A stretch of 57,432 nucleotides of DNA from Perkinsus chesapeaki ATCC PRA-425 (taxonomy: Eukaryota > Protista > Perkinsozoa). The notes under the pieces are model-generated. The model made no database searches. It had not been told where the DNA came from and saw only the letters and a list, made by a program, of their open reading frames with translations. Each line of letters opens with the position of its first letter. Position 1 is the stretch's first letter. The position numbers were made by a program, and so were the translations under genes. The DNA is taken from positions 1 to 57,432 of the forward strand of contig JAAPAO010000176.1 of NCBI GenBank assembly GCA_013115145.1, read 5' to 3'. Positions 1 to 57,432 of this stretch are shown here, in pieces.

Positions 1-44
1 CAGCCACGGCCATGCCTTAAAGACCCATAGCATCACTTCTGAGG

Positions 45-66
45 AAAAAGCGGGCCGAAGGCCCGC
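45..66 (-). terminator. GC hairpin followed by T5, candidate Pol III terminator
   Basis: Minus strand GCGGGCC-TTC-GGCCCGC (7-bp stem) immediately followed by TTTTT, about 75 nt downstream of the tRNA-like head. Confidence 0.4.
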
Positions 67-140
67 GTACAACTTTCATATTCATCCCCCTAGCGCCTAC
101 ATTCGACCCGGAAAATGCCCACGTCGGGACCGCCGGACCA

Positions 141-212
141 ATCCTTCGATGGGAATCGAACCCGTGACGCTCGGTTAATAGACGTGGGCGATAACCAATT
201 CACCAATATACA
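141..212 (-). pseudogene. tRNA-Asn-like degenerate tRNA / possible SINE or ncRNA head
   Basis: Minus strand: A-box TGGTGAATTGG (195-205) and B-box GGGTTCGATTCCC (151-163). The D-stem pairs, the anticodon loop is CT-ATT-AA and the T-loop is TTCGATT. The anticodon stem has 2 mismatches and the 5' acceptor strand (TGTATAT) does not pair with the 3' strand (CGAAGGA). Confidence 0.6.
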
Positions 213-1049
213 TCTAATAAGTATAAGTTGATGAATAATGCCGGCGTGGTCTGTAATCGATCGATGGTTCTAAGAGATGTACAGTATAGAGAGCGTAATT
301 AGTGAATAGTGACGATGACTGTTAGTGTTGGTAATTAGTTAATAAGATGTACTTTACTATTCCTTCATGTATATCCATTCCTATTAGTTTCATCATATCA
401 TCGTCCAGGTAATATATTAATACTTCTTGTGTATTAGTTGTTATTATTATTATTATTAGCTCTACTCCTATACCATACCATCGTTCATGTAAAACTACAA
501 TAACAACTAAACATAACAAATTTACGAGTATATTAAAAGTAAGGGATTATTCCCTTAAACCTTTGAGGTTTGTAGATGATGGTAATATTATTAATGATGG
601 TAGAATGAGGGATAATAGAATTGCTGGTAGTAATATATGTTAATGATAATATATAAATAGTTATTATTTTAGGATCGGTCCATTTCCGTGATAAACTTAT
701 ACGATACACATTTGATCCTCTGGCAAATGAGCTCATCTCTGTTCGTTTGGCTCCTTTGGCCGCTAATACTCATTTACCAGCATAGTCATCATCATGATTA
801 CCTTGTTACATCTTATCCTGTGTGATGCGATACTATCTAAATAAATTTATGTGTTATCATTATTATTGGGATGTCATTAATTTATATTAACCTTCTTCTT
901 CTGCTGCTGCTAGGGTTGGATAACAGGTTAATTATCATCCATAGCTGACCACATCCTTGCACCACTACTTGTAGTAGTTTCTTCTTCTCTAACATAATAA
1001 TAATGACACTTTAGTTTATAGTATCAACTAAATTTCTATATATAGTATA

Positions 1050-2182
1050 ATGGATGATGATACTATTAATTATGATATAAGGCCACCGCACCAGAATAGA
1101 AGAAGGCTGACTAAGTTATAATAATATAATTAATATATATTATAATAATCAGGTATAGATTATGGCATTTCGATGAGATGAGAGGTTCATCAGATCCTGA
1201 TACTGAACAAGGGTAATAATAATTGAAGGATATAATAATATTTATTATTATTAGTCATCAAATGATATCGCCATTGAGATATTGGTTTAGTAGTGCATTT
1301 GGACTAGGCTTAACATCAACATGTAGTAGTAGTATTATTATCCTAGTAGTATGTCATCTAGTATTATATCCTTATATATAGGTACAGCTATACTAGCATC
1401 TGGTAGTGGCAGTAGTGGTGGTATTATTAATAATGAGGAAGGAGTTGGAGGAGGAGGATTATCTATGATAAGTACTATTGGATTAGCTACAGTTATAGCA
1501 CTTAATGCTGGTATTGATTCATATGGTAAGTACCCATGATGATAATACCAGTGATAATAGTAGTAGTAATAATACAGGTAATGATTGTGCTGCTATTGAA
1601 CATTATAATCATGAGTTTTTAAGAGAACGATGGGAGCATGAAACAGCACCCGAACATGAAATAGAGGAATATATTAATTATGCTACTAATATTGGTGTAC
1701 CACCTAAAGATGCTAGGGAGATAGCTAGTATGTTGGTTCAACATCAACAATTATCAATACCCCATCATCTAGTATTTGAACTTGGTTTACTTAGACCTTG
1801 TTTTTATCATAGACCATATCTTTTTGGAATAACTAGATTCATCGGTTTATTAACAGGATTTATAGCATCAATAGGTATAACATCAATATTATCATATAAT
1901 AATACTATACAAATGGTAAGCAGCAGCAGTAGCAGCTGTAGCATACAAATAATATTTATTATACTTATTATTAGGGTATTATAATGTGGATTTGTGGTAG
2001 TATAACTATACCATTACGTTATCAACATTTATGGAACTTAGCTTATATAAAGAGATTAATAATAACACAGAGTAAGATACTACTAATTATTATTATTTAA
2101 TAATAATAAAGGTTCATATTATGCAGCTATATTGATAATAGCAGGGCAAATAGGTAAAGCAAATAGCAGGGCAACTGCTTGA
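1050..2182 (+). CDS. VIT1/CCC1-family vacuolar iron transporter-like protein (spliced)
   Basis: The exon in ORF 1505-1984 reads ERWEHETAPEHEIEEY...GVPPKDAREIASML...LVFELGL, matching the VIT1 cytosolic metal-binding region. It is flanked by hydrophobic exons and GT-AG introns. The end is approximate. Confidence 0.7.
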
Positions 2183-2289
2183 ACCATTATATTACATAAT
2201 AATAACACTTATTATTATTAATAACAACAGCAACAACATTGTTGTTATTGTGTTATAATAACTATCTATCTAGTTGTTAGTTATTACTA

Positions 2290-3387
2290 ATGTCATCGTC
2301 CTTAACATCATCTTCGTCAAATAGATTATATCGTTTTATACGTGTATTCGAGGATCGTATAGCCCCAAAAGTGTTGGCTGAAGCTTGGGATAATACTGGA
2401 TTATTGTTAGAGGTAATAGTAATATGGTATTAATAATAAGGGGTATTATAGGGCATATCACCTAGTGATGATGCTGATGCATTTAAAGTGTTATTATGTA
2501 ATGATCTCACCACAAAGGTTGCCGAGGAAGCTGTTAATAAAGATGTAATATAATAATAATAAGTTGTTACCTTATACATCGTTATTATTAGATTAATCTA
2601 GTATTATCATATCATCCATCAATATTTAAAGCATTAAAATCATTAACTAATAGTATACCTATGCAAAAGGCATTATTAACATTAGCACGAGGAGGTAGTA
2701 GTAGTAGTAGCAGTATTAATAATAATTATAGGTATAAGCCTTTATTCTCCACATACACAATTGGATACTACTATTGGTGGTATTAATGATTTCCTATGCA
2801 ATGCATTTAATGATATAACTTATAATAAAACTGGTATACAAAAACATGATAGTGTTGAATATGGCCGTGGTGGTAGTGATGATGATGATGATGCTGAGGT
2901 AGTAGTAGTAGTAATAGTTATTATTATATTTACCTATTGTCTTGTTTGTCTATTGTAGGTTGGACGTATCATTACTTTTAATGAGCCTCAATCAGTTAGT
3001 TTTATTATTGATCATATTAAACGCCATTTGGGAATAGATACTGTGAGAGTCGCTGGTCCCATCAATAAAGAGTGTAATATATTACTCAATTGTTGTTGTT
3101 GATAATAATAATGTATTATAGGTAAAAGTATTGGTATATGTTGTGGTAGTGGTGGTAGTTTATTATGTAATAGTAATGCAGATGTATTGTGGACTGGTGA
3201 AATGAGCCATCATGAAGTATTGGCATCATCTGAGAATAATCAAGTTGTTATATTATGTGAACATGCAACTACAGAAAGACCATATCTTAGTAAAGTATTA
3301 AAACCATGGATAGAAGAGGAGATGAAGGATGATAATGTTAAAGTGATAATGAGTGTTAATGATGATACATTAATACGGTATCAATAA
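2290..3387 (+). CDS. NIF3: NIF3-like (NGG1-interacting factor 3 / GTP cyclohydrolase I type 2 family) protein (spliced)
   Basis: Assembled exons give APKVLAEAWDNTGLLLE, LSYHPSIFK, YSPHTQLDTTIGGINDFL, WTGEMSHHEV and VILCEHATTERPYL, the canonical NIF3 motifs. Confidence 0.9.
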
Positions 3388-3529
3388 TGATTATTCAAAT
3401 GTTACTTTTGTTGATGTTATGTAACAACAACACAACAGTTATAATAATAATTATGAGAAACATATTAGTAATATAAAAGTCATGGTAGAAACTTCAATCA
3501 TATTTTACTAATTACTTTATTGTGCATTA

Positions 3530-4400
3530 TTAATCTACATTATTAATTAATCTACCACTACTATTAGCCAAGAAATCAAGTAAAGGTGAAGAGGAAGGAG
3601 AAGAAGTATTAGTTGAAGGATTAGGAATATCTTCATCAATAATAATATCATAGGTTGATGATAATACAGGTATAAATTGAGGTGATGTAGGAATATAACA
3701 TGTGTTATTATTATCATGTAACATTATGTTAATACATATTGGTTGTTTATTAACCATTATCTTATCATGACCATTATCATATCCTTCCGATCCTTCTTGT
3801 TCTTCTTGTTGTCTATGATTTATACAATATCTATAAGGTGGTCTAATAGATGCCTAATAAAGTATATAATATATAATGTATAATATTATTATTACATAAC
3901 ATTGATTACATCTTCTACCACCACCATGAGCAATACATAGATTACTTGGTCGTTGTGCACTTTTATTACATCCATTATATATGCATCTAATACCACCACC
4001 ATGTCCAAAACATAAACCAGATTTACCTAGTACCAGATTTACCGTTATACCTATTATTATTATTACTACTACTACCTCTAGCACTTTTATTACAACCAAT
4101 ATATTGGCATCTTTTACCACCACCATGTTTAACACAATAATTACTTTTACCAATAGCTGATTTACAACAATCAACATTCATACATCTCCTACCACCACCA
4201 TGGCTTATGCATAATCTAGTACCACCTTGAGCAAATCTTCTACAACCATCTAATACACTAATAATAATACTTATTACAATTGTATATAATTATTACCTCT
4301 ATGTTGACACAATCTTTTATCATTGCGTTTTTGGTGTTTATCAATAATATTAGTTGTAACATTATTTCCATTTATCTGAATAATATACCAGCACCTGCTG
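3530..4400 (-). CDS. WRKY19-type C-x4-C...C-x2-H-GGG zinc-finger repeat protein (spliced; 5' end unresolved)
   Basis: Four tandem repeats after splicing: GCRRFAQGGTRLCISHGGG, RRCMNVDCCKSAIGKSNYCVKHGGG, KRCQYIGCNKSARGKSGLCFGHGGG, IRCIYNGCNKSAQRPSNLCIAHGGG. Confidence 0.8.
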
Positions 4401-4621
4401 CTGCTGCTGTTATGTATTATTACATTTGTATTATAATTAACATCATCATCATTCAATGTTATATAATAACAAAGACTATCCATATTAACAACAACGACAA
4501 CAACTTATCTTGGCGACCACGCAAGCCCAAGATAACGGTTATGTACATGCGTACAGCACGCATAAACATGATGAAGCTTAATAGGGGATACTGGGCCATC
4601 ACAATAATATATAGTGGATAA

Positions 4622-4873
4622 ATATATACTAATTATGGTGTTAAANNNNNNNNNNNNNNNNNNNNNNNNNNNNNNNNNNNNNNNNNNNNNNNNNNNNNNN
4701 NNNNNNNNNNNNNNNNNNNNNNNNNNNNNNNNNNNNNNNNNTAAATAGGGTTAATATACTAATAATGGTGTTAAATAGGGTTAATATACTAATAATGGTG
4801 TTAAATAGGGTTAATATACTAATAATGGTGTTAAATAGGGTTAATATACTAATAATGGTGTTAAATAGGGTTA
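4622..4873. repeat. 30-bp minisatellite spanning an assembly gap
   Basis: Unit TAAATAGGGTTAATATACTAATAATGGTGT: 4 full copies from 4742 plus a partial copy, and a variant partial copy before the N-run (4646-4741). Confidence 0.95.
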
Positions 4874-4889
4874 GTTATTATATTAATAT

Positions 4890-7800
4890 ATGGGACCTAA
4901 AAAGAAGGATATACCAGCACCATCATCATCATCACAGGAAGAAATAATATCAGCCAGGGGGGTTAGTACATATAAAATGAGGAATCCAGTAGTAGAGGAT
5001 ATATCTTATGATGATGAAATCAATAATAATGATGATATTATTAAGGACGATAATAATAATGTTATAATTGATGATATATCATCATCAATACCTTTATTTG
5101 ATATGGAGAAGATTAAAGTAGGTATTATTAATATATCAATAATAATAGAGTATATATCATAGGTTATTAACTGGGTTAATAATGTTAAATATATAGATAA
5201 GGTAGCTATTTATTGATTATATTATTAATATATAATATATAGGATATAGGGGATATGCCAGGAGACATTTTAAAGATGATACATAGTTGGAAACGTATAG
5301 ATGTAATAATGATTGTATTTAACTAATAAATATAATAATATAGCCGAGAAGTAAAGATATGTTATCGATGGTAGATGATGATGATAATCGTATAGAAGAT
5401 AATAATGATCATACGGTAGTATTAATGATAGTATTGAATCAATTGAACCATTGATGATCATTATTTATAGTATAGGATATACGACCAGTTGAAGAACAGC
5501 TGCGTGATAGTATTGAGCATGATGATAATGATGAGGTTAGTTTATAATGTATATGTATTATATGTAATATAGGGTATAAGAAAGGATGTTATATTATCAA
5601 GGGCACAATATTATACAAGGCAAACTGATTTAGGGGATATATTAATGTTAGGGACATCTAGTGGTAATAATAGTGGATTATAGCTTAGTATAATTAACAG
5701 TAGTATTGTGATGATGATGATGTTAATAATAGGTATTAAATTAGCATCATATATAGATATGATTATACATCATGAAGAATTTATTAATAATGGTTATTAT
5801 TTATGGGAATTAATATATCCACAGGTACATGTATTAGGAAGTTAATATTGATAATAAATATAATAATAGGTTAATCTTAATAATATCGAAATGACTGAGG
5901 AGGAGGAAGAAAAGAATGATAATAATAATAATAATAATGTTAGTTATTAATATATGTGATTTATATTATATTTTTAATATACTAGGATACATATTATTAT
6001 GGATATCCATTATATAACCCTTACGGTAGATATATAGTTAAATTATTTATTAATAATAAATGGAGGATGATAGAAGTATAAATGTTATTAATATATTATT
6101 ATCATTAGTATAGTGTTATATTAGGTAGATGATAGAATGCCTATATCAAATAATGGTACATGCCTATTACCCCGATCTAGCGATGGCTCCTTTTGGCCTG
6201 CTATATTATGTAAAGCTATTATTAAAGCAGCAGCAGAATTCTACGACTGTTCAGCTTGTGGTTAGATAATAATAATAGTATATGTTATTATTGATATTAT
6301 AGATACTTGTAGAGATACAATAGGTTATTCATCATTGGATATAATATCAGCATTAACGGGATGGTATGGTAGAGAAGTATCGTTAAATAATATAGAAGAT
6401 GAGTTATATAAAAGATATACATTATTCCTATCAATACAGGCTCCTATACATATACCTAAAACCATAGCAAATAGGCATACATTAAACTATGATGATAATG
6501 ATGACGACGAACATGTAATAAATATATTATATCAAGGAGGAGGTGGTGGTTAGCAGGTAATATACATTCCATGGCTTATAAATGGTATAGAAAATATTAA
6601 TAATGATAAAAGATTATTATTACAATTACGTAAAGTAGGAAATGATATAAGACCTAGGGGAGGTGTATCTGGATCATTAAAGTAGTAATTAATACTTTTT
6701 TGTTATTATTAATTCTATTAGCCGGGCATATAATATAATTATTAATGGTGACGCGGATTCTGAACTAGCAGATGAGGAGCATGATGATGATGGTAATATA
6801 ATTTGTTATTGTAAATATAACAGTATAGTACTACTACTACTACTACTATTACTACTACTAGTAGGATCGAATGATGATGCCTCCATATTGGACCAATATG
6901 ATGATGAAGATTCATCATCATCCTACTCATCATCATCATCACATTATTCTGGTATGTTATTATTACTAGTTATCATACGATATCATACTAATAATCAATA
7001 GAAGATACGTCAAATATATCAATAAATGAACAAGGTGGTGACCATCATCATCATGGCACTGATAGTAGTACTAGGGTAGTAGAGTCCATTGAGATAGACC
7101 CGAGACAATTATCTGTATTATCATCATCATTAAGGAGTAATACAATAATATATTAATATTATTTGGGTAGTAATAAGGGTTATATCAGATGCACAATATG
7201 ATAATAGAAGTAAAAATAAGATAGAACAATTTAGACATAAAATAGCAGAGGAAGAGAATGATATAGCATGGATTCAAATAACACCACCACCATCACCACC
7301 ACCGTCATCATCATCAGTAGGTGATGGAGACAAGACAGAAAAGGAGGATAAGGTGGAGGTGGGTTATGGTAAGTGTTATTGTTGGACACCAAGTGCAGTG
7401 GTATTTGATATTAAACCTACCAATAATGATTATATACAAGTAGTAGTATTAACTCGTGGTGTTGTTGTTATTGTTGTATATAATAATGGATTGGTCATAT
7501 ATCAGATAAGAATAGATTCATCATCGAATGGTGATTATGATGATTATATGGATGGTCTATGGTTAACTGCTCAATTATCTAATGTATCATTACTATTATG
7601 TTATGAGAATTATGATATACTTTAGGTAATAAGAAAATCTAAGGATGATGATGATTATGATGGTTATAAATATGATGATAAGGTTGTTATATCATCATTT
7701 ACATCATATTGTCATAGTGTGAATGATAATAATAATAATGATACATCATACCGACCACTACCAACCACTCAACAACCAAGCTCAGCATTGAATAAAATAA

Positions 7801-10644
7801 TGGAGTTGAACAGTGGGGATAATAATAATAATACAGCTCCTGCTCCTGCTCCTGCTGCTGTAAATAAGTTCACCTATTATACCTATACATATTGTATTAA
7901 TGAATATATCGTTGTAGGTTGTATGGTTACCATTGTTGTTGCGGCAATCCTCTCAATTATTATTACATAATAATATTATAACATTACATTTATTATACTG
8001 CCATACTACTACCACTAACAACAACGGCATACAAGATGAAGAAGGAGTTGATGATGATGATGATGATGATAGTTGTTGTAATTATTCACCATATCTTCGT
8101 ATTGGTATCATAAACCCTAATGGTTATGATAATAATAACATTAATGCTAATATAGAGGTACATTCTGACATTAATAAAGCTGCTGCTGCTGCTGATGCTG
8201 GTGCTGGTGCTGGTGCTGATGCTGGTGCTGGTGCTGATGCTGATGCTGCTGATGCTGGTGCTGGTGCTGGTGCTTTGAATACATTGATAGATAATAATAA
8301 CAATGACTTGCCACTGCCGCAGCAGTGGCAGCCACTGAGAATACTTAACTTGCACAAGTATCGTTTAAGATTAGGATATCAATGTTTATCAAGAGTACTT
8401 ATTAAAAGAGATTATAATTATAAGTGTATGAGAATATTTACTAAATATAACGATTATCAATTACCAAATAATAATAAAACATCTACTGAAGTGCCGCCTC
8501 CTCAATTGATGATAAGTTGCTATAGACTCAAGGATGGTTTTGAGGAGGGAAATAAACAAGAAGAGGAGGAGGAGGGAAAGTGTAATGATAATCATGTTGT
8601 TGATAATAATATATTACCTAATAACATTGTATTTGCTAATTTACCTTTATTATCTCATTATGATTATTATATCCCATGGTCCGATGGTATTTTTGTACTT
8701 ATCGTTCACACATTTATCAATGATAATGGTGCTGCTGCTGCTGCTGGTGGTGGTGGTATGATATCAGTTGAAGCATGTGCCACGGGTGTCATACCATATA
8801 ATAATGGTAGATTATTATTATCCAATGGCGAGGGGTGTATGGTTAATATTATGCCTAATAATGAAGGATATAATACTAGAGAATGGGTACATACAATAAA
8901 TGATGGGACGGTGATATGTTCTCCTCATTATAGAATATTTAGAGAAAGGCTCACTATCATAAGTACACAACAGGAAGAAGAAGAAGAAGAAGAAGAACCC
9001 ATGGTGTTGGTATCACTTGGCATTCAATTAATGATAAAAAATATAAACGACACAAGTGGTGATGGTAGTGGTGGTGAAGACAGTCAAGAAGGATCTCGAA
9101 AGGATATCAAAGTACGTCTTATGATCCAACATGAACCCAACAGCAGCAGCAGCAGCAGCTCACAGATGATAAATGATGATGAGAATAATAATATAATTGA
9201 TAATTATTCAACTCTTAATAATTGGCGTAACTCGTTGGAGACTGTATGTGAGCAAGTTTGGTCAGCAGCAGCAAGTGAAGCTGGTGAATCATCAACATCA
9301 TATATAATATTACCATACCTACTATTACGAAAAGATGTTGTATATATTATAGAATGTCTCAAGCATAATAATAACAACAATAACAATAACACGTCAATAT
9401 CCTCATCATCCTCCTCCTCATCCAACTCTGATATAAGTTATAAACCAATACCAGCAGCACCACTACCCTGTGAAGGGGAGCCCGGAAACAGCAGCATCAG
9501 CAGTAGCAGGAGCAGGAGCGGGGGGGCAGGTGTATGGAGGTTAACAGCACATTGGTATAGTAAGAATAATAGAAGTATAGTTGAGCTGGGTGAAGATACT
9601 ATTCAACATGATTTGGAAGTATTATGTCGAGCAAGATGGGAAATATATGATAAAGGTAGATCATTAAGAGGTAATGAAAGTCGAAGGAAGTACTTACAGG
9701 AGGACTTATCGGGGAAACAACAATATGATAATAATAATAAAGAGGAGGAAGAAGAAGGCATCATCATCGTTCATCATTGTGATAAAGATATTGATAAGTT
9801 CATTGAAGATTGTATTAATGATGGTGATGGTTATGTTGTTGGACCCCATGATGGTGATGGTGGTAGATTAAGATATTCTGACGATGTCTATAGGATAACA
9901 CCATTAGATAGGGAAATGTTGAATACTTTACACATGGAGTTAAAAGAATTTATAGAAGATTCGAACATTAATATATGGAAAAATGAAACAATGAGGAGAG
10001 TTGAGGAAGAATTTACTAAGAAGGTTATTGTTGACTATCCTTGTATTATTAATACTTACATAAGAGAGCTAATAATTAATGATAAACAACAAACAAGGGA
10101 TTGTGAATATGGAAAGATTATTAAGAGAAATGATATACGTAATTTAATGATAAATAAAATTGATAATATTAATGAACTGATGAAATGTTTAATACCTCCT
10201 CCTCCAATCGAAGGTCATGCAGAGAAAGATGATGATGGTGATGGTCATGATGGTGATTTAGAATCAGATATAGAAAGATTAAAAGGATTATTATTGGAGG
10301 TAGATAAATTAAATGCATCATCATCAACAACGATAACAAATGCCGATTTTTATCAAAAAGCTATACGGAAATTGTCACTTTTGAGCATAGTAGATGATAT
10401 GAATAAAATGATGAGAGAATGGTCATCATCAGATTCGGGGACTCCTCTGTTAGCTGATGATGATAAATTACAAGTTGAACTAGGAAACAAGTTGAATAAA
10501 GCTGAGGATTTGATGAACAGTCTTATTAATGATGGAGTATATATTAACGAGATTAAGATTCGTAATAGTTTAGATAAATTAGAAAATGATATAATAAACA
10601 TCACCGACCCATGGTTTAACAACAACAACAACAAGAATGACTGA
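4890..10644 (+). CDS. Androglobin-like protein (calpain-like N-terminal domain; many small exons plus a ~2.7-kb terminal exon)
   Basis: Exons read IHSWKRID, YLWELIYPQ, YPLYNPYGRYIVKLFINNKWRMIE-VDDRMP, LLPRSSDGSFWPAIICKAIIK and IISALTGW (calpain CysPc-like). The terminal ORF contains RARWEIYDKGRSLRGNESRRKYL, resembling the androglobin C-terminal WE..EPGR..KA...R..FL motif. Joining both halves into one gene is inferred. Confidence 0.65.
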
Positions 10645-10660
10645 GTTGGTAATACATGAT

Positions 10661-10748
10661 AATATTCATGTATAACACCAAGTGAATGTGATGATGATAA
10701 TAATATTCATGTATAACACCAAGTGGATGTGATGATGATAATAATATT
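10661..10748. repeat. 41-bp direct duplication in the 3' flank of the androglobin-like gene
   Basis: AATATTCATGTATAACACCAAGTG(A/G)ATGTGATGATGATAAT at 10661 and 10702, one mismatch. Confidence 0.9.
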
Positions 10749-11730
10749 TTCTAATAAATATTGTTGTTTGATTGTGTTTCGATGTAAATTGATGTAGCAA
10801 TGATGTATGATGATTAATGATATGACATTAAGAGCAGCAGCATCAGCATCAGAAGTATATTAAACCTAAATAGAAGTATAGTCATACATGTGATAGCAAA
10901 CTATCACAGTAGAAACGATGATAAAAGTTCGAAAGGCAGCAAAGGCAGCAGCCGGAAGAGAGTGTAACAGGCAAGCATATTATTATCTTTACCAACTACT
11001 CCCAACATGGCATCATTTGATAATCAAAATTAATGTTGTTTCGCAGTCTTGAGGGAATATGTCATATAGAGAAGCAGCATGAGGTGCACCTTGGATCGGA
11101 ACTGATGATGATGATGCAGAGGAATTTAGATACCTGATACTATTATTCGTAATTCGTTCGAGCAGGGCGGCGGCGGCGATGGCGGCAGCATGCCCAAACT
11201 ATAACAACCGTGGTTTATTCTATTCTATATACTTGATGATAATGTCTGCTGCTGCCTGTTTAATATGGGGTTTATAGTAGTATCAGACTTTACATGAGTT
11301 TAAGGTAGGTAACGGGTGCTGCTATGAGAGCAGCCTCGAAGATATTGATATACACTTTTATCAATACCAACACAACACTATAAAGCATTTATCTACCGTT
11401 AATTAACTAATAATAGGTTTAATCTCACCGTAATCCCACTCATCAGAGTAGCATCATCATGATGATTCATCATCATCTTGAGGGTTGGTTTCTTTTACCT
11501 ATACTCACTTTCGAACAATCAGCATCATCATCATCATCATCATCAGCAGTTAACATTCTCCTTCGAGATCTTTCCCGAGGTTGATCTCTATGATAATATT
11601 TATATTATTAATATTAAATCACCCACAAGTCGGATAATCATCATCATCAAGACGATGATGATGATGCTTTTAAGATAGGATTAGGTTAATGCTGCTGTGA
11701 CTGGATGCTATAATGTTAATAATAATACTA

Positions 11731-11927
11731 CAGTACGTGTCATGTAGAACGCGCGCTTCTTGACAACTCGGTCATTCACTAAGTACAACGAGATTTCGAT
11801 TAATTCCTTCACTGTATACCTTAGAAATGCCCCTAGTTATGCAATCCAAGTTGCCGAGTCCAAACTCTCGAAATACTTGTTACGCATATTTTCGACCCTC
11901 TGCGCGCATTTTCATGCACCGTGCGCG
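11731..11927 (+). repeat. Left terminal inverted repeat (197 bp)
   Basis: Reverse complement of 13804-14000 with 7 mismatches, counted by hand. Confidence 0.97.
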
Positions 11928-12034
11928 GTCTATTAACCAGCAGGAATGACAGAAAACACAAGACAGGTGATGAGGAAAACGCTTCTAATATCACGAGAAA
12001 GAAATAGTAGAAATAACAGAAAATCCATTATAGC

Positions 12035-13406
12035 TTAATTCAGTCTATGGCGATCGTAAGTGCCACCCTTTGCAGCTCCTTGTCCTATGCCGAGTACTGG
12101 AGCTGAACCACGGTGCTTCCTTCGGGATTTTCGCAACTCCTCGATCTCCTGCATAGTGAAGCCTTCCGCGTAGTACCGCAGATACTCCCTTGCTGAGCGA
12201 AAGTGTTTCCGTATCAACTCTAACGTCAGATCCGGTGGCTGCTGGTTGCCTTCAACCCTTTCTTTGAATCCTGCAGTAGACTTGGCGGAGTTCGATACCC
12301 TCATTGCTTTAGTAATGGACCGGTAGGCAGCTTCTATGGGAGCCAATTCTGGATGGAATTTTACTCCGTAGATAACCCGATCTCCACGCTCTAGAGCCTG
12401 TTCTTGAAGAAGAGTTTGTTGACTGGCAAAGTCGTCGCACTCCGAAAGCATTTCCACAAGAGCATCCTGCTTTTTAGAGGCAGTGGCAGCAGCGCCGAAG
12501 CGCTCCATTACGACTTTGCGCAGGCCCTTAGGCTCATTTGGGTAGCAGGGATGAGTAGCAGGAAAGATCATTTCTTGCTCGACCCGTTTACCATCTTTCA
12601 TGAACCAACCGGGCCTCATTTTAGGCTGCTTCCCACCGGGTTTGACGTTGATGGCTTTGGCGAACAGATTACCCAAGCCGATGGAGCCACCTCGAGACAG
12701 TACGCTCTGAATACTGATCTGAGCCATGGAGGTTCAAGTCCGCATTAACCCATGCCGTAAGAGCAGCCACTGTCATATTCGGGTTCCCGTCCTTCCCGAT
12801 GGACTTCTCACGAACCTGGTCCCGAAGCCTATCCCGGAAGGGCTGGAACTCCGTGTCAAATATTGCGCTTCTGACCTTGGGGTGTTTCCCACGACGGTGT
12901 TCTTCTAGGGATAAGTTGAGCTCGAATTCAGGACACCACTTGGCGACAGAGGGTGGGCTTACTTCGAGCATATCAGCCACAAACTCCTCTAAGTCTTTAC
13001 GACATGCCCAGCCAGAATATCCGTACAGCTGGGTCAGAGTAATGTGGACAGCTAGACGCTTCTTCATGATGAGCGACATGCTCTCGAGAGGGTTACTAGC
13101 TTTCAAGGTCTCCCAGAGGGTCTCGAACCCCTGCTCACGCACCTGTTTCTTCTGTAAGCGCAAGCACTGCTCGGCCTTGCTAGGTGGGCGAGAATTCTTC
13201 CTGGGCATCAACACAGACCTCTGTCTCTTCACCTTCGGTTTAGGTTTGTCCTTGCGGTTAAAGGCGCGCCTTTGTGCAGGGGTATTGGACTTGAGACGAG
13301 TATTGTAGTTGTGGACATGCTCAAGGTCTTTCTCAGTAGGTGTACTGGGCTTAAGGCGAGCAGAGCTACGTCGTTTGGAGGGTTTGGCCGTAAGTGGATG
13401 ACACAA
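12035..13406 (-). pseudogene. Transposase remnant: HTH half fused out of frame to the C-terminal half
   Basis: ORF 12669-13406 ends SERTVSRWLHRLG* (HTH). ORF 12035-12727 has NVKPGGKQPKMRPG, PKGLRKVVMER and KFHPELAPIE (SPDLNPIE-like third catalytic motif). The region carrying the first two catalytic Asp residues is not seen. Confidence 0.8.
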
Positions 13407-13803
13407 GTATTAGTAACCCTGACAAGCATATTAGTAACAAGTTTTTCAACTGTGGACTGCACAGTGTGCAACATGGTTCGTGCTGTCCGGAGCTCTAATC
13501 CCCGGAGCAGTCCTTAGCGAATCCCGATTTAATCCCGAGATTTCCGTTGGGAGACTATCCAAACCTAGTAGATTGAAGCTAATGAAGGACTTATGATAAT
13601 AGCTTATATCTTTCTCCGCATCGGATGCACTACCACCAGTGGTACCATTCGAGCTCTGCGAGGGCCCCTCGCCGAGGGGGGCAAGAACTCGTCAATGGGA
13701 TGGCTAGAGTAGACTGGCATGGATAATTCGTATGATGTTGCAGTATAACAGATGTACTTAAGTTGGGTTGCATCGCTTGGATGCTTCAATGCCGGTGATA
13801 CCG

Positions 13804-14000
13804 CGCGCACGGTGCATGAAAATGCGCGCAGAGGGTCGAAAATATGCGTAACAAGTATTTCGAGAGTTTGGACTCGGCAACTTGGATTACATAACTAGGG
13901 GCATTTCTAAGGTGTACAGTGAAGGAATTAATCGAAATTTCTTTGTACTTAGCGAATGACCGAGTTGTCAAGAAGCGCGCGTTCTAGATGACGCGTACTG
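13804..14000 (-). repeat. Right terminal inverted repeat (197 bp)
   Basis: Reverse complement of 11731-11927 with 7 mismatches, counted by hand. Confidence 0.97.
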
Positions 14001-14373
14001 TACTACAACCCAGAACCCACATTATTATTATAGACACTTGAAAGCGGTATTAATGGAAGACGATGGCAATAACTAGAACGATGTTGATGTTTGTCAGAGT
14101 TATTAAATATATATCATTAGTGATGATTTAAAAGCAAGCCTTTGTAAATCGAGCACTAGGGTAATGATGAAAGAAGACAGTAATAAGAAAGTAGACCGAT
14201 AAGAATACTGCCCCAAAAAGGCAACGAATAGCAGCAGGAGGAGGAGGACAATAACAGTAACTTAGAGAGGACACTTAAGTCATATATCCACCAATGTGGT
14301 AATAGACAAGACGACTGAGACAGAATTGTTGTCGTTGTAGTAGTAGTAGTAGTATCATCATCATCATCAGTCA

Positions 14374-16029
<1,656 letters not shown>

Positions 16030-18377
16030 ATCTTCTTTAAGAAGGATAACACTACCGAAAACATCATGAACTTCTGAAGTCTTAATGCGAAACGATAGAG
16101 TTAATCACGTTATTGAAACATACCGCAAGTAGTAGTTGGATTGTAGATTAGTTCGAGTTGGAGTAAACCTCAGCTTCGACGGATCCTAAAGCATAAGCTT
16201 GGGTGACAAGGAATAAAGCCATAGCTCAGATAATGGCTAAGATATTTGTGAATCAAACACTTTTACGGCACATAATCAAAATAACCGCACCGGTCCTCAA
16301 AACCCAACAACTTCAGCTTCATCTGTCTCTCAGATTATAATAAGTTACAGGGTTCAACTATGAGACAATAATGGTATCCACGGGAGGATGATATCTTTAG
16401 TATCTCTCGTATAGCTCATAGCTATCATCATCTATTAAGATTCGCCCTTCGAGTTTCTACTACTGTGAATGATAAAGTCAATCACATGCAGCATTTAACG
16501 AAGTTATAAAGGGTTTGCAGGATCGATGCTTTTGTCAAAGGAACTGCATCATCACGATTTCACATTAAAGAATACCTTACACTTCTACAAGCCGACTTGT
16601 GATGGTTGTTGATTTGCTTGGGTTCAGCAGCTTCAGTTTCAGTGTTGCACGTATGTACAAAGCTATACATATGGATATGGATGAAGTATAGGTACTTTCC
16701 TGGCCCTGATTGTCAACTCGACACTTATGCCCGAGTGGGGGAAAACTGCTTACAATTTCTTCGTTGGTCTGAAGCTTTTCTAAGCAATAATCGATCATGG
16801 CGCCTATCGCCTGCGTGTGGACCAACTCCCACGCATGCACAGGCTACCTTTCTGTCGACAATAGAGAGACAGAGTAGCCCAATCTACACGGGCTCTAATC
16901 GAGAAAAATAGATGAATACCACAGCTAGGATAACAGTAGCCCTACTGGCGCCACTGCGTCATCATAGCAAAGAAATAATAACGGAAAATGACCACATAAT
17001 CATCACTGAGTAGCCTTTGTGCGGAGGGAGCATTTTGGCGCCACGACGGCAGATTGGTGGCGCGGATTGTGCGCCAGCTCAATCCTCATCCGCGAGCCCA
17101 TATCAAGGATCGAGGATCACCCATAATGGCCCTAATACTGGCTTAAATTATAGTCATGGTTATCATCATCATCATCATCAACCCTTTTATACCCAACATC
17201 GAACATATCATTAAAAGTGGCCATGAATGTAAGGGTCAAAGGAATAAGTAAGGCCTGCTGCCACCCCTCATCACTGCCGACCCTCGACATCTTCGATCAG
17301 CTTCATGTTATTCATACCAATTGTATGGGCTCGACTAGATCTATAAGATTATATCCTTTCCATTCTTCGTCCTCTGACTACTTTGCTCCGGTATGTGAAT
17401 CTAAACTAGAAAAGAGGATAAAATCGCTGGTGAGCAGCCACAACAGTCAGTGTTAGTAGTAGTCGTCCCTATCTGGTTCCTTGACGATTAACCGTTTAAG
17501 CATTGTTGTCTTAGAGATCAAGTAGAAGAGGAACTGTTAGAAAGTGGTGCTGGTTTGTACAACAATGTATAACATCATTATCAAATGCATGGTAAGTTTC
17601 GAGAGGTGGGTGGGTGGGTTACCGCCGCCCTTATTTATGATGAGCCCTGCTGCTGCTGCTGTAGATGATGATGATGATGTATGTATACGTAAGGTTAATG
17701 GTTTATAATTAGTTCATGCTATAGATACATGTTAGCCTGTAAATAGTATATGTGCTTGGCTTATACCATAAAAAATAATAGAATCCCAAAGCCCAGACGG
17801 ATTGATGAGGGCCATGAATCAGATGGCTGAAATCTACTCATCTGCCAGCAGTAGTGCAGCAGCACTCAAAGCACAACTTACACCATCGAGTGTTAAATAA
17901 TGTTGCTCAACAGCAGCAGCAGCAGCAGCAAGGCAGTAGTGCTCTATACGAGCGCCGACTACTTATCTTACTGTCTCAGGTTTTTTACGTATTATGTATA
18001 GTAGTCTTGTTTCTTCTTGTTGTTGTTATACCCTTTACATGGGCAGATACTCTTCATCTACCATACCTCCTGCTCATGTTCTATGAATTATGTACAGTGA
18101 GTTGTAGTACTGAAGAAGGCAGCAGCAGCACCTGCTGACTCCTCTTATCAATGACTTATATCATACCATCACTTGAGCTGTAGCATCCTCAGTATCTAAG
18201 AATATGGGACATCAGTAATAGGACATTTAATGGATGGCCATCTACCTCAACTTATTATATAATACTACTCCTACTCAGTCTGCAGACTACGTATAAGGGT
18301 ACATTCTTACGAGTTCACTGTGCCTAATTTGTTACATCTTCACTCTTAGGAGACGTTATTTATAATCTTAAGCTTAA

Positions 18378-21300
18378 ATGAGCTCTCCTCCTCCTCCTCC
18401 TCCTTCATCTCATTATTATAATAATCACCAAGAATCGACAAGATCAATAGATATAAATGGAAACCCATCTTCATCTTCAATTGAGAGATTCTTGCATCAC
18501 TTTACTTCTAAAGCATCTCCTCAATTATCGAGACAATATATTAAGGAGGGCGGCGGCGGCGGTGATGATGATGATGATAATGATGATGATAGGAAAGAGT
18601 ATGAATCAGTAGTATATTAGTATGTTATATAGATTACTTCATAGACCACTATGGAGCAACAACAAGAAGAAGAAGAAGAACACAAAAAGGGATGATATCC
18701 ATAATAATAATAATGAGGATCGGAAGTTACCCACACCGCTGCTGCTAACTCATGTGAACAGCAGCAGCAGCAGCAGCAGCAGGTTGTTGTTGTTGTTGTT
18801 AGAACATCCATGTTCTACTCATACTTTATATAAAGGTTATATAATAATACTACTACTGAATAAAGGTACAATGGTCTCCTCCTGAATCAGATAATGATCA
18901 TGATGATGACATGCATAATCATAGTACTACTACTATAATAGATAATTGTCATGATGACGATGTTCCTATTAAACGATTAATTATTGAGAGCGAGGAATAT
19001 TCAAAATCAAATAGTATAAATATAAGAAGTTCGAGGCAGCAGCAGCAGCATGGGATAATATATGACGAGTTTGAGATAGGTGGTGGTGAAAGGAGGACAA
19101 TAAGTGAATGTCATTTAATGACGGGATTGAAGAAGAAGAAGAAGGCCGCCGCCGCCGCCTGTGATGGTGAGAAGAAACAAGAGAAACGGAAGCAGGACAT
19201 AGAAGAAGAAGAACAGATAAGAGGGATATATGAGAAGGCATGTTTAGAGCTTAACTGTGATCCTGTTATACCACTACCATTTATTATAACTGATAATGGA
19301 CAAGAGCTAATAATAGATAATAATGGGTTATCTCCACTTATACCTCCTACAAGCCAAGGGTATGCTATTTCAGTGGCACTTATAGGGTAATAGCAGTAAT
19401 AAGGCCTTACCTCTTACTCTTACTTACTCATTTAACTTATTCACGGATTGAATAAAGATTATATGAGTATTACTGATAGATATGATAAACTACGACGTAT
19501 TATTATAAGAGACAGCGGCCTTACTGATACTGCTGTTGGTAAAATACTTAATATGATAAAGTAAGCAAGAAGAAGGAAAATAGTATCACATAATTAATAC
19601 GGTAACTATAGATATGTTAATAATAATAAGAAGAAGAATAACTTTATTGAAGACATAATACTAGATAACCTACCTTTGAGTTATAAGACTGTCGAAAGTA
19701 TCTTTATGAACTATTGTCAAGGGACTATGATAAGTTTAAAAAGGTTAATATTAAAAGATGTTGGTTTGGGTGGAAATATTAATATTATTAATGATATACC
19801 TTACAAATCTAAAGTAATGATTCATCATCATGTACATCATCATCATCATTATCATACTGGGTTTAATAACATTGGCTGCAGCATTTATCAGCAGGTATAT
19901 AGTAAGTGTATTGAAATACTTAAAGATGACAATAGCGATGATTATGATGATGATTATGAGTGCTATCATTACAAAGAAGAAGTAGTAGCAGTTGATAATG
20001 ATAGTAATAAGATATGTATATATAATGATGTTAGATATCAGTCATTAACATTCCTCTACTTCTTCCTATAATGGTTTATATAAGGGATACATCATCATTA
20101 TTAAATGAACTTAATATATCTAATATAATTATATGTCATGATGCTTGGTTATCTCTCACTTGGGCTATTGGTCATAGGTTAGTCAGTGGTTATTGGAACA
20201 TACGTACATATATAATGTATACATATAAACCCGTAAGCGTTTAGGTATGTTACACTTGAAAAGCTAATATTACAATCAACAGGTTTAACGTCAGATATGG
20301 TAATTACGGTCGTCTATTTAATAAGCATTATATTATTATAAATTAATTATCAGATATCATCAATGAAGAATCTGGCTAGAGGTATATCACATAATAAATC
20401 ATTAATAGATATATCATTACGGTGCAATCCTATTAAAAGTGTTACACCAGAGTTTATAATGTTATTGGAATCATTAGGGAACCATCCAGTGTTAACTCAT
20501 TTGGACTTATCACAGGTATTCCCACCTTCTTCTTCTTCTTCTTCTTCTTCTTCTTGTTGTTGTTGTTGAATACTTCTTATTATTATATGTATTAGATAGA
20601 GGTATTTGGTATATCTAGCAAGAGTAACTTCCTACTCAAAAGGAGGCAGTATGAAACATTAATGGAGTTATTAAATGATAAAGTATTGAGATGCAGTCAT
20701 TCTATACAATGCTTACATATGTAAGTATATTAGTACTATACATTTACTACGGATAATACTACGAGACTACCGATAAGATAATGAATCACCTATCATCAGA
20801 TTTGGTTTGATGAGACATAGTTTATACTCCAGAGAACTTATCGATATTATTATTATGGGAGAGGAGGAGGAGGAGGGGGAACCTGATGTCAAAGTGATTA
20901 TTAACATATCCATTAATATCCATAGTAGGTCATTATTATTATTATCTTATGTATGTCAGGGTACATGTTGGAAGAAGAATAATAATGATAATATAAATGA
21001 TAGTAGAGAACTGGTAGTGTGGCGTAGAACTAGTAGTAGTAACATTGAATTCACCTATAAAGAAGGGGAAATAACTACAACGAGAATCAGCAAGATAGAA
21101 CAACAACAACAACATCACAATGGTGGTGGTAATCTTACAAACAATTGGAGGATTGCTGTAGTCGAGGAAAATTATAAAAATAATAATAATAATAGTGTTG
21201 GTGGTGGTGAGTCCTATCATCATCATCATTATTACCCTAGAGATAATGATGTATATTTTAATGCTTGTTGGATATGTGATAGATGTATTGAGTATACATT

Positions 21301-23951
21301 CATGTAAGAATTATATTAATTAACAACAACAACAATAGTAGTAGTAGGAGTAGTATTAACAGATATGAATCTAAAGTTACCATACCAGTGGTCATGACAT
21401 CATCATCATCATCATATAACAACAAATACTCATCGCAAGCAGTTGTTGATACTCAGAAAGTATCTTTAATCGGTAATAATATTAATTATTGCTATCACTG
21501 ATTGAATGATTATTATTATTTGCTGCTGCTTATCAATATTCAGCATCATTCGCTCAACCTCATCAATTACCGATACCTATGCATCGCAAACAAAAAATAA
21601 TTGGTGGACACAACAATAACGACTACGACGATAGTGTTACATACACAGTTACACTATTAATTCCACCCTCAGCAGCAGGTGGTGGTGGTGGTATTATCAT
21701 CGCCACTTGTTATTCGTATCACTTGTTCATCTCAGACATCCCATATTACATCGCTTTCATAATAAATGACACTTATATACTTTCTAATGATAAAATGAAT
21801 ACAGTGAATACGAACAGAGTAAATCATCATTTTAAATAAATATATTATTATATGATAATAAAAAGGTACCATCGTTTATTATTGATAATATGTTTAACAA
21901 CTTTACATCATCATCATCATCATCCGTCATCCCTGATAAAGTTAATATTATTAATAGTAAGACGAAGAAGAACTAACTTAACTTGAATAAGCATGGCATA
22001 CGTGATTATGATTATGATAGTTACCCATTCAAACAGCAATAATAATAAACAACAACAACAAGAACTAAGGGATCCATCATGTATCATAATAATACATGAC
22101 GAACCATCATTATCATCATCACCACCCTCAGACAACAGCATTCAGAGCAGAGACTGCATAGCAGAAGCAGCAGCAAGCTTGGAAGAAGCTTTTAATTATG
22201 ATATCAAATCCTTACCTTTAACAAGCCTATGCTCATACAAAGAAGAAAAAGTATTATTAACATGTCTGAGGGCACGGTAGGGTGCTACTTGTTGTTATTG
22301 TTATTGTTGTTAGTAATGTAAGTAGTTGTTATGTAGGTACTCAACAATAAATGATGTATGGTCTATATTATTAAGTCAATCTATCTCGAATAATAATGAA
22401 GCGATATCACATGTGTCATATATTGATATTATAGACATGTTTGACAAAGCATCACAATATCATCATCACAATGCTGGCTGTAGTATAAGCATCAGCATCA
22501 GCTCACAGGGATCTAACAAGAGTATAATGTTCAGATTTTAGTAAAGTGAACATGGCAACGGTTAAAGAATGTATGAATCAAGTAGAATAATAACAACATT
22601 AATAGAGTAATGATATCGTAACATCCACACCAGGTAAAGATGACGGAAAACGATACTATAATAGCATCATCGGGAAAAGGATTAGAGCATTATCATCATC
22701 ATGGTGAGCGATAAGACATTACAATCGGTCAGATAAAGGATAGTATTATTGTAGATTTAGGTGATATGAAAGAAAAAGTTAAAAGGTTGTTGATGAAGGA
22801 GCGACGGGGGCGAGTGAAGAGTTTTAATGTATCATGCTTGACATGATTGTAAATGTAATATTATCAATGCTCTTCTTTATTCAGACTGGTAGTAGTATGG
22901 ATGATAATACTACTACTAATACGACTACTACGGCAGTATTCTCACGAAGTCAACTTATCGAACTGTTCATACGTCTATCAATCGTCGTCGATGTTGTTGT
23001 TATCTTAAACCAGAGTAATGTTGACAAAGATTCTGTTAGTTCATCTTTTTCCAAGTAAAGGACATTAATGAGATACTTAATATTCAATATGAGCAGGTTT
23101 ATCGATTATTATGTTGAACCTAATATCCTTTGGGGAACAAATCTGTCACCTTTTCCAAGGAGACTTGTGCAAACTAATGAAGTTCAAAAGGTTCGTCCTT
23201 AGTAGTGTATTTTTTGTAATCACAAGATTATTATCAGGTTTGTATGGATCATGTATCACTGTTGAGAAGCCTACATTACAAGTACGGCCAAAGCGCTGAG
23301 AAGTTTGTAGGGTTACCCAAATTATTAAGAATGATGGACAAAGAGTTCACGGCTAAGGATGGAAGGTGTTTATTCAATTTATCATTATCACCTATGGAGC
23401 TGCCTAAAGTAAATGGTGCACGCTACTAACCGAAGGAAAACTAGTTACTACTATTATAGGTTCACAGCCGATCATCATCATTGACATACGAACAATTTAT
23501 CGAAGCTCTCTGCCGACTTTCCCTTGTACATCATAACCAACGTTTATCGGCTATTAAACGTTATCATATCTTAACAACAACAACAACCCCACCATCTGAT
23601 AAAGTCAGTTATCGTTATTTAGGTTAATTATATCTTCAACTTTAGGGAAAGGTACCCGCCAATCATGATAGAATTGTGAATGATAAAAACGCAATGGTAA
23701 GGGAGTAACTGAAAAAGACGTAATGAAGATGAAGTGTGTTATGAGCAGATTATGAGTAGTCATGATAAATTAAAGAGAGCTGTTGGTTTGGTTATTAAAC
23801 TTATACGTAATAATAGATGTGGTGTTTTAGGTAGGTATCATAATAATGGTATTTGAGATAGTTTTTGTAAGGTGGTGATATAATAAAAGGTTATGAGTTA
23901 AGCGAACGCCTTTTACAGTTATTACATGTAATCATGTCAAAGAAAATATAG
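18378..23951 (+). CDS. Leucine-rich-repeat (RNI-like) protein, many exons
   Basis: Exons include LKRLILKDVGLGG, LKKLILQSTGLTSD, LARGISHNKSLIDISLRCNPI and LGNHPVLTHLDLS, with later helical exons (FSRSQLIELFIRLS). The last exon reads GYELSERLLQLLHVIMSKKI*. The exon chain was only partly reconstructed. Confidence 0.6.
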
Positions 23952-24884
23952 TTTTGTCATTGCGTCTTGTGTTGTTACTAGTCTAAACTCTACTCGGTAA
24001 TTATGACTTACCCAAATAATAATAAGTGAGGGAGGCGGAAAAGCCGTGATCCGAAGGGCTCCTTCGCAGCCTTTGTCAACCGGGCCGCTCGAGGACTGGG
24101 TAGCGCTCGCTACGAGCTGAGTCAAAGGTCATGCCCAACTGGGGTGTGGCGACAGTCAAGTTATATTGTGAACCACACTTTGCAATGGAGTCTTTCTTCG
24201 GGGGGGAGTGCGTTTAGCAAGCCGAAAGCCGAGTAAGCCCCCCTAGACTTGAATCGAGGCAAACGGGCAACTGCGACGGATCTGGGCAGCCCGACGAAGT
24301 GCTAGAAGCTGACTAGCACAGAGTGTCCATTGCTCGTTAGACAGTGAGTCGCATTAGTCGGTGAGGTAATGTTAGACTACTAATCTATAGGGACCCAGGG
24401 ATTCTCAGGCAGAAACTAACAATGTGGCCACGCTCCAAACTATGGCCAGTCAGTTTCACGCGTATTGCCGCCGACCGGAACTAAGGTCGTAGGTCAATGC
24501 TCGGGTGGGTCTGAGGGGTAGTCGGTGTCCTGCGAGAAACCACCAGCATTAATGAGTGACTGGTCGGCGTGGCGAAGTTGGACTTCTTTTTTACACCATC
24601 TCAATGATTACGAGTATCTCGGCACGTATCACAATTTTGTGTCGCGGGAATCTTTCGCGCCAGCGTCGCAAAATGAGAGCTTCGTGCTTCTGAAAAGTTT
24701 TGACCGCTTCATCTTCAAGGCACGTAACGACCTCTGGTCTGCCCATTCCCCGCCGCCCATCAAGCTTGTGAAAAGTTATACTGAAAAACTAAACAACATA
24801 GAGCTTTAAGTATTGAAAAACTAGTCATCATCATCATCTAGATGAAAGGCGAATGTTGTGCCCATGTTGCTTCTTGTTTCATTA

Positions 24885-26138
24885 TTATGCGGTAGTAGTA
24901 GCAGCAACCTCAGCTAAGTTGGAAAATGTTAGTTTCATAGCATCGATATAACCAACTTCATTATACACTAATCCATGTTTATTAAATAATTCTTTAACTC
25001 TTTTATTGACATAACCAGGGAATCTAAATTGTGGACATGATGGGAATAGATGATGTTCTATTTGATAATTTAAATAACTCATTAACCATGTTACTATTAT
25101 ATTATTTGTTGCAACATTCATTGTATGTTTTGAGGCGTATTCCAACCAATCAACTGTTGTATCGTTATTATTAATAACTGGTAGATGAGTATGTGATAAA
25201 GCAAAATGTATAAATATGTACATACCACCAACATGTACACTTGCTATATAACATATTAATACTGATAATAATCCATACTCAATAACCAAATAACCAATAA
25301 TTGAATAACGAACCAATAACCATAATGATTCCATTATTTGTCCAGTTCTGATAATGTGTCTTGGATGGAGGTAAAATTGCCAAAAAAACGACACAAGTAA
25401 TGTTGATAATGGTGCAAAGAGTATTGATTGATACTTAATCCATAATGTAGGTAATTTATTATTTAATATAGCCTTGTTGAACGCTACTAATGGTAATGTT
25501 TGTAAATCAACATCTTTACCTAAATGTTGTGGTGCTGCATGATGCTTATTATGTGCATTACGCCACCAAGCCGCTGACATACCACATCCAATACCAAAGT
25601 ATAATTCTTGAATGAATTGATCAATCTTCCAATAACCAGTTAAAGAATGATGACCACCTTCATGCATTAACCAACCAGCTCGTCCTTGTGATATACCTAA
25701 TATAGCACAACCAATATAAACATTATTAGTATGTAATGTTAAATAGAATCCAATCATATAAAGTATAATAACCTCCATACAACGATAAATAATATGACAA
25801 ATACTTGGTTCGAATATACCTTTCTTTATCAGCTCATCTCTTAAACTTTTGAAATCATCAAGAGCTGACCTTTTAGAAGGGGTAATTATACTATTTCGTA
25901 TTTTATCATCATCGATCGTACGTGATGGTAATGTATTCAATATCTTATCAGCTTTAACACTTCCCGTATGAAATTCACGATATGCATCAGTTGCATCATT
26001 ACCAATATTAAATAATATAATTTTACCACCAGGATGACGATTAATAAATCTAGTTATATCATATATACGATTATTAATGATAATCTCAATAGGTTTATTA
26101 GTATCGCTTGTTTTATTATTAGTAGTAGTAGCTACCAT
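24885..26138 (-). CDS. Cytochrome b5-fused front-end fatty acid desaturase, likely delta-5 (intronless)
   Basis: HPGG heme motif and His boxes HEGGH, HNKHH, QIEHH. The ORF track extends to 26231, but the likely start is MVATTT at 26138, downstream of the conserved AGGCCCCTT motif. The delta-5 call rests on position in the cluster and the QGRAGWLMHEGGH motif. Confidence 0.9.
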   Translation of the reverse strand: MVATTTNNKTSDTNKPIEIIINNRIYDITRFINRHPGGKIILFNIGNDATDAYREFHTGSVKADKILNTLPSRTIDDDKIRNSIITPSKRSALDDFKSLRDELIKKGIFEPSICHIIYRCMEVIILYMIGFYLTLHTNNVYIGCAILGISQGRAGWLMHEGGHHSLTGYWKIDQFIQELYFGIGCGMSAAWWRNAHNKHHAAPQHLGKDVDLQTLPLVAFNKAILNNKLPTLWIKYQSILFAPLSTLLVSFFWQFYLHPRHIIRTGQIMESLWLLVRYSIIGYLVIEYGLLSVLICYIASVHVGGMYIFIHFALSHTHLPVINNNDTTVDWLEYASKHTMNVATNNIIVTWLMSYLNYQIEHHLFPSCPQFRFPGYVNKRVKELFNKHGLVYNEVGYIDAMKLTFSNLAEVAATTTA

Positions 26139-26154
26139 AATAATAAAAAAGAAG

Positions 26155-26163
26155 AAGGGGCCT
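26155..26163 (-). promoter_or_regulatory. AGGCCCCTT motif 16 nt upstream of the delta-5 desaturase ATG
   Basis: Minus strand TTATTAG|GCCCCTT-CTTCTTTTTTATTATT-ATG. Confidence 0.7.
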
Positions 26164-26345
26164 AATAACAAGATAATAAAAGGAATATATAAAATAAACA
26201 AGAAATCAACAATGATAATAATCATCATCATGATAAATATCCAATAACCATTATTATTTATATTTATTAAATAGTAATAGTATTACAGTCTAACTAACAT
26301 ACATCCACTTCATCGATGATATAGTCTTCTTTACATAATACTCTT

Positions 26346-27713
26346 TTATTTGCTCTTGTTCTTGTTTGATGATAATCTTTTAATATTTCTTATAACATTA
26401 TAATGTAATGTAGATATAGCAGCAGTTGTACAATTTAATATATTAGTCTCTTTATATTCTAAATTCAGTTCATTAGCTATTTCTTTAACTAATGGTGTTG
26501 TATATGGTAAATTATGTCTTGGCATAGTAGGAAATAAATGATGCTCAATCTGCATATTTAAACCACCAGTGATATAAAACCATAATTTATTTTCAAACTT
26601 TGTATTAGTAAATGAACCAATATTAATAGTAGTCTTTAATGTTTGACGTATTAATGATAATGAACTATTACTATCTATTCTAGGTTCATTATAATGACTA
26701 GCAAATACAACAATAGCAGTTAAGAATCCACTTAACATATATGATAATAATATTATTAACCAATAACCAGTAGTATATATAATATATATAATAAATATAA
26801 TATGTAATATTATAGCTATTGAATCCCTTCTAGCATGTTTACGTGTATACTTATTAATAGATTTACTTTGTCTAATACATACCATAATTGATTCATATAA
26901 CCAATATATATGTAACAATGTTAACATTGGTATATAATAACATGCTTGATATTTATTAATATTACCAACATTAAAATCCTCATAAAAATGTAATGGTGGT
27001 TGTGTTAATATATCTGGATCATGATTATATTGATTAGTTAAAACATGATGTGTATTATGTCGTAATTTCCACCATAATAATGTATTCCCTCTAAATAAAG
27101 CAGTTAACCAAGCTAAATAATCATTAATATTACACCATTTAGTATTAGATATTAATAATGATGTGTGATGTGACCAATCATGTCCTAACCAACCTAATTG
27201 AAACCATCCAAAACCAATTAATAATATACACCATATTTTACCATTATAATTACCATAATTACCAGACTCCAATTCATTATTCATATTTTGTGATATACTT
27301 AATAATAAAGCAAAACCAATGATAACCAAACCAAATGATATGATAGCTTTGATTACTTCATATCCAAAATTGGCTTTAAACCAACCATTACGTCTTGCTT
27401 TGGATTGTAGTCTATAATAAATAAGCTGCTCATTTGTTAATAAACCTTCATCAATACCAACTTCATTATTATTATTATTATTTCTATATTTAATAATACG
27501 TTCGATAGCTTCTTCAGAATGCATAGCCATGATAACATCGGTCGCATCTTTATTATTAAATGCTCTTAATACTTTAGAACCACCTGGATGATAACTTAAC
27601 CACCATTCACTTATATTAACCCATTTACCGAATAATTTAATATTCATAACATTATCTTTATTATTAGTCATATTATTATTGTTAGATATGATAGTATTAT
27701 TATTATCAACCAT
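26346..27713 (-). CDS. Cytochrome b5-fused front-end fatty acid desaturase, likely delta-8 (intronless)
   Basis: HPGG, HDWSHH, HNTHH and QIEHH motifs. The delta-8 call is by analogy to the P. marinus cluster. Confidence 0.88.
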   Translation of the reverse strand: MVDNNNTIISNNNNMTNNKDNVMNIKLFGKWVNISEWWLSYHPGGSKVLRAFNNKDATDVIMAMHSEEAIERIIKYRNNNNNNEVGIDEGLLTNEQLIYYRLQSKARRNGWFKANFGYEVIKAIISFGLVIIGFALLLSISQNMNNELESGNYGNYNGKIWCILLIGFGWFQLGWLGHDWSHHTSLLISNTKWCNINDYLAWLTALFRGNTLLWWKLRHNTHHVLTNQYNHDPDILTQPPLHFYEDFNVGNINKYQACYYIPMLTLLHIYWLYESIMVCIRQSKSINKYTRKHARRDSIAIILHIIFIIYIIYTTGYWLIILLSYMLSGFLTAIVVFASHYNEPRIDSNSSLSLIRQTLKTTINIGSFTNTKFENKLWFYITGGLNMQIEHHLFPTMPRHNLPYTTPLVKEIANELNLEYKETNILNCTTAAISTLHYNVIRNIKRLSSNKNKSK

Positions 27714-27729
27714 GATAATAGTAATAAAT

Positions 27730-27738
27730 AAGGGGCCT
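27730..27738 (-). promoter_or_regulatory. AGGCCCCTT motif 16 nt upstream of the delta-8 desaturase ATG
   Basis: Minus strand ACATCAG|GCCCCTT-ATTTATTACTATTATC-ATG. Confidence 0.7.
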
Positions 27739-27849
27739 GATGTAGACTAATAATAATAATAATGATGATGATACACTTAACAAAACAACAAGTATATCAT
27801 AATAATAATAACCTTACTCAATATCATTAAAAAACTATTAATCTACTTC

Positions 27850-29310
27850 TTATTCTTCTTCTTCTTTCTTATTATTATCATAATTTTGACTCTTAATAGC
27901 CAACCATATAGCAGAATTACATTTAAAACCACTACCAAAAGCCAATTGTAATATCCTATCACCAATTTTAATACGATTATTAACTTCAATATATTCTAAT
28001 TCATACCAAATACTACTACTACTTGTATTACCCTTATTGTATAATACACTACGACTAGGTAATATATCATAATCACTTAATTTAATATTATATTGTAATG
28101 AATCTAATACACCTCTACCTCCAGCATGTATACACCAATGATCGATACATTTCCTGAAATCTGGAATATATAACGAAGATGATGATTTATTATCATTAAA
28201 TAATATATCATATTTAACTTTAATAATAGATAATAATACTTTAATAATCTCTCTATAAGGTAATATTAATTTACCTAATCTTTTAAAATTCTGTTTAATA
28301 GCAATACCAGCTACTTTAATAATACTTTTTTGTAATCTTAATGTTATTATATTATTACTACTATCATCAGTTTCAATAATACTCTCAAAGCTTTCTTCAC
28401 CAATAACTTGTGTTCTTACAGTATTTAATAATTTATATTTACTTATATATCTATCATTATATTTGGATGATAATATAATAGCAGCAGCACCACATCTAAA
28501 TAATGTATTACCCATTAATGGTTCACGATCATTACCACGGTAAAAGCACCTTGTTAATATCTCAGTTGATACTATTAATGCCCTTGTATTAGGCGTATCA
28601 TTTAATAATCGTTTAGCTAAATCAATAGATATTATACCAGCACTACATCCCATACCACTTAAATTATATGTAATAATATCATCTCTCATATTAAAATGAT
28701 TAACTATCATCGCTGCATGCGATGGTATAGGATTATACATGGCACAATTAACAATAACATAATCGATACTTTTAGGGTTAATATTAGGTATTTTATTTAA
28801 TAATTTATTAACAGTATTAATAATAAGTTCTTTAGCTTCATATCTGGTATTATATGATGTAGCATTAACTGGTTTATTAGTATTAATACAATTAACAACA
28901 GCAGGTGGATATGCACCGCTTTTATCAGGACATGTACCAGAACGTTCTAATAAACGTTCCATAAACTCAATTGATTCTTCAGTATAACAATCTTGTATTT
29001 TAGCTATATTAATAATATCATTATGGCTTACTTTCCATTCTAGAGGTGCTTCAAATTGAGCATGATCAATACAATATATATGTGGTGAATTCATATACCA
29101 CCATAATAATATTAATAATGATATAATAATAGATATTATTATATAATAATTAATAATAATAAAACATATCATTATTAATATAATATTACTATATATTAAT
29201 AACCATTCTCCATAATAGGTCATAAATATAATTAAATAACCCACAAACCTCATACGTATAGTACTACTCGATAATTTATTGTTATTATTATCATTGCTGT
29301 TATTACACAT
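27850..29310 (-). CDS. FAE1-type 3-ketoacyl-CoA synthase (plant-like elongase condensing enzyme, intronless)
   Basis: NLSGMGCSAG (catalytic Cys), CIHAGGRGVLD (His), GNTSSSSIWYEL (Asn), AFGSGFKCNSAIW, and N-terminal TM helices. Confidence 0.95.
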   Translation of the reverse strand: MCNNSNDNNNNKLSSSTIRMRFVGYLIIFMTYYGEWLLIYSNIILIMICFIIINYYIIISIIISLLILLWWYMNSPHIYCIDHAQFEAPLEWKVSHNDIINIAKIQDCYTEESIEFMERLLERSGTCPDKSGAYPPAVVNCINTNKPVNATSYNTRYEAKELIINTVNKLLNKIPNINPKSIDYVIVNCAMYNPIPSHAAMIVNHFNMRDDIITYNLSGMGCSAGIISIDLAKRLLNDTPNTRALIVSTEILTRCFYRGNDREPLMGNTLFRCGAAAIILSSKYNDRYISKYKLLNTVRTQVIGEESFESIIETDDSSNNIITLRLQKSIIKVAGIAIKQNFKRLGKLILPYREIIKVLLSIIKVKYDILFNDNKSSSSLYIPDFRKCIDHWCIHAGGRGVLDSLQYNIKLSDYDILPSRSVLYNKGNTSSSSIWYELEYIEVNNRIKIGDRILQLAFGSGFKCNSAIWLAIKSQNYDNNKKEEEE

Positions 29311-29324
29311 TAAAGGGAACTATT

Positions 29325-29333
29325 AAGGGGCCT
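29325..29333 (-). promoter_or_regulatory. AGGCCCCTT motif 14 nt upstream of the KCS ATG
   Basis: Minus strand TTTCTTCTTCAGCAG|GCCCCTT-AATAGTTCCCTTTA-ATG, preceded by a pyrimidine tract. Confidence 0.7.
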
Positions 29334-29699
29334 GCTGAAGAAGAAATAAGCAACTATAATAATTAATAAAGCATCGTCGATGATACTAACACCAACGATA
29401 TGCGGACAATTAACGGATTGCACGCATGCGCATGAAAAGATTGTCTACTATAGTAGTTGTGCGAAGCGAAACGTCGGAAGGCGTTGATGATGATGAATTT
29501 AATGATGATAATGGTGAATATCCTTTATTATTATTAATAGGATGATGATGATTTATTATTAATAAGATATTGAATAGGGATAATAAGACACATTACAATA
29601 CCAGTAGAGTACTATTATTAAATATACTATTTACATTAATTATTATTTCAATACTACAACAATATTACCCCTATACTATTAATATAGGTATTCTACTAT

Positions 29700-32600
29700 A
29701 CTGCTACCCCCATTTATTAAATTAATCAACAACCATGTTGTGTTATCATTATTCAATTTAACTAATAACACAACCAACAACACTTTTGTTCTTTTTGTTG
29801 TTATTAACAACATTATTATATATTGATAATATCATGGATATTCCTAGTAATGTATGCTTTACTTAATATTATTGAATTATTATTATTAGATAATCTCATC
29901 ATCCTCATCTTTAAATCATCATTATCATACTTACTCTTTGTTATCTGAATATAATAGAATGGAGTACGGTAGTATTCTTAATATAACTTACTATATTATT
30001 AATACAATTATTATTATTATCTATCTTAATATTTATTAAACATGTATTTATATCCATTATATATCTTGGTATAATGATATTATGCATATCACCATTTATT
30101 GCTGTATACATGGATATTGTACTATACGATATAGTAGTCGGATTATTACCACCACCACCACCAACAACAACACTATTAGTATTACCTAATAATAATATAT
30201 ATTATAATAAATATAATTATTATTACCACCATCATCATCACCACCACCTTTCATGGTCATAATAGATGATGATGTTTTGCCTACTATTAATGAATTATCT
30301 TTAAGTACTTGTATATATGATGATTTATCATTTAATAATATTATTGCTATATAATCTCTATTGGGCAATAGATCAGGTAATGCTAAAAACAGCAGCAGCA
30401 TCATCATCAGCAACAGCAGGAGGATATATAACGTTTGTTAATAATAGAGATAATATTAGTAATAGTGTTATTATTATTACATCTTATATTATCACATGAA
30501 CCATATAATATTCTTATCCTAGTAGTATTACCATTATTAAATATATTATTATTATATATATTATCATTATCTAATAATATACATCTAACTATATACAATA
30601 TTATTATTATTACTATTAATAATATATGATGATGTTACTGGTTTAGAACAAGTTAATTTAATTGATGGAGCATATAATTCCCAAGCACTATATTGTGATG
30701 CTGTTGATGATGATGAGCATGTATTCCTAGATATCATCATAACCTATTAATATATATCCAACTTAATAGTGTATTATTATTACATATCCTTTAGGTATAT
30801 AACATATTGTATATAGTATATCCTCTTTAACATCATCACCACCACTATTATTATTATTATCATAATTATTAGTATTACCTCCTTTATTATCATCTATTAT
30901 TGTAGTATTAGAAGATGGCTGATTATTTAATCTCAAGTTAGTTGATACCTACGACGTTATACAATACTAACATACTACTATATTACAACTACTTTATCAA
31001 CAACAACAACATCGTCATTAATATCATCATATCTATTAATAATATTTACATATTATTATTACTATTATTATTACCTATTCCGTTCCCATAATTCATATTC
31101 TAATAATGAACTTCTACTCTTTGATACATTATTATTACTAATAATATACATATTAGTTCATTATTATTATATTATTACTATTACCTATAATTGGTGTTGG
31201 ATACTAATTGTTGGATACTAACATAACCAGTTGATAATGTAGCACCATCTTCACCTTCAATCCTTCTACCCGCCTCGCTCTGACAACTATAATTACTATT
31301 TATATTTATTATTATTACTATTACCATTGAATATATACAATTAGTAATTATATAACATTTATTAATATTCATTAATGTATTAACTACATCACTTTTCCTT
31401 CTATTAATAATATCATTTGATGATGCTTTAAAGAAGTATTCCAATGGATAAAATAACATAACTGTCTTATATGATATTATTGATAATGTACCTATCTTAT
31501 AGGTATAATTCACCATTCAATATTAATACACTAGTATGTTATCTTTATTATTACCAATAGTTGCATGCTGATCTCTAATATCTATACCGTATCTTTCATT
31601 ATCACTATTAATTATTATCATACCTATATAATCCTTATTATTATCAATATCAGGGATACCTAACAACAATATATAACTCAAGCAACATATACAGTATAAT
31701 AACAACAGTAATACAACAACAACAACAACAACAATATCTCCGTTATTATAATTACTACCATTATAATCATCTTTACAATCACCAAATAACAAATGTAATC
31801 TACTATCCTTATTAATATTATCTAATGTATATCTTAATTTATTCTCATTACTAAAATCTAATGTATGCCCCAATTCTTGTATAGGTTGATTACCTAATAA
31901 TAATAAGACTAATTTATAATAGTACAATAATCATAATTATATCACCAGATATAAAATCAATAATATTTGATGGTGATATCTTTTTAGAGCATGATAGTTC
32001 ATTATCTGGTGCTGCTACTGCCATGTTATTATTATTGCATATCCTTCTAGACATATATAACTGATAATATATATAATTATATTACTGATATTATTATATA
32101 TATTACTGATCCTTTAGGTATATAACATAATATTATATCAAGTCCAATTCTATTATTATCTAATAATAATTATAATTTACGATATTATATATATTAGTAT
32201 TACCACTGGATGTCTCATTTCTTAATTCAGTTAAAGCTGGTGTTGTTGTTGTTGATAACCTATTATAATGTTTATTATTATTATCAATATTATGCGCTAT
32301 CTAATAAAATAAATATCATTTATATTATGACATTATATATTACTCTAATAATATCAACATCATCATCTTCAGTATTATATTCCCTAATTTATAAGTTATA
32401 TTATAATATATTATATTATTACCTATTATTTATCTCTAATAAACTATCCTTATTATTATTTATATTATTATCCTTATTATTTATATTATTATCCTTATTA
32501 TTTATATTATTATCCTTAATATTATTTATATTATTATCCTTATTATTTATATTATTATCCTTATTATTTATATTATTATCCTTATTATTTATATTATTAT

Positions 32601-33221
32601 ACGTTTCTTTACCTCTTAATGCTGCCAATGTTAAGAAAGAATAATCATCTATAGAATATGTTAATACCTAATAATATTAATAACTATTATTAATATATAT
32701 ACTATTACTATTAAATATGGTATAATATAATGATATAGTACAATACTGACATACATTCAATAATAATAAAAGTATTAGCTAAAGTTTAAATAACACTTTA
32801 CGACCATCTCCCCCCATATCTACATAGTCAATTGATAGTGTCAATAATAATCATAAGGTTCATTGTTAAATAGTGGGCTGCTATCATCAAATGTTATTAG
32901 TATTGACTGTAAGCTACGGTCAGAATGAAGCTACTAGTAATGGATCGAAGGTGGTGGTGGTGGGAACTAGACTAACAACACTAACCACCACACACTCCTA
33001 ATCATATACTAAGTTAACATAGACACAATATAGATAAGGAATCTGGTCATACAGCAGCAAGCTGTTGGATAGTTATCTACCACCGTAGGCGAAGCAAAAA
33101 GGGAAGAGGGTCTATTACATACAGGGTCACCGCTAAGGGACACCTTGTGTTACAAGTATGATCTATACTTCATTAATAACAACTAACCGGCAGCAGCAAC
33201 CACGCAGGTCGTCATCATCAT
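29700..33221 (-). CDS. Intron-rich hypothetical protein gene (boundaries uncertain)
   Basis: Several coding-like exons bounded by GT-AG (e.g. IQELGHTLDFSNENKLRYTL, QSEAGRRIEGEDGATLSTGY, LAALRGKETY). No family recognised. Confidence 0.35.
32440..32597 (-). repeat. 21-bp tandem repeat, probably coding (NNINNKD)n
   Basis: About 7 copies of AATAATATAAATAATAAGGAT on the minus strand, in frame in ORF 32419-32628. Confidence 0.85.
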
Positions 33222-33328
33222 AGGGGGCCCTATATTGCGCTGTTCACTTTAGCGCACGCCCAAATGATCGATATCTTATAGAGTAACAATTAGTGGTAGG
33301 TTTGAGTTGGGTTATTGTTGTGGCTTTG

Positions 33329-36300
33329 ATGAGTATATTACCTGAACCTAAAGCCAGACGACCAAGTAGTAGTAGATTAACTGAACCATTATTAGGAAAT
33401 AGGAATAATAAAAAAGTACGATATAATATTAATAATAATTATTATGATTATTAGGATGATAAAATAAAAGAAGATACTTTTATTAATAAATATTTTGGTA
33501 ATAATCATTTAAGTAATTTATATTATATTATATCAGGTACTGATACCCAAAAATCATCATTATTTCTGGCATTAAGCGCTTTAATATATAATATTGATAC
33601 ATTAATAAGATTAATAATGCAACATTTTGGTGATAGAATAGATCTTATTATATATATGCTTGGACTAACATTAATATCATATGGTGCTTATAAGGGTTAT
33701 ATATGCAGTTCACCTAATAATATATTATATACTGCATTTTATCCTGGACAATCCATACATCCATTAAAAGATAATTGGTTTAATATACATCTTGGTACTG
33801 GTTTACTAATATCATCACAAGCTATATTATTAGGAAGTGTTATATATTTATTAGCATCTATAATTGAACTTATTGAATCATTTATTATTAGTTATAATAT
33901 AGCATATAGTAGTAGTATATGTAATATTATTGGTGGTATATTAATAGTTATATCATCATATTATAATAATATAGCTACTTATCCCGAGAATATGTTAAGA
34001 CCATTCGATCCACAAATTGTTGAGTATTTAGAAAAGAATAATAAACAATGGTTAATAAGGCATATTGGTACTGATATGCAAATGGCATCATGGTCATTAT
34101 TAATAACATCAATAATATGGTTTATTATATCAGCAATATCATTTGATTACTTTACACCGCCTGAATGTGGTATACCGTATTTTACTGTATTAAACCTTAT
34201 TTGCAGTATATTACTTGGTATTAGTGGTTATTATTCATTAAGACAATCATATAATGAAGGTACTAAATTTGATACATTATTAGTTAATGTGTTTAATAAT
34301 GTACCTAATAAAATGAAAGATGATGAAGATGATGATATTATTGATTTAGAGAAGGGCAATAGTAGTAGCAGTATTGGCGGCGGCGGTGGTGGTGGTGGTG
34401 TTAAGATATCATCAATGGTTGATGTGGTGGTGGATGATGAGGAACATCCATTGAATAATATAAATAATAGAGATATAGTTGGTTTAGTCGACATGCAAGA
34501 TGTTATTAATGAATCTTATGCATATATTAATAATAACAATTGGTATTGTGATGAGACTACAGATGAAGAACCTGTTATACATAAGCTGACAACAACAATA
34601 ATAGGATCGGCGTCGGCGGCGGTTGGTAATAGTAAATTAATACATAACGACTTGGCATCATCATCACACACTGATAATATATCCAATAATAATGATGAAG
34701 ATATATTAATACCACCACCGCCCCCACCTCCTGGAGGTATTGAGAGTGTTACTGAAACTACTAAAATATGGTATTATCGTAATAATAATAATGCGGTTAA
34801 ATGTAGTGATATATTAAATGGGATTGATGCATTATTAGTAGCAGCGGTACTACAAAGTAAAGAATTTAAACAAAGTGTTATTGGTGATAGTGATATTGGT
34901 AAAGTATCAATAATTGATGAACCAGATGGTAAAACATTTATATATTATGAGAGACATCCCCCAGATCCGCCTATGCCATTATGTGAATCAACTTATTGTA
35001 GTCATATTGGTATACCTTATAACAGTGAAGAAGACGACGAGGAGGAGGAGGAGAGTTTAATATTAGTTGAATGGGGTATAGCAACAACAACAACAACAAC
35101 CCAAGCATCAGCATCAGCAGTAGGCACAGCAACATATAATGTAATAGAACATATATAATATGTATATATTATTACGTATATATGTTTATAGGTTAGTAAT
35201 AGGTATGGTAATATAATAGATCCTAAAGCTGCTAGAGTAGATCCATATAGGGTATATTATTTAACATCATTACCTGGTGGTAAAACTAAGATAACAAGTG
35301 CGTTGTATATAACGATACCACATAATAATAATAAAACACCACAATTCTTAATAAATGAGGAATTAAGGAAAGCACCTGAGATATTTGCAGATTTAAAAGT
35401 ATTCTTAAATGATGAAGAGGCAATGGTACAGGTAATAATAATAAGGGTGGTATATATAGGTAGTGGTGTTAATAATCATCATTATTATTGGAGTCATGAT
35501 GGTTATATATTATAGGTTATTGGAGATTTAGAATTTAGAATATGGCAAGATATACATAGAAGAATAACACCATTATTAGCCGGTGTATTAGTAAGAGCAT
35601 CACCAGCATATAGATCAATGATAGCTACCTTTCCTGGATTAAGAGCTAAAGTACCAATGTCAATACCAGTATACATGCATAGTAGATATATGTCATCGGT
35701 GATACGATATAATGAGGAGGAGGAGGAGGGTGATATACATCCGCTGCATAATACACCAGTAACATTATGTGATGCGATAACTGATGATGGTATATTAAAA
35801 GCATGTAGTATTGGTTTACAATTTATATCTAATGAATATGAAGATTGGATATTAACTAATAATAATAACACTAATAATAGTATATTACATAATCCATTTA
35901 ATAAACAACAACAACGGAATCCATTTAAATTGAATATATGGCGACGTAAATTAAAAGGTGAAAGTATAGATCCATACAGGATGCAATGTAAAATACAGGG
36001 TATTGATCCATTAACATTGGCAACTATATGGTGGTCAAATGAAGGGAAATTCCGTACAATAAATAAAGAATATACTGGTATTGAATCAATTAAAGATGTT
36101 ACACCAGCATCAGTAGCATCAGCAGCCCCATTAAATGGGGGAGTGGGGGGAAGTGATGATAATATTAAAGTATATAATGAGATATTAAAAGGTCATGGTA
36201 CTATGCGAAAAAGAGAATGTAATATAATTACTATAATAAAGGAATTATCAGCAACTAAAGTAATAATACTAAATAGTATTATTATCGTATTTATTATTAT

Positions 36301-37260
36301 TAGGTTATGGTTATTGATTATTCGGTAGTATTATCAAATATATTACCTAATAATAATAAATCATCATTGGTACATGTTAATATATTTAATGTTTATATAT
36401 TCGAAAATGATAGTGGTGCTAATACGAAGATAACTATAGCTGGTTTAGTACCATTTGGAGGAAAAACTGAAAAGTTAAAGCTGAAAATAATGGCTGAACA
36501 AGAAGTAAAGTAATAATAAATATAATAATAGTATTGTTGTTCTTATTATTACTATTATTGGTGTTGTTGCTGTTTACAGATCACAAGAACATTTTATGAC
36601 ATTTATGTATAATTATTTTACTGATACACCAGAAGGTAGATTATTGGTTACCAATACTAGAACCAAAATATTAGGAAAAGTAATATTATTATTAATAATA
36701 TATTATTATAGTTATTATTAATAGGTATGGCAACCTATACTATGTGGTGGTTTAACTAAACTACAACTACAGTTCTTGAGAGCTAACTCTGATGCATTCA
36801 ATATGTTACTTAATGAAGATGATCATATTAACTCAATAACATCATCATCATCATCAACGACAGCAGTAGCAGCAGGAGGAGCAGGATCAGCAAGGAGAAG
36901 AAATAAAGAAAATAATGGGTAATATTAGTATTTGCTGCTGCTGGTTGTTGTTGTGACTATTTATGATATTATTATCTATGTACAGTGATGATAAACATAT
37001 TGGAAAAGCATCAGCAGCAGCTGCAGCATCATCATCAGCAGCAATGTCGTCATCCGTATCACGTTTAACAAATAAAGATAATATAGTAAATCAAGGCGTC
37101 TTACCAAGAAAAATAAGGTAGTAATTAGTATGGTGACAAGGTGATAGTAATATTATAGATCACGCCAAACAACAGGGGATAATAGTATAATAATGAGGAA
37201 TAATAATAATGGGATCAATGATGATAATAATAGGGAGAAAAAGGATAAAGTATGTAGTGT
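33329..37260 (+). CDS. Multi-pass membrane protein with a C-terminal START/SRPBCC-like domain (spliced; end uncertain)
   Basis: The 513-aa exon has several hydrophobic helices. Later exons read IWRRKLKGESIDPYRMQCKIQGIDPLTLATIWW...KVYNEILKGHGTMRKRECNII...TKITIAGLVPFGG, resembling a START fold layout. Confidence 0.5.
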
Positions 37261-37492
37261 TATGTAAATAATAATAATAAGAAGAAGATTGATTATAATT
37301 TACCAATTATATTAGTAATATCATCTTCATCATCGATTATCTATCATTATTACCATTATTGTTATATTATTAAGTAGATGTTAGCTAGCCCACCCACCAC
37401 ATTACGTTGCTCTATTACTACTTATTCTACTACTGGTTCAATGATGCTTAATAATATTGTGTTAATAATATTATGATATTAGTTATTATATA

Positions 37493-39519
37493 ATGTCAAT
37501 AACATCATCAAAAGAAAGAATAATTAAGGAATATACTGAAGATGAGCATGATGATAGGTTAATAATAATGGAAGATAGTGTTACTAAAGGATGGAGTATA
37601 TTATCATTAAATATTAATGATGGTATAATAATAAATAATCCATATAAGGTTATTAAATTAAGAGTATTAAGAGGTGTTATTGATATACTTGGAGCAGAAT
37701 TATATCCATCAAATATAATATATAATATAGGACCATCACTACCATCATTATCATTAATAAATATTAAAGCAACAACAATAATACAACCCGAAGCAGAAGC
37801 AGTATCATCATCATCATCATCATCAGCTGCAGCAGCAGCAGAAGCGAGGTGTGGATGTAATAATAAGGAGGGAGAATATGTGAATAATAATAATAATAAT
37901 AATATGTATGCGGATGAGAAGGAATATATATCAAGTGAATATAATAAAGATTATCCTGTTATTATAGCATTATCTACTACTAATAAGAATGATATTATAT
38001 ATTATTATAATAATATAATAAATAATAATATTAATGGATATAAAGTGTTCACAATACCATTTCAATGGTATAATACAATAGATTATATTATTAATAGATG
38101 TGGTTTATTATCGAAGGCTACTACTACTACTACAAATAATAATAATAAGTTTATTAAGGTAATGGTTGTAGGTGGTAAAGGTGCTGGTAAATCATCATTT
38201 ATTAAAAGTAGTATAAATGGAATATTAACAAGAGGAGGGCGTAATAGTAATAATAATAAAGTAGTAGTTAGAGTTATTGATTTGGATTGCGGTCAATCGG
38301 ATATATCACTACCAGGTTGTATTACATTATATGATTATGTAATAATGATAATTAATACATTATATGAGGTTAATATGATCAGCAGGTTAATATATCATTA
38401 TCACCCTCCCCAACATTAATAACATCAACACTACCATCGGAAAGAAAAGAAGGTGGAAATGATTATGATAAATCAATACTACTACATTATGAGCTTTATA
38501 CTGGTGGAACAACACCATCGTTGAATCCGATGGATTATATTAATAAATGCTATAAATTAATAGATATGGCATTGATGATGGAATTGGATAATAATAATAA
38601 TAATAAGTGTTGTTGTATACCAGTATTAATTAACACCCCCGGATGGTTTAGTGGTTTAGGAGCCCATATATTGACATTATTACGTTATTATATTAAACCT
38701 GACATTGTTATTAATATTGGTAATAATAACATATTGGATAATAGTACTTATTGGTATGATCTATGTAATGGTAATAATCCATTAATACCGCAGGGGTTAT
38801 CAACAATAACAAAAGGAGGAGGACAGCAGCAGCAGGAGGAAGTAGGACCATACGGTGAAGATATTATATTACCATCACCAATGAAGGATTATGATAATGA
38901 TAATAGTAATAATACATTATTATCTATACCTAAATCAGCTGATTTGAGATGGTTGAGGTATGCATGTTATTTTAATAGTAATATTATTGGTAAACCTTAT
39001 CTATGGCATACTGTAATACCTCATACATTCTTTAATAATAATAATAATAATATTAAATTATTACATATTAATAATATTAATAATATCAAGATAATGGAGA
39101 ATGATAAGATTATTGATATTAATAATAATGGTAATGGTGGTAGTAGTAGTATTGATGATGATTTAGTAGTAGTATTAGATGGTATATTAGTTGGGTTGTT
39201 AGATAGTAATGATTATTTATTATGTCAAGGAATAATACATAATATTAATAATAATATTATAAGTGTATGGATACCTAAATACAAGAATATTAATAATAAT
39301 GATGTTGTTTCTATTGTTAAAGGTAATATTGATTGGTCACCTAGAGGCTCATCATATTATACTAATACTAATAGTAATACCAGATTATGCACCAATGATG
39401 AAAGATATTTCTTACCCCATACACTTAAAAATGAGCCAATAGCACGAGGATCTAATCCAAGAACAGATTTGAAAAGGAGGAGATTGGAGCAGCGTCATCA
39501 TCATCATCATCATCAATAG
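37493..39519 (+). CDS. NOL9: Polynucleotide 5'-hydroxyl kinase NOL9/Grc3 (Clp1 family), one intron
   Basis: P-loop VVGGKGAGKSSF, IDLDCGQSD, YTGGTTPS and LINTPGW. A phase-0 intron at about 38340-38386 joins ORFs 37493-38419 and 38521-39519. Confidence 0.88.
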
Positions 39520-39869
39520 TAGTAGCAAGAACATACAGGAGGCTGTATAGAAATAGTATTATTAATATATATTAACAACAACAACAACGTACAATAACAG
39601 TTAATGTTTCTAATATAAACTCCTTCTTCTTCTTGTTATTGTTATTATTATTATAGCAGTTATTCCTTTTATATTGATACATTTAATAATAATATCATAC
39701 TACTAATAAGATAATAATACTATTTATAATATTATTATTAATATTATTGTATTCATCCATGGTATTAATAATAAATGATATAATAATAATAATAACATAT
39801 ATTATAATAATATCAATTAAATGTATTATATTATCACGAGGATACAATATAATAGTAAGTAATAATAAT

Positions 39870-40961
39870 AATAATAATGACGATCTACTACAGTATACTA
39901 CAGTATATTATTGTATTATTCAGACTGATGTGTTCCAAAATAATAAGTATTATTATATTATTAGAATATTAATAATAATAGTATTAACTATAGGGTCACC
40001 AATTATATCAATAATATACCACAACTACCATTATTATTATAATACTAATACTCAACACCACCACCACCAGCAGCACCTTATTGAATATTTCAGGTAGTAA
40101 TATTAGTAGTAGTAATATTATCGTTGTTATTGATTATCGTTAATATTAAGGTATTTAGAAGATATAGATATTATTATACATAGTATGGTTATTATTAATA
40201 TGATAATAATGTTATTAATAAAAGGTTATTTAATACATATATTAAATAATATGTATAATATAATATTTATTATACCATCACACTTACATCATCATGTTTG
40301 TCATGCTTAATAATAATAATAACAACAACTTATTGTTGTTGTTTATGATGATACTGATAGTTAATATTGTGTTAATAGTAAGTAGAATTAAGTTATATAA
40401 TAATACCAATGATAGATAATGGTGATAATAATAATAATAATCGTCTTAAAAGGTTAACCTGTATAATGGATAGGAGGATGATGACGATGATGGTAGACGA
40501 TGTTGATGATAATGATAATGATGATATTATGTTATTACTACCATGGTGATGGTATTATTATTAGATATTGTATAATATATCCATTCTTTTAGGCAGCATA
40601 GTACCACACCGCCACCACCACCTCATCATCATCATGATGAACATAATAATATAATAATACCCCCGCGTAATGAAGATGTTGATAATGATATTAATAATAG
40701 TTATACCAATTATGATATGCCCCTCCCTCCGCCGCCTTGGTTATATAATACATTATTAAGGAATAGGGCTGCTACTATAATACAAAGAGCATATCGTTAT
40801 TATATAAGACATAGGAAGGCAATGATGATAATGACGAGTTTGAGTATATAGTTAGACATTATTATTAGATAATAATATCGTATAATAATATATTAATAAA
40901 TGAGGCTGCTGCTATAATAATACAAAGGTATTGGAGAAGATGTTATATGAATAATAATAAG
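39870..40961 (+). CDS. IQ-motif-containing protein (partial, spliced)
   Basis: Two IQ motifs in separate exons: AATIIQRAYRYYIRHRK (~40768) and AAAIIIQRYWRRCY (~40905). Start and end are unresolved. Confidence 0.5.
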
Positions 40962-41021
40962 GTAATAATGATAAATATGTTATTACATATCATTATATAT
41001 ATAATTTATATATCATTATAT

Positions 41022-42130
41022 GTCGGACGTCCAGCCTAAGCTGGTATGAAAGTTAATAGAAATGAGTTCCATCAACTTTCAGATGAATACTGCGGCAAAA
41101 GCAAACAGTGGGACCACCTTAATGTCCATTTAATATATACCCACATGAGGGTATACCCCCTAACACACGTCTAAAAATGTGAATAGTAATACTAATACTA
41201 GTCATACGTTGACATGCGAGCAAATGAACAGGCAATAAAAATGCGTTATTTAATACATTCGGTAGCGATTTGGAAATGACACCAGTAACCCCTATAACAA
41301 CTGGAACTGGATTGCTATTCTATTTCAGTAACCCGGATATAACAATGCTAACTGCTCTTGTAATAATAAATAAGCTTGATATTCCCCTCTTTTCTAATAA
41401 CCCCAAAGTCATTGGAAACAGCTATCTCAGCAACAATCACTATCTTTCTAATGTTAATAAGAACACATAAAATATCAGGCTTATAATGATGCTCAAGGGT
41501 GAATGGTGTGAATCGGGGGGGAGGGGCTGATCCCAATATACACTGTATACTCTGTCTGGTGATACACATGGTGGTCTCGTCGTCGTCGTGGTCCACCACC
41601 TATCCTGAAACTCAATACCAAGCAACTCAAAACATGCCTCTCTATACACAACATGCCAACTGCAATTCTATTATGCCTATCCAAATACTCATACACATCA
41701 TTTGCCACAGTTGTTGTGCATATCCAAGATGCAGGTATGCATGAAATACAGTTTCAACCTAATCAGCTGCTCCACACAATTAGCAGTAGTAGCAGCAGCA
41801 GCAGCTACATGAAACATTTTAAACCCCCTTACAATAAAAATTAATAATATTATTCTCACCTAACAACTGAGCTTGGATTATTGGATAATAATAATAACTA
41901 ACAACTGCTACTTCATTTTTATTTGGTAGTAAATTTTGAGGAATTCTCAGATACGTATAAGTTAAGTCATCACTTTCAAGATACTTAACATTATTAAGTG
42001 ACCCTATAACATTGTCAGCCTTACAATTAATACCAAACATTCCCTTAGTAACATATTTCTGAAGTAGTACCCCTCATTTAGATCACATTGTCATCAGCCT
42101 GATCCAGAAATAGGTTTATGGTAGTATTAT
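41022..42130 (-). mobile_element. Degenerate 3' end of a non-LTR retrotransposon with a restriction-like endonuclease (R4/NeSL/CRE-type)
   Basis: Frameshifted, stop-containing fragments in the expected order: IIQAQLLGENN, C*LCGAAD*VETVFHA (CCHC knuckle), YLDRHNRIA, HYKPDILCV...VAEIAVSND (PD-(D/E)xK-like), PVVIGVTGVISKSL. Confidence 0.8.
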
Positions 42131-42310
42131 ATTACTATATAGGTAATATATTACAAAAGACACAATGCACAGATTAAAATACTAAAGGCATGGAGAAGAA
42201 GAAGAAGAAGGAGTTATAATAACATACCTGATCATGATGATCATAATGATACGATCATGAATACCTTTCCCTGTTATTATTAATAGTTATTATTAATAGT
42301 TATTATTACC

Positions 42311-42790
42311 GAGTGGGTGAAAGCCCATAATGGCTCAATAGGGAAGAACGATATAGCAGACACCCTTGCGAGGCTAGGAGGCATTAGCAGCAGCAGCAGC
42401 AGAAGAAGAAGGTCCAAGAAAACAACAAGAGTAGGAATTCCCGAACCCTTCACCCCCGCCGCCGTCTAAGAACGTTCACGGTGCACTGGACGAACGAAAA
42501 AGACACCAACTGTCGGTACTGTGGTAGTAAGGAGAACGAAACAACGGTACACCTTCATCAGTGTACTACCTGGAGTAAATGGAGAGACCGCTGGAGACCT
42601 GGCTGACAGTTGCTCTAAAACTAACCAAGAGCAACCTTATGACCCGGCGAGGCCTCGCTTGGTATGCCTCGGTATTTGATCCTAGGAGGGGGTCTGGGTC
42701 TGGCACGCCTTCTCGATTTCGGGTTTAACATACCAGCCTGCTAACTGGCTCGTTTAAGGCTGCTGCTCAGCCTTAAGCTTAAGGTGCAGC
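42311..42790 (+). mobile_element. Degenerate 3' end of an RNase H-containing LINE
   Basis: EWVKAHNGSIGKNDIADTLARLG (RNase H C-terminal motif), then NCRYCGSKENETTVHLHQCTTWSKWR (CCHC knuckle), then a GC-rich tail with a 9-bp stem-loop. Confidence 0.8.
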
Positions 42791-42871
42791 GGCGGCCATA
42801 CTCCTATACTGGCGGCACTCTCCTGCTACTGCTGCTGCTGCTGACTGGTGAAAGGGGGCAGAGAAGGGCTG

Positions 42872-45800
42872 ATGCACTATAGTTATTATGTTATATAGTT
42901 TTTTCTCTTTATTATTATGGTATTAGCTGGTAATGATCGTCGAGCGTATGATGAACTGTTAAAAGGGGAAATAGGACATTTTCGTAGCGAAGTTGGTTTA
43001 GATAATAGAATGGATATGGTATCATCAAATTGGTTACCAATGTAACAACGATAAAAACAATAATAACATTATCACAAGATCATCCTTTTACTGATTATTA
43101 TTAGATTCCTCTATTATACAACTGATAGATTATTCAAAACTGGATTTCAGAAGAAATTAGCAATAATAACACTTAAAGAATTAGTTAAATTACCGTACGC
43201 TAATCCACATTATATATGTAATAATAATAATAATAACTATTACTACTACTGGTTATAGTGCCAATAACAAAAAGAAGAAGTGAAACAACAACAACAACAC
43301 CTATACAATTAGCTGTATCATCTATTGACGGTGAATATGGTATTGAAGCCCTAAAATGGTAGTAGTAATAATAATAGTGGTTATTGTTGTTGCTGTTGTT
43401 GTTATTGTTGTTGTTGTTGATATTAGTTTATTAAGTATAGATGGTTGTAAAGAACGTTGTGGAGTTATGGTAACATCTGATGGATATACAGCATTAGAAA
43501 TAGCTAAGTTAAGGAATATACCAAAGATGATAGAATTATTAGTAATAATCATAATAATGAATAATAACTATTATTATTAATAATAATAGGATGAGTTGAA
43601 TATGGGTAAACTATCAAGTAACAATAATATATTAAAGAGGATATATAATAATAATACGAATAAAGACGAAGAACGACAAGAGCAGAAGCAGGAGGAGGAG
43701 GATGATGATGAGCAACCATATTATGATATAAATATGCGGGATGATGATACACACAATGATAATATCAAAGATAATAATAATAATAACAAGTTACAACATA
43801 GAACGAGAACATCATCAACATCAACAATACTAGCAGATAGTAAGGACAATTAAAGTATATATTATTATATACAGTTATTAGATAACATCATTACAACAAC
43901 AACACCATCATCAACTAGTAGAAGTAGGGTGACATCATCATCATCATCATCACCATCGTATCAATATCGTAGTAGTGGTAGTAGTCTACACAGTTGTTGT
44001 ATATGTAAAGATGATGATGATAATAATAATAATACTTATAATGGGTAATTAATGATAATAATTATGATGATGATTATATTATTATATTATTTGTATGGTT
44101 AGGTTAGTAAAATGTGATAAATGCAATAGATATGCACATAAAACATGTTATAAAGGTTTTATTATCAAAGGTGGGTCGATGACACAAAAGGGACGGCGAC
44201 ACAATAAAACATCAACAACAACAAGAATATGTTTATCATGTCGAGCGGTAATAGCAATGATGATAGTGTATTATTGTTGTTATTGTTGTTGTAATAGGGT
44301 TCATCATTACCATTCAAATGTGGTATTTGTAATATGGATGATAATAAAGGTTCATTAATGGTATATAGAAGTGATTTACCTGGACAGTTTGTACATTTAA
44401 GATGTTCCTTATTTCTTAAACCAGATCGAGTAGTAGTCATTATTATTAATAATAAATAATATGTTACTATAAATAATATAGTCAGTTACGGCAAGATGCT
44501 TTATATTCAAATGATAAACTGCAAATTATTGGCAATTTAGTTAAGATTGGCCGTCGTAGACATTGTTATATATGTTCTAAACCTGGAGGTGTAATAATTA
44601 TTATTGTTATTTTATCCTACTACTACCACTACTACTTGTTATTTAGTTTCGGTGTGGTTATCCTGGTTGTAGTGTACGTTATCACATAACTTGTCTTGAT
44701 AATAATAATAATGATTGTTGTGGATATGGTGGATACAAAAGGATAATAAGAGGACCAGGAAAGAAGATAACAGTGAATAATAATATTGCGATGGAAAACT
44801 TCGAAAGAATGACTAAATGTAGTCATTCATATTTGAGAATGTATTAACAATAATAATAATACTACCAAGTTGTTCTTGTTCTTGTTCTTGTTGTTGGTGT
44901 TATTATTTATTATTATGATTAGATATTGCTCAAGACATATTAATGATAATTTATGTATATGTGGCGAAAGGATAACAAATGATGATAAAGAAAATAATAG
45001 GACAATGGATTGCTCTCTAAAAGGTAATATGAAATTATAATAATTTTGTTCTGTGTTATATTGAAATATATAATGTATTAATATAAAAACGGGGGCATGC
45101 TTTGGCTTTGGCAGGTAAAGGATGTGTATATGGTACATTACATAGAAAATGTATATTTAACAGAATGAACAAAGAAGAAGAAGAATTGGGAAAAGAAGGA
45201 GTCATAAATAATAGAGACGACGAACCATCTACAGCAGGCCCCTCCTCCTCCTGCAGCTGCAGCTGCTGTTGTCCTCATTGTAATGATTATTATTGAAGGA
45301 GTACTATTCAATATAATATTATTATTATTATTATCAGGTGAATTTTGTATATCATCATCTGGTAAATTACCACTAGGTCCATGTTTAAAAACATGTATTT
45401 ATTGTAATTATGCCTATCGTGATAGGTAATTAGGTTATTACTACTACTACTACAATAGATGTGTATTATATCTCTGTTATTATTAGGATAATATCATCTG
45501 ATGAAGAGTCTGATGGTGAAGAACTGGGAATAAATGATAATATACCTCATAAGGCTGTATTACCTAAACATAGACCTGCTAATGATAATAATAATAACAC
45601 CATTAATAATGATAATAAGAGAAGGAAGATAACAACAACAACGAGGGAAACAACTGAAGACAGAAAGATCGATATAGAACAGATTAATAACAAGAAGAGT
45701 AGCAGCAGCAGTATTGATGGAATTAATAATAATGTTGTAAAAAGCATCGTCGATGTAAAAGTATGTGAAGATAAAAGTTCATTAAAGGAATTAATAAAGG

Positions 45801-46102
45801 AATGTATTGATGAGGTTTTAGTAAGTTTTATTAATATTGTTGTTTTCCATTGTCATTGTCATACTTATTATTATTTTATATAGGTGCCTTGGTTATTAAT
45901 TGATATATTACAAAGAAACTCAATAAATAATATTGATGATTTAATGGTATTCTTATCTACACCACGATTATCTTTTATAATACCAGAACGAATAAGACAT
46001 GTAGTAACTAGCAATGAAAATCTATTAATGCTGCTGCTGCTGCTGATGATGGATGGATTATTATTAGGACCTCCAATACAAATGTACTACTATATTACAT
46101 AA
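42872..46102 (+). CDS. Ankyrin-like plus PHD / extended-PHD (PZP-like) chromatin reader (spliced; start uncertain)
   Basis: DGYTALEIAKLRNIPKMIELL (ankyrin-like), SCCICKDD...LVKCDKCNRYAHKTCY (PHD), and KCGICNMDDNKGSLMV...QFVHLRCSLF...CYICSKPGG (ePHD-like). Confidence 0.65.
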
Positions 46103-46267
46103 AGAGGATGACGCCTGTGGTGAGTATGAAAATAAAGATCTTTAATGAATCTTATTATCTTTTACCACAATATTATCATTTTGTGTTGTAGTAGTATTAT
46201 TATCATATTCGATATTAATATTATTAACAACAACTTATTAATAATATATATAAGATACAATTATCAA

Positions 46268-48055
46268 TTATAAATACTTATTATTATTGTCATTATCTTC
46301 CTTTTCTACAACACCAGCCGCATATGCCACACAACTATCATTACGACCTAATAATGATAATATTTAATAATAATATTAATAGTTAATTATCACTTGGCTT
46401 TGATGGTAGTATAGTTGATTGGTCATAACCTTTAAATGTAATATCATATTGTTCATTAACATTTCTTAATGTTTCCAATAATACACTTATTGGATGTCTT
46501 CCGCATATGGTATTACCAGTAGTTTGTAAATATCTTGCATACTTAATAATTATAATTATAATCATAATTATTATTACCTTTTAAATCCATCAAAATCTTG
46601 ATTAGATATTAAAGCCATACCTTCACGATCCATTGCTTCTATACCAGCATTAATAGGTTCAGTATCACCCTACTAATACTTCATAACAACAACAACAACT
46701 AATAATAATAATACTACTACTTACATTGAATACCATATCATCCGGGAATGTATCCTGTAATAATAATAATATCATACTCTTGCTGCTGCTTCTAGTATTA
46801 TTATTATTACTACCTTATCTGTTTGTAATTGAGTATATCTAAATCTTAAACCCCAATGACAGAAGTCGCTCGATATAACAAATAATGTACCTAATAATAA
46901 TAATAATAATCTTGTTAATAATAATAATCTTGTTAATAATACTATTTATTATAATCTATGTTATTATTATATAATATTACCTTCTTCTTTGAAATATTTA
47001 GCTAATAATCGACCAATAACTCTTTCAACATTTGCTGATAATACCCCAACTATTATCGGTACTATAGTAACATCATGCTTAACACTCTATTACCAACATT
47101 CATAATCATATATATTATATACAATAATATTAATAATAATAATGATATATTATTATTACTTGTCTATGTTTAAGTTGATGATATATTAATGGTAATTGCA
47201 TTTCTATCGAATGTTCATCTTCATCCTATATAATAATAATACATATTTTAACTACTACTACTTTATTATTATTATTCTATATCTATACATATTACTTCTT
47301 CTTTGCTAAATACAGTACCAAATTCGCTATCAGGTGTTTTTGATAAAGCTCTTAATTCTCCTAAGACCTCCTCATCTAATGGTAATGTGCCAAATCTAAT
47401 CATCATAATCATAATCATCATCATTGATAATAATAATAATAGTACGGTGTGTCGTATTCTTTTATATTTGGATTTGGTAATGCACAATTATCCAAATAAC
47501 GATGATGTGATGGTCCAAGTATGAATACTCTATTTACCTATAATAATAGTATTATATATTATTATTATACCTACTACTACTGCAGCAGCAGCAGCTATTA
47601 TATTATTATGGTATAATGTTATTATTACATTGTTAGATATTGCATTATAAGCACATGCTGCTACTTTACCACAATATCTATAACCTAACACCACCACCAT
47701 CACGATCACCACCATCATTATTATCATCATCACGACGAACAATATTATTATTATTATTACAGCATTCATTACCCGCATGAGGTGATATTATTGCTTTAGT
47801 TGATTTATTTGGTTTTGTTGATTCAACTAATGTAAAATAATTATCTAATTCGGAGCTTAATCGTTTAGGATCATTATCATACCTAATAATTATAATACTT
47901 CCTTATTTGTACATAACAACAACAATGATGATAATTCAATCCTACTACTACTACTACTAGTACCATGTCCCTCCATGGGAGGCATCCCTTATCGTATAAC
48001 ACGTAGTAGTAGCGTTATTGTTATTGTTATTGTATCTATTGTTGTCATCACTCAT
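46268..48055 (-). CDS. MEMO1: MEMO1 family protein (AmmeMemoRadiSam protein B), spliced
   Basis: IRDASHGGTWY, KAIISPHAGYRYCG, LGPSHH, EHSIEMQLP, SSDFCHWG, NTICGRHPI, YDQS, DSCVAYAAG. Confidence 0.93.
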
Positions 48056-48322
48056 GATTAATAATTTACAATTTACAATATTATCAAATAATAATAATAC
48101 TAATACAAGTAGCACCACTCTAAACACAATAATAATTATGATTAATGATAATGTTATTATTATATAATATTATAGTAATATTAAGTAACAGTATTAATAT
48201 ATAACGATTATATAACCACCACCACCTATATTATGATGATGATATATTATCATTTATAATCATCGGTCATATTATACAATAATAATAATAATAATAATAA
48301 TATTCCTCTTCCTCCTCCTCGA

Positions 48323-51300
48323 TCATCTTGGGTTATTATTATTATTATTATCAATCCCCCCAGCTCCTCCTCCTCCTCCTCCTCCTTGTTGTTGTGGATG
48401 TGTACCCGTTACAACATGACAGAACTTATCAAATGTCATACCTTCATGATGTGGATCAGTTATACCAGCCTAATGTTATTAATAATAATACTTTAATATT
48501 ACATTATATTATTACATCTGTAAATATATCAATAAGATCATCATCAGTTACTTCACTACCATCTGCATTAGATGTCATTCCCTCGTGTTTCAATACTTCT
48601 TTTAAACCTATTATTATTTTACAAATACTCTAATACCACAGCCACGGCGAGCAGGAGGTTGGCATTATTATTATTATTATTACCTTCAACTGTTATACGA
48701 CCTTCACTGAAGACATCCAAACGTTTAAAGACCTCTTGTAATTGTGTTGTATCAAACTTAATTCTATGTTCGCTCATAGCAGCCATAAAATCATTAAACC
48801 TGATACTGCTGATGCTGTCGTCGTCGTTATTATTACTTCTTATTATTATTACCCTATAGTATCCTCACCACTCCTACCTAATGATCTTACTATATCATCA
48901 ATATCATTTGATGTTACTTCATAACCCAATTGCTGCATACCTTGTACTAATTCATTGCCATCAATAAAACCATCACCATCTCTATCAACTGCCATAAATT
49001 TCTTGCGCATATCTTGTATTTGAAATTCAGTCAGTTCTTTAGCTAATAACTGAGAATAATATTACTAATAATAATACCATCATACTTAATATTTATTACT
49101 ACCTGCAACACTGCCTGTTTTAATTTATTGTGTGAATGATAATTTTTTAAACCTTCAAAAACTGAAACTGTTAATTGTGATTGGTGTCCATGTAATTGTG
49201 GTTTAAGAGGATCAAGGAACCATCTAATAATAATTATTATAACTACTACTACTGCTAGATGCTGATGATGATGAATATTATTATTACTTATGTTTTAATG
49301 CTTCTGCTGCTGATAATCTACCTTTAGGTGGCGGTATTTTCCATTGTTTATTTAATAATCTTTTACATAGATCTTTAGCATCAACTGATAATCTATCCCA
49401 CAAATGCGATGGATATTCTACTTCACCTAATAATTAATAATAAAAATAATAATAATAGAGATAATAATAATAATAGAGATAATAATAATAATAGAGATAA
49501 TAATAATAATAGAGATAATAATAATAATAGAGATAGNNNNNNNNNNNNNNNNNNNNNNNNNNNNNNNNNNNNNNNNNNNNNNNNNNNNNNNNNNNNNNNN
49601 NNNNNNNNNNNNNNNNNNNNNNNNNNNNNGAGATAATAGTAATAGAGATAATAATAATAATTAATACTATTATTACGTTTAAGTATCTTAGCTTTTACCG
49701 ATTGATCATCATCAACATTTGGATCATAAAACGGATGTACCCCAGTTAATAACTCATACTAAATAACAACAACAAGCAGCATCAGCATCATCATGACATT
49801 GCCCCACATCCTCCTATTACCAATATAACACCTATACTCCATACATCAGTTAATTCATTATAATCCCCTTGTATCATTTCTGGTGACATAAAATGTGGTG
49901 TACCAGCTCTTTGCATAACCATTCTTGTTGTATATTCTTTAACAACCTTCTTACCTTTAATACTTGGCATCATTTTAGCCAATGCACCAGATATACCACC
50001 TAAAAACAACAACAACAATAACAACAAGGAGAAGGAGTAGTAGTAGTAGTAGTAGTACAAGTGGTGGTATCAGTATCAGTATTATGGCTTATTATTATTA
50101 AAAATTATTACACTTATTACCTTTTTCCACTTTAACTTCTTTCTTGTTTGCCTTTAAATCATCTAAAGTACAACTTAGACCAAAATCAATTATTTCAAGA
50201 GGGGATTCTCTTGTGCCTAATAATAATAATTGTATTATTAATAATTATTACTATTATTATTACGATTAATAAATAATATATTTTCAGGTTTTAAATCTCT
50301 ATGTAATACACCTTGTTTATGACAATAAGCAATAGCTGATAATATTTGCTGCATATACATAGCGACTTGTCCTTCTGTCATTGGACTATGTAATCTTTGA
50401 TAATGATAATCAATTCTATCCTGTAGTGAACCACCTTCACATAATTCCATTATTAGATACATATTAGACCCTAATGGAGTAGGAAGAGGAGTAGGAAGGA
50501 GTATTACTATTATTATTATTACTACCATCAACATAAGTTTCATATAACTTGAGTATATTAGGATGATCTAATGATTTTAATAGATCTATCTCAGTTTGTA
50601 TTAGTTTTCTCTGTTGTGGTGAGTGTAACTGATTATTATATATTATTATTATTATTACTAGTATTATTATTATTACACCAACAGCTTTACATGCTCTAAC
50701 ATGCTTAGTAGCTTTATGTCGCACTACTAGTACTTTCCCAAATGCACCTTCACCAGCTTTATCAAAGAATTCATAATCATCAAATATTGCTAAACGATTC
50801 TATAAACAACAATAATAATATTATTGATAACAATACTAATTATTATTATTATTACTTTATAACTTGGATATAAGACAGAATCTCTGAAATTAACCCTTCT
50901 TGAAATATTATTAGATGATCCTGCTGCTGCTGCTGTTGATCCTCCTCCTCCTCCTGCTGCTGTTGTTGTTGTAGAATAATCTCTTTTACTATCATCTTCT
51001 ATTGGTGATATAATAATACTACTGTCTGTAGTATCCTGCAACAATAATAATAATACTATTAACTTAATAATATTATTATTACTACTTGTATTATTTTATT
51101 ATCATCATCATCTATAAATCTACTATTCATTACCTTACTTATCTGTTTTCTACTACTATTATTATCATCTGGTATACTAATAATAAGGTATTTATAAACA
51201 ATAATAGTATTGCTATTATTACCTTGTTATACTTCTTGCTGGTAATAAAGATGGTAATGTCCTGCTCATACTCACACTCCTGCTCCTGCTCATACTGCTG

Positions 51301-52258
51301 CTGCTGTCCATCACATTTATTTCATTATTAACACTTCTATTAGATCTTTCATAATAACCATTATTATTATCTTCATTATCATTAGTATTAACAGCCGGTT
51401 CAGATGCCTGATACAGGATATTATAATATTATATATTCCCTATTACATTGCTAACATTATCACTATTAATATTATCAGCGTAACAACAACAACCATTATC
51501 AGTCATCTTTTTATGAACCCTCCTTGTTGTTGTTGTTGATGCTGATGTTGTGGTTGTTGGTAATGATATCGATGCTGAATGTGACAATCTATTCTCAGCC
51601 TTCTTTATTCTCCTTTCTGCATGATGTTCATAATATTGTAAAACTATCTCTAGAAAATCATTATAGTGTATTAAACCATCTTGATCTCTATCAAAATTAT
51701 GAAATACTAATTCATACCAATAATCATTGGGATATGGTACTTCACCACGTAACTAATAATAATTAACATATAATAATACTACATTACTACCGCTACTACC
51801 TGTTGAAACACAAATGATAACGCGGTCTTATTTTGTTGTAAATCAATATATCTACAATCTTCACTATCTACCCATCGAAATGCAGTATCAGACATAGATT
51901 CAATTTTAGATAATGATGTTAATTTAACACCAACCCTTCTAGCTCGAGCAATAAGATTATTATTAACAATCGCCGCACCACCACCACCACCACTTGCAGT
52001 ATTAGTATTATTATTACTACTTTCACTATCGTTATTCATTCTTATCATATCTACATGATCGTCTTTATTATTATATTGGTTATAGGATGATCCTTTACTA
52101 AACCCCTTCTTCCTCAATGAAGATGATGATCCCTGCGACCCTCCTTCTCTTGAACTCCTTCTTATTGATTTATCATTATTAATTATTTCCCCATTATTTG
52201 GTGTTTTACTATTATTTGGAATATTATCACGATGATCACGACCACTGACGATACTCAT
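48323..52258 (-). CDS. Calcium-dependent protein kinase with N-terminal and C-terminal EF-hands (CDPK6-like architecture), spliced
   Basis: Kinase motifs GEGAFGKV, RACKAV, LHRDLKPEN, IIDFGL, GTPHFMSPE. C-terminal EF loop DRDGDGFIDGNE. N-terminal EF loop DRDQDGLIHYND in an upstream exon. Linking the N-terminal exons is inferred from exon spacing. Confidence 0.85.
49445..49661. repeat. 18-bp intronic minisatellite spanning an assembly gap
   Basis: Unit AGAGATAATAATAATAAT: 5 copies before the N-run (49537-49629) and degenerate copies after it. Confidence 0.9.
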
Positions 52259-52284
52259 TATTATAATATAATAAACATAAAACT

Positions 52285-52655
52285 AATAATAACAATAACT
52301 CAATAATACTATTATTAATACGTTATAATAACAATAACTCAATAATACTATTATTAATNNNNNNNNNNNNNNNNNNNNNNNNNNNNNNNNNNNNNNNNNN
52401 NNNNNNNNNNNNNNNNNNNNNNNNNNNNNNNNNNNNNNNNNNNNNNNNNNNNNNGTTATAATAACAATAACTCAATAATACTATTATTAATATGTTATAA
52501 TAACAATAACTCAATAATACTATTATTAATATGTTATAATAACAATAACTCAATAATACTATTATTAATATGTTATAATAACAATAACTCAATAATACTA
52601 TTATTAATATGTTATAATAACAATAACTCAATAATACTATTATTAATATGTTATA
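52285..52655. repeat. 39-bp intergenic minisatellite spanning an assembly gap
   Basis: Unit GTTATAATAACAATAACTCAATAATACTATTATTAATAT: 5 full copies from 52455 and about 2 before the N-run (52359-52454). Confidence 0.95.
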
Positions 52656-53615
52656 ATATAAATGGTATAATAGCACACCGCTTTTTGGGATAATTATCAA
52701 ATTTATGTTTATACCAATAATGATTATTATATGCATTTATCGATAAATTAACTATAACAAATATAGTACAATATAAGAACGGTAAGAGTGATAATGATGT
52801 AGTTGATGAAGTAGTTGATATTGGTATATATAATATTATAGTTAATGTTATATATATGATAATTTCACAAGTATAATGAGGAGATGATATATAATTGAAT
52901 AATATATTACCATATGGTATACCATAATTACCATTATTATTATATTTAATATTATTTAATAAATAATGTATTCTATTTTGATAATACTGTGCAAATATAT
53001 TAATAATAATACATATAATATATATTAATATATTATAATTATCACTATTATAACTCAATAATATGGATAGTGGCATTAAGATATAGAACCTAATAATACT
53101 ATTACAATCTATACTATTATATATAGAGATACTACTATTACATTATTCCCAGTATATATGCAGTTATATGCATTTTACCGTTATTATTACATTTATTATT
53201 ATTGATAGTCTCTTCTAATAATCTTCTTATTAAATGTATATCTAATAATAATAATGTTATAACTTTTTTGGTATCTGATAATATAATATAGATAAATAAT
53301 TATTAATATATTATTACTTAATATATTATAAAAACAGTATATTATAATACTATTAAACAGAGTACCAATAAGATAGAAATCCCTAAAATGTGTTTTAGTT
53401 ATATATATATTATTAAACCATTCTAATAACCACCAATTAGCAGCAGTAGAAGTAGTACTAGTATTCTTAGAGATAAGTAGTTTACCGTGCATACTCCATT
53501 TTTTAAGATATGGTATTTTAGGTGATATTAATGCTAATATAGTTAATAATAACCATAATATACTTAATAACCAACATAATCTATAATAATATAATGATGT
53601 TGATGATGATGACAT
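52651..53615 (-). CDS. Polyprenol reductase / steroid 5-alpha-reductase family (SRD5A3/DFG10-like), spliced
   Basis: SMHGKLL, HFRDFYLIG, YGIPYGNILFNYISSPHYTCEIIIY, NLSINAYNNHYWYKHKFDNYPKKRCAIIPFIL. Confidence 0.85.
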
Positions 53616-54540
53616 GATTAATAATAGACACTACTGGCATAATAAGAGAACTCGAGTTCAAATCCTCCGTACGACATTTTTAAATACATTTATTATCTTG
53701 TTCATTCTCATTCCCATCATCTCTATCATCTTCATGGTATTATGTAATAATAATAATGAAGAACAACAATCACCTATCGATATTAATAATGATTGTATAG
53801 ATTTATCTAAACGTATTGAACCATTTAATATTAGTTATTATAATAATAGTATTGTTATCAATGATGATACTGTTATTAACACTGGTACTACTTTTCAAGT
53901 TAATATATCATCATCATCATCGAATAATTATATTTTAAATAATGTTAGAGATTATTATAATCCATTAATAGTTAATAATGATGTATATATTATGGATCAA
54001 TTCCATTTACATTGGGGTAATAGCAATAATGGTGGTAGTGAACATACTATTAATGGTAATAGTTATATAGGTGAATTACATTATGTACATTATAATAGTA
54101 AATATAATACATTTAATAATGCATTAGATAAATATGGTGGTATTGTTGTTATTGCTGTATTTGTTGATATTGATCATCATGATAATAATCCATCTATTGA
54201 TGTTATATTAAAACAATTATATAAAGATAATAATAACTCCGAGAATTACAATGATAATAATAATAATAGTATTAATATGAGATATATAATACCAAATGAT
54301 ATTAATAATAATTATTATACATATAATGGTTCACTAACTACGCCTAACTATAATGAAGGCGTTATATGGTATATATCAAATAATACAATCAATATATCTT
54401 ATAAACAATTAATATTATTACGTAATTTAACTGATAATAATGGTAATTATCTATGCCCTAATTATCGTATATCACAAAGTTTAGGAAGTAGGAAGGTTAA
54501 TATAAGTAATGGATTCAATAATAAGAATAATCGACGATAA
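53614..54540 (+). CDS. Alpha-carbonic anhydrase with an intact Zn triad (intronless; start may be the ATG near 53734)
   Basis: QSPIDI, QFHLHWG (His94/His96), GSEH, ELHYVH (His119), YNGSLTTP, NYR. Confidence 0.92.
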   Translation: MINNRHYWHNKRTRVQILRTTFLNTFIILFILIPIISIIFMVLCNNNNEEQQSPIDINNDCIDLSKRIEPFNISYYNNSIVINDDTVINTGTTFQVNISSSSSNNYILNNVRDYYNPLIVNNDVYIMDQFHLHWGNSNNGGSEHTINGNSYIGELHYVHYNSKYNTFNNALDKYGGIVVIAVFVDIDHHDNNPSIDVILKQLYKDNNNSENYNDNNNNSINMRYIIPNDINNNYYTYNGSLTTPNYNEGVIWYISNNTINISYKQLILLRNLTDNNGNYLCPNYRISQSLGSRKVNISNGFNNKNNRR

Positions 54541-54647
54541 TAGCGTCCGCCGGATCCGTACTCAATAATACCCTTTTCTCTATTTAAACTAATACACGTT
54601 TGAGTAATAGTGATTGTTAATTAGTTTGTATTAATATTATTGTTATT

Positions 54648-55670
54648 ATGTTATTATATTATAATATATTAATTATTATATATAATATTATATTTATATG
54701 TTATTGTTGGGATTATGATAATTATGATTCATGGGATAATACATGTATTAATGGTAAACGACAATCACCAATATATTTACCACCAATCGATGATTTAATT
54801 AATAGTTATTATAATAATCAAACAATAGTATTACATAATGATATTACAATGGTTAACTACTTTAATAATAATTCTATATTATTTAATTATACAGTAAGTG
54901 ATTATAATTATGATATACGTATTAATATACCACCACCACCACCACCACCTACATCATCATCATTAGATAATAATAATATTATTGCACCATATATTACTAA
55001 TATTAGAGATGATAATAATAGTATATATATATTAGATCATATTATTATGCATTGGGGCAATAGAGATCATTATGGTTCAGAACATAATCTTATTAATAAA
55101 CCAGGTAGTATGGAATTACAATTTGTCCATTATAAGTTGAACAAGTTAAGTAATAATACAATAAATAATAATAATTCGGCAATAATAACTACTACTGATA
55201 ATAATATTGTTATATATTCTGTAATATATACTATTGATGGTAATATTGGTAATAATGATATACAATCTATAATTAATGCTTATAAAGAAGAAGGCCCTTA
55301 TAATAATATTGACAATAATATATATAATATTAATATAAGTAATATAATATCTAATAATTCATCAACATATTTTTGGAGTTATGATGGTTCATTAACTACA
55401 CCTAATTGCACTGAGAATGTTATATGGTATATATCATTATCAGAAGATAATAAAATAAGTAAATCACAAACACAATTGTTAAGGTCATTAGAGCTTAATT
55501 ATGGCAATAATAGAAAAGTACAATCATTAAATAATAGGATTATATATGCTAGTCAATTATTTATTGATAAATATATAACAGTCAATAGTAATTATTCATA
55601 TTGTTTATTATATAAATTATCAATTAACTATTATATATTATTATTAGTCATATTAATAACATGTTATTAA
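54648..55670 (+). CDS. Alpha-carbonic-anhydrase-related protein, predicted acatalytic, with signal peptide and hydrophobic C-tail (intronless)
   Basis: WDYDNYDSWDNTCINGKRQSPI, DHIIMHWG (His94 to Ile), GSEH, ELQFVH (His119 to Gln), YDGSLTTPNCTE. Both ends are hydrophobic. Confidence 0.85.
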   Translation: MLLYYNILIIIYNIIFICYCWDYDNYDSWDNTCINGKRQSPIYLPPIDDLINSYYNNQTIVLHNDITMVNYFNNNSILFNYTVSDYNYDIRINIPPPPPPPTSSSLDNNNIIAPYITNIRDDNNSIYILDHIIMHWGNRDHYGSEHNLINKPGSMELQFVHYKLNKLSNNTINNNNSAIITTTDNNIVIYSVIYTIDGNIGNNDIQSIINAYKEEGPYNNIDNNIYNINISNIISNNSSTYFWSYDGSLTTPNCTENVIWYISLSEDNKISKSQTQLLRSLELNYGNNRKVQSLNNRIIYASQLFIDKYITVNSNYSYCLLYKLSINYYILLLVILITCY

Positions 55671-55852
55671 TATTGGATAATAATGGTGATCATATTAATA
55701 ATGTTATTGTTTTGTGTTGTTCTTTTTGAACTCAAATAAATAATAAATATGGAAAATGATATTCAAAAAAGAATATCAGACTTACGACGACGACGACGAC
55801 GACAAGGACGGTGACAATAAAACCTATGAGCACCATTTGTTGGCAACTTCTT

Positions 55853-56962
55853 CTATTTTTTAGTAGCATTTGTTGGCATATACATTGCATTAACTGGTTT
55901 AATCCATATATTATTATTAGTTGATATACCATGCATTAACAATATAACTTCCCCACCATTTACTATTAATGGTAATAATTTACTAAATGTATCAACCGTT
56001 TCATTCCTACTTTGTAATACAACTAGATTATTAACATAAGATACGCTTTTAGCTTTTAAACTAGTACCATTAAGTGCTTGTGATATACCAATTTTAACAT
56101 TATTATAATATAAATCACCAGAGATATTACCAATATTAGATATAGTCATAACTGTTGGATTAGGTACTGCAACAGTTGAATAACTATATATAGCATTAAT
56201 AACACCTGGAACATCTGTCCAATATTTCTTTTTTAATTCATCATTTGGTAAAAATGGTTTAATATCTTCTGTTGTTTGCGCTATTATATTAGTAAAATTA
56301 TTATACCCCGTTAATATAATATTCTTATCAAAATTAAGTCCACTATATTTAATACCTAATGCTTTAATATCTATTTTACCTTTCATATTTAATATAACTG
56401 AATCCATTAACATAATATCTTCACCAAATTTATCAAAATATGATTTATTAGTTATATATAAAATACCTTTATTATTAAATTTAGTTGTAGTATGACCAGC
56501 AACATCCATATCTGGTAAATTAACATATCCCAGTTCATTATTATCAATATATATATAATTTCTGGATGATAAAATAGTTGATGACATACTATCACTTTTA
56601 ACACTTATTTTCATCTCATTTTCTAAACATAATACAGCATTATTATTGTCATTACAATTAACTTGATTTCCAATAATCATTTCATCAATATTTATACTTG
56701 AACTATTCAAGCCGCTTTGAGCTATAGCCTTACCACCAACAAATAATATTAATAATACAGCAACAATAATAATTATCATTAATATAACTAATATTATTAA
56801 TAACCATATAAATTGTTTACGGCTCAGTTTACCACAACAATATCTTTTATTATCTACAACTAATAATTCACCACCAACAATATCAACTTTATCATCATCC
56901 ATATTAACATTATTATGATAGTCACTCCCACGTTCCATAATTACATGATTAGTCGATGACAT
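55853..56962 (-). CDS. DUF3712-like single-pass membrane protein (intronless)
   Basis: N-terminal TM helix, then a beta-rich region with KGKIDIKALGIKYSGLNFDKNIILTGYNNF and VPNPTVMTISNIGNI, resembling DUF3712/LEA_2-type repeats as I recall them. Confidence 0.6.
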   Translation of the reverse strand: MSSTNHVIMERGSDYHNNVNMDDDKVDIVGGELLVVDNKRYCCGKLSRKQFIWLLIILVILMIIIIVAVLLILFVGGKAIAQSGLNSSSINIDEMIIGNQVNCNDNNNAVLCLENEMKISVKSDSMSSTILSSRNYIYIDNNELGYVNLPDMDVAGHTTTKFNNKGILYITNKSYFDKFGEDIMLMDSVILNMKGKIDIKALGIKYSGLNFDKNIILTGYNNFTNIIAQTTEDIKPFLPNDELKKKYWTDVPGVINAIYSYSTVAVPNPTVMTISNIGNISGDLYYNNVKIGISQALNGTSLKAKSVSYVNNLVVLQSRNETVDTFSKLLPLIVNGGEVILLMHGISTNNNIWIKPVNAMYMPTNATKK

Positions 56963-57116
56963 TAATAATAAAAATAGCTATAATAACCCATATAACCCAC
57001 TTAATCATAATCCTACTCTAATAAGTGATGATCGAATCTCGTGGTTGAATGGTCGTAATAAATGATTATGGACCGTGATGATTAAATAAAGGAATATATA
57101 AAGCCCGTCATCATAG

Positions 57117-57432
57117 TTAGCTGTTATTGGCTATTGTATCATTGTTAGACTCAAAAGCAGCAGTATCATCAAATACACCTATAAAGGGGGTTCCCTCAAC
57201 AACAAGAAGGTGAAGGTGGTGGTGGTGGTGGTTGGGTATTAATAAGTTGTATACGGGATCTAACCAACAATCTTTAATGGTGGTATACCACCGTATACTA
57301 CTACGACAAGTAAAGGACAAGTTCATACTACTTATTACCTATACTACTACTTACAGTATCTTCGCGAGCCGATCCTTGTAACACAACAATTAATGCACTC
57401 ATGGGCTAATCATCTGGCTTTTCTGCAGTTGG
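57117..57432 (-). CDS. 3' end of an unidentified gene running off the window
   Basis: Exon-like MSALIVVLQGSAREDT followed by a GTAAGT donor, and a final exon ending ...TPFIGVFDDTAAFESNNDTIANNS*. Confidence 0.3.

What the first reader, a model, noticed from the sequence alone, without database searches (positions are those of the whole stretch)
26139..29333. Identical 9-mer AG|GCCCCTT 14-16 nt before the ATG of all three PUFA-cluster genes
Seen: AGGCCCCTT (minus strand) at 29325-29333, 27730-27738 and 26155-26163, spaced 14, 16 and 16 nt from the KCS, delta-8 and delta-5 start codons. Each copy begins with the AG of a YAG (CAG, CAG, TAG), and the surrounding intergenic DNA is otherwise dissimilar and AT-rich. 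I did not see it at the other gene starts I could assign in the window. At a roughly estimated 27% GC, fewer than 0.1 copies are expected by chance on both strands. Established: Perkinsus uses spliced-leader trans-splicing, and the homologous P. marinus cluster was reported as co-transcribed. Inference: the motif is a shared trans-splice acceptor plus a conserved 5'-UTR heptamer (GCCCCTT) that resolves the polycistron and/or co-regulates the three enzymes. I know of no description of it.
Basis: partly seen in the sequence, partly recalled or inferred. Interest (0 to 1): 0.85.

Follow-up and report, generated by a model that had tools for sequence, protein, structure and literature searches.

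The report
Shared 9-mer heading Perkinsus PUFA genes
Each of the three clustered arachidonic-acid genes of this Perkinsus genome has the same 9-base tag (AGGCCCCTT) just before its start codon; the tag is kept in two other Perkinsus species and looks like the point where each gene's messenger RNA begins, although no RNA data could be obtained to prove this.

Summary
AGGCCCCTT occurs three times in the 57 kb window, all on the minus strand. The copies lie 14, 16 and 16 nt before the ATGs of the KCS, delta-8 desaturase and delta-5 desaturase genes (0.09 copies expected by chance).

The same 9-mer heads all three orthologous genes in both cluster copies of P. marinus. In three P. olseni assemblies it appears as AGGCCCCTT or AGGCCTCTT. 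The three species share only 58-75% protein identity, and GC content is 31% in the window against 44-47% in the other loci. The motif is the longest shared word in six of nine pairwise comparisons of orthologous upstream regions. Two of the other three involve the P. olseni copy with the T variant.

The motif always follows a pyrimidine-rich stretch and an AG. It is absent from about 24 other gene starts. None of about 134 spliced-leader junctions in P. marinus ESTs is followed by GCC, so it is not a generic signal.

My best reading (about 0.5) is a trans-splice acceptor plus a conserved first heptamer of each mature 5' UTR in a polycistron. The main rival is a specialised transcription initiator.

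A by-product: the published P. marinus KCS and delta-5 ORFs probably start too far upstream.

The parts
29325..29333 (-). Motif copy 1, AGGCCCCTT, 14 nt before the KCS start codon; preceded by C (CAG)
   Evidence: Orthologous copies: P. marinus L001 8063-8071 and P. olseni L002 469-477.
27730..27738 (-). Motif copy 2, AGGCCCCTT, 16 nt before the delta-8 desaturase start codon; preceded by C (CAG)
   Evidence: Orthologous copies: L001 9670-9678; L002 2212-2220 (AGGCCTCTT); L008 8366 and L009 3340 (AGGCCCCTT).
26155..26163 (-). Motif copy 3, AGGCCCCTT, 16 nt before the delta-5 desaturase start codon; preceded by T (TAG)
   Evidence: Orthologous copies: L001 11198-11206; L002 3693-3701 and L009 4887 (AGGCCTCTT).
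29334..29358 (-). Pyrimidine-rich 25-mer directly upstream of motif copy 1 (72% C+T on the sense strand)
   Evidence: Background 25-mers have 49% pyrimidine, sd 12%.
27739..27763 (-). Pyrimidine-rich 25-mer directly upstream of motif copy 2 (64% C+T)
26164..26188 (-). Pyrimidine-rich 25-mer directly upstream of motif copy 3 (76% C+T)
27850..29310 (-). FAE1-type 3-ketoacyl-CoA synthase (delta-9-elongating enzyme orthologue), 486 aa, first gene of the cluster
   Evidence: Pfam PF08392, E 2e-82. 63% identical to the P. marinus protein and 58% to the P. olseni protein.
26346..27713 (-). Delta-8 front-end desaturase orthologue (cytochrome b5 fusion), 455 aa, second gene
   Evidence: Pfam. 61% identity to P. 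marinus ABF58684 over residues 1-299.
24885..26138 (-). Delta-5 front-end desaturase orthologue (cytochrome b5 fusion), 417 aa, third gene
   Evidence: Pfam. 74% identity to P. marinus ABF58685 and 70% to the P. olseni protein. Upstream in-frame ATGs at 26225-26231 would add an unconserved 31-aa extension.
27714..27849 (-). KCS to delta-8 spacer, 136 nt from stop to ATG
   Evidence: The orthologous spacers are 150 nt (P. marinus) and 159 nt (P. olseni).
26139..26345 (-). Delta-8 to delta-5 spacer, 207 nt from stop to ATG
   Evidence: The orthologous spacers are 156 nt and 148 nt.
29407..29433 (-). Block conserved upstream of KCS only (TGCGCATGCGTGCAATCCGTTAATTG), 73 nt upstream of motif copy 1; candidate promoter or regulatory element of the whole cluster
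   Evidence: Alignment A1. CAYGCGTGC occurs once in the window, and it lies upstream of KCS in every P. marinus and P. olseni locus examined, although those loci also hold one or two further matches elsewhere in the same KCS-upstream intergenic region. It lies 76 nt upstream of the motif in P. olseni and about 265 nt upstream in P. marinus.

Best explanation
The 9-mer marks the 5' boundary of each cistron in a three-gene polycistronic unit (KCS, delta-8 desaturase, delta-5 desaturase). Transcription would start upstream of KCS, near the conserved GCAYGCGTGC block. At each gene, a pyrimidine tract followed by YAG would serve as a spliced-leader trans-splice acceptor. Every mature mRNA would then read SL + GCCCCUU + 4-24 nt + AUG. 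The heptamer GCCCCUU is under selection of its own. It would act either as an exon-side signal that helps the acceptor to be used, or as a common 5'-UTR tag read by one RNA-binding factor that keeps the three enzymes in step.

Shown here: the motif, its position, its conservation, its specificity within the sample, and the acceptor-like anatomy. Taken from the literature: spliced-leader trans-splicing in Perkinsus, and co-transcription of the P. marinus cluster. Inferred: that the leader is joined at this AG, and everything about what the heptamer does.
For: (1) There are three exact copies 14-16 nt before the three ATGs, against 0.09 expected.
(2) The motif is conserved at all three genes in two P. 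marinus cluster copies (L001, L007/L006) and in three P. olseni assemblies (L002/L005, L008, L009). The only variation is C/T at position 6. The proteins are only 58-75% identical, and GC is 31% in the window against 44-47% in the other loci.
(3) The motif, extended by flanking bases in most pairs, is the longest word shared in six of the nine pairwise comparisons of orthologous upstream regions. The flanking bases differ even between P. olseni isolates.
(4) Acceptor anatomy: AG is invariant; the base before it is a pyrimidine in 8 of 9 sites, and the ninth has a CAG 2 nt upstream. The 25 nt upstream are 60-76% pyrimidine at every site, against a background of 49-51% (sd 0.12).
(5) Short spacers are conserved in length (136-207 nt), and gene order is conserved.
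(6) The only other conserved block lies upstream of the first gene alone, as expected for a single promoter.
(7) In-frame AUGs just upstream of the motif (window delta-5; P. marinus KCS and delta-5; P. olseni KCS) would give unconserved N-terminal extensions. Conserved N-termini (MCN/MCH, MV) begin at the first AUG after the motif, so the mRNA 5' end should lie between them.
(8) The two SL-bearing P. marinus ESTs in which both junction and start codon were read have short distances from SL to AUG, about 17 and 29 nt.
(9) Literature: Perkinsus mRNAs carry a 21-22 nt spliced leader (PMC3101222, PMC9399869). The P. marinus cluster is described as 'clustered and co-transcribed as an operon' (PMC2868825, citing J Biol Chem 282:2996).
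Against: Conserved exon-side bases next to an SL acceptor are, to my knowledge, not a known requirement of trans-splicing. In P. marinus ESTs the first base after the leader is usually T (65 of 134), with G in only 26. One site (P. marinus delta-5) has GAG rather than YAG at the motif. The YAG plus pyrimidine-rich context fits a transcription initiator equally well. The original co-transcription paper could not be read here. As I recall it, the evidence was RT-PCR across the spacers, which would also detect read-through. Whether the window's own species trans-splices rests on genus-level literature and on unchecked scan notes.
Confidence: 0.5

Rival explanations
1. The 9-mer is a specialised transcription initiator (core-promoter element). 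Each of the three genes has its own transcription start at or next to the A of YAGGCCCCTT. The shared element recruits the same initiation factor and so co-regulates the pathway. The reported co-transcription would then be read-through.
For: The motif has a strict sense orientation and a strict position just before the ATG at all nine independent sites. A pyrimidine-purine step (CA or TA) sits at the motif start in 8 of 9 sites, as at most eukaryotic start sites. The motif and what follows are pyrimidine-rich, like the TCT / 5'-TOP initiators of ribosomal-protein genes, which are also specific to one gene set (my own knowledge). Exact conservation of 9 bases is more typical of a DNA- or initiation-level element than of bases beside a splice site. 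Only 14.7% of P. marinus ESTs showed a leader, so not every mRNA need be trans-spliced.
Against: In P. marinus the resulting 5' UTRs would be only 13-16 nt. No other conserved promoter-like block accompanies the delta-8 and delta-5 copies, whereas KCS has one. Spacers of 136-207 nt would have to hold a 3' UTR, a poly(A) site and a whole promoter. The cluster is reported as co-transcribed.
Confidence: 0.25
2. The 9-mer is a binding site for a sequence-specific DNA-binding regulator, for example a C2H2 zinc-finger type that recognises CCCCT-like cores. It switches the three genes on together and has no role in forming the mRNA 5' end.
For: The motif is shared by three functionally linked genes and conserved across species. 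The G/C-rich core stands out in AT-rich DNA.
Against: Ordinary transcription-factor sites tolerate both orientations and variable distances. Here all nine independent sites are in the sense orientation and within 4-24 nt of the ATG, directly after a Y-tract and AG. No second copy or upstream cluster of sites is present.
Confidence: 0.12
3. The motif is coding. It encodes Gly-Pro-Phe in a short N-terminal extension, as in the published P. marinus ORFs ABF58686 (…SGPFGMCNHDY…) and ABF58685 (…YRGPFSRMVLP…).
For: GGC CCC TTx is in frame with the downstream ATG at 6 of 9 sites, and four of these have an upstream in-frame ATG.
Against: Three of nine sites are out of frame, and 6 of 9 is not significant (my binomial estimate is p about 0.04 for one frame and about 0.12 for any frame). 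The window KCS has an in-frame stop 4 codons (12 nt) before its ATG, between the motif and the ATG. The window delta-8 and P. olseni delta-8 have no upstream ATG before a stop. The extensions share nothing but the motif.
Confidence: 0.02
4. The motif is a chance or neutral leftover, for example of a duplicated upstream segment.
For: The two desaturases are paralogues and could have been duplicated together with their leader.
Against: KCS is unrelated to the desaturases yet carries the motif. The motif is the only block kept between species whose flanks are saturated with change, and it resists a strong AT drift. Zero of 100 shuffles give three copies.
Confidence: 0.01

Closest known systems
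Intercistronic trans-splice sites of nematode operons (SL2 sites with the U-rich 'Ur' element) and kinetoplastid polycistron processing sites
   Same: Same-strand genes about 100-200 nt apart. A pyrimidine tract plus AG lies just upstream of each downstream cistron. A spliced leader is thought to cap each mRNA.
   Different: In those systems the known signals lie upstream of the AG (Ur element, polypyrimidine tract). To my knowledge, no conserved exon-side heptamer is described. Here the first gene of the unit carries the same element. Use of the AG as an acceptor is not shown.
The Perkinsus marinus arachidonic-acid 'operon' (Venegas-Caleron et al. 2007, J Biol Chem 282:2996; cited in PMC2868825)
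   Same: The window holds the orthologous cluster: same three enzymes, same order, same short spacers.
   Different: No description of this motif was found (no paper in the library holds both 'Perkinsus' and GGCCCCT), though the original paper could not be read. The published ORFs for the elongating enzyme (510 aa) and the delta-5 desaturase (411 aa) start upstream of the motif and read through it.
TCT / 5'-TOP polypyrimidine initiator of ribosomal-protein and translation-factor genes in animals
   Same: A short, strand-specific, pyrimidine-rich motif at the very 5' end of the mRNAs of one functional gene set, giving them common control.
   Different: TOP motifs start at the cap with C. Here a leader would precede the motif, which starts with G after AG. 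The gene set is a lipid pathway. No transcription start data exist.
Spliced-leader acceptor sites in dinoflagellate tandem gene arrays (Bachvaroff and Place 2008, PMC2488372; seen only as title and abstract)
   Same: Sister lineage with a homologous leader. An AG acceptor lies in short spacers between same-strand genes.
   Different: Those arrays are repeats of one gene, not three different enzymes of one pathway. I did not read that paper for motif content.

Membership tests
Spliced-leader trans-splice acceptor site | AG dinucleotide preceded by a pyrimidine and a pyrimidine-rich tract | tested here: met
   AG is invariant at all 17 copies examined. There is a pyrimidine at -1 in 8 of 9 independent sites. 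The upstream 25-mers are 60-76% C+T, against 49-51% background.
Spliced-leader trans-splice acceptor site | Mature RNA shows the leader joined exactly 3' of the AG | not testable with these tools
No RNA-derived contigs were found for these genes. The ESTs for these genes lie beyond the stored part of the EST file.
Spliced-leader trans-splice acceptor site | The organism uses SL trans-splicing | tested here: inconclusive
   This is established for the genus in the literature. For this genome there are only unchecked scan notes of SL relics. There is no SL 3'-end 8-mer in the window.
Eukaryotic operon (polycistron resolved by trans-splicing) | Same-strand genes with short spacers, conserved in order and spacing | tested here: met
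   Spacers are 136 and 207 nt in the window, 150/156 nt in P. marinus and 159/148 nt in P. olseni, with the same gene order.
Eukaryotic operon (polycistron resolved by trans-splicing) | One primary transcript spans the genes | not tested
   Known only from the literature statement for P. marinus. The original paper is not held.
Eukaryotic operon (polycistron resolved by trans-splicing) | A single promoter upstream of the first gene | tested here: inconclusive
   A conserved block (GCAYGCGTGC…CATTG/AATTG) is present only upstream of KCS in all three species. Promoter activity was not tested.
Initiator / TCT-like core promoter element | The motif overlaps the transcription start site | not testable with these tools
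   No 5'-end data are available. The sequence is compatible: a pyrimidine-purine step at the motif start in 8 of 9 sites.
Generic Perkinsus 5'-UTR or acceptor consensus | Present at a large fraction of gene starts or SL junctions | tested here: not met
   The motif is at 0 of about 24 other gene starts. There are no further sense-strand copies in about 120 kb. None of about 134 SL junctions in P. marinus EST contigs is followed by GCC.
Coding N-terminal extension | In frame with the ORF, with an upstream start codon and no intervening stop | tested here: not met
   Three of nine sites are out of frame. There are stops or missing ATGs at the window KCS, window delta-8 and P. olseni delta-8.

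The most novel reading that the evidence does not exclude
GCCCCUU is a dedicated RNA 'operator' of a eukaryotic operon. It would be a leader-proximal 5'-UTR tag carried only by the three arachidonic-acid mRNAs and read by one RNA-binding factor. That factor would set their translation or stability together, or would choose which spliced-leader variant they receive. If so, pathway-level control in Perkinsus would be exerted after transcription, at the junction made by trans-splicing.
Probability: 0.2. Interest if true: 0.75.

Novelty: new variant of a known kind. Interest (0 to 1): 0.55.

Why it matters
Perkinsus species are major parasites of oysters and clams, and they make arachidonic acid through this three-gene cluster, one of the few operon-like units reported in alveolates. 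A short element conserved across species at the head of each cistron gives a concrete handle on two open questions. One is how polycistrons are resolved in the perkinsid/dinoflagellate lineage. The other is why some mRNAs and sites are chosen for spliced-leader addition. The element can be tested directly with the existing P. marinus transfection system. It also has practical value: it points to the true start codons. The GenBank ORFs of the P. marinus elongating enzyme and delta-5 desaturase, which have been used in plant PUFA engineering, probably carry 25 and 13 spurious N-terminal residues.

Tried and rejected
The delta-8 protein was used only up to residue 299, and the Rfam scans were split at 26700 and 27000.

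(2) Transcript contigs. Exact-protein look-ups of the window KCS and of the P. marinus delta-8 and delta-5 proteins found only genomic records. A profile of both desaturase N-termini, meant to catch short RNA-derived fragments, found only a P. olseni genomic fragment. The 10.6 kb Logan contig L006 appears to be genomic.

(3) P. marinus ESTs. The stored file is cut at 400 kb and does not reach the delta-8 and delta-5 clusters. It was still useful as a control for how generic the motif is.

(4) The original J Biol Chem paper is not held.

(5) RNA structure. The leader plus each P. marinus 5' UTR folds no better than shuffles (z -0.8 to +0.7), so I dropped a junction-hairpin idea.

(6) Rfam. There are no matches in the window.

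(7) Coding reading of the motif as Gly-Pro-Phe: rejected.

(8) The near-match at 45236-45244 (AGGCCCCTC) appears to lie inside a coding exon, not at a gene start.

(9) Literature searches for the motif string gave only unrelated primer hits, and none together with 'Perkinsus'.

(10) A genome-wide scan was not possible, because only the window and about 65 kb of other Perkinsus DNA could be fetched.
Full report
**Observation.** AGGCCCCTT occurs exactly three times in the 57,432-base window, all on the minus strand, at 29325-29333, 27730-27738 and 26155-26163. Dinucleotide-preserving shuffles expect 0.09 copies, and none of 100 shuffles reached three.

Reading the minus strand and recomputing by script, the copies end 14, 16 and 16 nt before the ATGs at 29310, 27713 and 26138. 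The base before each copy gives CAG, CAG and TAG.

Pfam identifies the three ORFs as a FAE1-type 3-ketoacyl-CoA synthase and two cytochrome-b5 front-end desaturases. Pairwise comparison with the functionally named P. marinus proteins shows that the second gene is the delta-8 orthologue (61% identity over the first 299 residues). The third gene is the delta-5 orthologue (74%). The three upstream regions share nothing else apart from AT-rich low-complexity words. Relaxed searches give only chance-level hits elsewhere. The closest one, AGGCCCCTC at 45236, appears to lie inside a coding exon.

**Which organism.** The closest proteins are those of Perkinsus marinus and P. olseni. The three species are about equally far apart: KCS is 58-64% identical and delta-5 is 70-75% identical in all pairs. 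The window therefore comes from a third Perkinsus-type species with a much lower GC content, 31% overall and 24-26% in the cluster, against 44-47% in the other loci.

**Conservation.** I fetched the following orthologous clusters:
- P. marinus scaffold GG686838, which carries two copies of the cluster (L001 and L007). A Logan contig, L006, carries the same motif-flanking sequences as L007.
- P. olseni from three assemblies or isolates (L002 and L005 are identical in these upstream regions; L008 and L009 differ).

Every KCS, delta-8 and delta-5 gene in every one of these loci has the 9-mer on the sense strand just before its start codon.
- P. marinus: exactly AGGCCCCTT at all six sites.
- P. 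olseni KCS: AGGCCCCTT.
- P. olseni delta-8: AGGCCTCTT or AGGCCCCTT, depending on the isolate.
- P. olseni delta-5: AGGCCTCTT.

The gap to the ATG is 4, 5 and 7 nt in P. marinus and 7, 7 and 24 nt in P. olseni.

In six of the nine pairwise comparisons of orthologous upstream regions, the motif, extended by flanking bases in most pairs, is the longest shared word. Two of the other three involve the P. olseni copy with the T variant. Bases immediately beside the motif differ even between P. olseni isolates, for example tgc/tac before it and tttgaca/ttcgaca/tttaaca after it. A G/C-rich 9-mer has thus been held fixed while the rest of the spacers diverged beyond recognition, and while one lineage drifted to extreme AT-richness. 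This is strong evidence of selection on the element.

**Specificity.** The motif is absent from the starts of about 24 other genes or long ORFs in the window and in the P. marinus and P. olseni flanks. In about 120 kb examined, the only other match to AGGCCYCTT is an antisense hit inside the SNF2 coding region.

As a further control I used the stored first 400 kb of the P. marinus EST consensus file (Additional file 1 of PMC2868825). It contains 134 copies of the leader's 3' end: GGCTCAAG 58 times and its complement 76 times. By my arithmetic about 12 of these are expected by chance. The base after the leader is T in 65, C in 29, G in 26 and A in 14. None of the 134 is followed by GCC. The single TCAAGGCCCC in the file lies inside a coding region.

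The element is therefore not a general property of Perkinsus trans-spliced mRNAs. By my estimate, at most about 2% of leader-bearing EST clusters could carry it. Whether a few other genes share it cannot be settled without a whole-genome scan.

**Anatomy.** Across the nine independent sites (three genes in three species):
- The AG is invariant.
- The base before the AG is a pyrimidine in eight. The ninth, P. marinus delta-5, has CAG two bases upstream.
- The 25 nt upstream are 60-76% pyrimidine on the sense strand, against a background of 49-51% with sd 0.12.
- The few bases between the motif and the ATG are also mostly pyrimidines.

The spacers are short and similar in length in all species (136-207 nt), and gene order is fixed.

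Upstream of the first gene only, a second conserved block is present:
- window: TGCGCATGCGTGCAATCCGTTAATTG
- P. marinus: TGCGCACGCGTGCAAAACGCTCATTG
- P. olseni: TGTACATGCGTGCGTTGTGCTCATTG

These come from alignment A1, with supporting scans. The block lies 73 nt upstream of the motif in the window, 76 nt in P. olseni, and about 265 nt in P. marinus, which has an insertion. The delta-8 and delta-5 spacers have nothing comparable. This asymmetry, one promoter-like block for the cluster but one 9-mer per cistron, is what a polycistron with per-gene processing sites would look like.

**Start codons.** In P. marinus the annotated KCS start (L001 8001, 510 aa) lies 62 nt upstream of the motif. The conserved N-terminus MCN(H) begins at the first ATG after the motif (L001 8076, 485 aa), matching MCNN in the window and MCHH in P. 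olseni. An independent gene call on a Logan contig also gives 485 aa.

The GenBank proteins from the original functional study read through the motif as Gly-Pro-Phe: …IIISGPFGMCNHDY… for the elongating enzyme and MSSLTLYRGPFSRMVLP… for delta-5. These extensions have no counterpart in the other species. In the window, delta-5 likewise has in-frame ATGs 87-93 nt upstream that would add an unconserved hydrophobic stretch. The mRNA 5' ends therefore most probably lie between these upstream AUGs and the conserved AUG, which is at or near the motif.

A coding role for the motif itself is rejected. Three of nine sites are out of frame. The window KCS has an in-frame stop four codons (12 nt) before its ATG, between the motif and the ATG. 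Two delta-8 sites have no upstream ATG before a stop.

**Mechanism.** Perkinsus mRNAs receive a 21-22 nt spliced leader (PMC3101222 and PMC9399869). The P. marinus cluster is cited as 'clustered and co-transcribed as an operon' (PMC2868825). Putting this together with the anatomy, the best-supported model has three steps:
- One primary transcript starts upstream of KCS.
- At each cistron, the Y-tract plus YAG is used as a trans-splice acceptor.
- Each mature mRNA begins leader-GCCCCUU-(4-24 nt)-AUG.

The two leader-bearing ESTs in which both the junction and the start codon were read have comparably short leader-to-AUG distances, about 17 and 29 nt.

What the heptamer does is inference. It could be an exon-side signal that makes these acceptors efficient. 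It could also be a shared 5'-UTR tag for a single RNA-binding regulator that keeps the three enzymes in proportion. I put this model at about 0.5.

The main rival, at about 0.25, is that the 9-mer is a specialised initiator with a separate start site for each gene. The pyrimidine-purine step and pyrimidine-rich context fit this as well, and exact conservation of nine bases is more typical of such elements. Against it are three points: the very short UTRs it would give in P. marinus (13-16 nt), the lack of any further promoter-like conservation in the delta-8 and delta-5 spacers, and the reported co-transcription. An ordinary transcription-factor site (about 0.12) fits the strict orientation and position poorly.

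**What could not be done.** No RNA evidence was obtained. 

Exact-protein and fragment searches found no transcript contigs. The ESTs of the delta-8 and delta-5 genes lie beyond the stored part of the EST file. The original paper is not held. Folding the leader plus 5' UTR gave no structure beyond shuffles, and Rfam found nothing in the window.

**Novelty and verdict.** No paper in the searchable library contains both 'Perkinsus' and GGCCCCT. The spliced-leader papers I read do not describe any exon-side motif. The finding is real, conserved and, within the sample, specific to the arachidonic-acid cluster. It is best described as a new variant of a known kind: a cistron-boundary signal in an operon resolved by a spliced leader, unusual in having a conserved, apparently pathway-restricted heptamer on the mRNA side of the acceptor. 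Its exact role awaits 5'-end mapping, which is simple to do with public data. Interest is moderate to high for specialists (0.55).

Noticed in passing
L001 8001-8078 and 11175-11216; proteins P0242 and P0246: The GenBank ORFs of the P. marinus delta-9-elongating enzyme (ABF58686 and EEQ98033, 510 aa) and delta-5 desaturase (ABF58685, 411 aa) start at upstream ATGs and read through the 9-mer as Gly-Pro-Phe. Conserved N-termini in three species begin at the first ATG after the motif, so the true proteins are probably 485 aa and 398 aa.
   Followed up: yes
window 29407-29433 (minus strand); L001 7772-7797; L002 367-392: A block of about 26 nt (TGCGCAYGCGTGCAA…C/ATCATTG-like, with a near-palindromic GCAYGCGTGC core) is conserved upstream of KCS only, in all three species. 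It is a candidate promoter or regulator site of the whole cluster.
   Followed up: partly
L001 and L007 (P. marinus scaffold GG686838, 168101-202667): The P. marinus assembly carries two copies of the whole KCS/delta-8/delta-5 cluster, each followed by an MFS transporter gene, on one scaffold. The copies differ at scattered spacer bases but not in the motif. This is either a tandem duplication or haplotypes assembled in series.
   Followed up: partly
window 11726-11927 and 13804-14005: A 202-nt inverted repeat pair (96% complementary) flanks a 1.9 kb segment of about 50% GC, with two ORFs (230 and 245 aa) that have no Pfam match. It looks like a mobile element with long inverted ends, inserted in AT-rich DNA.
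   Followed up: partly
window about 26216-26223 (minus strand); L001 about 11063-11069; L005 about 9912-9919: The heptamer ATCATTG(T) occurs in the delta-8 to delta-5 spacer of all three species. It lies 53-55 nt upstream of the motif in the window and P. olseni, and 135 nt upstream in P. marinus. By my estimate a triple match is expected about 0.02-0.1 times by chance. Its meaning is unknown.
   Followed up: no
L001 5950-6140 (minus strand): There are three tandem 88-bp repeats in the 3.2 kb region upstream of the P. marinus KCS gene. They are not present in the window.
   Followed up: no
window 29800-32000 (minus strand): The gene upstream of KCS on the same strand is broken by many very short (about 40-50 nt), extremely AT-rich GT…AG introns. 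The bases following their 3' splice sites are varied (T, A, A, G, A), not GCCCC.
   Followed up: no
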